DNA of 64,000 bases from Octopus bimaculoides (Eukaryota), in NCBI RefSeq assembly GCF_001194135.2, contig NC_068983.1, positions 36,278,710-36,342,709 of the forward strand, written 5' to 3'. The notes under the pieces were generated by a model. It saw only the letters and a program-made list of their open reading frames with translations. It ran no database searches and was not told the origin of the DNA. Positions 1 to 64,000 of this stretch are shown here, piece by piece. The translations under genes were made by a program, and so were the position numbers. Every line of letters begins with the position of its first letter. Positions within the stretch are counted from its first letter, which is position 1.

Positions 1-514
1 GTTTTTCTGGCAGAAATGTTAATACACCAAGCAAAATGCTTAGCAGTATTTCGTCTGTCTTTACGNNNNNNNNNNTACACCAAGCAAAATGCTTAGCAGT
101 ATTTCGTCTGTCTTTACGTTCTGAGTTCAAATTCTGCCGAGGTCGACTTTGCCTCTCATCCTTTCGGGGTCGATTAAATAAGTATCAGTTACGCACTGCG
201 ATCAGCGCAATCAACTTAATCCCTTTGTCTGTCCTTGTTTGTCCCCTCTGTGTTTAGTCCCCTGTGGGCAATAAAGAAATAAATATTGTTTTTCTTTAAG
301 GCAGTGAGCTGGCAGAAATGTTAGCATGGCGAGCAAAATGCTTAGCAATATTTCATCTGTCTTTACATTCTGAGTTCAAATTCCACCGAGGTCGACTTTG
401 CCTTTCATCCTTTCGAGGTTGATAAATTAAGTACCAGTTGCATACTAGGGTTGATCTAATTGACTGGCCCCCGCCCCCAAAATTTCGGGCCTCGTGCCCG
501 GAGTAGAAAAGAAT
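1..514 (+). mobile_element. Two tandem family B SINEs (Meta/Sauria-like central domain)
   Basis: GAGTTCAAATTC B box and GGTCGACTTTGCCTTTCATCCTTTCGGGGTCGAT domain; copies about 1-281 and 298-514. Further copies at about 2160-2375, 16545-16730, 34425-34550, 38785-39002, 40670-40865, 50115-50275, 55570-55785. Confidence 0.85.
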
Positions 515-625
515 ATTGTTTTAACTTTTTTATTTTTCTTATTGCATATCTATAATTTCTAGTTAATGTGTTGACTCTACAACAGTTCTCCTGAATAGTT
601 TTTTTTTTTTTTTTAAATTTTGCAG

Positions 626-748
626 CCAGTTCTACCTCTTGCAGTCATCAGTCCTGTTGCAGGATTATTAGCTTTTATGGTTTTCGGCATTACAATGTGT
701 ACTGCAGCTATACTTCACTACCATGAATCACCAGCCTGTTTACAAGTG
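626..748 (+). CDS. Internal coding exon of an unidentified plus-strand membrane-protein gene (PVLPLAVISPVAGLLAFMVFGITMCTAAILHYHESPACLQV)
   Basis: Long poly-T tract plus TTGCAG acceptor, GTGAGT donor at 749, 123 nt open in frame 0, about 29-aa hydrophobic stretch (putative TM helix). Confidence 0.75.
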
Positions 749-1040
749 GTGAGTTATCACTGTTTTACCTTTATTTCAGTTATTATTTAACTTTTCATAA
801 AGCTTCTTATATTTTGTATTGAGTCAATGAGGGAGCCTCTATACAGTAACTTCAGTACCATAGCCAGGTTCTAAAGTCAGTGGGAATGAGCACATAAAAA
901 AAGGACACTGGGACACATACCAAGCATTTAAAACTCATGTTGCTGATATTATTTGAAATATTTCAATAGTTATAATATACATAATTGCATTCTGCATTTG
1001 TTAATTTGATGTTTAAATGTCATTATGCATGAAACTTACA

Positions 1041-1424
1041 GTGGAGGCGCAATGGCCCAGTGGTTAGGGCAGCAGACTCGCGGTCATAGGATCGCGGTTT
1101 CGATTCCCAGACCGGGGGTTGTGAGTGTTTATTGAGCGAAAACACCTAAAGCTCCATGAGGCTCCGATAGGATGGTGGCGAACCCTGCTGTACTCTTTCA
1201 CCACAACTTTCTCTCACTCTTACTTCCTGTTTCTGTTGTGCCTGTAATTCAAAGGGTCAGCCTTATCACACTGTGTCACGCTGAATATCCCCGAGAACTA
1301 CGTTAAGGGTACACGTGTCTGTGGAGTGCTCAGCCACTTGCATGTTAATTTCACGAGCAGGCTGTTCTGTTGATCGGATCAGCTGGAACCCTCGACGTTG
1401 TAAGCGACGGAGTGCCAACGAACA
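1041..1424 (+). mobile_element. Full-length tRNA-derived SINE (family A)
   Basis: A box TGGCCCAGTGG, B box GGTTTCGATTCCC, 12-bp TSD ATGAAACTTACA at 1029-1040 and 1425-1436. Confidence 0.9.
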
Positions 1425-2434
1425 ATGAAACTTACAACTACTGATATTGGTGTGACATGAAAAAGATGAAGCTCCATGGAATTGGCCAGCATCAAGAGGT
1501 TATGATGTCAGGGTTGCTTTGGTTGTTCAGATGTCAGTGGCCACCAACGTGTCACAGGAGATTGAGCAGAAAGCTTAAAAACATGGGAAGTTGGTCAAAT
1601 AAAGAAATGACAACAGAAAGTTCTTCAAAGGCCATGCAATTAACAAAAAAAAAAGAAGATATTTAACTTTTATTATGCAAGTAAACTAAAGATTTTAAAA
1701 AGATTATTGTAAAGGTGCTAATTCTAAAAAGTGTACTTAGTGATGGTGATAGTGGTGGTGGTGGTGGTAGTGGTGGTGGGGTAATTTGCTCCCCTTGCTC
1801 CTGTATTAGTTATTCCACTAAGTTACTCATCCTGGTAGAAATAGCATCTAAATCTCTCTTAAAGTAGAAGATTGGTATTTTGCCATTCAAACTGGTTGTA
1901 TCCAGCCAAAAAAATTCTACCTGTTTTATATTCAAACTGGTCAGATCCTGCCACTCACACCTACCCTACAATATCATTCTGAAAATTCGTAATCATATCA
2001 TCAAAATCTTGAAGCTATGGGAATAATGCATATTTATTCAAAACAATATGAATAAATCTATCAATCTGGTCAGAAGACTTGTCCAGACCAATACAATTCT
2101 TCCATGTTGGATGTCCCAGTCTTCCATAGCAATCTTCATATCCTCATATTGGTTTCAAATTTCAGCCCAAAGCCAGCAATTTTGGGGTGTGGGGCAAGTT
2201 GATTACTTTGACCCCAGTGTTCAACTTGTACTTATTTTATCAATCCTGAAAAGATGAAAAGCAAAGTTGGCCTTGGTGGAGTTTGAACTAAGAACATAAA
2301 GACAGATAAAATGTTGCTAAGCGTTTCACCTGGTGTGCCTACGATTCTGCCAGCTTGCTGCCACATCATATCCTCCTCATATTTCATAAAGTAATTTGAA
2401 TGCTAAAGGGTTAAAACAGATGAACACATTTGAT

Positions 2435-2520
2435 AACATATAACATGTCTTGGAAGAACATGTCCAACATATAACATGTCCAACATATAACATGTCCAAC
2501 ATATAACATGTCTTGGAAGA
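2435..2520. repeat. 16-bp minisatellite (CAACATATAACATGTC)x3 with flanking partial duplication
   Basis: Direct reading. Confidence 0.9.
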
Positions 2521-4083
2521 AAGTTGGAGAGCTCTTAGCTGGGACATCTTTGATTGAATATCTACTTGATCAGGTTAATCTAAGGTTAAACATTCCCCCC
2601 ATAGACCCGCACAATGACATGCAGCTCATTGCTTGGATTCACACTCCTAATTCATTATACAATGATAAAATGGATAGATAAAACTGGTAGCTTTATATAA
2701 GAGTGACGGTGATATTTGAAACAGTTGAATGAAAATACTGTAGGGAACTTATATTTCCAAGCCTAATCACATGATCATCCTTTGCTACACTTGACAGAGA
2801 TTAAAGTCAGAGCCTTGGATTATTTGCAACTGCCATTAGATATGTTCACTCAATCATGTCACCCTTAACTTACAGTGCAAAAAATATTGTCACGTGATGT
2901 TAATGCACCAACTGACATATTGGGGAGCTTCCAAAAATTTCTAAGCCTAAATTGTGTGATCATCCTCTGCCAATCAAATTGTATTCTAAAGAGATACTAA
3001 TTTGAGCCATGTTCTTTCCATGAAACAAGAGAATTTTTGAACTCTAATCAAAAGCAAGACAGTTGCAGCATAGTCCCATATCTTTTTATCTCACTTTTGA
3101 AAATCAGAAAAATCTGTAAAACTGGTTAAACCTATAAAAATACACCATCAGTATAAGCTTGGTGAGAATGGGACTTCGTTTCCATTCAGTATAGCATGAA
3201 GATGAAGTTTCATCTTCAATCAATATTGTTTGTGAAGAGATGGTAATTCATCTGCCATTGGTGAAAGATAGAGAGAGAGAGATTAAGCTTCATCTATCAG
3301 AATGGCTTGGTTGACATGATGCTTTATTTTCCATCAATATGGTTTGAAAAGATACATAGTGAAACTCCTCTCTCTTCAGAGAGAGAGTTTTCACCTCCTA
3401 ATAATATAGTTTGGAGAGAGATGGGGCTTCAGTGAAGTAACTTGCTTAGATACAGTGATGACATCAAGTTATGTTTGTATGTCATATTGGACAGCAGATT
3501 TCATCAGATTAGCTGTGTTTCATAAAGTAACATATGTTCGAAACTTTCAGGATTTCATTTCAGTCTAAGAAATCATTATTTAGAAGGACAAAGGCAGCAA
3601 TATCTTTGGTAGAAATGGTAGGGCATCAGACTAAATGAGTTACAAAGTGAAGTAGTAGAATCGAAGAATCTAGTGAGGGTTAAGATTAGCAAATAGTAAA
3701 TATAAACAGCTCAGAGCTGAATAGGTTAGTTTGCAGAGTGGAATAGAAGTGGCCCTAGTTGTAGGAAGAGCCCTTATATTTGATAAAGGATCCTGCCTGA
3801 AATGACCATTCCAATTTGTTATGGCATTTTCAGAATTAAATACCTTACAGTTAGTTCTACCGGGTATGATCTTACCTTTGTGTCTTCTGAGCTTAGCAAA
3901 ATATGTATTAACAATATGCCAAATTTGATTAAATTAATAATAAATCTCTAAAAATTCAATATTGTTTTCATTCAAAAATCAATATTAAAAAAAAAAAAAA
4001 CATAAATATTTGTAAATCATTCTCTCTTTATTTTAACATCCTTAAATATTTTTATGACATGAATTTTTTTCATCTTTTCCCAG

Positions 4084-4235
4084 CATACTATATCTTACAA
4101 CCCAGAAGCATGTGACCAGCCATTGATCGTCTGTACATCAGATATTGAAGATTCACAAGATTTTTTGCCATCTGACATTGCTTTTGATCAATCATTTGCA
4201 AGAAGACCCACAGATTTTGATGTTCCTTTACGAAG
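4084..4235 (+). CDS. Next coding exon of the same gene (HTISYNPEACDQPLIVCTSDIEDSQDFLPSDIAFDQSFARRPTDFDVPLR + AG)
   Basis: TTTTCATCTTTTCCCAG acceptor, GTATCA donor at 4236, 152 nt open only in frame 0, phase-compatible with exon 626-748. Confidence 0.75.
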
Positions 4236-5041
4236 GTATCAAAAGATAAGATAGTTTTGTACTTAAAATGTAAAGAACAATTATGGAAGTGAACTGCTTT
4301 TGTTCAGTGGCGCAATGATGAATTCAACAAAATCTACACAGCTGTCAATGTTGATAGGTTATCAACTCAACAACAAACAAACATTGACTGTGGTTTTTAT
4401 TCTTAGACATCTGAGTCATTTATGCTGTTTAAGGGGAAAAGCCATGTATTTGTGTGACTGTTTGGTATACACAGATTTATCACATACACTGCTAATGTCC
4501 TTGGGAAAGGCATTAACATCACAGATATCCACATCACACTTTCCCTGAAATTTAAGGTCTTTGTGCTGAGTGAAAAAAGGTATGTAAATTTGTTTGTCAC
4601 CAACAAACAAAACAAATACCTTGATTTTTCTTAATGAAGGTTTTCATAACTATGCATTTTGCAATTCTATTTGCCACTAAAGTTTCGAATTTTAAAAAAG
4701 AAGTATTTTGGTTAAAACTGGTGGCAAAGAAATGGAAAGAAGAAATGAATATAGTCTTTATTGTAAAATGAAGAATTGTTAAAATTCATACATTCTTCAC
4801 GGAATATTTATTTCATTAGTATCACAAGAGATCACCTTATTTTAATTTCTACTGAATTGAAATGCCAAGAGACAAAATGATTCCATAAAGTAAAAAATAA
4901 TTAGAGAAATATGAACTCTCAGGTGTTTTGTGCTTAAAAGTGAACTATTTCTAGTGACTGAGTAAGGGCAGGGTTTATGCTTATATTTTCTAAAATAATT
5001 TTCAACTTTTTGTTAAATCTTTTGTTTTCCTTTCTCTTTAG

Positions 5042-5084
5042 TAACTGGCTGTCATTTTGTACAGTGACGATGGTTGTGGTGTAG
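5042..5084 (+). CDS. Probable terminal coding exon of the plus-strand gene (S-NWLSFCTVTMVVV*)
   Basis: Strong polypyrimidine acceptor ending 5041, phase-2 entry matches the 4235 donor, TAG at 5082-5084, AATAAA at 5245 and 5271. An alternative acceptor at 5064 is also in phase. Confidence 0.45.
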
Positions 5085-5996
5085 AACATTATAGTAGACA
5101 CTTAAAGCTACCTCACTTGTTAGTCTTTCACCATTTTCAGATTGATAAAATAAGTAATACAGTAATAATACCAGTAATATGCTAAGAATTATTTCAACTG
5201 ACAATTCATTTTCCCTGTAAAGGACTGGCATTAAGCACAATCAAAATAAATTATGTAATCTTCAACCTTTAATAAAACGTGCTGCATCTTTTCTCTGTAT
5301 CTTCTGCAACTAGAGATTCAGATCTATCAAATGTACCAAACACACTCAAATTAGATGTTTTGCAAACCTTACACTTCTCTATGCAATACTATGAGTTAAT
5401 ATGGCTATGCATTTTGGCACAGCTGTTTTAGCCCTGCTGATTTGGCATCACTGATTCAATGCTGCCTTATTTGATATTAGACGCTTTGTCTTCAGGACCT
5501 TTCGGCACTGAGAAAATTCTGTCTTTATTTTAGTTCATAGCAAACATGTAATCATGACTACTATTCTACTTTCTGCTTCACTTTATGTATGTGATGGCTG
5601 ACGAAATATTGACAAAGTGTGGAAAAGAAAAAATTTCTCACAAAGGGTTTCCATGCATCTTTGACAAAGAAAAAATGGCAATGAATTAAAATTTTGGTGT
5701 TGTGAGCAGGAAAATTGGGGAAAGAGAACCATTAAGATGTATTAAATGACTCCAGTTGGTTCAAACACATCTATCTCTCACTCAGTTTGATTATGTATGT
5801 GTCTTTTCTTCATGCCTATTTGAAGTGGAGGACATGTTTATAGTAATTGGGGATCATTTAATATATTTTAATGTTTCTCACATTTTCTCTCTTTCTCACT
5901 CTGACTCTGTTTATGTGTTTTTTCTTCTTCATGCCTATGTGAAAAGGGGGACATACTTATAGTAATTGGAAGTCAGTCGATACATTTTAATGTTTC

Positions 5997-6028
<32 letters not shown>

Positions 6029-6141
6029 TCTCTGATTATGTGTTTGCATTAGCATATTTCTCTATGTGTATGAGGAGAGGGAAGTGTTTATGTCATCTCT
6101 CATTCATTCTATCAGTAATGTGTATATTTCTACATGTGTGT

Positions 6142-6181
<40 letters not shown>

Positions 6182-6454
6182 CTAGTGCCAAAAAAACAAA
6201 AAAAAAGGCCATTACCAACACAGTTCCTATATCCAGTCAGCCATGCCAAATTGTCAGCATCCAAACAGCCAAGCCCAATCATCTCATCCTGTAATATCAT
6301 TTGTGAGTCAATATGACAGTCTCCATGTTGCTACTCAACTAGTTCTTTTTCATAACATTTATATTTTCATTCAATAACAGTCTTTGCAAAGGTTCCCTTA
6401 AGCAATGGCAGATTAGCTTTACTCATTCAGTTATAGGAAATTCAGTAAAAGTAT

Positions 6455-6850
6455 TTGTTTAAAATTTGTTGTATCTTGGGAGGATCGTAACAAACACATG
6501 CACTGGTTCTATTTCACTTCTTTATTTTTTATTAGTCATTTGGTTAACCAATTAACTAACCAGTTGTTTGATTAATCATTTGGTCTGTCAGTCAATCAGC
6601 TAGGTTTTCCAAAGTTCTTTTGTTAGACTTGGAGTAGAGCGAGCATTGATGAGATTGCAAATGGTGACAAAAGGTTTTTGATAAACCTGGCTGGTTGATT
6701 GACTGAATGAATGTTTAACCAAGCAATCAGTTAATTAATTGGTTAAATGGTTAACCAATTGACCAAATAAAAATAAAAACAAAAGCAGAATAGAACCAGT
6801 GCATGTGTTTGTTATTTACATAATGACTCTTCTGAGATACAAAAAATTCC
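6455..6850. repeat. Foldback element with long imperfect arms
   Basis: Exact 25-bp inverted repeat 6488-6512/6790-6814; arms continue inward and outward. Confidence 0.8.
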
Positions 6851-7178
6851 AACAGGAGTCAACATCAAGACTCTTGCAAACCAAATACACAAACAAGGAT
6901 TCTTCATAATAACTACAATGGATGCTTCAATATTTGGTTACTGTTTGGAATACAATGCTTTACAAGATGAACACTTAAAAATATACACAGCCTACACTGC
7001 AAACTTGGTGCTGCTTTTTTTTCTCAAATAAAATAAATGTACATTCAGTAAATAAATGCAGTCTTAAAAAAATTTTTTGTGTGAAATGTAACAAAAATGT
7101 TATTATAATTTCTTTTTTAAATCGAAAAATTATTATTTCTAAATCTCTGAATGAGAAACATTCAGTAACAATACTCTA

Positions 7179-7374
7179 GAGTAAAGATTATTTGCCAACA
7201 TAATGTGGCAGTCCTGGTTAGGACGACTGTTACTGTTATTTAGCCCCAGGAAACATCGTCTCCAGCTGGCTCCAGCTGACAGTGCGTTGATAGCCAGGTG
7301 GAGATGTTGTTTCTTGGGGCTAAATAACATTAACATTTGTCTTAATCCATTATGTTGGCAAATAATCTTTACTC
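7179..7374. repeat. 196-bp near-perfect palindrome (foldback)
   Basis: Exact 27-bp outer inverted repeat (7179-7205/7348-7374), inner arms 7234-7270/7293-7329, 22-nt loop. Confidence 0.9.
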
Positions 7375-7815
7375 AATTTCTTCTTTACTGATTCAATACT
7401 GTATTGTCCTTCCCTTCCCATCAGCAATTCTCTGGGTCATGCCAAATGGGAGTAGAAGAGATCTAAACATTAGAAATTCCATTCCTTTTCTGACTGATTT
7501 ATGGATCATTTTTGCCAGCTGAATGAACTGGAGCAACATGAGATAAAGTGTCTTGCTCAAGGGCACAATGCGCCTTTGGGAATCAAACACACAACCTTAC
7601 AACTGTGAGCTGAATAGCCTAACCATTGATACAAAGTTAAATACAGAGATGAGTCCAATAGCCAACAAGTATCATGAGGGAAAATTGGAAAAACTTTGGT
7701 GAGAGATTTCAAGCAACCATGAAACTGTCCAAGGGTAAAAGGGTAGGTATGAGTATATGATATTATTTACATTATTTACATTTGACAGATGTTTGTCCTC
7801 ATCTTGTTTGTTGTT

Positions 7816-7861
7816 AACACAATGTTTCAGCTGATATACTCTCCAGCCTTCATCAGGTGTC
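7816..7861 (-). ncRNA. Decayed hammerhead-like motif in a repeat family also at 49.9 kb
   Basis: Minus strand: GACAC-CTGATGA-A-GGCTG gagagtatat CAGCT-GAAA-CATT-GTGTT; stem III ACAT is non-palindromic (ACGT expected). Confidence 0.55.
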
Positions 7862-8674
7862 CTAGGGAAATTTTGAACCTGGGTTCTCATTCCTAAGGTA
7901 TTTTTTGATGTTGTTGTTGTTACTATTATTATTATTATTATTATTATTATTCCAGAGTGGTTGGCGTTAGGAAGGGCATCCAGCTGTAGAAACTCTGCCA
8001 AATAAGATTGGAGCCTGGTGTAGCCATCTGGTTCACCAGTCCTCAGTCAAATCGTCCAACCCATGCCAGCATGGAAAGCGGACGTTAAACGATGATGATG
8101 ATGATGATGATGATGATTCCATCAAATGTAAATAATGTAAATAATGTACATAATTCCTCATGTCTCAAATATAGAACTGTATGAGTACATGATGTTTGTT
8201 GGAGGACAAAAGGGTGAAAAAAAAAAGGCGCTAAATGATCCTTTTGGGAAAAATCTGTGAGAGAAGACTGAGCAAGACACAGGAATAAGTGGTGAAGGTT
8301 AATCTTAAGATGCTAAACTTCACAAAGAGCCAGAACAAAGGACCAGAACCAAATGGTAAGACATTGTGCTAGAGAAGACATAACCGATCCATGAAAGCAT
8401 AGAAAACAAACATAAAATGATGATGAGGAGGAGAAGGATGATTATTGTTTTACCATCCACTCTTCCATGCTTGCATGGATGAGATGGAATTTATTGAGGC
8501 AGATTTCTATGGCTGGATGCCCTTCCTGTCACCAATCATTACCTGCTTCCAAGCAGGGTAACATTTCTCCTTGGCCAGATATGTTTCCATAGAAGATTGG
8601 AAACGAAGGATAATACTCATAAGATTGTGACATTTGCTTGCAACTATCATTCAATGTCAAGATGAGGGGACACC

Positions 8675-8714
<40 letters not shown>

Positions 8715-9310
8715 ATGGGCTTCTTTCATTTTCCATTTACTAAATCTCCTCACAAGGTTGGTTGACCCAGGGCTATATCAAAAGGGATTTGCCCAAAGAT
8801 GTCATGCAGTAGGACTGAACTTGTGACTCACGAGATGACTAAAGCCTTGTGAATAGAAATTGGAAGGAAAATAAGCTCCTCAGCCACACTGCTATGCCTG
8901 ATCATACATATATATCTTTAAAACATATACTGTCAGATTATGGAATGAAAGATAAGTAATCATCCAATGCAAATTTTTTGTAGTATGGCATGAGTCAGTG
9001 GTGAATTAAGAACTTTCAAACAATTCAATTACTTTGATACTTGTGCTTTCCGACCAAGAACTTGGAATATTTTACCACCCATTTCTATCCCACACGAGGT
9101 TTTAAATATATATATTTCAGTACAGCAAATTCTTTGTAAATATTCCTTCTGTGTTGTTTGTATTAGCATGTTCTTAATAGTTGTCAATTGTCAAATTAAC
9201 ACCAATATGCAAATTAACTCACCATGTTTAAATTAAGATACATTCTTGTCATAGTTTTAAACTGTTCCTTCTTGATAAAACAGTGTCAAGGTGAAACCTA
9301 CAACAATCAA

Positions 9311-9696
9311 TTGTTGTTGGCACTCCATCGCTTACGACGTCGAGGGTTCCAGTTGATCCAATCAACAGAACAGCCTGCTCGTGAAATTAATGTGCAAGTG
9401 GCTGAGCACTCCACAGACACGTGTACTCTTAACGTAGTTCTCGGGGATATTCAGCGTGACACAGTGTGACAAGGCTGACCCTTTGAATTACAGGCACAAC
9501 AAAAACAGGAAGTAAGAGTGAGAGAAAGTTGTGGTGGAAGAGTACAGCAGGGTTCGCCACCATCCCCTGCCGGAGCCTCGTGCACCTTTAGGTGTTTTCG
9601 CTCAATAAACACTCACAACGCCCGGTCTGGGAATCGAAACCGCGATCCTATGACCACGAGTCCGCTGCCCTAACCACTGGGCCATTGCGCCTCCAC
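9311..9696 (-). mobile_element. Family A SINE; head duplicated at 10072-10175 across a gap
   Basis: Reverse complement of 1041-1424; TSD ACAACAATCAA at 9300-9310 and 10176-10186. Confidence 0.85.
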
Positions 9697-9702
9697 ACAA
9701 CA

Positions 9703-9882
9703 NNNNNNNNNNNNNNNNNNNNNNNNNNNNNNNNNNNNNNNNNNNNNNNNNNNNNNNNNNNNNNNNNNNNNNNNNNNNNNNNNNNNNNNNNNNNNNNNNN
9801 NNNNNNNNNNNNNNNNNNNNNNNNNNNNNNNNNNNNNNNNNNNNNNNNNNNNNNNNNNNNNNNNNNNNNNNNNNNNNNNNNN
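9703..9882. other. Assembly gap; other gaps at 66-75 and 44231-44303
   Basis: Runs of N, each inside or next to a SINE. Confidence 0.98.
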
Positions 9883-10396
9883 CCGGATCTGTCCCACATG
9901 TGACAGCAGGTGTTTGACAAACTTACAGGTCAGCAATACTTGGGCACTGGACTAGGGCGTGCAGAATGGTTTCATCGTTCAGGGCACACCTCAAGCCGGC
10001 CTGCCTGATGGCACTTTCATACCTGTAAAGTTTATCCCAAACAGGTAGCCAGAGCCATGTGGCGCTTTAAATGTTTTCACTCAATAAACACTCACAACGC
10101 CCGGTCTGGGAATCGAAACCGCGATCCTATGACCACGAGTCCGCTGCCCTAACCACTGGGCCATTGCGCCTCCACACAACAATCAATACACCATATTGAA
10201 TCTGAAGTTTCTAAATAATCACCTAATTTCACTGTATTTCCTGTGGGAAATGTATGTTCTTGTCTACATGATGCTGTTCTTTAGTCCCACATCAGCTGGA
10301 TCTAGTAAAGCAGAAATACATATAACTAAAGTCATTCCAGCCATGACTATTCCATCTTTATTGTTAGACATGGTGTAATAGTGTCTCTAGAAGTTT

Positions 10397-10433
<37 letters not shown>

Positions 10434-11594
10434 CTTAACGTGTCTGTTTGCCATGTTGGCATGAGTTGGATGGTTTGGCAGCAGATGGCAAGCCAAAGGG
10501 CTGCAACCAGGCTTCAGTCATCTGTTTTTCGTATGGTTTCTATGACTGGATGCCCTTCCTAATGTCAATTACTTTACTGAGTGGACTGACTGGCTGTTTA
10601 TTATGTGGTGCTGGTACAGGTGCTTTTTATGTGGCACAGGTACTTTTTATGTGGCACAGGTGCTTTTTATGTGGCACCAGGGTTGGCAAGGGGCTTGCAA
10701 GACGGGCGCCAAAGCTGAGAAAGAGAGAGGAACCAAGAGAAGTGGCTGTGTGCCAGACAAGAGGCTGGAATATGACAGTCAGGAATAGCTGTTTTATTAC
10801 AGAGGAAATTCTTGGTTACCACATATGAACAAGGAAGCAGAGGGAAATGAGAGAGAGAGAAAAAGAAAGATACAGTCAGAGTGAGTGAGTGAAAGAGAGA
10901 GAGAGAGAGGTGGGGGTCTTATCCACTATCCAGTAATTCCTTCCAATTTCTATTCACAAGGCTTTAGTCATCCCGTGAGTTACAGAAAACATCTACCTGA
11001 AGTGTTCAGAAGTGGGATCAAGTCTGAGACCCAAAGGTTAACCACACAGCTATGCCTGCTTATATCCAACACAGACAATCATTGTTGTCAACTTTCAACT
11101 TTAATTTCTACTCATTTATAGTATTTTAAGCATAATTGTGAAATTTAAGGTTTAACCGTGTAACATGATGTGTTCCCCACATTGTGTATCTTATGGTTTT
11201 AATGTCTCTGAATATTATTTCATCTTCACATCTCTCCAAAAAAAATACATATTCATATTTGCTAATGAATTAAAGAGTTCAAGAAAATTAGAAAATTAGT
11301 AAAAGGAAAATTAGTAAAAAAGAAAATTAGTAAAAAACATTCTAATTAAAAGAGAAAAAGAAAGACTAAAGAAATTCATTGAGTCTGAAGAACATAAAGC
11401 AAAAACAATTTTTGATTGTCCTGGTACAACATTTAATACAACTTCAGACAATCGTTGTTGACTGAGTGTTAATTTGGAAAAATATTAAGGATGGTTCCAG
11501 ACCAGATTAATTTTGAAATTAATAAGAATATTATATAAGCATAATTTTTACAGTCAAACCATTTGCCTAAACAGAAGATTGTATGTATAAGAGC

Positions 11595-12510
11595 CAGGCA
11601 CAGGCATGGCTGTGTAGTAAGAAGCTTGCTTTCCAACCACATGGTTCCAGGTTCAGTTCCACTGTGTGGCACCTTGGGCAAGTGTCTTCTACTAAAGCTG
11701 ACCAAAGTGTCTTCTACTAAAGCTGACCAAAGCCTTGTGAGTGGATTTGGTAGACGGAAACTGAAAGAAACCCGCTGTATGTGTGTGTGTGTGTGGGTGT
11801 CTTTGTGTCTGTCCTCCACCAATGCTTGACAACTGGTGTTGGTGTGTTTATGTCCCCATAACTTAACAGTTCAGCAAAAGAGATCAATAGAATAAGTACC
11901 AGGCTTTAAAAAAGTACTGGGGTTCACTCATTCGAGTATAAATTCTTCAGGTGGTGCCCCAGCATGGCCAGTCTGCTGGGGCCAGTTTTCATTCCCTCTA
12001 ATATCTATTGTTTTTAATGCAGCATGTCCATAAGAGATGGTATATCAGGACAAATACCATAGTAACTGGCCTATCAACAGTGTATATACATTAAGTATGA
12101 TACATAGCTTGCCAGCATGTATCATACTTAATGTACGATACAGGTGCCAGCATAGCTGTGGTAAGGCAGTTTGCTTTTCAACCACATGGCTTCAAGTTCA
12201 GATCCACTGCATGGTACCTTGGGCAAGTGTCTTCTGCTATAGCCTCAGGCTGACCAAAGTCTTGTGAGTGGATTTGGTAAGCGGAAACTGAAAGAAGCCC
12301 GTCATATGTGTGTGTGTTTGTCCCCCACCACTGCTCGGCAACTGGTGTTGGTGTGTTTACATTATCTTAGTGGTTCTGCAAAAGAAACTGATAAAATACG
12401 TAACAGGCTTTAAAAAAAAAAGTGCTGGAGTTGATTAATTCAACTGACAATTACTCGAAGTGGTGCCTCAGCATGGCTGCAGTCAAATGACTGAAACAAG
12501 TGAAAGAGGT
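11595..12510 (+). mobile_element. Two CORE-like tRNA SINEs (about 11595-11975 and 12140-12510); another at about 50290-50820 (minus)
   Basis: GGTTCAGTTCC B box, GCACCTTGGGCAAGTGTCTTC core-like block, internal (GT)n, shared 3' tail. Confidence 0.8.
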
Positions 12511-12559
12511 CCCACAGAGGCAATGTGGCTGATGCTGGTGTTGCATAACTTGTACCCAT

Positions 12560-13241
12560 GCTAGTGGCATGTTAAAAGCACCTTTCGAGAGCTGGGCCTC
12601 GTGGAGGCAATGACAAATGACAGACCTTTGGCAATATGCTGTGCTTGAGAAGAAGACCTATCAAGCCAAATAAAAACATGGTCATGGCAGATACAGGTGT
12701 CACGCAACTGGCACTTGTGCCAGTGGCTAATAATAGCACCCATTATACTTTCAGAGTGGTTGTTGTTAGGAAGGGCATCCAGCTGTAGAAACCATGCCAA
12801 ATCAGACTGGAGTTTGGTGAAGCTCCTTAGCTTACAAGCCTTGGTCAAACTGTCCAACCTATGCCAGCATGGACAATGGATGTTAAATGATGATGATGAT
12901 GTGCCTTGAGCGAGGTTATTGCCAGTGCCTCGAGTGAGGTCGTTGCCAGTGCCTCGAGTAAGGTCGTTGCCAGTGCCCCTGGACTGGCTCCTGTGCAGGT
13001 AGGACATAAAAAACACCATTTTGAGCATGGCCACTGCCAGTTCCGCATGACTGGCTCTCATGTCGGTGGCATGTAAAAGCACCCACTACACTCTCGGAGT
13101 GGTTGGCGTTAGGAAGGGCATCCAGCTGTAGAAGCTCTGCCAGATAAGATTGGAGCCTGGTGTCGCCATCCGGTTCACCAGTCCTCAGTCAAATCGTCCA
13201 ACCCATGCTAGCATGGAAAGCGGATGTTAAATGATGATGAT
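12560..13241 (+). mobile_element. Two tandem (GAT)n-tailed RTE-type 3' ends; about 18 copies of this family in the window (e.g. 7932-8115, 17675-17855, 32430-32802, 38420-38770, 39003-39150, 47200-47455, 52262-52815)
   Basis: Conserved GGAAGGGCATCCAGCTGTAGAAAC...CCATGCCAGCATGGAAAGCGGACGTTAAACGATGATG; 24-bp tandem x3 at 12901-12972. RTE assignment is from memory. Confidence 0.75.
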
Positions 13242-13243
13242 AC

Positions 13244-13278
13244 TTATATATATATCTATATCTATCTATCTATCTATC

Positions 13279-13329
<51 letters not shown>

Positions 13330-13682
13330 CTTCCTCTTAGATTGTGACCAGTGAACTTTGTTGGCAGAAAACAAACTGTCTTAAATTAAAACTTGCCATC
13401 TGTTTGAAATTTAATCTTCCATATTAGTAGATAAATGTATGATTTAAGGCTTGTTGAAAGTTCTGTTGTTTTCAAAATAAACATTAAATGCAAAGAATCA
13501 TGAACTTTGAGTGAAATTTAGTAAGTTTGTACAATGTTGTTGTTGGATATTTGATCAAGTTTCTTAAAAAAGATAAATGCTCTGTCAGAACACTACAGTC
13601 TGCATTTCCTTAAGGAGGAGATATCAAAGTAGAGAAGATTCTAGCAGAAAAAAATAGTCTCAAAGAGAAAGAGAGAGAGAGG

Positions 13683-13730
<48 letters not shown>
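13244..13730. repeat. Microsatellites (AT)n, (ATCT)n and (AG)n; others at about 6135, 8675, 30545, 31175, 50580, 59200-59720
   Basis: Direct reading. Confidence 0.95.
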
Positions 13731-13733
<3 letters not shown>

Positions 13734-14207
13734 AAATGTTTATAAATAGGAATATCATGTACGCCAGCTGTTTAGGATTTATTACTTAGCTGCATGTATG
13801 TGTATGTGTGTTTGTGTGTGTGTGAGAGAGGAGAGAAAAAAGGAAGAAAGAGAATGTATGTGTGTGGTGCACATGTGTGTATACATATAAGTAAGGATTT
13901 AGCAGAAGATAACCTACACTTACTGTTAAATACTTGAAAATGAAAAAAAAAAAAAAAAAAAAAGAAGGAAAAACACTTGTGCTGCAGGAAATTATTTCCT
14001 TCTTAATGAATAGATATCATGATATATAAAGATTTGATTATTTCTTAAAAGAAAAAAGATAAAAAACTGAGAACTTCATCAGGCGTTGTGTTCCATAATG
14101 CATCAAGGAACACAGCTTATTAATAATCAAATATGGAATGAGCTTAAACAGTCCAACGATGTTAAAACACGTGAGATTTCATAACATAAAACATAAACTA
14201 ATTAATA

Positions 14208-14446
14208 CAGTGGTTCTCAACCATTTTTAGTCTATAGACCCCCTCCAATTCCTGTTTTACTCTATTGGACCTGCATAGTCATTTATTGTATATAAAAACA
14301 AAATCTTGCTTAAATATTACTAGGAATTCTATAAAAAAATATTTTGTGTATTGTAGAAGTACAACCAATTTGTTGCAGATAAATTTTAACAACAAAGTCT
14401 AATATAGACTCCCAAGGGCCATACGGACCCTGGTTGCAGACCAATG
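14208..14446. mobile_element. hAT MITE (degenerate)
   Basis: CAGTGGTTCTCAACC/GGTTGCAGACCAATG TIRs; 6 of 8 matching TSD. Confidence 0.6.
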
Positions 14447-14799
14447 ATTTAATGGAACCTCTCATTGAATTATCAATTGGTTGGCTCAGTGGTTTCTTTA
14501 GCAATTTCTCCATTCAAACATAAGCCCCAAGTGCCACACCATTTCATACAATAATCGCAACTATGACTATTCATGGCTTTGATATGACTTGATAAGCTTT
14601 CTCCATACTGGTCAGTTTTTTCGCTTGGGTTTGCCATTTTTTTTTATCAATTCCTTTCCAAACCATGTTCCTTTTTGCAGTATCTTTAAATCTCAGTCAA
14701 GGCTTTCTCTGGTTTCTTTTCTCCTTACACAGTTGAGAGTAAAAGATTTGTCTGGGGAGTCTGCAACTGCCAATCCTGTGTATGTAGCCTAACGAACTT

Positions 14800-15750
14800 A
14801 AATTTCTATCAATGAGGATTTTCAACATAGGAGGTAGGTCAGCATGTCATAGGACCTCTTCATTCCTTATATTCTCAAACAGAGTGATATTTATGATTTG
14901 TCATAGCTGTCTTATGATATACGTATGTAACTTGTCTACTTGAGCTTTATAGAGTGTATAGGTTTCAGCTCCATACAACAGGTAAGAAAGCACTATAATC
15001 TGGTACACCTTACACTTAACATGCCTATTTTTCCACAGTATCTCCTGCAGCCTGTCAAATAAAGCATTAGCTCTGTTCATTCCGTATGTGATTTCCTGGT
15101 CCACACATACATTATCTGAGATGGTGCTGCCTAAGTATTTGAATGTTTTGCATAGGCCAGTCTTTCATATCCAATAATGATGTTTGCTTCTGTTAGAAGG
15201 GAATTTAGGTTCTCCATGGATTGGTAGGGGCATTTGGCTTTTCTGATGCGAATCTTTAAGTTGAACTGTTGTGCAACTCTGGCAAAGTTATCTCCCCGTT
15301 TCCACATATCTTCAGTGCTGTGAGCAACCAGTGCACTATCATCAGCGAACAGCTTCTCCCACACTAGGAACCTCGTAATGCATATCTTGGCATTGTACAA
15401 ATCAACATTATGCTGAAACACTGTTGTGAGATAGAGGGAGAACAGTGCTGGAGCAAGTACACACCCTTAACTCCATTTGTGACCACAAACTCACTTGAGG
15501 TATTGCTATCTTGGACTACCCTTCGTGCAGGAACCTGTCCAGGTTGATGACCTTTCAAGGACATCCATCTTTCTTAAGAACCACCCAAAGTTCATCACCA
15601 GATACTGTGTTGAAAGCCTTTGTGATGTCTGTGAACATTGCATACATAGGCATGTTCTGCTCAATGCATTTTTATTGAATTCGGCAAAAGCAGAAGACCA
15701 TGTCCAAAGTGCTTCTACCACAGCAGAAGCTACACTGTGTCTCAGGTAAT
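14800..15750 (-). mobile_element. Decayed RTE-clade LINE reverse transcriptase fragment
   Basis: Frame-shifted pieces FVVTNGVK, KLFADDSALVAHS and LLYGAETYTLYKAQVDKL. Confidence 0.85.
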
Positions 15751-15784
15751 AAATTGGGCAAATATATCGGTCTAATTCAAAACG

Positions 15785-16070
15785 AGCACTTTGTCAGTTA
15801 CGACGACGAGGGTCCCAGCTGATACAATCAACGGAACAGCTTGCTTGTGAAATTAACATGCAAGTGGCTGAGCACTCCACAGACACATGTACCCTTAATG
15901 TAGTTCTCAGGGAGATTCAGCAGGTACTACTCATTTTTGCTAGCTGAGCGAACTGGAGCAATGTGAAATAAAGTGTCTTGCACAAGGACACAATGCGTCG
16001 CTGGGAATTGAACTCACAACCTTGCGATCATAAGCCAAATGCCCTAACCACTAAGCCATGCACCTTCACA
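15785..16070 (-). mobile_element. tRNA SINE sharing the family A 3' body with a different head; a similar copy lies at about 20445-20760
   Basis: Shared TGAAATTAACATGCAAGTGGCTGAGCACTCC block and a tRNA-like end. Confidence 0.7.
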
Positions 16071-16728
16071 TGGGTCCAATATCTGTGTGATATTAATGAT
16101 CTTTTTTCATTACGGTCCTTTTCCATTGATTTTAATATTTACTTGACTTTTCTTTTGCATGAAGGGTCAGAACACTTAAGTTTGTAATAACAGCTAATGC
16201 AGTGAATATTCTGAAGCTAATTAGACTTAATTAAGCAGTGAGCAAAAAAAAAAAAAAACCAGAATTAGTCAATAACTAATATTGTTTTAATAATAATTTT
16301 GGGTGATGGCATGGCAGTACATTTGCTTTACAAACAAAACACATGGTTGCTGGTTTGATGCTACTGTATAGCACTTCAACCAAGTGTTTTCTAGCATATC
16401 TTCAGGTTGATCAATGTTCCATGAGTGGAATTTGATGAATGGAAACTATTCTGAAGCCCATCATATACACACACATATACATAGTCACGCAATCTGCATA
16501 TGCTTAAGTGAAAAGCACCCAATATAACACTGAATTAATTTATAAGGCGGTGAGCTGGCAGCATTGTTAGCATACCAGGCAAAATGCTTACTGGCATTTT
16601 CTCAATCTTTATGTTCTGAGTTCAAATTACCCTGGAGGGCGACTTCACTTTTAGAGTTGATAAAATAGGTACCAGTTGAGTATTGAGGGTTGATATAAGC
16701 AACTTATCCCCTCCCCCGAAATCGCTGG

Positions 16729-17182
16729 CAGTGTTTGGAGTGATCACTAGCGATGGCGATGTTATGCCTCCATTCATCTTCCCACATGGTCTCAGACTCA
16801 ACATGGTGGCCTACATCATGTGCTTGGAGGATGTAGTGCTGCCCTGGATCAAGAGGGTGGCTGCTGGAAGACCCTATGTCTGACAACAGGTTGAGCAAGA
16901 GACCAACAAAACTCCTTGTAATACCAAAGATGAACTGAAAGCAAGGATTATGGTAACATTCATCAACTTATATACAAGGAGACCGTCCAGAGGAGTTGCA
17001 GGAGATTCCAAAGTTGTTTGGAGGCCGTGGTTAAAGCCAATGGCGATTTTATTGAATAAATTCACTCTTTAATATTTCAAGATATTTTTATGTAATTTTG
17101 GTAGATGTATCTGTTAAAATGAGGTATCAGTGTTATTTTCATTTTTGCATAATTTAAATGACAGTTTATTCACTGCATTCTG
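16729..17182 (+). mobile_element. Internally deleted Tc1/mariner (maT, DD37D-like) transposon, 3' half
   Basis: VFGVITSDGDVMPPFIFPHGLRLN...VLPWIKRVAAGRPYV, then TKDELKARI...LEAVVKANGDFIE*; ends ...GCATTCTG followed by TA. Confidence 0.8.
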
Positions 17183-20100
17183 TATATATATACACATACA
17201 TCTCTCTCTCTCTAGTTGTAATAATAATATTAAATTACAACTTATGACTTGATGCCAGTCCAGACTCCATTTACATGGATATTTCAACAAGGATTTGGAG
17301 TATTTTGTTATAGTTGACTTGAGCCAAAAATTCTGGTATGGTCCACTTAACATCAGAAAATTCTGTTAAGTGGACCATACCAGAATAGAATTTTCTGATG
17401 ACATACATACATATATATATATCTCCAAGAATGTAAAGAATGCTTCAATTCCTTACAATCTCAGATTTTTATTTGTATTTTTAGCAACATTAATTGTTAA
17501 ACTGCGAGTTGTATGGTGATTGTCAGCTTATTGAAATTTCCCTTGATTTCAGTATGGGACAAAGCGTGTAATTTAAGAGGGTTAATAAACTCTTTTTATC
17601 ACGTATTGTTCACCATTTGTCATTTATACTACTAGCTGTATACATACTTGAAGCTAACTAACTTCCACACGTAAAAACACCCACTACACTCTTGGAGTGG
17701 TTGGCGTTAGGAAGGCCATCCAGCTGTAAAAACTCTGCCAAATGAGATTGGAGCCTGGGGTAGTCACCTGGTCCACCAGTCCTCAGTCAAATCGTCCAAC
17801 CCATGCCAGCATGGAAAGCGGACGTTAAACGATGATGATGATGATGATGATGATGACACACAAAACAAAGGGCAGTTGATTGGTAGAATAAATAAAGTAT
17901 GTTTAATTGGGGCCTTTTATGCTCAATTCTTACTGAGGTTGATTTTGTCTTTCATTCTTGTAGAATCAATAAAATAAGGCAACAGTAAAATACTGGGGCT
18001 AATATTACTGACAGTACCTACCCTCATGGAATCAATACTGCTTACCAGTCATTGATGGATACTTCTGATCACTGAAGTCTATCATCTGTAGGAGTGTAAG
18101 GAAAAAAATACAAAACAACAACAATAAAAAGATTCAAGGTAGAAGATATTTTTAATTACACCAGAACTGTACAAAGTGACTACAAAAATAGAAGTTATTA
18201 CTGTACACTGTACTGTGGGAATATTTGATAGAAGACTTCAACACTTGTTTCAGAGCTGGCATAACACCACCACTGCCGCCACCAACACCATCGCCATTAT
18301 TTGCTTCTTTCCTATTCAATCTCAACGAGACAAGGATCCAGTATGTTGTTGTATATGTGGAGATATCCAACTGTATTCATGTAACATAGAATTGGAAGTA
18401 TATATGTTTGATATTCCAAAATGATGTCAACCCATACAACAAAAGATTAACTCTTGATGTCAACCAGTCCGAGACTGCCTCAAACTCTTTAAATAGAAAA
18501 AAATCCACCGGTTTTAAAGTGTTCATATTTTAATTAAAACCTTCCATCATTGTTTTATGTAGAGACATTTTTGTTATGTTATAATATACAAGCTTAATTA
18601 ATGAAAAAACAAAAAGTTACTAAACTAAATTTCTCCAAATAATTCATTGATTAAAAAAAAAATATTAATTAAAACAGGCAGTTATTTTGATAGAAAAATA
18701 ATCAGAAAAGAGTTAAAATTTTACATATTTTGCTTTGTTCTTGATTATCTCAGAACTAGATAACAACAATACTGATGGAAGAGAACATCTAGCTTGGAGT
18801 CTGAATCACTTTTCTAAAACATTCGTTTTGAAATGATTTTGTATTATTTTCTTTAGTCTGTGTCATAATAAAATTGGTTGATATAACCATAGTGCGGACA
18901 CCTCCATCATCAATGACACCCATGGTAGTTCTTCACCTTGATACTGTAAGTTTACAAAACACACGTATTATACACACACACACACATATATCTATATATA
19001 CATGGGCAGTAGGTGAGAGCTAGATATGTTCTGTATAAAAAACACTTAGCAGAGCTCAAATGAATTTGAACTTAAACACTAAATTTTTCATCTAGTGTTA
19101 GGTTCTTAACATCAAGAGTGGCTATAAGAGAGATCCAAGATGCAGATAAACACAGTTAGGCTTGACACATATATACATACATACATATACATATATATAT
19201 TATATATGCAGTGTTCATTTTGTCTTCAATACAGGAATAAGCAGCACTTATTCCTCACAGTAACTATTTACAGCTAAGTAGACAGGACTATTGCAGATTA
19301 AATGTGTTTAGTATGGATGAACACGATGCAGCATTGGTGAATGGATGTGATCTGACAACACTTCAAATGATAAACCGACACCCTGTTAACCTAGTCAGCT
19401 GCAAATTTAATTCTGTGATTAGAAGATTATGTAAGGAAGAAGTGCGAAAGATTTGCAAATAAAAAAACAAACAGAAAATAGCAGTAGGCACTTTTAATTT
19501 GTTAGTGATGACGGAATGAATTTATTTCGCATATAATGGAGGACAACCTGTTTGAGTACAGCCATGCATTGGCATTCATAGCCCTTGTTTAACTTGCTAG
19601 CAATGTCTTGCAAAGCATAAGCACCTTTCCCTTACAATGGTTGACACAGGTGGGAGATCTCCATATGACTCTTTCTTGGTGGGATGAATTCTCCAAGATA
19701 TGTATAAGACTACAGGACCGAAAAGGATGGTGTTCACAGGTTAAAAATGTCTGAGCAAGCTCAACCAGATGATGATAGAGGGATGAATAATACATTCTTA
19801 CAAATGGGTGTGTGTGTGTGTGTGCATAGTAAGAAGGTACATTTATTTATTCACTGAATCTGATATTTTGTATTATTTGGAATTAAAAAAAATTTTTTTT
19901 TAAAAAAGAGCTAATCTTTGACATATACATAATTTGCTGTGGAAATAGATAATCCCATGTTTAGAAAATATACAAGGTTGGTGATGGTGGTAAATGCTGG
20001 AAGAGGATGTCAATGTAGGGGACACAGGTTGATATTTATGGTTGTTCCCTTTTTGATAAGAACTAGGGAGTAAGAATGATTGATGAGAAAAGTTTTTTTT

Positions 20101-22627
20101 TTCTTTTCTGAGGAAAGAATTTAGTCTAGCTTTCTTTCCTGCTACTAACCCCTTGTAATTCACATTGAACATTCAAACACGCTAAATCCTCCCAGTTAGA
20201 CTTTTCTTTAGTTTATGAAGGCTTGTACAGATTTTTCTTTTGCTAGTTTTAACCACTGTTAAATCGCCCTTATCACTTGATTAAAGGCTAAATTGGTGGA
20301 GTTGTTAAAGTGTTGGATAGAATGCTCAACAATATTTGTTTCAATTCTTTGTATGCTGAGTTCAAATCCCACCAAAGTTGACCTTGTCTTCCGTCCTTTT
20401 ACGGTCGATAAAACAATTACCAGGATGGTGAATTACTAGCACTATTATTGGCACTCTGTCAGTTATGATGATGAGTGTTCCAGTTGATTTGATCAATGGA
20501 ACAACCTGCTTGTGAAATTAACATTCAAGTGGCTGAGCACTCCCCAGACATGTGTGCCCTATATGTAGTTCTCAGGGAGATTCAGTGTGACACAGAATAT
20601 GACAAGGCTGGCCCTTTGAATTACAGGTACAACTCATTTTTGCCAGCTAATTGCACTGGAACGACACAAGATAAAGTCTCTTGGTAAGGGACACAACACA
20701 CTGCCAGCAACTGAACTCACAACCTTATGATCATGAGCCGAACGCTCTAACTACCTAGCCAAACTAAAACTATTAGAAGGTCATGTGAGATGCCTCATAG
20801 TGTCTTTGCATTCTGAGGCTAATATCAGTGAGGAAACTGGGGCCAAGCTGTAGTGACCTAAGTTGGTGGATAAACATTAGTAGAAAGGAGAGAAAACTTG
20901 CATGCCTAGGTAACTGCCAGTCTTCTTCAAAATATTCTTCACATATATGTCCAGACATATGGCCAATATTAACCAACAGGGGTCCTACATGTACTTGATA
21001 AGTTCTTATTTAATCAACCTAGGAAAGTTGATAAACTAGATTTGAACTCAGAATATAAAGTGCCATAACTAATACAGTATTTTATGCAATGTTGAAACAA
21101 TTCTGCCATAGATAAGTTTTAGTATAACAATAGGCATTAATCATTTGAAACTGTCATAGTCATTTCATTATACATATAACAGTGGATCCTACTATCCTTA
21201 GATCTAATCTTAACACTTCTTACTGTGTCTTTGTTAGCATGACTTCTCGCATAGGTACTTCCTAAAAAAAAAAACCATCCTAAAATTCCTTATGAGGCAA
21301 TAAAATTGTCTTTTATGACTCAATCAGAAGAAGAAGGACAGTACTTGCGACATTCTTGAGAATAATTGAATTATAAGGAGACTAGACTATTGGCTAATAG
21401 ACCTGGTGTCATATAATGCTTTATCAAATTCAGAACATACTACTCTATCTGGGTATGTGTGTATGTGTAAACCGCAGACAATAAAATATATCATTGTTAA
21501 AGTAAAAGTACAAATTGGTGTTACAAAAACTAATCTTTAAAACACAGTGACCTTTCAAATCTAAATTGATGAAAAACAGCACAAATCTGCTCCCATGTTG
21601 CAGAAGGTATTGTGGTTGAATAATCTCATGTCATCTCAAAATGGACAAATCTATGATGGAAGTGAGGGGAGGGGGAATTTTGAGGGTGATTTGGTTGTTA
21701 TTTCTTAGAGGTCAATGTACGACAGAGAAGTTTCCATGCTAGCTTAAGGACATTGTAGTTGCTGTTATCTTTAGGTCGGCTTTGATCAAGCAAAACTATA
21801 ACCAAAAACAGTCCAATAATGATCATCCAATCTTTTTTTTTTAGACACAATGTATCCAGACTACATTATCCAATGTATCTAAAAAATATGGTTTATTCCG
21901 AAGGAGATTTCCAGCAAGTTGAATGACTGTACAGAGACCTCCACATGGCTATATATGTGAGTGTTATACCTTTATGTTATGGTGATAGTAAATCACTAGA
22001 TTTTGATTTTCCTTTCTTTCATTATCATCATTGATTTAATGCCCACTTTTCCAGGGTCAAATGAAATTTGTTTGGGCAAATTTTCTATGGCTGGATGACC
22101 TTCCTGTTGCTGACCATTGCCTGTTTTGAAGCAATGTAATATTCCCCCATGGATTTTCACAAAAGCCTGGAAACGAAGGACACAATGATGAGCAAACACA
22201 CACACGCATACATACAATAGGTTTCTTTCAGTTTCCATCAACCAAATCCACTGATGAGGCTTTGATCAAGTCTGGGCCTATATTGCATAAAGTGCCATGC
22301 AGTGGGATGCAGTGAGACTGAACTCAAAACCACAAGGCTGGAAAGCAAACTTCTTAGTCAGACAGCCATGCCTATGACCTCTGAGAATAGATACCGGTAA
22401 TTGACCTCCAGAATAGATACCAGTAATTTAGTGTCATTACTTGATTGTTCTAGGTTTCAAATAGATATTAGCTTTACATTTAATCAAATGTCTTTCATTA
22501 TGGCCATGAGTCAACTAAAACATTGTGAATAAAAATGGTAGATGGAAACTATATGGACACTCATCAGAAGTATTGTCCTTGTTCTGGGTTGACATACTCA
22601 ATCAGTCACTCAGTTTGATACCCATAC

Positions 22628-22722
22628 CTGACTCTTGAGTAACTTTAATGGAGTTTACTCTGTTGTAAACATTTGGGCAGGTGTCTGGTTTTCTTCCCTT
22701 CCTCAAATCAGTTTTGAAGGTA
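22628..22722 (-). CDS. Candidate alternative downstream exon (S-TFKTDLRKGRKPDTCPNVYNRVNSIKVTQES-)
   Basis: Very strong acceptor (TCTTTTCTTTTTTGCTTTTTTAG), GTATGG donor, 95 nt open in the phase-2 frame required by the 26569 donor. Confidence 0.4.
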
Positions 22723-25270
22723 CTAAAAAAGCAAAAAAGAAAAGATTCTGTCTATGCCATTCTTCCTTTGACAAAAAGTATCTAAGGTGCAGGGATATTG
22801 GCTGAAAATCAAGAGTTCAATCTCTGCAATAAACACCTTTATCTGTGACATTATATCACCTGTGTTACCGGATTTTTCTTACCCTCCCCGAACAATAATT
22901 TTATAATTCATGCTGATGTCTATTTTAATATCAATGTACTTTATATTTTGAACAGATTAAAAAATATGTATATAAAGTAAAAGTCAGATTATTGGTCCTC
23001 TTAAATCAAGAAGGTTATTGGAATACTTCAACAGCTATTATTACAATGATACAATGCCTATCTTCTTTTTAAATAGGTTAAGCATTTTGTCCACTGAAGA
23101 CCAAGAGGTAAATTATGAACACTACCAACCAAAGTTCTCACTTCTTCATTGCTTAGTAATTGGAGCAGGAAGAATACAATGCTTTACTCAAGGAATTGCC
23201 TCAGAGGGGGAATATAAATTGTGTTTTACCCAGACATATTACAACATAGGAAATGGAACGTAAAATTGATATCTTACTCATGACATATCATAAAACCACT
23301 GAAAGAGAAGTTTTGTGTCTTAACCCATTGCATGTTACATAAATCTGGTGTCATACCCATTGCATGTTACAACACCAGAAATGGGATACAAATTCACAAT
23401 ATTTCTATCTCCAAAGCTCAAACTTTGTAATGTAAATAGATATGTTTTAATTCTTTCATACTGAGATCAACCAGGGCTAGTATGGGTGTTACAACAACAA
23501 CAACAACCAGGGTTAGTGATTAACTATAATATATGTAAGCTGAACTAAAAAAAATTCTCCTGGAAAAGATTACAGTCTATCACAAGAAATGTTTTCTGGA
23601 AATCTAGATATTTAATATTCAGTGTGGTAACCGGAGGTATGTACACATGAATAAAGTATCTTATCCCAGAAATACATTGAAATAGCTACAGTGGATCTGA
23701 ACTCATGTTTGATGGGCCAGTAGTCTGTCTTACCCACTCAACTATTTTGCTTTTACTAGGTAAAGTCAAAACTTAATTTTGAACTTAAGACATATGAGTG
23801 ATTCAATGAATTAATTTTACAACCAATAAATGGCTGTTACCACATTAAGTGTAGTGTTAGACGATAACATAGCTTATAGCTGAAATTATAAAATATAGTA
23901 CAGTTAAAATTGATAGAATCACTATAGAATATAGTACTGGGAGATACAATAAGTGACGATAGCATAATATATATATCAAAAAGATAGTATAGGTATAAAT
24001 GATACTGTAACTATTAGCAGGTAGTATGTCTAAAGAGGTTAGTATAGTTATGGAATTAGAACTAAATATATAACTTAATCAGTTTCAAACATACTGCTTA
24101 CTTTAAATGTAAACATACAGTTGTAATTCACTTTAAACATGTTGTTATATAACTGGATTATTGTTTGTACAAATGATATATATTTTGGGTAGTAGGAATT
24201 AAAAACTAGGATATCATTGTGGGTTTGGCTGGTGGAAACCCTACAGACTTCCACATTTGATATTTCTAGTAATAGAAATAAAGTGAAACAAGCTTGGTAC
24301 TGGACCAATTTATAATAATATTAAAATCAAAAAATAAAGAAAACAAAAAGTCATGGTATTTTGAAGATACTTAATGAGTCATAACGGTTTGTATGAATGT
24401 GATTGGTTAACAGCTTCAGAATAAGGGTACTAACTTTATCTTCCACAACATCATGGATGGTAAATGACATGGTATGACACAGAAGTTTGGGATACCAGTT
24501 GTTCAAAGATATCCACTCTTCCTATGTTGCTTTACAACTGTTTCACCGAATAAATATACTGTCTGGATTAAAAGAATACCATTTTCTGCCAAATATGTGT
24601 GTTCTTCAGAATAACTTTGCATTGGTGATGTTTTTTGAGTATTTTTTTTTAACACACAAATTATGTGGAACTGTTGAAACACATGATGGGAATTGTGACT
24701 TGTTTCCTGGTTTTCTGCTAGTCACTGGTCTAACTGGAGAGTAATTCACGATAATAAATACATACATGCATACATAAGCAAACTTACAGTTTAGATAATG
24801 AGTAATTTAACAAAGAATCTCTTGGTTTTCAGAGATACGTTAACTCAATCGAAAAACTTAATGTAGAATATATTTGAGACTCAAGAACAAGAGACAAAGA
24901 GAGTATAAGTTGAGGACTGCCTTCATGAGTGTACAGTTGCCCCCATGAGTATGTAAATGCTTCAATAAAGTGCAGTGATGATGGTGGTGGCAGTGGCTGC
25001 CTCTGTTTAGTAACTGCTTCAATGAGGAAAGGAAGTGGTGGTGATAGTGGCTGCCTCCAATGTAGTAACTAACTCAATGAGGAGTTGGAGCTTTGGTGGC
25101 TGCCTTAGAGTAGTGGTGAATGCCACTGAAGGAAAGCAACTGAAGCAGTCAAAGATGTTTTGTGTCAAAAAATGTAGAGATCTGAAGGTGACTGAAAGAA
25201 AATATCAGTGACTGGTCTCATTATCTTCTGGTTGGTTTACCATTTATAACTTGTTATCTCAAAGTCAATG

Positions 25271-25280
25271 TCACACTTCC
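25271..25280 (-). CDS. PLEKHG5: PLEKHG5-like terminal coding exon: G GAA GTG TGA completing S-E-V-stop (PDZ ligand); 3' UTR continues to lower coordinates
   Basis: Acceptor TTTGTTTTTCCAATTCTGTAATTTCAG, phase 2; restores the SEV* terminus of vertebrate PLEKHG5. Confidence 0.8.
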
Positions 25281-28200
25281 CTGAAATTACAGAATTGGAA
25301 AAACAAATTAAGTTAATTGATTTAAAATTCATTAGAAATAGATTTTATTTTAAAACATAATGCTGAATCAAAATTGAGACATAACTTTTGAAATAAGAAA
25401 CACGACAAACCTTTTTAATTACCTTTAGTTAAAAAATCCTTAGAGGCCTATTTATGTAGCAAACCCCAAATATGCCAATGGGTGTTCATTAGGCTGCTAG
25501 AAAAAGCAGCTAAATTTACCTTGAATCACAAGCAATTATCTTAAAAATGAAGGACTCAAAGATGGTACAATAACAGTAAAACACCTTTGATTATAGAGCT
25601 GTTCAAGCATTGCTGACCTAAGGCTGAACAACAACAAAGTTTAAACTCTGTAGGGTTTCTGTCCCTTATAAGTGACCCTGCATCTGCACATGTACATATG
25701 AGTTTGAGCAAGTTGTATTGTGGAAGACTTGCAGTTGTTCATGAATGGAGGTCTTTCTTCTCTACACCACTGATGTGTATCTGTTGTGTAGACCACCGCT
25801 GTCGAAGAAGTAGGATCTCCCAAGACATATAAATAGAGGTAGTCTGGCCATGGTGGGAGTGTTGAGTAGCAGTCGAGTAGCGGTTGAGTAGAGATCATCC
25901 GAAGGTGCTAGATAGCAGTAGCTTGAGACATAACAGTATCCAAGGGAAAAGGCTGTCAACTTGTACTGATACAACTTGTACTGATACAACTTAGCACCAG
26001 TCTTGTTGTTGCAGACACTGCTGTCAAAACACAAACAACAGGAAAAAACACTGCAAAGCATCTTGCCTGACCTTCTAATAGTTCTACTAATCCACCATAG
26101 CAGATTGGTATTCTTTTATTGACCCTAAAAGGGTGAAAGGCAATGGTGACCTCAGGAGATTCTACCAATTCTCCACCTTCCAAACCTTGGAAGTAAAAAT
26201 ATACACTAAATACTTAACTTCCTCAACTAAGCTGTTGCTGCCATCACCACCACTATCATCATCATCATTTAATGTCCATCTTCCATGCTGTCATGGTTTG
26301 GATGGTTTGATGGAATCCAATCATTTTTGACTGTGTCAAACTTTAGTGTCAGCTTTGGCATGGTTTCTATGGCTGGAAGATGCCCTTCCTAATATCAACC
26401 ACCTTATAGAGTGCGCTGGGTACTATTTTCATAGCATTGGCACTAGTAAGGTTGCTAAGTAGCTTACAAGACAATGTCTTCTTACAATAAAGATGAATTG
26501 GCATTTTTATATCAAGTTTGTTTAATGCAGTTAAGATTTTTATAAAATAAAATAAAATATTAACTTACGATTCATTATTGCTGTTCAATAGGAGGTATTT
26601 TTTAATAACCAGAACCTGCGTATGGTTTAAGCCTTCGTAGTTCACATCAAGACCTGTGATATCTACAGAGGAAATACCATCTTTCATTTCACTTGGACAC
26701 ACATCATGTAGAAGAGCAGCTATATCAGGCATAGACTTTGATAGACTCTTGTTTTCTGTGTTAAGAGTTAAATAGTTCTCATTTGGTTCAGTCAGCAATG
26801 GTTCTTCTGGAACATTTACTGGAGTTGTTTCTTCTTCATTTTCATTGTTTTCATGATCAGGACTCAAATGAGAAGAGCAAGTTGAACTCACTCCGCTTGA
26901 ACTGCGGATACTGTCTGAACTTACATGTTTGTAGAGACTTTGTCGATTCTCTTTATGAGTTGAACCTGAGTTCCATGAGAATCTTTTATGAATAGTATTA
27001 TCAGGATGTTCTTTTCTTTTAAGTTCTTGGATAGAATCAGCAGTATTGTACCGTTTTTCAGTCTTGCGTTTTCTTTCTGATTTACATTTTGTCTCTTCTG
27101 CAACTCCTCGTGAAAGCCAGTCAGAACTAGCACAAGATGGCATTGAATGGCTTGTCTTCATTTCTGAGGTTGGCAGCAGAAGAGAAGAACCTGTTTGTGT
27201 TTCTGGAGATGGACTTTCACAGACAATAAGTGGGCTTATCATTGTTTGTTCAGAAGTGCTGTTCTGAAGCTTTTGTTTGGTAAAAGAGAAAGAGTTTGGT
27301 CGGCTTTTCTCATGAAACTTTGGGGAAGGAGAAGGATCAGTAAATTTATCATATTTTCCTTCCTGGAATGAACTTCGGTATTGTATTTTTGGAGAAGTTT
27401 TAATGTCCCCTATGGTTTGGTATAGCTGATGTCGAACAGGTTGGTTAGCTTCATTAAACAAGAGCTGAAAAAAAAAAAAAAAAATTACTTTGTCACAGCA
27501 AATCTATTTATTGCAATGATTATAAGACTTGTGATAAGAAGGACATTGACTAAAAATGAAAATTTAATGCCTAGATGAGGTAGAACAATTAGAAGAGTGA
27601 AAAGATTTTATCAGTTTTTTTATTTTTTTAATAAGCTGTTTTTCAACCTTTATTGATCAAGTCTCTTTCAGTAAAAAGTGAATTCAACCAACTAACTACC
27701 TGAAATCTTTGGCAGACGTAAAGAATGTGGACCACACCCCCTTGTTTTTTTTGGAGCTATGTATTTTACTCAAGAATAGTCCTCCCCAAAGTGGAAGTAC
27801 TTCCACCTTCTCTCGAGGAAAATTTTATATGGACACTAGTGACAAAAGGAGCAGTTGATGTATTTGTATAGTTTTTTCTAGTCTTTGTCATCTATTTAAA
27901 TATGATTATAAGACTTTAATCATAATAAAGTCTTGACACCAGTGTCTGCAACAACAAGACTGGTGCCAAGCTGTATCAGTTTAAGTTGATGGTCTTTTCC
28001 CTTTGATACACATCAGTGGTGTAGAGAAGAAGGACTTTCATGCATGAATAACTGGTAATCTTCCACAAAACAACTTTCCCAGGCTCATATGAACATATGC
28101 AGATGCAGGGTGACTCTTAACCCATAAAGCACTGGGATTAAGGAAAAGAGATTCTCCTAGAGAGAATCTCTTTTCCCTTTTTTTAGTTGCTGTGTCTGGG

Positions 28201-30538
28201 AGCAAGGAGCAGTGCCTGTAGTGTTTGCAAGTCTTCCTAGATCACTGATACTGGTGTTATTAATGTCCCTTTTGAATCTGTGTAAATAAAAATCTAGAAG
28301 GTTGACATTCTGAGAAAAGGAGGAGTGGGCACAGTGATTAATGCAGAGCTTGGGACATTGAACACACCAAGAGTGATGAGTGAAAGATAAGCAGAGAGGG
28401 TGGAAATGCCTGAATGGAGGTAGTTTGAACACAGTCAGTTCTGAGGGGCAGAGGTCATTATAGAAGCAGTAGAAAAGGCTACTACACATTCGAAGCACAT
28501 TCTCTACTACTACTAACAGTGTCACCTAGGTCATAGAAGCTATCAACAACTTCTAGGGAGTCCTCCAAGCATATGAAAGAATTAATTTCATAGTGGTTCT
28601 TACTACTAACTATGTATGTGTATTCTGCCACATGCAAAGTCTTCTTTTCTGTCAACTTGCTGGTTATCCCATTCTATGTCTTGTGTTTGTATAGTTTATA
28701 TTGAGTACACCGTATTGGACTCTTACCTACCTGACCTGATCATCTACAATTGAATAATAAAAACATTAAGGTAAAGATAATGACTTGAGGAAAGAAGGAC
28801 TTAGTTTCGTCCACAGACTGAGAAACTCCTTTACCTTTGCTTTGTTAATATGTTCGATGAAGTTTTTTATAGAAGCAGAATCAGCATGGAGGATGAATGC
28901 CATTATAGGAACAATGTAATCATTTGTTTGTATCACCAATATGGATCCTGAAATTCAAAGAAGAAAACTGAGTTAATTGGATGAATGAGAAACAAGTTAA
29001 TATGATGCCATGTTTAAATGAAGCATGTCTAATCTGATTGGAAATGAGGAAATGTCTATCTAAAGATAGTGAGTGGAGAGATGATACCAGGAGAGAAACC
29101 ATATACACAGGATGCCTGCTTTTATCAATTATATTATGTAACCAGAAGCAAAGAATGTAAGGTCTTCCTTCCTTTCGTTTGCTATTTACTGAAACACCTA
29201 CTCATCACATAAATGGTTCAGTTTTACTTAGCACTGCCAGAACTTGTTGCTACTGACGATGATGATGACAGTGACAATGATAATTATGACGATAGTGCTG
29301 AAATAGGGAGCTATAAGAGAAGGAACTGTTGGTGTTGATTGCTTAACTGGGGACCAATCCTAAAACTGCTGGAAGTTATGTAACACTATAACAGAATTCC
29401 TCTATATTAATTGGTAATCTCCAAACGGATATCTGCTTTCATTCTTGGAAATTAGTAATTAGCAACTTAAAGGAACAAGATAACAGATACACTTAGATAC
29501 CAAAATCAGTCACAGAAGAAAACCATGGAGGTGGTGGCAGTGGTGATGATGAGTAAGCAACTTGATGAATGAATGAACCTTTATAGAAAATATCTTCTCT
29601 GTCGATCTACTTGGTGGTGGTGGGGGATGCAAATGTACAGTAGCCTTTTCTACTACAACTCTAATGACTTCTGCCCCCTATATCTTGGACCCATGTTACA
29701 TGCTACTCAGTTATCATCATCCCATTTGCCTATTCTTGCCTCATTATTCTTGTGTTCAACACTACAAGCTTTGCACTAATTACAATAATGTTGACAGGGA
29801 AAAATAACATTCAGTGAAGAGAGACAATGATTGGTTCCACCTTTTTAAAGCCCTACATATTCTGGAATTTCCTTATGAATATGTTCCATATTTCTGAGAC
29901 GATACATTCTATACCTAGTTGAAGATTTGGAGAAAAAATTCCAGTTAAGGAAGCCGAAACTAGAATCAAGAGATTTCAAAATAAACCTAACAGAGATAGG
30001 AGTCTACACTGCCGCTGCCACCATCATTTAACTCCTGTTTTCCATGCTGGCATGTGTTGGACAGTTTTTGGCATGGTTTCTACAGCTGGATGCCTTTCCT
30101 AATGCCAACCATTTTACAGAATATACCAGGTGCCTTTTAGATGGCACTGGCACCTGTGCTTTTTATGTCACACCAGTGATGGTGCTTTTTACATGACACC
30201 ATCACCAATGGGGTCACCAAGTACTTTGCAAGACAAAAAAGGCAAATACATTATCTAACTGAATTCGGTTTCCATTATTGTAGTAAAGTAAAATATTTTG
30301 TTGCTATCTTCTAAATGGAAATGATTAGTTTAGATCAGTATTTCTCAACTGGGGTTCCCTGGAACCTTAGGGATTCCATGAGAAAGAGTGAGATAAGCTA
30401 ATGTTAATTTCATGATCGTAATATTACTAGACATGCACAACATTGGTTATTGTAATATTGTAATATAAACATCATCCTATCTCACCTGTCATGTTATCAA
30501 AAAAATATAACTATTTAGTGATGTCTGTAATTTATGGA

Positions 30539-30591
<53 letters not shown>

Positions 30592-31176
30592 CACACATAT
30601 TGTTAAAGAGGACAAAAAAAAATGTTAAGGCAAGGCAAACATCTCAAATCATATACATTATTATTATTGGATGTTTACAACATCAGGATTTTAATCCACA
30701 TGGATCTACATAGGATTATACCTGAAGACTTATGCATTTGTTTCTACAACATTGGAAAGTTGAACTATGAACTTTTATGCTTCTTTTTTCTTCTCTCTCT
30801 CTTCATTTCCTTATTCCTTTACTCCCTTCCTCTATGCCATCATTCCATTAATATATACCCTTCTGATTTTTCCCTATTTTTCCCTATTTGTCTCTGATGA
30901 TGGAATATCCCATACTCGGGGATATTCCAGAAACAGCTGTAAGACTTTGAATTTGTTCCAATAATAACAATGCATATGACTTGAGATGTTTGCCTTGCCT
31001 TAATGTTTGTTGTCCTCTTTAATAATTATATATCTGCTGCATCGGAAATTTTCAATGGCTCCATAACTACTGTTTCAGCTATAACCTTGGAGCCCTAGTA
31101 ATCCGTTACAGCACTTACCTAGCGTACCTAATCATCTAGATCACCTGTGAACTAAACCCCCCATATCTTGTATACT

Positions 31177-31222
<46 letters not shown>

Positions 31223-34200
31223 ATTTACCATGTGAACTATGATGAAAAAATATGAGTAAGATATGGTATATAATTTTTTTTTGTGTAGGGCTACCTTGAG
31301 ACGTAATTTATTTTAAGGGTTATGTAAGGGTAAAAAAATGACAAACACTCGTTTAGATTGAAGGTTTCACCAAGACTTTCATAATTAATGAGTTATACAC
31401 TTGGCATTATTAATGCCATTGACTATTTGAATGTTATAGCCCTGGGCTGACCAAAACCTTGTGAATGAATTAGGCAGATGGAAACTGAAATAAGTCATCA
31501 TATGTGTATGTGAGTGTGTCCTTGTTTTGACAAGTAAAGGTTGGTGACAGGAAAGGCATCTGTTTATAGAGTATCTCCTGAAGAAGGCTTGTCTAACTTG
31601 TGTCAACAAGGAAAAAAAACAAACATAAAAATGACAATGATGATGATTTTTGTTAAAAAAGTCAAGGCAGACAACTCTGAAATCTAAACTGATAAAAATA
31701 TGAATTGGGAGTGGGGTTTCATGCAGTGGAGATTGAGATTTTATATACAATGTTTGGAATGATAAACTACAATTCTTTTTTTTCTTTACTTTTTTTTTTT
31801 GCTTTGTTGATATGTTAGCTAAGAGTGGAGGGACAGTACCCATGACCTCTGCAGACCCTCTTCTCAGTCTGGTTATATTCATACATAATGAGGCAACAAT
31901 TTATTTTAATTACATGACACTGATTTCAGCCTAGCTCTTGTTGCTAGTGTGATGAATGCCTTTGTGTTTTATACATATAATTAAAAAACAAATCCGGAAT
32001 CCTTTCAGAGACCACAAATTAAAGGAAAAAGAACAAACAGTTGATGGATTGAGACATTTACACAGAACATTGTTTTTTTTTTTTTTTTTTGTAGTTCTGC
32101 ACTCACAAAAGTGAAATCGTAGCTGACAATTAAAACTGGTTCCACAACCTTAAACAACAACTAACATATGAAAGGACTGTACTAACGATAATAAGTAATT
32201 GATTTTGATTATTTCTTAAGTACAAAACCAAAAATGCAAGAGGAAGACATTTCAAGATTGTGTAACATTTAGGCCTTTCTCAATCAAAAGCATTAGTGAT
32301 ATCAACATAATGAATTTACTTTAACAATGAACTGAAACTGGCTCTCAATCAGCTAGAAATAGCAGCCAAATCTCCACCAAATCACACCCTATTATTTTGA
32401 AAAAGGAAGGAAATGTTGGATAATGTCTCTGAAATCGTGATGGCACCTGTGCCCAGCGTCGCCTTTCTGGCACTTGTGCCCGTGGCATGTGTAAGGACTT
32501 TCGAGCGAGATTTCTGCCAGTGCCCCTGGACTAGCTCTTGTGCAGGTGGCACATAAAATACACCATTTTGAGCGTGGCTGTTGCCAGTACCGCCTGACTG
32601 GCCTTCGTGCCGGTGGCATGTAAAAGCACCCACTACACTCTTGGAGTGGTTGGTGTTAGGAAGGGCATCCAGCTGTAGAAACTCTGCCAGATCAGATTGG
32701 AGCTTGGCGTAGCCATCCGGTTTCACCAGTCCTCAGTCAAATCGTCCAACCTATGCTAGCATGGAAAGCGGACGTTAAACGATGATGATGATGATGATGA
32801 TATAAAAATGCAATAGTTACAGCTGGAATGTCTTTGAGGTAAGGTCTCCAGGCTCAAGGTTGACCTAGAGCTAAGCAACAACAATAACTAAAATGTTCTT
32901 TTCTACTCAAGGCACAGGGCTTGAAATTTGTGGGGAGGAGGCCAGTTGATTAGATCGACCCCAGTACGCTACTAGTACTTAATTTATTGACCCCGAAAGG
33001 ATGAAAGGCAAAGTCGATCTCAGCAGAATTTGAACTCAGAACGTAAAGACAGATGAAATATCACTAAGCATTTCACCCGGTGTGCTAACGTTTCTTATTT
33101 CTTTACTGCCCACAAGGGGCTACACACAGAGGGGACAAACAAGGACAGACAAACGGATTAAGTCGATTATATCGACCCCAGTGTGTAACTGTTACTTATT
33201 TAATCAACCCCGAAAGGATGAAAGGCAAAGTTGACCTCGGCAGAATTTGAACTCAGGATGTAGTGGCAGACAAAATACTGCTAAGCATTTCGCTTGTTGT
33301 GCTAACGTTTCTGCCAGCTCGCCGCCTTAACAATAACTAAAATAAGATCAACGTCAACATACTGAATCTGATGACATAACACAAATAAGGTGCACCATTT
33401 GTTCAGAAACAAAATGTCTTTAAAAAAAAATCACCCCAGGACCTATATGCAAAGTTGGGCCTTTCATAAGCTTTAATACATTAAAAACATTTTTCCAGAA
33501 TATGCACACTGTTGAAATTGGGGTGTATCTATTATACCTATTTGTCTTTCATACCGTCAAATATGGTAATCATACTTTTCAAAGTTGGAAAAATTCATTA
33601 ATTCAAGAGGAATTTTCACTAGATTTCAATAATTAATGGAATTGTAAAAATAATAATCTCACAAATGTTAATCACAAGATAAAACAAAACAAAAACAAAA
33701 AAAAAAGGTTATTGAAAAATCCAATAAAAAAGGGGGCATTAAGAAAAAAAAAATCAATGAAAATGCAAATTTACCTTTGTCTTTGAGTTCTGCAAGGCTA
33801 ATTTGATCAACTCTAATTGGTGGTTTCAATACTTTCAGACGATCATTAAGTTTTTTCAATTTGCATATAAGCAGAAGGTCAGTGAAAAGATAACATTCGA
33901 CATCTTGCTGCTGGGAGAACAAAACAAAAAGCTTTAGTATAACAATTCCTGTCCCACATCATTTTTTTTTCTGTTTTAACAACAACCCCATTTCATGTCT
34001 CAAAAGTTATAGTGACTCATACACCACTACCACTTAATAACCAGTATTGGGTTTGTTTACATCCCCATAACTTAGTGGTTCAGCAAGAGATTGATAGAAT
34101 AAATACTAGACTTTAAAAAAAGCAAACAAACAAAAAAATCTAAGTAGTAGGGGTAATTTGTTTGATTAAGACCCTTCAAAGTGGTGCCACAACATGGCTA

Positions 34201-37200
34201 CATACAAAACTTTGGAAGAAATGGGAAATTGTGAAAGGACTCCAGTGGAGGATTGAAACCACACTGTGTGTAGAGTAAGATTACTGGAGACTTAGTTCTT
34301 GCTGCATGGTATTCAACACCACCAGCACAACAATAAATAATAATAATAATAATGTGAAGATAGTGCCAATTTTTGCCTGGTCGTTGGGGATAGTAATAGG
34401 AAACATCAAGAAATGGTAATAATAATCACTTCCACTATCGGCACAGGGCCTGAAATTTTTGGGGAAGGGATAAGTTGATTACATTGACCCAGTGTTTCAC
34501 TGGTACTTAATTTATCGACCCCCAAAAGGATGAAAGGCAAAGTCAACCTAATGTGAAGATAGTGCTGATTATTGTTGGGTCCTTGGGGAAAGTGTCAGAA
34601 AACATGAAGAGGAATATCAAGGAAATTGGAATAGAGTGCCCCGTAGAACTTTTTCAAAAGGTTTGCCTTCTTGGCACAAACACAATAATCAGGATAGTTG
34701 AAAAGAACAGATAGCATGGTACTGTAGGCTGCAGGCAGCAAGCCCACTATGCATGCAAGACTCCAGGAGTTTCAACAAAACCCAAGTAATTGAATGAAAC
34801 AGAACATCTCAAAATAAATAGAGCAACAAAAGGGTTAATATGGATCTAGGAGTCAATTTATCCATGATCATCATGTCTTTTGTCTTTCTCAATTATGATG
34901 TATCTAAGACTACATGTCTTTTCTCTTTTCTAAAACAAGTGGTTGTGATTTTAGAGAGATCTAGCAGCTCTTTTTAGCACTTTAAATGACTACATAGAAG
35001 ATCTCTCTTCAGTTTGTAGTTTCTAGAATTTGGAAAAATTAAATCTAGTGGCTACAAATAAATCTATAAAACCTTTTATGAATGAAAGACAGCAAAATTT
35101 TAAAATATTATCACATTTTAACTCTCTCCTTTAAGCATTTCTCATGTAATTTCAACATTATCATCATCACCACCAACTCTTTCTAAAAATAATAGTGATT
35201 ATCATCATCATCATTACTTAACATCCACTGGTATTGGCTGGGTAGTTTGGCAGGATGCAATGGGTTCAAAGACTGTCTCATGCTCTGATGTCGGGTTTTG
35301 CATACTTTTTATGGCCAAACACCCTTCCTAATGTCAACCACTTTATAGAGTTTACTGGATGCTTCTTTTTTCACACCATTGGCACTAATGAGATTGCCAG
35401 ATAACTTGAAAGGCATTAAAGAAAAGGAGAAAAGGTAAAAAAAAGATCCTTTAAGTGTAGCCATTCAAAAGCTGAAAGTAGACAACCCTGTACAGGGTGC
35501 TTTTTTCCTTTAACAGGGTAAGACTATAGTAGAAAGGGAGGCAGCTTTATGTTCAGGCAAGAGGGATTAAAGTAAGAGAGAAAAATGCAACAATTAAAAA
35601 GACAAAATTAACTGTAACAATGCGATAACAATTTATAAAATAAGCAAAATTTTACCCGGACTGTAGAATCTTTAAACTTCATGCTACAGTGGTGCAGCAA
35701 ACAGCGGCTTTGTTTGGCAAGGTAATTTGGCATTTGTGATGTAAGGGTAAATTTTTGATTGTAATGATTCAAAAGCTGAAAATAAACAATCAGATAGAAT
35801 TTATATATAGATATCATTTCATCATCATCGTTTTAACACCTACTTTTCCATGCTTGCTAAGGAAGATTTTCTACAGCTGGATGCTCTTCCTGTCATATTT
35901 CTCAATGGCCAGTATTATTTTTGCAAAATACTGCAATTGAATAACACAGTTTGTACGATAGTGACATTAATTTACAACTGTCACACTTAGTCAAGACAAA
36001 GGGAAACAAAGATGTGTACACACACCACACACACACATATATATAGTTGGAATTTACAAGAAAACAAAAGACGAAGACAGGTGTGTAAACAACAAACAGG
36101 TGTATTAGTTTAATGCTCGGGAAGGTGAGAAAGTCTTTTATGTTTTGAGCTTATGCTCTTCAACAGAAAGGAATACGAGAAAATAAACAGAGAGAGAATA
36201 AAAAAGCTTTAGTGGCTAGCAGTCAATCATGGCGATGGCCAGACAGAGGTGGTCAGACAAGAGAGCTAAGAAGAAGGGAAGATAATAAAGTAGTGGTGAT
36301 CCCAAAACGAAGGTGCACATGCGTGTATATGAGAGCGTGTGGATGGATATATATATATATATATATATATGTATTAATGCTTGTTTTTATGTTCATTTAT
36401 AATAAAAACAATTTTACATTAATCTGGTGGATTACTCTATACTTTTGTAGAGTACAAATATATTATTCCTAAACAAGAATGCTGTTGACAGTGATTTTGA
36501 AGTTTTGGCCAGCTAAGCCATAGTTGGAATGTGATGCATTATAGTTAGACTTGTCTTTATATAGTCTTTGTTGAGTTAAAATCATCTTTGGGTGTGTGGG
36601 TTTAAGGTGGGAATTAAATTTTTACGGCTGGTTGATATGGAAAAGCGTTTTGGAAAAATTTGAATTGATTAAATTTGGGGTGATGTTCATCATCATCATC
36701 ATCATCATTATTTAACATCCACTTTCCATGCTAGCAAGGGTTGGATGGTTTGACTGAGAACTGGCCAGCTGGGGGTTGCACCAGGCTCCAATCTGATTTG
36801 GCAAGGTTTCTACAGCTGGATGCCTTTCCTAACACCAACCACACTGAGAGTGTAGTGGGTGCTTTTTATGTGTCACCATCATGGGAGCCAGTCAGGGAGC
36901 ACTGGCACCGATGACGTTTGGATGGTGCTTTTCATGTGCCACCAGTATGGGAGCCAGTCAGGGGGTACTAGCATTGACTATGTTCAGATGATGCTTTTTA
37001 TGTGCCACCAGCACAGGAGCCAGTCAGTGGGCACTGGCATTGGCCACATATGCATGGTACTTTTTTACATGTCACTGGCATGAGAGCCAGTCAGGGGCGA
37101 CTGGCATTGACCGATGGCACTGTTATTGTTTAGAATTCATTCATGCATGTAGAACTATATAAACAAGCCTGTAGGTGTTTCTCTTTTGTTGGGTAGGCAC

Positions 37201-40200
37201 AAGGTGTGACAGAATTTTTGTTACTGTTGGTATTATTGGATTGAATCTTTTTGCTCTGACAACATAAAGGTCAAAGGTATAAAGTCCAGTATTTAGGCCC
37301 TTAGCAATTGTATGTGTCAACTTTATTTTACAAAAGTAGGTGGTGGGTTTAAGCTGGTCAATTCTTTACTTGCTGCAGTTATTATTTAAGGTATTTCTTG
37401 TTTTCATTTGTAAAAGTTTGGGCTATTAGTCAGGTATGTCATGGCTTTGTTAGTATAGGAAGTTGTTTCTCTTGTGCTTTGATGTTCACAAAAGTATTTG
37501 AGTAAAGGTTGTATATTTATATGTCTCTGTAGATGTTCACTGTTCCATAAACAGTATAATTAGTATACAGGAATGTTAACCTGCCTGTTTTATGGAAGTA
37601 GAGTTTGGTGTTTGCTTACAAAATTTCTTCAAATTCTGTTCTAGATATATGACCTTAGCAGAGATAAGCAACATTGTGGGTCTTTACATATTAAAAAAAT
37701 TACATAACAAATTCCCATCTTCTTGCTGCTAAGCTTCACTTGTTTCCAAGTCCTGACATTTTTTCATGGAACTTGAGAACAAATGACATTGTTTATATGA
37801 CAGTGATAGTTGTTTAGAATTCGCTCACAATGCCAAGACAAGAAGGGAGACAGACAGAAGACAGAAAGACACAAACACATGCTCACACACACATGCATGA
37901 CTGATTTTTTCTATTTGTCAACTAAATCCACTCACAGAACTTTGGTCAGCCCTGGAGCTACAGTACAATATATTTTCCCATGATACTGTGCAATGGGACT
38001 CAATCAAAACAATGTGGCTGCAAAACAAAGTTCTTAACCAGACAACCATGATTAAAAATGCAATAAAATAAAAATCCTGTTAAATTACCTTAACACATTC
38101 TTCATTGGGAGCTTCACAACCTTCATAAGATTCAATCCGAGAAGCAATTGCATTTAACTTATCACTTTCTCGTTTTTCGCCAACAATGAGATTCACATCA
38201 CTGACAAAATTCTCCACTGTCTGGATCTGGTAATGAAAGTAAAATAAGTTTATAACAAATAATTATACTATAACAGATAGTTGCATCATAACAGATTTAT
38301 TTTGTTAATTAAACCCTTTTGTGGCAATATTTCTAATAAGCAAATTTGATATGAGTTTTAATTAAATTTTCAACACAAAGTTGAAGAGGTTTAGTAACAT
38401 ATCTGTTGCCATCGTCATTGTCATCGATTAACGTCCGTTTTCCATGCTGGCATGGGTTGGATGGTTTGACTGAGGTCTGGAGAGGCAGTGGCTGCACCAG
38501 GCTCCAATCTGGTCTGGCAGAGTTTCTACAGCTGGATGCCCTTCCTAACTCCAACCACTCCGAGAGTGTAGTGATTGTTTTTTATGTGCCACTGGCACAG
38601 GAGGCAGTAAGGCGGGCCTGGCAACAATCATGTTCAGATGGTGCTTTTTACGTGCCATCAGCACAGGAGCCAGTCAGTGGGTACTGGCATCAGTCACGAT
38701 TGTTTGGTGCTTTTTACGTGCCACCGGCACTGGAGCCAGTAAGGTGGGCCTAGCAACAAACACGTTCGGATGGTGCTTATATATATATATGTCTTTATTG
38801 CCCACAGGGGGATAAACATAGAGGAGACAAACATAGACAGATAAAGGGATTAAGTCAATGTAATTGACCCCAGTGTGTAACTGGGACTTATTTAATTGAC
38901 CCTGAAAGGATGAAAAGCAAAGGTGAATTTGAACAGCGGAATTTGAACTTAGAATGTAACAGCAGACGAAATACCGCCAAGTATTTTTCCCGGCATGCTA
39001 ACGAGTGGTTGGCATTAGGAAGGGCATCCAGCTGTAGAAAACTTGCAAGATCAGATTGGAGCCTGGCACAACCTACTGGTTTGCCAGTCCCCAGTCAAAC
39101 CGTCCAACCCATGCCAGCATGGAAAGTGGATGTTAAAGATTGATGATGATAATGGTAGTGTATTATGCATACATTTTTATGGTATATTTTTTCCTATAGC
39201 ATATCTATAAGAATAATATATGCCAGTGGTTCCCAATCTGTGGTCCACAGTGGTAGTACTAGGGGTCTGTGATCATGTTAAGCTGACAGACCTTTCAATA
39301 TCCAGGGGTCTATGGGACAACTCATTTAAATATAAGGAGTCCTTGGTAGTGAAAAGGCTGGGTATCACTGATAAATGCCATTTGCTACCAGTGGTATAAC
39401 AAGATTTCTCAGTACCCAGAGTAGGTGGGTCAGAAGTTCAAAGATATTATAAACACATTTCCATGAGCATTAATTAACAGGTATGATAAGCCAAAGAAAA
39501 TTTTTCACCCCTTTGCACCTGCATCAAGAAAGCGGGGGGAATGACTCCACTCTTGCAATGCCTCTGTTTGCTAATATATTATGTACTTTGATAAACAATA
39601 CAATAGCAAGTAGCATATACCATCAATCATTTATGACTTGTTCATTGATATTGCATACTCTTATCTATATTAAAATGGGTGTCAGTGACAAGGAGGTAAA
39701 TTTATAACAAAAAGCCTCAACAGTTTATACAGTAAAGTATAAGGAAAAGAACGTGATAAAATACAAAAGTGTATGTGTGTGTGTTAGATAGTTAAAATGT
39801 CTACCACAATAAAATGTCTTAGTTTCAATATATGAACTCAAATAAAAATTCTTGGATGGTTATAGCTGGAATAACTTATAATTTTCTCAAGACCATCTTG
39901 GACTATCAACAAGAAGATAGTCTCAAAGAGATTGCTTAACCTGCTAGAAATAGCAGTCAAGTCTTCCTCAATTCACATCTACTAAAATCAGAACACATAG
40001 GAGAATATTGTCCTGGAAGGCTATTGATCATAGTTTTGATTGATCAAAATTGATCTGAGGTTTGGATATTTTACATCATGATGTCTTTGCTCTTTGAAAG
40101 AACATTCCTAAATAAATAGGAAATAAATAGGAATCAGATCTGTTATCTAACACAGGTGCGCAATGGGACTGAACCCGGAACCATGTGGTTGGGAAGCAAA

Positions 40201-42205
40201 CTTCTTGCTACACAGCCACGCCTGCACTTATAAATGTAAATACAAAATATTTCGAGATGCAATTGCGGTGAGGTTAAAGTGTTGGATTACTGATCACACA
40301 GTCACAAGTTCAAAACTTACTGCTACAGCTATTCCAAGTAAAAATGCGATAGATGAATGGATAAAATACTGAGGCATCATATCATTGGCTGCTATTTCAT
40401 TTTTACAACCAATATTTCTTTGAGTTTCTGAACGAATACATTTTCTACATATCATCTGTAATAGTCTGGTATCCTATCCAGAGGAATTATATCTCTTTTA
40501 TGCACAATGTTGTGAAACTTGAGCTAAGCCCCAGTTTCCCTCTCATGGCTTAAACCTTTTGATACCAAACTGCCTGAGAGCACTCCTGGTTCTATAATAT
40601 AAACTTCCTGCTTTATAGCTATCTAAACCCTTCCATTTCAAAACACCAGCCTAATAATCCTTTCTGTTATAGGAACAAGGCCTGAAATTTTGGAGGAAAG
40701 GGTTAGTTGATTACATTGCCCCAGTAGTCAACTGGTGTTTAATTTATAAACCCCCTCCCCCCAAAGGATGAGAGACAAAGTTCACCTTGGCAGAATTTGA
40801 ATGTAAAGACAGACAAAATGCTGCTAAGAATTTTGTCCGATGTACTAACAATTTTGCCAGCTTGACAGTTATTTGAATAAATTCTTAAGTTTCAAAATTA
40901 ATTGAAACAAAGACAATGTATTTTCAACAGAAATATGGTAGCGAAAGAGTTAAGAATCATACATATGATAGAAGTTGGCTTGATAAGAGTATGACCAATT
41001 CTTAATGACCTCTTATGACTTAAGAGAAATACACCTTAGGTTTATTTCTATAGCCATTAGGTAGAGCCTGGGCAAGAACATAACTCTGTTTGCTTCAGTC
41101 CTCTTGACCCTAAAACTGGGTTCACAGTAGAGTGCTCAACCCTTTTGCATTTAAACCGGCCAAAATATTCTATCTGTTTTATGTTCAAATTGGCCAGATC
41201 CAGGCTCTCTCACCTGCCCTAAAATGTTATTGTAAAAATAAATAATCACATCAACAATGTGAATAACTAAGCATTACATTTGGCAGAGTAATCTGAATAC
41301 TGAAGGGTTAATATTAAAATGAGCAAATAACAGTGTAATAACTATTTGTAACACTGCTGCATATGTCTCTCTGTGAGATTTATAATTAGATCATTTCTAA
41401 TTTTGTAACCAGTGAATGTGTTTTCACTGAAAATATATATATTTGTGAAGGCTAGACATGCTTTTTCAGCCAGCCAGCTGGTCGGCTACTTCAGGCTGAT
41501 GACGAGCAATGACTCAGAAACATGTCCCTGAATGCAGACTAGGCTGGGTGGGGAGGCTTGTCTCCCCTTCACAAATATAAGGACACAGGAAATGTGTCAA
41601 GGCCAACAGGAATCGGTCGAGCTTCCTAGGGCTAAATAGCAGCAGTATGATTCCCTTAATGGGTCTGTCACATTAAGTTGACAGTAAACAACTGCTTAAT
41701 CGTAACACTGCTGCTTATGTCTCTCTGTGAGATTTATAAAGAAATTTGTAGAAGATACAAGTGAGTGTAAATTAGTGTGGATTATGAGAGGTTCTGGACC
41801 ATTAGTGTCTGGAAAGTCGATGTTGTATTTGTAATAGAAGGGAAAATAAATGGTAAACACTGAAGTGAAAGACCTAGTTTGATTCCATCAAGGTCTGGAC
41901 AAAATTATCATATGGCAAATGTGTAAAAATGGTAGATACATGTAAAAAGGGATGTTTGTAAGAAAATGATTCAAAGAGCAATTAGAAATATGTTTATTGA
42001 AAATGTGGAGGATAAAATTAAAAGTTACCATTTTTTCAAGATCCTCTTTTTGTTTTTCTTCTACTGACGTCTCTTTGATACGACGCAGCAACAGTGAATA
42101 TCGTGTCAGGCGTTGCATTGGTGTAATTATAATGTCAATCAATCGTAGCCGTTTGCACAAGTTGGTGTTGCTTTCAGCCCACTGCAATGGACAAATATAT
42201 CTTTT

Positions 42206-42238
<33 letters not shown>

Positions 42239-45200
42239 CAGAGAGAGAAAGAGAAAGTAACTCTATTGCCTTTTCAAAAGCATGGTCATCTATTGATTGG
42301 TCTATAACATTCCTCTCAAAAGTGTTTCTTTCATTTCTCTTGTTATATATTTCATTATCTATTCATCCTCTAATTATATTGAAGCTGTTTCAAATCCGAT
42401 GACTTTGCTTTAATCCTTTATGGAGAAAATATCCTAAGATCTCACCTTACCAGTTCTTCCCAGGATTATGTATGCCACAACACTTTTTTCCCATACTACC
42501 TACCTACCTACCTGCCTGCCTACCTGCCTACCTGCCCACACACACACATGCATACATACATACTGTTAGGATAAGGCTAAAAATCAGTGAAAAAGAAAAT
42601 ACCTATGCTGAACTATTGAGGAATCTACAGTTATTCTATTCAGATTACAAGTTCAAGTTTATACCTGTAATTATTGGGACACTGGGATATGTAATATACT
42701 GCCTAAATACCAATCTTGAGAAATTAGGTTTCTCAAAACCAGAAACGAGAAAGTTGATTCAAAGACTACAGATCCAATCTATCACTGGAACTGTAAAAGT
42801 CTGTAAAGCTTTCCAGAAGTTTATCATTTAAGTATATATGAGCATGTCTAGACATGCATGAGAAGACATACACAATACATACAGATCTACTCATATACAT
42901 ACATACAAAAATACACTGTTGTTGATGTTGAAATTCCAATGAAGGAGCCTTGGATCAAGGTTAGAAACCAGTTCTTTCTCTCTTGGCAAGAAATCTTGAA
43001 ATAAAACTGAATAATGACATACATACATACATACATTCACACAAACAATATACATGCATTTATATTTACATGTGTCTACACATACCTGCATTTATAGAAC
43101 TATACATACATATTTATGTTCATATACACATTTATGTGTTTGTGTGTATGTCTGTATATGCATGAATACATGCACATATGCATTTATATATCTGCACACA
43201 CACATACATATATAATTTTACTTTTTTTTTCTCTCCCTGTCAATTTCTGTTTGTCTGTCTGCCTCTCTTTCTCTCTCTTAGAGCTTTTGATGCATAACTA
43301 ACCAACCTCTTAGTTTTCGGTTAATGGTAGAACACAAAGATAATCGTGGAATGTCTTGAAGCATTATTATGTAAGTTTTGGCTCCAGATAATAACTGAAA
43401 CTCTGAATATTTAGCTTAGCATCGGTACCTATTACGGGAATTCTACAAACATATTTCTAGCTTCTGTAATTACACAGAGATTTCAATGTAAACAACAGTA
43501 AAAAACACTCAAAAATCAACCTCACCCTCTCCTTCAAAAACTATAAAGCAAAATCACTAAAATGGGAAAATATCCTAGTTAGAAAAAAGAAAAGAAGTGC
43601 AATTAGATGTCTATTAAATGATAAGATATTTTAGAACAGCCCAGCAATATCATAAGAAAAATCTTGTAATACCAGTCTATGTCTTTTTGACTCATGTTTA
43701 ATTCTTGCAAAGTGCCAAAAGATTAACTCTTTAGCATTAAGACCGGCCATATCTGACTCAAATATTCTACCAGTTTTACGTTCAAACCAACCAGATCCAG
43801 CCTCTCACACCTACCCTACTATGTCATTCTAATAGTAAACAATCACAATGAAATCTTGAAGCTATGAGATAATGTGTTGTTGTTGTTGGCACTCCGTCAC
43901 TTACGATGTTGAGGGTTCCAGTTGATCCGATCAACGAAACAGCCTGCTCGTGAAATAAACGTGCAAGTGGCTGAGCACTCCACAGACACGTGTACCCTTA
44001 ACGTAGTTCTCAGGGATATTCAGCATGACACAGTGTGACAAGGCTGACCCTTTGAATTACAGGCACAATAGAAACAGGAAGTAAGAGTGAGAGAAAGTTG
44101 TGGTGGAAGAGTACAGCAGGGTTCACCACCATCCCCTGCCGGAGCCTCGTGGAGCTTTAGGTGTTTTCGCTCAATAAACACTTACAACGCCCAGTCTGGG
44201 AATCGAAACCGCGATCCTATGACCGCGAGTNNNNNNNNNNNNNNNNNNNNNNNNNNNNNNNNNNNNNNNNNNNNNNNNNNNNNNNNNNNNNNNNNNNNNN
44301 NNNTATCGTTGATTAAAAAAAATGTGAACAAGGGCACTCAGAGAGTTCAAACCTCCACCAAGGCAACACGATGATTAGTTGGAGATGATTTTTAAAATGA
44401 GAATATCTGAAATAAACTTGACTGCTCTCACAAATGAGAATAGTAAAAATGAAACAAACCTCTCTAAAAGATTAAGTAAAAAAAAAAAAAGGAAAAATAA
44501 TCCAGAATCCTTGTCTGGTACTGGATCGATCTCAAAATCTAATGAGTTTGTGCCAGTTATGAGGCCAAACATCCCTGAAAGTTTCATCCAAATCCATCCA
44601 GTGGTTCTTGAGATATCTTGTCCATGGACAAACAAACGAACATGACTGAAAACAATACCCCTGCCTTTGTTAAGGTGGAGGTAATGAATAAGCATTATGT
44701 TTGACAGAGTAATTTGAATGCTAAAGGGTTAAAGCAAAGTACCTCCACCCATTTATACTGGGTGTGGCATTAAACTGCATCTGGTGGTGAGGCTCCAGTT
44801 TGGGAGTTCTAGAGAGTGTGGAGTCACCCTTTATTACCATTATTCCCATGTCAGCAGTACTTGTCAGGGTCCTATCTATCGGTTAAATAAACTTTTGTAA
44901 GGGTAGATTGAGGTCCTTAGCTATGGTAAAAGCGATCAATCTAGAAGGGAAACCCTAAAATAAATACCCTCTTTCAACATGCCCTAAGCCAGCATGGAAA
45001 AGTATGGCTGATAAAACTAACAAAGGATGTTATGTTAGAGCCCATTCTGCTGCAGACAGAGATGACATGAGGTGAATGACCTTCACTCATATATGTCCAA
45101 TGCCACTGTCACTGCTGCCACCATCACACTATCTCAGTTCTTCTCCAAAGGTTTCAATGGTGACAGTCAGTGGCTGAAGCGAACAACATCAAACTCCCTC

Positions 45201-48200
45201 ATTCAGCAAATGTCACATATCAGGAGGTTTCAAGTTGTGAATGTGTAGCAAGGCTAATGGCAGTGCCCCAGCATGGGCAAGCTCTCAGACTGAAACTAGT
45301 AGCAAAAAAACAAGCAAACAAAAAAAAAAAAACTCATGCTAAAAGATATAGAGGGGAAACTCATCATTGTTTCTGGGTTGAAATTAAAAATAGGAAAATA
45401 GAAAAACTTACCACTACAAAATTCTTGAAATATTCATTGCTATTACATTGGGCCTTAATATAGTTCTGGCAATGTATTTGATCAGCGCAGAACCTTTGGT
45501 AAGGTTTCATTAATTCTGGGAACTGAAGGAAAATGAAAGAACAAATAATAAAATACATTAGAAGTATGTATATGACTGAAAATTTTTTTTAACTCTTTTG
45601 AGGATCATGGACAAAAGCATGCAACTAATGAAAAGTGCTGCAACCAGCAAACACAAAAAGATCATTATTTCAACTATTTAAAAGAATGAAAGCAAAAGTA
45701 CTTTGGTCATATATTAAGAGCACAAGGTACATACAAACTATTACAGCTACAACATTGATTTTTTGAGTTTTTGGAATCTTAGATCATAAAGTCTTTTTGG
45801 ATTACTGATTTTTCTAAACTAAGGGTAAGCACCTTGATCAACACACTCTAAATAAAGCAAATATGAAACTTAAATAATTAATTGAAATAGAGGTATCTGA
45901 ATATAAGTGTAAATTAGTGTGGATTATAAGTGTCTAGAAAGCTGGTGTTGTCCTTGTACTAGAAGGGAAGATAAATGGTTAATACTAGAGAGCAAGACCT
46001 AGTTTGATTACATCAAGAACTGGACTTAAACTATTGTATGATGAATGTGTTAAAAAGTGCAGAGGAAAAAACCCAAATGCAGATCCTTGATATTCAGCTT
46101 GCTCAGAGCAAATGATATCTAATGAATACAAACAAACAACCACATGCACCATCGTTCTTATGTTTGCTTTTCCATGCTGGCATGGGTTGAGTGAAACTTT
46201 TTGATGCAGTGTTTTATGATCGGACAAACTTCTTAATGGCAACCCTTTTTGTTACTTTCTCTGGCATAAAGGGACATGGTATACTTATTCTAAAAACCAA
46301 GACACACAGAGTATAAAACCCACAGTAAATATGTTAAAAAAAGGTGTGATGAGGTAACCAGTTATATATTATTTCAAAACAAGACTTCAATACTTTACTG
46401 AAGCGCAATAGAAATATTTGAAGAAAATGATAATGTGCAAAATAAAAATCTTAAACAAGATTTACTGGTTAGCTTAATTACTACTTGAAGGATGATGATG
46501 ATGATAATTCATTTCTAACACATTTCGTGAGTGGGGAGAATATATAGCCAATTAGATTGCCTTCAGTACTTGACTGCTACTTATTTCATTGAGATCAAAA
46601 GAATGAAAAAGAAGTTAAACTTGATAAGATTTCAACCCAGAAATGTAAAAAGAATTAAACACAGCAAAGCAATTTTTCAGTTGCTCTAGCAATTTTATCA
46701 CTCGAAATTGCCCCTAATATACATCAAAGTGAAGAATATGTAATGAACACAATTGAAGATATCATTCATGGTTAACCAGACCTTTCAAAGTCAGAATATA
46801 TCTACAGCGATACTGATGTTGGCAAGTTGGTCCTTGAAATGGTAGCGACCTGCTTTAACATGGTACATGTAATGAATTGGTAACAATAATCTGGAACGTG
46901 CGCATCCAATGAGATCAAAGTGAATCATCCTGATAAATCATCAAAGACAGAATGAGAACCACTGAGATATCTGAATCCCTTCTGACAAAAATTTTGTCTG
47001 GAAGGAAATTAAGAAACTACCAAGGTATAAAGATCTTGAAATGGAAAGAAACAGGGTGTGGAAGATAACAGTAAAAACAGCACCAATAATAATTTGGTTG
47101 CGGTAGCCATGTGTCTCCGCTACAGCAAGATATTTGTTTCCATCTCTCTATCATAAATTTAACCTCTCATCATCTGGCACAAAACCATTTCTCTCAATAC
47201 TATTTACTCCCCATCTCAGTTGAAGAGTCTTTATGTTGCAAGTTACTTGGTGACCTTGCTGGTGCTGGCGCCATGTAAAAAAATGCACCCAGTACATTCT
47301 GTGAAGTGATTGGTGTTAGGAAGGGCATCCAGCCATAGAAACCATGCCAAAGCAGACAGTAGAGCTTGACACAGTCCTCTGACTTGCCAGCGCCTGTAAA
47401 ATCACCCGACCCATGCCAGCATGGAAAACGGATATTAAAAGATGATGATGATGATAACTATACTAAGGTCTACAGAAATGCACACAATAATAATAATAAT
47501 AATAATCATAATAATAATAATAATGAAAAAAATATTTAGACAAATACATAACAAAAACACCAGGACTTACAAATATATATAACATGCAGAAAATTGCACT
47601 ACTGGGCACTGCACACATCCTACGCAAAACACTTTCAATACAGTAACCATAAGAGCATCACAGCAAACCACAGCATATACCCAAGGCACACAGAGCTGCG
47701 CTTGGTAGTGAAGTGAAAGCCCGTTATAAAAATGAAACTACTGAATAATAATAATAATAATAATAAGTGCTTAATAATCGAAGTAGCAATGCCAGGAGAT
47801 CAATATATCATGAAAGAAAGAGAAAAAGTTGATAAATATGGAGACCTGAGAACCGAGATTGCTAGGATGTGGCAGCTATAAGAGTCGAACATAAAGGTTA
47901 TCTCTATTGTCATCAGAGCATTGGGTTCAATACCACCCAATCTGAAAAAACATCTTAAAACCTTAGAGATACCCTACAATCTAAGTGTATTGCAGAAGTT
48001 GGCATTACTTGGATCTGCACACATATTGTGTAAATTATTGTCTGTCTGAGGTCCTTGTTGTGACTTGACAAATAGTACAAACCTCCAGTAGACACAATAT
48101 CTTCAATCAACAACCTCACGATATTGTATACTATGCAATGTCTATGATAATAAAAGCCCTGATAGATGTAGCCCACTTCCTGTGAAAGTTTCATTTCAAT

Positions 48201-50576
48201 AACACAATTTATACAGTATACTTGTAGCACAACTCACATGCTGTACAAAATAATCACCCACATTTTACACATGGAAGTTGGATGTAAGAGATAATAATGA
48301 TAATAGCTATACTCTTACATAATTGACACCCAACACTATAATACATCCCATGCATCACCGATAATTCACACAATTTGCATACCCACACAATAATTGCTAC
48401 CACCCAAAATCATAAATAAATGCACGCAACACACATGAAAATACAATCACCAACCCATGCAGATAAACCTTTCACCTTTTAACACCTGACTTCCATATTA
48501 CATTCAACACAAAAAACGAATAAAACACTAAAATAATGCCAGAAACAACAAAAGAATTCCCACAGCAATGCAAAATAAATGTAACATAGAAATATAATTC
48601 AACAGGCCACATGACAATGCTGTGTGTACTTCAGGAACACAGCGGTACACCTGCTTGTGGTACAGCAGACATTCACATAGAAGTGTTACAAACATGACAA
48701 TGATGATGATGTTAAGGATGATTAATGATGGTGACCCATGCCAGCATGGAGGGTGGGCGTTAAACGATGATGATGATGGCATGATAACAACCCATACAAT
48801 TAAACCTTGTATGTCAGAATATGCAGTGTAGTCCTCATTTAAGTGGCAGTATGGTGTATGTAGTACAACAGAGCTGAGGATAGTACCTAGTCATTCAACT
48901 AACAGCCTGCATGCCAGCGGTTTGTGTGTGGGTTAATAGATTTCTAGTAAAACTGCCTTCATGAGGGCTCTAAAAGACAGTGGTGCCAGAGAAAATAGAT
49001 ACACATTCCTAGGTAAAATATGATCAAGAAATAACAAGTAAAAATGCTTAAAACTAGAAAGCTACCATACTTAAAATAACAATACAGTTGAACATATGTA
49101 CTGTGACAAAGAGAAAGAATATCCTAAACAAAGATCACATGACCACTATTTACTCTTTTACTCGTTTCAGTCATTTGACTGCGACCATGCTGGGGCACCG
49201 CCTTTAGTCGAGCAAATTGACCCCAGGACTTATTCTTTGTAAGCCTAGTACTTGATGAAACAGTCTATATTTACTTGTTGTATCCATGACAAATGATTAG
49301 AAATGCTGGTCATGTGACAAATTTAATTGAAGAAAAACCAATAAAAGTAACAAAAAAAAAAATGAAAATGATTTGTTTATTAAAATGGATCCTCACTTCT
49401 CCCAAAACAAATCAACCCCTAAACCAGTAATTACCTTTGTAAAGCCATCCTTTAGTAAACTGGGATTAATTGGTTCATGTGTTTGTCGAGAGACTTTCAA
49501 AGATTCACAGAGGTACTCCTTCCAAAATTTACTGTTGGCTGCAAACACTTCAACAATATTACTAAACAACTTTTCTATTTCAATCTGAAAAGGAAGAAAT
49601 ATGAAATTTGGTCAGAATATAAAATACAATGACAGAGATGGGAATGCACAGAGTTTGGTGAAGAAGAAAGAATATACATAGTTTGTGTTGAAAAAAAAGA
49701 ACAACAAGAATTCAGTTTGCTTTGGTTCATGTAATGTAAAAACACTGTATTTACTCTATAATTGCCCATGGGCATAGAGCGTAATGGTTAAGAGCGCAGG
49801 CTAGTAACCCCAAGATTGCGAGTTCAATTCCAGGCAGTGCCTTGAATAAATAATAATAATAACAACATCAGCAAAAAAAATACCTTAGGAATAAGAACCC
49901 AGAGTTGGGTTCAAAATTCTACCAGGACACCTGATGAAGGCTGGAGAGTAAATCAGCTGAAACATTGTGGTAACAACAAACAAGATAAGGACGGATATGT
50001 GTAAAAATCATGCCAAAACAGACAGTGGAACTTGGCAAAGTCCTCTGGCTCTACCAGCTCCTGTCAAATCATCTGACCCATGCTAGCATGGAAGACTGAT
50101 GTTAGATAATGATGAGAGGCACAAGACCTGAAATTTTGGAGAAGGGGGTAAATTAATATCATTGACCCCAGTACTTGATTAGTACTTTATTTTACAGACC
50201 CCTGGAATGGTGAAAGGCAAATACTGCAAGACATTTTTTCTTGATGTTCTTACGATTCTGCCAGTCCTTCACCTTTAATCAACTTATCTTAAATTCTTTT
50301 ATTTGTTTCAGTCCTTTGATTGTGGCCATGCTGGAGCACTGCCTTTAGTCGAACGAATCAACCCCAGGACTTATTCTTTGTAAGCCTAGTAATTATTCTA
50401 TTGATGTCTTTTGCAGAACCGCTAAGTTACAGGGATGTAAACACACCAACATCAGTTGTCAAGCGATGGTAGGGGGACAAATACAAACACACAAACATAT
50501 ACATACACACATATACATATATGTGTATATGAACAGCAGTGACATTTAACTTCAAATCTCAGTGTTTGAATGTTTC

Positions 50577-50645
<69 letters not shown>

Positions 50646-53600
50646 TATATATATGACGGGATTCTTTCAGTTTCCATGTACCAAATCCACTCACAAGGCT
50701 ATGGTCAGCCCGAGGCTATAGTAGAAGACACTTGCCCAAGGTGCCATGCAGTGGGTCTGAACCCAGGACCATGTAATTGGTAAGCAGGCTGCTTACCACA
50801 CAGCTACTCCTGCGCCTGTTTCTAATTTAGATATAAGGCCAATAGCTTTGAGGTGAGGGATTAGATGATACCTAATATTTAGCTGATACTATTTTACTAG
50901 TCCCAAAAAAGATGAACTGCAAAGATGACATCAGCAGGATTTGAACTTGGCATGTAGAGAGCCAGAAGAAATACCACAAGGCTGAAACAGGACTAATGTC
51001 ATCACTGTACAACCAAAAATCAGACTAGTCACCCACGCATGCTATTTTTGATTAATTTAAATTCCATGGTTGTCTCCACTAGTTTCTCTTGACCAGAATC
51101 AAACATTAAAATGACTGATTTCTCTCGTTTCAATGGGTGTGATTTTAATTAATTAAAATATTTTGCCTTACTACATTAATTATGTTAACAAATACTTCAG
51201 AAAGTAATAAGCAAACAATTTAGTGTTGACTATAATTTTTTCCATATTATATTTAAGAAGAAAATAATTGCCAAACAAAAAGATAAACAAATAAACATAC
51301 ACACACATACATGTAGAGAGAGAGAGTGATGAAACTTATTTACCTCTTTCATGACACCAGGCAGTTCCTTTTGTACAGCTTGAAGGCAACTTCTAAATCG
51401 CTGAAATTTGAAAACAGAAAATGGATAACCAAATAGACAAAAGAGAATAGGGCTCTCATGCAGTGGTGGACTGGGTCTAAAAATATGGCTGCCTGGAGAC
51501 TAAGGGGACCCACCTGCAACTACAATGCTATCATTTAATTTTTTTTTTTTGTTAAAAGTATTCTTTTCAACCGTCTACAAACACAGCCAGGCATTCTTCC
51601 AGGAGTGAGTAAACAATTCTCAAACTTGAGGGATGGGCCCCTTAGATACTAACATGGGCCCCATATATGGATTCTAATGGTGCAGAGGCCCACTTGCCAT
51701 TGGGTAAGCTGGTAACCTAGCCAGTCCGCCACAGCTCACATGTTTGGAGCAAGGGTGTAGTTTGTTATATCAACCTCAATAGTTAACTGGTATTTATTTA
51801 CAGGAGAGCAGTATCTACTCTCATCTTCCTCTCAATGAGGAGCATGAAGAAGATGATAAGGACTCGGTTGAAGAAGAGAGTTTCTACTCTCAGTCTTTCA
51901 ATCTTATCCACTGTATAATTTCTTTTGCTATTGCCACCAGATCTGTGTTTCTCATGGCCAGTATGTGTGTTCCACAAAGATTGAAAAGGAGGGAGACAAG
52001 CTAATTCCTATGTTTAATTAATAATATCAAGAGTGTTTCAAATTTTGTAAACTTGTCCTACATATGGCTGTAGTATGGGCCATGGCTACATTTGAGGAAA
52101 AAAGAAATGAACCAAAGGTTGGCCATTATAAAAAGAAGTTCTTGATCCCAGTCCTAATAAAAAAATTTAAAAAAAATTACAATAGCTTATGGAGGAGATG
52201 ACAAAGGTGTGAGATATATGGAGCATCACTGTACTCACGAAGACCTGTCTGTCACAACAGAATTCATCATCATTTAATGTCCATTGTCCATGCTGTCTTG
52301 GGTTGGACAGTTTGACTGGGCTGGCACGCTAGAAAGCTGTGCCAGGCTCCAGTCTGATTTGGCATGGTTTTCTACTGCTGGATGCCCTTCCTATGCCAGC
52401 CACTCTGAGAATGTAATGGGTGCATTTATGCGTCACTGGCATGGGTGCCATTTGTGTGACACCGGTATCTGCCACGACTGCAATTTTGCTCGGCTTGATG
52501 GGTCTTCTTCTCAAGCACGACATAATGCCAGAAGTCTTGGTCATTGCCTCCATGAGGCCCAGCACTCGGAAAGAGCTTGGCCATTTTGCCTCCATGAGGC
52601 CCAATGCTTGAAAAACTATGGTTCCTCTTAAAAAGTGCTGATGCAACATAAAGAAAGAACACCCAGTACACTCTGTAAAGTGGTTGGTATCAAGAAGGGT
52701 ATCCAGTTGTAGAAACCATGTCAAAACAGACAATGGAACCTGGTGCAGCCTTGCCAAAGTTGGTCAAACAGTGCAACCCATGCCAGCATGGAAAATGGAT
52801 GTTAAATAATGATGACAGGTATTGCTTGCCTTTCTCTGACTAAATCAAGAGTTGTAACAAGTAACAAGAAAAAAAGGAAAGAAAGCTCAAAGTTAAAACA
52901 CAGTTATAATTTATCTGAATATTATTTGAGTATTCATGTATTGTTTATTGAGTAGAATAATCACTGAACTTCTAAATTTTTTCCAATAACCTGACCAATT
53001 TGAGAGATGTTTTTTCTTTTTTCTTTTACACAGAAAAAAAAAAAAGAAAAATCAATACAATTTCTGCTGTTAGAGTAAGCTAATATTTCAGTCACAGCTG
53101 TAGAAATTTAAGCAAAAATGGTGATAATTTAGAATGTGAAAAATTAATGTTTCTTATTGCATACACGTGTGTATGTATGTGTGTGTGCATGCTCGTGGAA
53201 TAAAAAGAACACTAATTTTCCACATTTTATATTTCATCTTTTTTTCTTAAATATGTTTTTTTTTGTGTAATGCCAAGAGGTGATGAACAATACCAGAATT
53301 TTTGACTCGAATTAAATATAACAAACTACTGCAAATTGTTAGAGTATCCACATAAGTAAAGTTAAGACCAACTAGAGGAAGGGTTATGTAACGGATGCAT
53401 TTCCAATTATATCTTATGCAAACCTGAAAGTGTACATATTAAATGATTTGAAAATATCATTAATTGGTTTGACTTCATTATTACAACAGTATATATAATG
53501 AATAAATAGGGATAAAGTGTCTAGGCAGGTACTGTAGAATTCAAAAATATGCAGCTGTACAAATCTCCACATTCATTCTAATTATATATATATCTTAAGA

Positions 53601-55281
53601 CGGCGAGCTGGCAGAACTGTTAGCATGTCTGGCGAAATGTTTAGTGGTATTTTGTCTATCTTTACATTCTGAGTTCAAATTCCACCGAGGTCGACTTTGC
53701 CTTTCATCTTTTTGGGGTCAATAAATTCAGTACCAGTTGTGTACTGGGGTTGATCTAATTGACTGGCCCCCTTCCCAAAAATTTCGGGCTTTGTGCCTAG
53801 AGTAGAAAAGAATTATATATCTATCTAAAAAAGCACCTATACTGGTACCATGTAGAAAGTACCCCTTGCATCGCACCATTTCCAAAACCCTGTTTTACAC
53901 AGTGAAATTAATAATTCCTGGAAGGAATTAGATGTAAATGAAGCTTAAAGCATTTGAGGAAGACTAACTTAATGACCCATATTCAAACTTTATTTTGTGT
54001 TTTAAAAAAATGACTATTTTAACATGGTAACAAAGCAACTATGCTCCACAATAAAGATGTAGCTCAGACCAGAAAGTTATCTTATATGTGTATATCTAAA
54101 GCACAATATTGCTCTGTTTGCACCTTGATCAGCCCTTAATGGTTAAAGAACAATTTTTCTGTTACAGCTTTACTTCTTATGGGAAACAATACAAGAAAAT
54201 GTAACATACGGATAAACCATAAGATAGAGAAATAATAAAAAAAAGCTTATCATCATCAGATGAAAATAATTTTAACTTTGGCATAAGGTCACAAATTTGG
54301 AGGTAGGGTATAGTCAAGTGAATTGACCCTGATACTTGACTGATGCTTTTACTGATCCAGAAAAGATCAAGGGCAAAATTGACCCTAAAAGGATGAAAGG
54401 CAAATGAATCCCAGGATGGATGAAAAGCAAATGTGACTGTGGAAGAATCCTTTCTGCTGAAGGCACAAGGCCTGAAATTTGGGGGAAGGGGGCTAGTCGA
54501 TTACATCAACCCCAGTGTGTAACTGGTGCTTATTTCATAGACCCTGAAAGAATGAAAGGTAAAGTCGACTCTGGCGGAATTTGAACTCAGTACATAGTGA
54601 CAGGCGAAATGTCACTAAGCCTTTTTCCTAACGTTTCTTATTTCTTTATTGCCCACAAGGGGCTAAACATAGAGGGGACAAACAAGGACAGACAAACGGA
54701 TTAAGTTGATTACATCGACCCCCAGTGCATAACTGGTACTTATTTAATCAACCCCGAAAGGATGAAAGCTAAGTCACCCTCAGCGGAATTTGAACTCAGA
54801 ACGTAGCGGCAGACGAAATACTGCTAAGCATTTCGCCCGGTGTGCTAACGATTCTGCCAGCTTGCTGCCTTCCTGAGTGCTAACAACTTTGCCAGCTCGC
54901 CACCCTTGACTGTGGAAGAAAAGTACAGTTGGCCCCACAAGAATGAAAGGCAAAGCTGAGACTAAAAGCTGGAAAACAAAGATCATTCTGGAAAGTTAAA
55001 AGGTAAAGTTGACTCCAAAGGATAAAAAACAAAGTTGACCTCAACAACATTTGAATTCAGAATATAAAAATGCTTTAACTAAGTCTTGCAAGACATTTTG
55101 TTTATAATGATTCTGTGAATCCATGATATTCATTATTTTCATTCAGCAATTATCTGGAGAAATAATTCTGATGATAGTTACTTACAGTTGTTATCACTTG
55201 AAGAGATTCTATGTATGTAATTTCTGTGCTAAGTAACTCCCATATTACTTCCTGTTGACTCCGGATTTCTTTTGGAAGCTC
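25271..55281 (-). CDS. PLEKHG5: PLEKHG5/PLEKHG7-like Rho guanine nucleotide exchange factor (DH + PH domains), 3' part, 11 exons, 659 aa; 5' end not identified
   Basis: Joined exons give DH motifs (QQEVIWELLSTEITYIESLQVI; RLRLIDIIITPMQRLTRYSLLLRRI), PH motifs (DVECYLFTDLLLICK; KVLKPPIRVD) and C-terminus LLLNSNNESEV, matching remembered PLEKHG5 (LLLNSTLTASEV). All introns are GT-AG and phases are consistent. Confidence 0.88.
25782..25935. mobile_element. 154-bp solo LTR
   Basis: TGTTGTG...CATAACA termini, 5-bp TSD GTATC, TATAAAT at 25828; the paralogous repeat at 27930-28115 shows the empty site. Confidence 0.8.
26569..27464 (-). CDS. PLEKHG5: PLEKHG5-like large Ser-rich tail exon (LLFNEANQ...YLLLNSNNE-S)
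   Basis: 896 nt, poly-T CAG acceptor, longest ORF in the window; the ORF-track stop TAA lies inside a GTAAGT donor (TC|GTAAGT). Confidence 0.9.
27930..28115 (-). repeat. Interspersed repeat, inverted relative to its copy at 25671-26030
   Basis: About 95 of 111 nt identical over the first block by manual alignment. Confidence 0.85.
28835..28947 (-). CDS. PLEKHG5: PLEKHG5-like PH exon (G-SILVIQTNDYIVPIMAFILHADSASIKNFIEHINKAK)
   Basis: 113 nt, TTTCAG acceptor, GTAAAG donor, phase 1/0 matches both neighbours. Confidence 0.87.
30603..31022 (+). mobile_element. Non-autonomous element with about 68-bp inverted arms enclosing a hammerhead (Penelope-like pseudo-LTR arrangement)
   Basis: Arms 30603-30671 and 30957-31022; a 47-nt core block differs at only 3 positions. 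Confidence 0.55.
30890..30945 (+). ncRNA. Minimal type I hammerhead ribozyme motif, apparently intact
   Basis: GTCT-CTGATGA-T-GGAATATCCC atactcg GGGATATTCC-A-GAAA-CAGCTG-TA-AGAC: 4-bp stem I, 10-bp stem II, palindromic ACAGCTGT stem III, GUA triplet. Confidence 0.8.
32891..33328 (-). mobile_element. Dimeric or nested family B SINE
   Basis: Complete monomer joined at AAGAAATAAGAAACGTTAG to a second monomer lacking its first about 18 nt. Confidence 0.85.
33775..33910 (-). CDS. PLEKHG5: PLEKHG5-like PH exon (QQDVECYLFTDLLLICKLKKLNDRLKVLKPPIRVDQISLAELKDK-G)
   Basis: 136 nt, polypyrimidine CCCAG acceptor, GTAAAT donor, phase 0/1. Confidence 0.92.
34351..34815 (+). mobile_element. 3' fragment of a restriction-like-endonuclease non-LTR element (R4/Dong/NeSL-like), with a SINE piece inserted
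   Basis: KIVLIIVGSLGKVSENMKRNIKEIGIECPVELFQKVCLLGT; starts at an (AAT)n tract. Confidence 0.65.
35656..35775 (-). CDS. PLEKHG5: PLEKHG5-like exon, DH-PH linker and PH start (LLNHYNQKFTLTSQMPNYLAKQSRCLLHHCSMKFKDSTVR)
   Basis: 120 nt, TTTTCAG acceptor, GTAAAA donor, phase 0/0. Confidence 0.82.
36040..37680 (-). mobile_element. Decayed Penelope-like element with pseudo-LTR and degenerate hammerhead at 36135-36170, interrupted by an RTE tail (about 36685-37110)
   Basis: Minus strand CTTT-CTGTTGA-A-GAGC ataa GCTC-AAAA-CAT-A-AAAG; frame-disrupted peptide near 37140-37190 resembles the Penelope K.N.L..SYS.M region. Confidence 0.45.
38089..38226 (-). CDS. PLEKHG5: PLEKHG5-like exon (IQTVENFVSDVNLIVGEKRESDKLNAIASRIESYEGCEAPNEECVK)
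   Basis: 138 nt, ACCAG acceptor, GTAATT donor, DH C-terminal helix; absent from the ORF track. Confidence 0.88.
39224..39370. mobile_element. hAT MITE
   Basis: CAGTGGTTCCCA/TGGGTATCACTG TIRs; 8-bp TSD ATATATGC/ATAAATGC. Confidence 0.75.
41348..41739 (+). mobile_element. Retrozyme-like unit: 354-bp period with 38-bp terminal direct repeat, containing the hammerhead
   Basis: GTAACACTGCTGC(A/T)TATGTCTCTCTGTGAGATTTATAA at 41348-41385 and 41702-41739 (1 mismatch); internal inverted repeat 41438-41461/41556-41579. Confidence 0.65.
41490..41532 (+). ncRNA. Minimal type I hammerhead ribozyme motif, apparently intact
   Basis: TTCAGG-CTGATGA-C-GAG caatga CTC-A-GAAA-CATG-TC-CCTGAA: 6-bp stem I, both core boxes, palindromic stem III ACATGT, GUC cleavage triplet. 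Confidence 0.8.
42029..42181 (-). CDS. PLEKHG5: PLEKHG5-like exon (WAESNTNLCKRLRLIDIIITPMQRLTRYSLLLRRIKETSVEEKQKEDLEKM)
   Basis: 153 nt, GCAG acceptor, GTAACT donor, diagnostic DH motif PMQRLTRYSLLL. Confidence 0.93.
42566..43035 (+). mobile_element. 3' fragment of a restriction-like-endonuclease non-LTR element
   Basis: KENTYAELLRNLQ...FIPVIIGTLG...RLQIQSITGTVKVCKAF* followed by 3' UTR and (ACAT)n. Confidence 0.7.
43875..44230 (-). mobile_element. Family A SINE nested in a piggyBac MITE, truncated by a gap
   Basis: High similarity to 1041-1424. Confidence 0.85.
44328..44685. mobile_element. Helentron/HINE-like non-autonomous element
   Basis: Subterminal inverted repeat CCTCCACC (44352) / GGTGGAGG (44674), 3' hairpin, AAAGTTTCATCCAAATCC motif. 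Class assignment from memory. Confidence 0.5.
45412..45522 (-). CDS. PLEKHG5: PLEKHG5-like exon (FPELMKPYQRFCADQIHCQNYIKAQCNSNEYFKNFVV)
   Basis: 111 nt, TTCAG acceptor, GTAAGT donor, DH motif PY.RFC. Confidence 0.9.
47526..48140 (+). mobile_element. Two adjacent 3' fragments of restriction-like-endonuclease non-LTR elements separated by (AAT)n
   Basis: 47526-47745 MQKIALLGTAHILRKTL*; 47777-48049 EVAMPGD...KYGDLRTEIARMW...LGSIP...LQKLALLGSAHIL. Confidence 0.75.
49435..49584 (-). CDS. PLEKHG5: PLEKHG5-like exon (IEIEKLFSNIVEVFAANSKFWKEYLCESLKVSRQTHEPINPSLLKDGFTK)
   Basis: 150 nt, TTTTCAG acceptor, GTAATT donor, DH motif LFSNI..V...N..FW. Confidence 0.9.
49770..50001 (+). mobile_element. tRNA-headed SINE with (AAT)n spacer and hammerhead-like 3' body
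   Basis: A-box-like AGCGTAATGGTT and B-box GAGTTCAATTCC (49820-49831); CTGATGA 49931-49937 and GAAA 49959-49962; body homologous to 7740-7930 (minus). Confidence 0.6.
51344..51400 (-). CDS. PLEKHG5: PLEKHG5-like exon (RFRSCLQAVQKELPGVMKE)
   Basis: 57 nt, TTTCAG acceptor, GTAAAT donor, phase 0/0; fits DH alignment position. Confidence 0.8.
51461..51734. mobile_element. hAT MITE
   Basis: CAGTGGTGGACTGG/CCAGTCCGCCACAG TIRs; 8-bp TSD CTCTCATG/CTCACATG. Confidence 0.75.
53597..53813 (+). mobile_element. Full-length family B SINE
   Basis: Same domains as 298-514; flanked by ATTATATAT(A/C)TATCT duplication. Confidence 0.85.
54446..54871 (-). mobile_element. Dimeric or nested family B SINE
   Basis: Same junction AAGAAATAAGAAACGTTAG as 32891-33328. 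Confidence 0.8.
55186..55281 (-). CDS. PLEKHG5: PLEKHG5-like exon, start of DH domain (ELPKEIRSQQEVIWELLSTEITYIESLQVITT)
   Basis: 96 nt, TTTTTAG acceptor, GTAAGT donor, phase 0/0. Confidence 0.9.
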
Positions 55282-55312
55282 CTAAAAAGAAAAAGCAAAA
55301 AGCATAAGTTAA

Positions 55313-57070
55313 CCCTTTTGGCCCAGCTGGTACATATTTGTATCAGTCAAAAATTTTACAACTCAAATCTTAAAAATTTCCATTCTATGTGATGCAGTAT
55401 AGAACCACTCCAGTTTTTCTGATAAGTATGTAGCACCAGACGTATGATCGGAATGTATGACACTATAATGACAGCTCAAAAAGGCTCACATGCATACACC
55501 CTGCCCCTGCTATTACCAATTTCAGAAAAAATTCTTGAGGAAAGAATTCTGGGTTGAAAGGGTCAATAATGGTTTCAAATTTTGGCACAATGCCAGCAAG
55601 TTCAGGAGAAGGGATAAGTTGATTATATCGATCCTGGTGTTCAGCTGGTACTTATTTTATTGACCCTGAAAAGATGAAAGGCAGAGTTGACCTCGGCAGA
55701 ATTTGAACTCAGAACATAAAGATAGACAAAATACTACTAAGTATTTCATCTGGCATGCTAACGATTCTGCCAGCTCATTGCCTGAAGCTTAAGTTAATAA
55801 TGACAATAATTGTTTAAATTTTGGTATAAGGTCAGCTGTTTGGATGTTGAGCTCCGTTGATTACATTGACCCCAGTACTTGACTAGTACTTGATTTTATC
55901 AACCCCCAAAGGAATGAAAGACAAAGTTGTCCTTGGTGGGGTTTGAGTTTAGCATGTAAAGAGCTAGAAGAAATATGCTAAGCATTTTGAAGTACTCTGG
56001 CATCATAATTTTAATGCTTACTTTTTCATGCTCGCATGGGTCAGGTGAAGATAAATACAAACTCACTTACACACAAACACACATACGACAGGCTTCTTCC
56101 AGTTTCTGTCAACTAATTTCACTCACAAGGTATTGGTAGACCCTCAGAAATAGTACAGGACACAGTGCAGTGGGGCTGAACCCCTAACTCTATGGTTTGA
56201 AGGTGAATATCTTATCCACACCATCATGCCTGCACCTTTAGTTATTTGTATGTAGAATATATTTACAAGAATTTAAGGAGACTATTGACAGCCTGTGTCT
56301 ATCAGTGCAAGTCAATACAAAGAATAGAAAAAACAAATTAAAAAGATAAATGATGCATCAGTTAGTTTGCCTTGATATGATATCTGCTGTTTCAAAGGAA
56401 AAAATGTCCTTCATTGGTGGAGTATACACTATCTCTTGCTGATAAAGATATTGTCTCAGCTGCTGATAAACTAGTAAAACCACATAATTTACTTGAACTG
56501 TATTAAAAAGCAGAGCTGTGTTTTGTCCTCCATATAACTGAAACATTTTTGTGAGGCTACACAACCTTATTGTTGTTTAGCTCCAGGCCAGTACTGGCTA
56601 AGCAAACCTATGATCAAAGCATTCCAACCATGACTGTCTTGTCATTTGCCTAAGCAATGCTGCCCCTTAAGACTATATTATCCAATAAATTCCCTTTTCT
56701 AAGATGGTAATGTGTGATTGCAAGGAGATTTGGTTGTTATTTCTAGTAGGTCAAACTATCACAGAGAGACTCCTGCATAGTTGTACTATAGTTTAACATT
56801 ATATGAAGCTTTGAAATATATTTCTGGTATTTTAATATGTTGGCTGCCATATAGCTCACCAAAGGGTTGTAGTGATAAGTTTCCAAAATTCACACAATCC
56901 TTCAGTGGATCATCTCATTATTTGTCTAAGGGCCCTTTGGGAGCTGATTGATTAAATATGTGATCATGGTACACTAGAACAAAATTCGTTTTTTCAGGTT
57001 TAAAAAATATTTTTCCTTTTTCTTTTGATCTTCACATTTAAATCATACTGAACTTCACCATATAAAAGGG
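55313..57070 (+). mobile_element. Possible decayed piggyBac element with nested SINEs
   Basis: TTAA-CCCTTTT at 55309 and AAAAGGG-TTAA at 57064-57074 (only 7-bp TIR match); 56381-56563 translates to ...DIVSAADKLVKPHNLL...ELCFVLHITETFL*GY, resembling the transposase C-terminal catalytic region. Confidence 0.4.
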
Positions 57071-59198
57071 TTAAGCTAAAAGAGTAGATAAACAGAAAAT
57101 AACTATCAGAGTTATATGGAATACAGAGAATTTCAGGATTTGACACTGTTGGAGTTACTGACACTATGAGAATAGGGAGAAACAGGTAAAAAACCAGCTT
57201 AAACAGGAAATAAATCAGCCAATCAGAATAGAGATTTCTCATCATTGCAGTATTGGTTTGTTTACAAACGTCTGCTCAGAGATAAGGTGTTCTTTAGAAT
57301 AATTTTAAGCAAAGCTCACTACAACCAGGTGCATCTTGAGAGGAAAAGCAAAAGTGTAGGATGTTCACATCTGCAGAAATACTGCAGGAATTAGATAGAC
57401 AGTTCTGATGAGGATGAATGGGAATTCAACAAATTTATCCCAAAGATGATTTAGAATCAGTTGATAAGTACGGAAGTTTTGAAGTTGAAGACAAAACAAG
57501 AGGTGCTATTCATATTTCACAAACTGAAAGCAATGTTACTGCAATAAAAGAAAGACTGGCAACACGTCAAAACGTAATGCTGGAATTAGACAGAAGACTT
57601 GTCAAGTTTAAATAAGAACCTAAGTTTTTATGTTTCTGTTATGTTATTTTCAATAAATCCTTTTCTATTTGCAGAATGTGCGTTTTAAATAGTATTGGCT
57701 GTGATGCTCAAGTCCAAACGTAGGTTAAATTCCCAGGTAATCACAATAGGCTTTAATGTAGCTTGTAGTGTTTCTCCTGGCTTTATTGCAGGAAATATTA
57801 CCCTAAGATTTAGTGCTCAAAACCTTTGGTCCTCATTAAAAAAAAAAAAATAAATAAATAAATAAACTAGCTACTTTTCAAGGAATATTTGGTTGTTACA
57901 TAATGTGGGTAAAATGACTATAAAACTACTACTTTGGTTTGTTAGTTTATTGTTAAGCAATGGGAGCAATAATCACTTTAGACCTTTCAGCAAGATATAA
58001 TTTGATCCCTCTGCTGTATATGAAATTAGTAAAGCATTGCCTTTGAGCTGTCAACTCAATATGAGATTATGATTTCAGTTAATTATTACATACGGTGAAA
58101 TTTTAGCTACTAGTTGCAAGCGAACACAAATCTTCTCTTTCTGCTGTCTAATGTTGTCTTATAATTCAAGTGACTTTTACATCACAGCTACATATAATTA
58201 GTATTTTAATCATGACAATGCCAGTTTTATGAGAAAATACTTGTTTGTGACTTTCTCCTTATTAAAATATTCTGTCATCATTCATATTGCAAAATGAAGA
58301 TGTAAAGGAGAAAGAAGAGAAAAGAAAACAGAAGACAAGGTCAGTAAATAATTATGTAGTGAGAAATGGTGATGGTTGTTAGGTGAAATATTTCTATGGA
58401 AATTATGCGGTACATGTTGTTGTTGTTTGGTTTAGTCTGATAACAATAGGATGCTGTCACAATACTAAGGAAGTCAAAAGATACGACTCTTTGTTAATTT
58501 GTCATATCTCTCAGCCAGCATACACCTGGTATTACAGGGCACAGAAACACCACTTTCCATATTAAACAACACATTATTATTATTATTATTGAAATATGTA
58601 ATCTTCAAATGGAGATAACACCTGCTTGACAAAGCCAACACACACAAACAGATTAATCATTCCATAACTGTTGATTTATGTTAAATAACAGCATAATTTG
58701 CATTCCAGCAGGTGAGCTACAGAAATAAAGATAACCACAAAAAAAAAAAGATGCAAATTCAAGGAGAAGATCTGATGATCACATTCTTTCCATGAGACTG
58801 AAGTGCGGGGGGAGGGGGGAGACAGATTGTTTACATTTTTAGTTTACTCACAGTGAGGCTTAAACGGTGCTGTGCATAAAATGCACATTGTTTAATCAAT
58901 GTGTAATCAAAAGTACAAATATGCAAATTAGGCTATTCAATAATGTGTTAGCCTCATTCATGACTATTTTTTTACAGCAGCCGTCTGTGTTATGGATTAG
59001 GGAAGGAAGCTGGCTATGTATTCTGAGGAGTAGGTAACAAATAGTGAAACAGTCCATTAGGAGACTCCCTCCCTGTTTTTTTTTGTGCATCAATAATACA
59101 GAAAGAATGTATTTACATTTTTAGTTTATCCACAGTGAGGTTGTGTAATATTTAAATTTATTCCAGTTCTTTTGATTCACACTGTTTGCATTATATAT

Positions 59199-59257
<59 letters not shown>

Positions 59258-59512
59258 CAATATATCATGTGACTGTGATTACATGACTGACCAGGCTATC
59301 CGATGTTGTGCATTTGCCTTGTTTTAGACTTCAAATGATGCCACCCTGCTGACTAGGTGAGCAGGCCAACATGCCACCCCCTTGATCAAAAGGGAGTATT
59401 GGAACAACATGAAATGAAGTGCTTTACTCAAGAACACAACGGAATCGAACCTATGATCTAGCTATCGTGAGTGCAACAGCTTAACCACTAGGCCATGCTC
59501 CTTCATATACAT

Positions 59513-59564
<52 letters not shown>

Positions 59565-62500
59565 GTATATAAATGTGTGTGTGTGCATGTAAGAGAAGAA
59601 ACCTGTTGCATATATATGTATATACACGCATACATACACATGTATGTGCATGTGTAAGAGAAGAAACCTGTTGCATATGTATGTATATATATATATATAT
59701 ATACACACACACATACACATGTCTGTGTGTGTGCATGAATGCATGTAGGTCTGTATATAGGATGAGTTTTGGTACAGTTTCTGTTTGCCAAATTCTATTT
59801 ATAAGGAATTTGTCAATATCCAAAATTACAGTATAAGCCACTTGCCCAAGGTGAGACGCTATGGGATTGAACATGAAACCATGCAGTTTCAAAGCAAATT
59901 GTTTATCGTCACAGCCATGTCCACTCTAGTACAGCTAGAGTGTGTGCTGCCCAGGGCAGCCCTTCTGTTTGCTGCCCCCCTGGACCCTGCAAAAAACATA
60001 TTGCCTATAACAGACTCAAAAGTGCTGCCCCTTTAAAAGTGCCACCCAGGGGTGGACTGCCCCCACCCTACCTAACTAGTGCATGTCCACATTTATTTTT
60101 TGACTAGACGAGTCAAATAAACATTTCTCTGTCATGACTTGAATCTAACATCTTTTACCTGTCAGTTGTAACACTTTATTTTATCCAAACACCTCAGAAC
60201 ATTTTGGTTTACTTTGTCTCAAACAGAAACCAGTTGTTAGCATTTAGTATAAGAAAATTAAACCCAGTACAGTTCAGTTCATCTATTTGTGGATGTTTGG
60301 CTGTAACAAAATAGCACCATGATCGTATTAACCTATTTGTTACTATATTTCTGTTGGAATACACAACCTTTGTTACAATTCATTTTGAAAATAATGAAGA
60401 ATCTAGTAAAATAATTTTGTCATTATTAAGCTGGTGTTTAGAATATAATTTAACATGAAATTTTTATAGGAGGTTTTAATTTAGATCAATTTAAAACAAA
60501 CACATTACATCATAGAACCATAGAGAGTCTTGGGAAGGTTGTAAAAATTTCTAAGTGAAACAAGAATCCATGGCAACTGTACCACACAAAATATGAAGTA
60601 CTAAAACTTCAAAAAATGAAATAAATTATAATTGCTATGAAGAAGAGGAGAAATCCTACCAGAAATATTAGGCTTTTCTCCTAATTCTCCCACTCTTTCT
60701 CTACCACCCCATCTATTTTTTCTTTCACAGTAAAATGATTTATTCCATTTTGCTGAGAAAGTTTTTTTCTCTAAAAGTTTCTGAATTAATAAAAAAAATA
60801 GGTAATTAAGTGAAACTGGAAGACATGGTGGATCAAAATTATATAAAAACTGAACCAGACTCACTCACTTCAGAGTCAATAAATCATTAGCTTGTTCCAA
60901 TTAATGATTTAATTATCAATTAAATCGTTAACTGGCAAGAATTTAGAAAAAAGAAGGGAAAAAGGAAAATAACGTCATGAACTAGTACAGTATTTAAGGA
61001 ATTAAATTCCTTCTTATTTAGAATGGAAACAAAAAAGGTAGAATATGTATTGATTGCTTGATTCTATAACAGCCAATCAAGGATTAGTGTCAAAATTTAT
61101 TCTTAGCAGCAGAAAATACCAAAAACTGTTGCAGTCCTGTACAAACAAGGTAAATTTGAGTTATGTTAATCAGTCATTGTAAAGTGCTGGTGTTTCAGAC
61201 AGCCAAAGATAGCTAGAAGTGTGTGAAGACTGAATAATTTTATTTTTAGTATCAGGAGCTAACCGAAACAAGTAGAGATCAACAAAAAACAGTGGTTAAG
61301 TGTCATATTAACGAGACATATGAAATCTTGGTATTTCAGGCTGCTAACATTGGCATAAAACAAAAATAAAAAGTTTAATGTACCGTAGCTGCCAGTAGGT
61401 ATATGTATGTTGACATAGGCAGGATTCATAGGCTACGAATAGGCATGCAGAATAATTTATAGGCTAATAATAGGCACATATTCATTTGAATAGGAAAATA
61501 AGTGACAGGCAAATGGATGGAAATGAATGATGCTACATGTATGAGGAGTTACACCCTTTTACAACTACAGCACAAAGTCAAGACAAGGAAACACAGACAC
61601 ACATGCATGCATACACACACACACAATGAACTTCTTTCAGTTTCCATCTATTGTACCCACAAAGCATTGGTTACCCAGGGATTATAACAGAAGATACTTG
61701 CCCAAGGTGCCACATAGTGGGACAGAACCTGGAATCACATAGTTGGGAAGTGAACTTAACTGCATAGTCATGCCTGTACCAGGTTTAACAATATGAAATT
61801 ATCTTTTGAAATGCAACCATATGAGATGGCAGTTAATTTCAACAAAGCCTTCCAACATAAAAAATTTCTTCACCACTGTCATGGGGACTCCCTCATTGAC
61901 ATGTCTCTCTGAAGGGGATAAACTATGTACCAGCTATACGCTGAGGTTGAGTCAATAGACTCAATTCTTCCCCCCAAAATGTGATCTAGTAACATCAGTA
62001 TGGTGGAATAGTAGATGATGATGATGGTGGTGCCATTTAATCCATTACCTGCCAGTGATCTCATATGAGATCACTTAAAAATTACAAATTTCGTAATTAT
62101 CTGTCAATATTTACACATATCTAACCTTTTTGCTATATCTACTAGGTATATTTCTCTGATATTCAAATGAGGTTTGCTAATTTTTCACCCAATATCTCGC
62201 TTATTTCTATTTAAAATGTTATTTTGATCATTCCAGCGTGTTTCTAAGGCTGTTTTATGCTAGAAATCAAAGTTTCATAAAAAAATTCCAGTTAATAGAA
62301 TTATGGGAGGTAATGGGTTAAAAAGCTGCTGTTCTGGCGCAATGTAAAAAAAAAAAAAACACCTGTGTTTTTTTACATAATAAAAATGAATGTCTTCAGT
62401 GAAGAAGTATTGTGAGTTGACAGCAAAAAGTAGTTGTGGTAGAATCAAATGTGTTGGAAAAGTTGGAAATTCAGAACCAGAAATGTTGAATCCCCACACA

Positions 62501-62949
62501 TGATATGGTGCCAGATGAAACCCACAATAAATATTCTTGCATTACAGACTCATTCAGTCTGTGCGAACAAGGGAGAAATATGGAGGTAATGAAGAATAAA
62601 ACTGAAGAAAAGAAATACTGACAACTTGTCAAGGACATGTTTTAATCCTTTAACATTTAAACTTGCTATATCTGGCCCAAAATATTCTACTTGTTTTATA
62701 TTCAAGCTGGCCAGATCTGGCTCTTCATGCTTACCCTACAATGCCATTATAGAAATAAACAGTTATATCATCAAAATATCTTAGCTATGAGATAATGCAA
62801 GATTAATTCAAAACAATATGAAGAAATAAATACATTTGGCTAAAAGACTAATCTGAATGCTAAACGATTAATGATAGTCTCTTCACTCACCAATATCCCT
62901 AAGTGACATACACTATTTTCCCATCTCTAAAACCCAACCTTTACTCTGC

Positions 62950-63680
62950 CATCACAAGATTTTTTTTCCACAAGATTATCTGAATACTAATTAATCTACT
63001 CTATAGCATCATGCAGCATAACAATCTCTTTTCTTTGCATTCTCTGGCACTTCATCAACTGGTCAGAGCTCTGCCAAGTCTATAATGACTGACCTTATTA
63101 GTAAATGTGCTTCTAATTTGATTTTATCTGACACAGCTAATCGATGAGCAGCCACCATGAGGTTGCTGAAACAGCTAAAAATAATAGCTGATTCTCTCTG
63201 TTATCTTAAAAAAGAAGGACACAGTGAGTAATGCAGTCCTAGAAATTTTAATTTAATCAATTTAAATTGATCTAGATCACTTTAAAGCATGAAGACTATA
63301 TCAGAATCAGGGGCAATCTCAGGTAAATATGAAAAAATATAACCCTAGGTATACTCAGTCAGGGCTGATTTGGGACTAAACAACAACAACAATGATAATC
63401 CATAGCATTCTGATATGTATGTCTTTCTATATTTTTTACACAACCGAATCTTACCATCCACATACATATGAAGTAACCATCCAGAAAGTAAAGGATGTCT
63501 CTAAGAGAAGGTGAACTCATATATAAAAGTTACTGTTTTACTGAGCCAGATATATTGCACTCTGTGCTTCTTGGTATTGTTAGTGAGAGTCATTGTGGGG
63601 TTGTGCAAACTGCGCTTGACTTAAAACTCTTGCATGGATAGTGCTGACACCTGTCAGTGATGGTCATGTTCATCTAACGA
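62950..63680 (-). mobile_element. Possible very old LINE apurinic-endonuclease remnant
   Basis: Broken frames VSTIHARVLSQ, KKHRVQYIWLS and PVDEVPENAKKRDCY resemble APE motifs. Confidence 0.3.
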
Positions 63681-64000
63681 ATAGATAGCCATCATATATA
63701 TATATATACGTATTTGCCTTTATATATTTAATCCTTTATATTGAACACTCAGTATTTCATATATTCAATAAGACATATTCCATATATTCAATAAGACATT
63801 CAATACTTCATTTCATTGTACCATCCATTTTTATATTATATATTCCATATCCCACATTAATTTTACAAGAATATAAATAAAACATAAAAAACAGACAGAG
63901 TTGGAACTCTTTTAAATAAAATAATATATTCCTCTATACACGATCATACAAAACCCCTTTTTTGTATTTATTTTTACTCACACACACATATATATATATA

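What the first reader, a model, noticed from the sequence alone, without database searches (positions are those of the whole stretch)
41348..41739. Retrozyme-like 354-bp unit: intact hammerhead at the apex of a long hairpin, with 38-bp terminal redundancy
Seen in sequence: the same 38-mer (1 mismatch) occurs at 41348 and 41702, giving a 354-bp period. Inside is a minimal type I hammerhead (6-bp stem I, CTGATGA and GAAA boxes, palindromic ACATGT stem III, GUC site at 41524-41526). Stem I extends through CCAGCC/GGCTGG and a 24-nt inverted repeat (41438-41461/41556-41579). No ORF is present. Established: metazoan non-LTR retrozymes are non-coding monomers of a few hundred nt, each carrying a minimal type I hammerhead and yielding circular RNAs, and palindromic stem III motifs act as dimers. 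Inference: this is a 1.1-mer reverse-transcribed from a circular or multimeric RNA, and marks a cephalopod retrozyme family whose novelty I cannot verify. With one ribozyme, this locus alone could not excise a monomer.
Basis: partly seen in the sequence, partly recalled or inferred. Interest (0 to 1): 0.9.

Follow-up and report, generated by a model that had tools for sequence, protein, structure and literature searches.

The report
Solo hammerhead retrozyme copy with tail
This is one non-coding copy, about 1.1 units long, of a small mobile element carrying a hammerhead self-cleaving RNA motif, lying backwards in a gene's intron; the kind is already known in animals, and this copy cannot make an RNA circle by itself.

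Summary
A 38-mer with one mismatch recurs at 41348 and 41702, a period of 354 bp. Between the copies lies a type I hammerhead-like motif (41490-41532, + strand) at the tip of a long hairpin, with no ORF. It is not chance: my descriptor hit 0 of 1000 shuffled windows. A covariance model built only from four experimentally active retrozyme hammerheads ranks it first in the window (21.5 bits, E about 5e-4). Unpaired positions match the axolotl retrozyme ribozyme, while the helices differ in sequence but still pair.

There are caveats. No Rfam hammerhead model matches it, even at E up to 10. Helix II has only three pairs plus a C.A mismatch. No second copy was found in the window or in any collection I could search, so no family is shown.

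Best reading (about 0.6): a solo, slightly longer-than-unit cDNA copy of a retrozyme-type non-autonomous element. The 38-bp redundancy fits the 30-40 bp "tail" typical of Penelope-like-element integration. No RT or GIY-YIG coding sequence lies within about 4.5 kb. The copy is antisense in an intron, next to a RhoGEF exon.

It is a new member of a known kind, of modest interest. A second, unrelated hammerhead-like motif lies at 30894-30941.

The parts
41348..41701 (+). One 354-nt non-coding unit of the element
   Evidence: Period 354 comes from the direct repeat. No ORF exceeds 39 aa. GC is 42.7% against 35% in both flanks. The fold has z -7.05 linear and z -7.2 circular with 65% paired. No other copy exists in the window.
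41348..41385 (+). 5' copy of the 38-nt terminal repeat (weaker similarity back to 41343)
   Evidence: ACUGCUGC at 41353-41360 pairs with GCAGCAGU at 41639-41646 in the predicted fold.
41702..41739 (+). 3' copy of the 38-nt repeat, read as the extra 'tail' of a longer-than-unit copy
   Evidence: It has one mismatch to 41348-41385. Similarity ends sharply after 41739. The length is within the 30-40 bp PLE tail range (PMC8557442; PMC11167929; a 31-bp example in PMC3846280).
41490..41532 (+). Type I hammerhead-like motif. Helix I 41490-41495 / 41527-41532; CUGAUGA 41496-41502; helix II and loop 41503-41516; GAAA 41517-41520; palindrome ACAUGU 41520-41525; C17 at 41526; predicted cut between 41526 and 41527
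   Evidence: Sequence. Descriptor expects 0.007 per shuffled window and gave 0 of 1000 shuffles. CM R1, built from four active retrozyme hammerheads, scores 21.5 bits, E about 5e-4, with one non-standard pair. Alignment with the axolotl HHRs. No Rfam match.
41438..41475 (+). 5' arm of the long hairpin that continues helix I
   Evidence: Inverted repeat I1, 38 nt, 79% complementary; fold.
41542..41579 (+). 3' arm of the long hairpin that continues helix I
41344..41350 (.). Candidate left copy of a 7-bp target-site duplication or microhomology, ATTTGTA (tentative)
   Evidence: The same 7-mer sits at both outer boundaries. About 1% of random position pairs in the window do as well. This is post hoc.
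41744..41750 (.). Candidate right copy of ATTTGTA (tentative)
42029..42148 (-). Context: host-gene exon fragment encoding part of a RhoGEF (DH) domain; the element lies about 290 bp away in the adjoining intron, in antisense orientation
   Evidence: Pfam PF00621, E 6.1e-8, 33.5 bits, above the 27.6 cut-off; coordinates. Exon ends were judged by eye only.

Best explanation
The locus is a solo, slightly longer-than-unit (about 1.1-mer) DNA copy of a small non-coding retroelement of the animal 'non-LTR retrozyme' type.

Inferred life cycle of an active source element:
- Tandem units are transcribed.
- Neighbouring hammerheads pair through the palindromic ACAUGU to form an active double ribozyme, which cuts after GUC.
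- The 354-nt monomers are ligated into circles.
- A reverse transcriptase supplied in trans, most likely from a Penelope-like element (PLE), copies a multimeric or circular template from an internal start site.
- Copying runs 38 nt past one unit length. This gives the terminal redundancy, which is the PLE 'tail'.

This particular copy landed antisense in an intron of a RhoGEF-type gene. It has one ribozyme with a weakened helix II, so it cannot release a monomer or make a circle. The host pre-mRNA carries only the complement of the ribozyme.

Shown: the anatomy, that the motif is not chance, and the absence of coding capacity nearby. Inferred: the RNA circle, the PLE machinery, and the existence of a family.
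For: 1. The motif is real.
- Every core position is present, with 6-bp helix I and a palindromic helix III.
- It gave 0 hits in 1000 shuffled windows.
- It is the top hit of a covariance model built without it from four retrozyme hammerheads that self-cleave in vitro: 21.5 bits, against at most 11.6 bits in 43 kb of related-species DNA.

2. It has the retrozyme-type design. Published canonical metazoan type I motifs have helix I of 6 bp, helix II of 4 bp, and helix III of 1-2 bp with a 2-4 nt palindromic loop. GAAACAUGUC is identical to axolotl Rtz_331. The unpaired GCU-C and UGC beside helix I and the CA at the start of loop 2 are conserved, while both helices differ yet pair.

3. The unit matches published retrozymes. 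Those are 150-450 bp with GC below 45%. This one is 354 bp, 42.7% GC, non-coding and strongly folded.

4. The 38-bp redundancy has sharp edges. This matches the 30-40 bp tail described as unique to PLE insertions and explained by two adjacent RT start sites.

5. A candidate 7-bp duplication flanks the whole 1.1-mer. PLE target duplications reported in one rotifer are 8-10 bp.

6. No RT or GIY-YIG coding sequence lies within 37-46 kb, so this is not the repeat of a local full-length PLE.

7. Context fits. Solo monomers are a recognised retrozyme state, and PLEs are abundant in cephalopod genomes.
Against: - No second copy of the unit was found anywhere, so a repeat family, tandem arrays and fixed or permuted ends are all undemonstrated. 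The collections searched barely contain this organism.
- No Rfam hammerhead family matches, even at E up to 10.
- Helix II has a C.A mismatch at its base and only three pairs, so activity is doubtful. An axolotl retrozyme ribozyme with a U.U mismatch there still cleaves weakly.
- My model rests on four sequences and its E-values are rough.
- The 7-bp duplication was noticed after the fact.
- The 2026 preprint reports retrozymes depleted from introns, and this copy is intronic.
Confidence: 0.6

Rival explanations
1. A hammerhead-bearing insert of about 311-316 bp (41386 to 41696-41701) is flanked by an unusually long 38-43 bp target-site duplication. On this view the 38-mer is host DNA and not part of the element.
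For: Two near-identical direct repeats with sharp edges bracketing an insert is what a target duplication looks like. The 38-mer has no copy elsewhere in the window.
Against: - The one report read here gives PLE target duplications as short, 8-10 bp in a rotifer.
- The insert has no poly(A), 3' microsatellite or terminal inverted repeats and no tRNA-derived part.
- The 38-mer takes part in the unit's predicted closing helix, 41353-41360 with 41639-41646. That is weak evidence.
- A separate 7-bp repeat flanks the whole 392-400 bp.
Confidence: 0.15
2. The locus is a remnant of a local DNA-level duplication or of a once longer 354-bp tandem (satellite-like) array trimmed by deletion, not a fresh 1.1-mer cDNA.
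For: Retrozymes are typically tandem arrays that can expand or contract by unequal crossover. 1.1 units could be what is left of one.
Against: - Tandem Repeats Finder reports no array here.
- Deletion would have to leave exactly 38 nt, which is inside the PLE tail range.
- Both edges are sharp, with no decayed repeat beyond them.
- A candidate short duplication flanks the unit.
Confidence: 0.1
3. The locus is a fragment of an autonomous Penelope-like element, for example a pseudo-LTR with tail, and not a separate non-autonomous family.
For: PLE pseudo-LTRs carry hammerheads and tails, and solo pLTRs occur. Retrozymes are themselves related to pLTRs.
Against: - No RT or GIY-YIG remnant lies within about 4.5 kb either side.
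- A redundancy with a 354-bp period needs a 354-nt template unit. A truncated 3-kb element would not repeat its own start.
- The ribozyme has the canonical retrozyme design, not the long-helix-II, short-helix-I minimal design of autonomous PLEs.
Confidence: 0.1
4. The resemblance is chance: an ordinary structured or repeat-rich stretch that happens to contain CUGAUGA and GAAA boxes.
For: There is no Rfam match. Helix II is weak. The sequence is single-copy in everything searched.
Against: - It gave 0 of 1000 shuffles.
- The independent model gives E about 5e-4.
- Conserved unpaired nucleotides outside the descriptor match the axolotl ribozyme.
- Four further features coincide: the long hairpin, the GC step, the bracketing repeat, and a second hammerhead-like motif in the same window.
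Confidence: 0.05

Closest known systems
Metazoan non-LTR retrozymes (Cervera and de la Pena 2020, PMC7229834), for example axolotl Rtz_331/Rtz_353 and mussel Mg353
   Same: - It is a non-coding unit of a few hundred bp (354 here; 331, 353 and 353 there) with GC below 45% and a strongly paired predicted RNA.
- It has one type I hammerhead per unit, with 6-bp helix I, 4-position helix II and a tiny palindromic helix III.
- GAAACAUGUC is identical to Rtz_331, and the unpaired nucleotides beside helix I are conserved.
   Different: - There are only 1.11 units here, not a tandem array.
- No family is demonstrated.
- There is no sequence similarity outside the ribozyme.
- Helix II carries a C.A mismatch.
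- Expression, cleavage and circles are untested.
Penelope-like elements and their 'tail' signature (PMC8557442, PMC11167929, PMC3846280)
   Same: The locus has a hammerhead motif, a 38-bp terminal extension within the 30-40 bp tail range, a possible short target duplication, and a longer-than-unit organisation.
   Different: There is no RT/GIY-YIG ORF at or near the locus. The unit is about 10 times shorter. The ribozyme is of the canonical rather than the minimal PLE design.
Newt/salamander satellite 2 and Schistosoma Sm-alpha hammerhead repeats (named from my own knowledge and from the introductions of the papers read)
   Same: These are units of about 330 bp with a type I hammerhead that works better as a dimer.
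   Different: Those are high-copy tandem or SINE-like families with shown transcripts. No tRNA-like part and no copies were found here.
Rfam Hammerhead_1 (RF00163) and related hammerhead families
   Same: The core boxes and three-helix layout are read from the sequence.
   Different: There is no match at the gathering score or at E up to 10.

Membership tests
Hammerhead ribozyme, type I | Conserved core: CUGANGA, GAAA, A15.1-U16.1, and a cleavage-site base that is not G | tested here: met
   CUGAUGA at 41496-41502, GAAA at 41517-41520, A41520-U41525, C41526.
Hammerhead ribozyme, type I | Three helices around the core, with helix I open-ended | tested here: inconclusive
   Helix I has 6 bp. Helix III is 1 bp plus the CAUG loop, a 6-nt palindrome. 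Helix II has only 3 standard pairs plus a C10.1.A11.1 mismatch, where G10.1-C11.1 is usual.
Hammerhead ribozyme, type I | Match to a curated Rfam hammerhead covariance model | tested here: not met
   There is no hammerhead family at gathering threshold over the window, nor at E up to 10 over 701 nt or 91 nt.
Hammerhead ribozyme, type I | Match to a model of experimentally active retrozyme hammerheads | tested here: met
   CM R1 was built from 4 sequences that exclude this one. It scores 21.5 bits, E about 5e-4, top of the window. The best score in 43 kb of control DNA is 11.6 bits. The model is small and its E-values are rough.
Hammerhead ribozyme, type I | Self-cleavage at the predicted site | not testable with these tools
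   This needs in vitro transcription of monomer and dimer constructs.
Non-LTR retrozyme | Non-coding unit of about 150-450 bp with low GC | tested here: met
   The unit is 354 bp with a longest ORF of 39 aa and GC of 42.7%.
Non-LTR retrozyme | Head-to-tail tandem copies, each with a hammerhead (dimer or more) | tested here: not met
   There are 1.11 units and one hammerhead. This fits only the 'solo/monomer' category.
Non-LTR retrozyme | Multi-copy family in the genome | not testable with these tools
   The source genome is not available. There is no copy in the window or in any collection searched.
Non-LTR retrozyme | Expressed as linear and circular monomer RNA | not testable with these tools
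   No transcript data are available.
Penelope-like element (autonomous) | ORF with reverse transcriptase and GIY-YIG endonuclease | tested here: not met
   A Pfam scan of all open segments of at least 40 aa in 37-46 kb found only RhoGEF.
Penelope-like element (integration signature) | Optional 30-40 bp 3' extension ('tail') that repeats the start of the unit | tested here: met
   38 bp at 41702-41739 repeat 41348-41385. A long target duplication is not excluded.
Penelope-like element (integration signature) | Short target-site duplication | tested here: inconclusive
   ATTTGTA occurs at 41344-41350 and 41744-41750. About 1% of random position pairs match as well. This is post hoc.

The most novel reading that the evidence does not exclude
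The 38-nt overhang is a true Penelope-type 'tail' on a retrozyme-type monomer. That would be direct structural evidence that retrozyme RNAs are integrated by PLE reverse transcriptase/endonuclease starting at a defined internal site. It would also mark an undescribed retrozyme family in this (probably cephalopod) lineage. The 2026 preprint that links retrozymes to PLEs argues from sequence relatedness and does not mention tails.
Probability: 0.35. Interest if true: 0.5.

Novelty: new member of a known kind. Interest (0 to 1): 0.3.

Why it matters
If the source genome holds a family of these units, it would add a cephalopod-type lineage to the animals known to carry retrozymes. It would also give a simple, testable marker, a fixed 30-40 nt overhang on solo copies, for the proposal that Penelope-like elements mobilise retrozymes. 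For this locus alone the practical consequence is small. It is a dead, antisense intronic insertion with a weakened ribozyme, and it does not place a ribozyme in the host transcript.

Tried and rejected
Searches that found nothing:
- Rfam over the whole window at gathering threshold, and over 701 nt and 91 nt at E up to 10: no hammerhead.
- BLASTN of the unit against the window: no paralogue.
- Six-frame pseudo-protein of the unit against 5.8 billion proteins, hoping for spurious ORFs on related contigs: none at E up to 10.
- Specific hammerhead pattern in metagenome, bacterial/archaeal genome and viral contigs: 0 hits each.
- Looser pattern in metagenomes: 9 hits, all without proper helices, about the number expected by chance.

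Orthologous-locus and empty-site test:
- The 298-aa exon finds only relatives at 56% identity or less, with no names.
- Their contigs L001, L002 and L012 hold neither the element nor a hammerhead.
- The RhoGEF exon found no candidate at all.

Other checks:
- There is no tRNA-derived SINE part. The bacterial promoter/terminator scan was uninformative.
- The redundancy does not extend beyond the 38-43-mer.
- The two hammerhead elements of the window share no sequence.
- MAFFT misaligned helix II when all five hammerheads were aligned, so no formal pair count was made. The CM alignment was used instead.

Full report
**What is there**

Positions 41343-41385 and 41697-41739 are a 43-nt direct repeat at 93% identity. 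The strict 38-mer, 41348-41385 and 41702-41739, has one mismatch. The spacing is 354 bp. Local alignment of the outer flanks against the matching inner parts of the unit is no better than shuffles, so the repeat has sharp edges.

Between the copies, on the + strand, lies a type I hammerhead layout:
- Helix I: UUCAGG (41490-41495) with CCUGAA (41527-41532).
- CUGAUGA at 41496-41502.
- Helix II: CGAG / CUCA around loop CAAUGA (41503-41516).
- GAAA at 41517-41520.
- A15.1-U16.1 closing a CAUG loop, so that ACAUGU is a 6-nt palindrome.
- C17 at 41526.

Helix I continues outward. After an internal loop (UAC on the 5' side, U on the 3' side) come GC/GC, UGGUC/GACUA and CCAGCC/GGCUGG. Beyond these lies a 38-nt inverted repeat, 41438-41475 / 41542-41579, 79% complementary.

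The folds are far more stable than shuffles. The 161-nt hairpin has z -6.2. The 354-nt unit has z -7.05. The circular 354-mer has z -7.2 with 65% of bases paired. The longest ORF touching the unit is 39 aa. The unit is 42.7% GC, against 35% in each 1-kb flank.

**Is it more than chance?**

A relaxed hammerhead descriptor finds this single site in the window. It expects 0.007 sites per shuffled 64 kb. A second descriptor requires a palindromic helix III, helix I of at least 4 bp, helix II of at least 3 bp, and at least 9 pairs in helices I and II together. It finds two sites in the window and none in 1000 shuffled windows.

Rfam does not agree. No hammerhead family matches at gathering threshold, or at E up to 10 when only 701 nt or 91 nt are searched.

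I therefore made an independent test. The supplement of PMC7229834 prints four genomic retrozymes that were transcribed and shown to self-cleave, from coral, mussel and two from axolotl. I aligned their hammerheads and wrote the three-helix structure. With that model I searched the window with filters off. The finding's motif is the best hit at 21.5 bits, E about 5e-4. Only the first pair of helix II is flagged as non-standard. In 43 kb of DNA from related species the same model scores at most 11.6 bits. The model is small and its E-values are rough, but it never saw this sequence.

**What kind of hammerhead is it?**

PMC4209133 separates two designs.
- Canonical metazoan type I motifs have helix I of 6 bp, helix II of 4 bp, and helix III of 1-2 bp capped by a 2-4 nt palindromic loop.
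- 'Minimal' motifs of autonomous Penelope-like elements (PLEs) have a long helix II and a short helix I.

The coral supplement legend assigns the canonical type to retrozymes and the minimal types to autonomous elements.

Alignment with the two axolotl ribozymes shows that GAAACAUGUC is identical to Rtz_331. GCU-C just 5' of helix I, UGC just 3' of it, and the CA that opens loop 2 are conserved. Both helices differ in sequence yet still pair. That is the pattern expected of a structured RNA of the same class.

The weak point is helix II: three pairs plus C10.1.A11.1, where G10.1-C11.1 is the norm. There is a precedent. The axolotl Rtz_353 ribozyme has a U.U mismatch at the same place and still cleaves about 22% in an hour. 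The mismatch here could be decay of this copy, from U-A by a T-to-C change or from C-G by a CpG-to-CpA change. That is inference only. Motifs with such a small palindromic helix III cleave poorly as monomers and much better as dimers.

**What is the 354 + 38 arrangement?**

A redundancy with a 354-bp period requires a template that repeats every 354 nt, either a tandem transcript or a circle. A truncated 3-kb element would not repeat its own start.

The literature on PLEs describes an optional 30-40 bp 'tail' at the end of insertions (PMC8557442). A 31-bp example is reported in a rotifer (PMC3846280). The tail is explained in vitro by reverse transcription starting at two adjacent internal sites, and is called a signature unique to PLEs (PMC11167929). 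Thirty-eight base pairs falls inside that range.

The PLE target duplications reported in the one paper read here (a rotifer) are short, 8-10 bp. That argues against reading the 38-43-mer itself as a target duplication. The 7-mer ATTTGTA occurs at both outer boundaries (41344-41350 and 41744-41750). Only about 1% of random position pairs in the window do as well. I noticed this after the fact and treat it as tentative.

The insert has no poly(A), no 3' microsatellite, no terminal inverted repeats and no tRNA-like part. No RT or GIY-YIG coding remnant lies in 37-46 kb, so the locus is not the pseudo-LTR of a resident full-length PLE.

**Surroundings**

The Pfam scan of open segments found part of a RhoGEF (DH) domain on the minus strand at 42029-42148 (E 6.1e-8). 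A 298-aa coding exon lies on the same strand at 26565-27461 and has homologues at 56% identity or less. The element therefore lies in an intron, about 290 bp from an exon, antisense to the gene. The host pre-mRNA would carry the complement of the ribozyme, not the ribozyme. The flanks contain other interspersed repeats with copies elsewhere in the window.

**The family question**

This is the main gap. The unit has no second copy in the window. A six-frame pseudo-protein search of 5.8 billion predicted proteins found nothing. Exact-pattern scans of metagenome, prokaryote-genome and viral collections found nothing specific.

These collections hardly contain the source organism. The window's own exon is absent from them, and its best relatives are 56% identical. 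The negative result is therefore weak. I could not verify 'cephalopod'. The window's abundant SINE-like repeats resemble octopus SINEs from my memory only, which is a lead and not a test.

**Most likely mechanism**

For the inferred active source:
- Tandem units are transcribed.
- Adjacent hammerheads dimerise through ACAUGU and cut after GUC.
- Monomers with 5'-OH and 2',3'-cyclic phosphate ends are ligated into circles. An RtcB-type ligase is used in vitro.
- A PLE enzyme copies a multimer or circle from an internal start site and overshoots by 38 nt, leaving a short target duplication.

For this copy, a single weakened ribozyme means it cannot excise a monomer. I give this reading about 0.6.

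Rivals:
- A hammerhead-bearing insert with a 38-43 bp target duplication: 0.15.
- A trimmed tandem array or local duplication: 0.1.
- A fragment of an autonomous PLE: 0.1.
- Chance: 0.05.

**Comparison with what is known, and novelty**

Non-LTR retrozymes with type I hammerheads are described across animals, including a mollusc. Solo monomers are a recognised and often common state. Retrozymes have been argued to be PLE derivatives. Rfam scanning reported 235 Hammerhead_1 hits in the giant squid. Penelope elements are abundant and recently active in octopus.

The finding is therefore at most a new member of a known kind. It meets the unit-level criteria for a retrozyme. It fails the tandem criterion at this locus. 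Family-level and RNA-level criteria cannot be tested here.

The one angle that seems unreported in the papers I read is the tail-length overhang on a retrozyme-type monomer. The 2026 preprint does not mention tails. A single locus cannot establish it.

**Seen in passing**

The same model found a second hammerhead-like motif at 30890-30945 (+), scoring 16.3 bits, E about 0.02.
- Helix II is a perfect 11 bp, helix I is 4 bp, and helix III is the palindrome ACAGCUGU with a GUA site. This is the 'minimal' PLE-like design.
- It sits between 80-nt inverted-repeat arms, in a fold with z -9.1.
- (TA)n microsatellites lie on both sides. (TA)n is a reported preferred PLE target.
- No RT lies nearby, and it shares no sequence with the first element.

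Its presence raises the prior that hammerhead-bearing retroelements populate this genome.

Noticed in passing
window 30890-30945 (+), within about 30592-31176: A second hammerhead-like motif of a different design. CUGAUGA at 30894-30900; perfect 11-bp helix II (30901-30929); GAAA at 30930-30933; palindrome ACAGCUGU; GUA site with A17 at 30941; helix I only 4 bp (GUCU/AGAC). CM R1 gives 16.3 bits, E about 0.02, and the descriptor gave 0 hits in 1000 shuffles. It resembles the 'minimal' hammerheads of Penelope-like elements. It lies between 80-nt inverted arms 30592-30671 / 30957-31036, with fold z -9.1. It shares no sequence with the 41348 element, and no RT lies within 28.5-32.3 kb.
   Followed up: partly
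window 30544-30590 and 31177-31224: (TA)n microsatellites bracket the second hammerhead element on both sides. (TA)n is a reported preferred insertion target of some Penelope-like clades, so this may be an insertion into a microsatellite.
   Followed up: no
window 42029-42148 (-) and 26565-27461 (-): Host gene on the minus strand. One exon fragment matches the RhoGEF/DH domain (PF00621, E 6.1e-8). A 298-aa open exon has homologues at 56% identity or less on unnamed ENA and Logan contigs. Both hammerhead elements lie between these two exons, antisense to them. I did not test whether the two exons belong to one gene.
   Followed up: partly
window about 42.6-43.0 kb (+) and about 49-50 kb: Open segments with a shared C-terminal-like motif, for example FIPVIIGTLGYV...LEKLGF...IQSITGTVKVCKAFQKF and ISIVIRALGSIP...LKTLEI...LQKLALLGSAHILCKLL. 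From memory they look like 3' ends of truncated LINE-type retrotransposon ORFs. Pfam gave no hit.
   Followed up: no
window about 15-16 kb: An open segment with a reverse-transcriptase-like FADD motif (GCVLAPALFSLY...FADDSALVAH), seen in the six-frame listing. It is probably a LINE RT fragment and is not PLE-like by eye. It was not scanned against Pfam.
   Followed up: no
window 36860-37111 and 38579-38778: Two 66-bp-period tandem arrays of related sequence, 3-4 copies each at 75% identity. Many SINE-like interspersed repeats are shared between distant parts of the window.
   Followed up: no
locus L001 4942-6405 (-): The related-species contig that carries the exon homologue has a 487-aa ORF with an RVT_1 domain about 3.6 kb from that exon. 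The type of retroelement was not determined.
   Followed up: no
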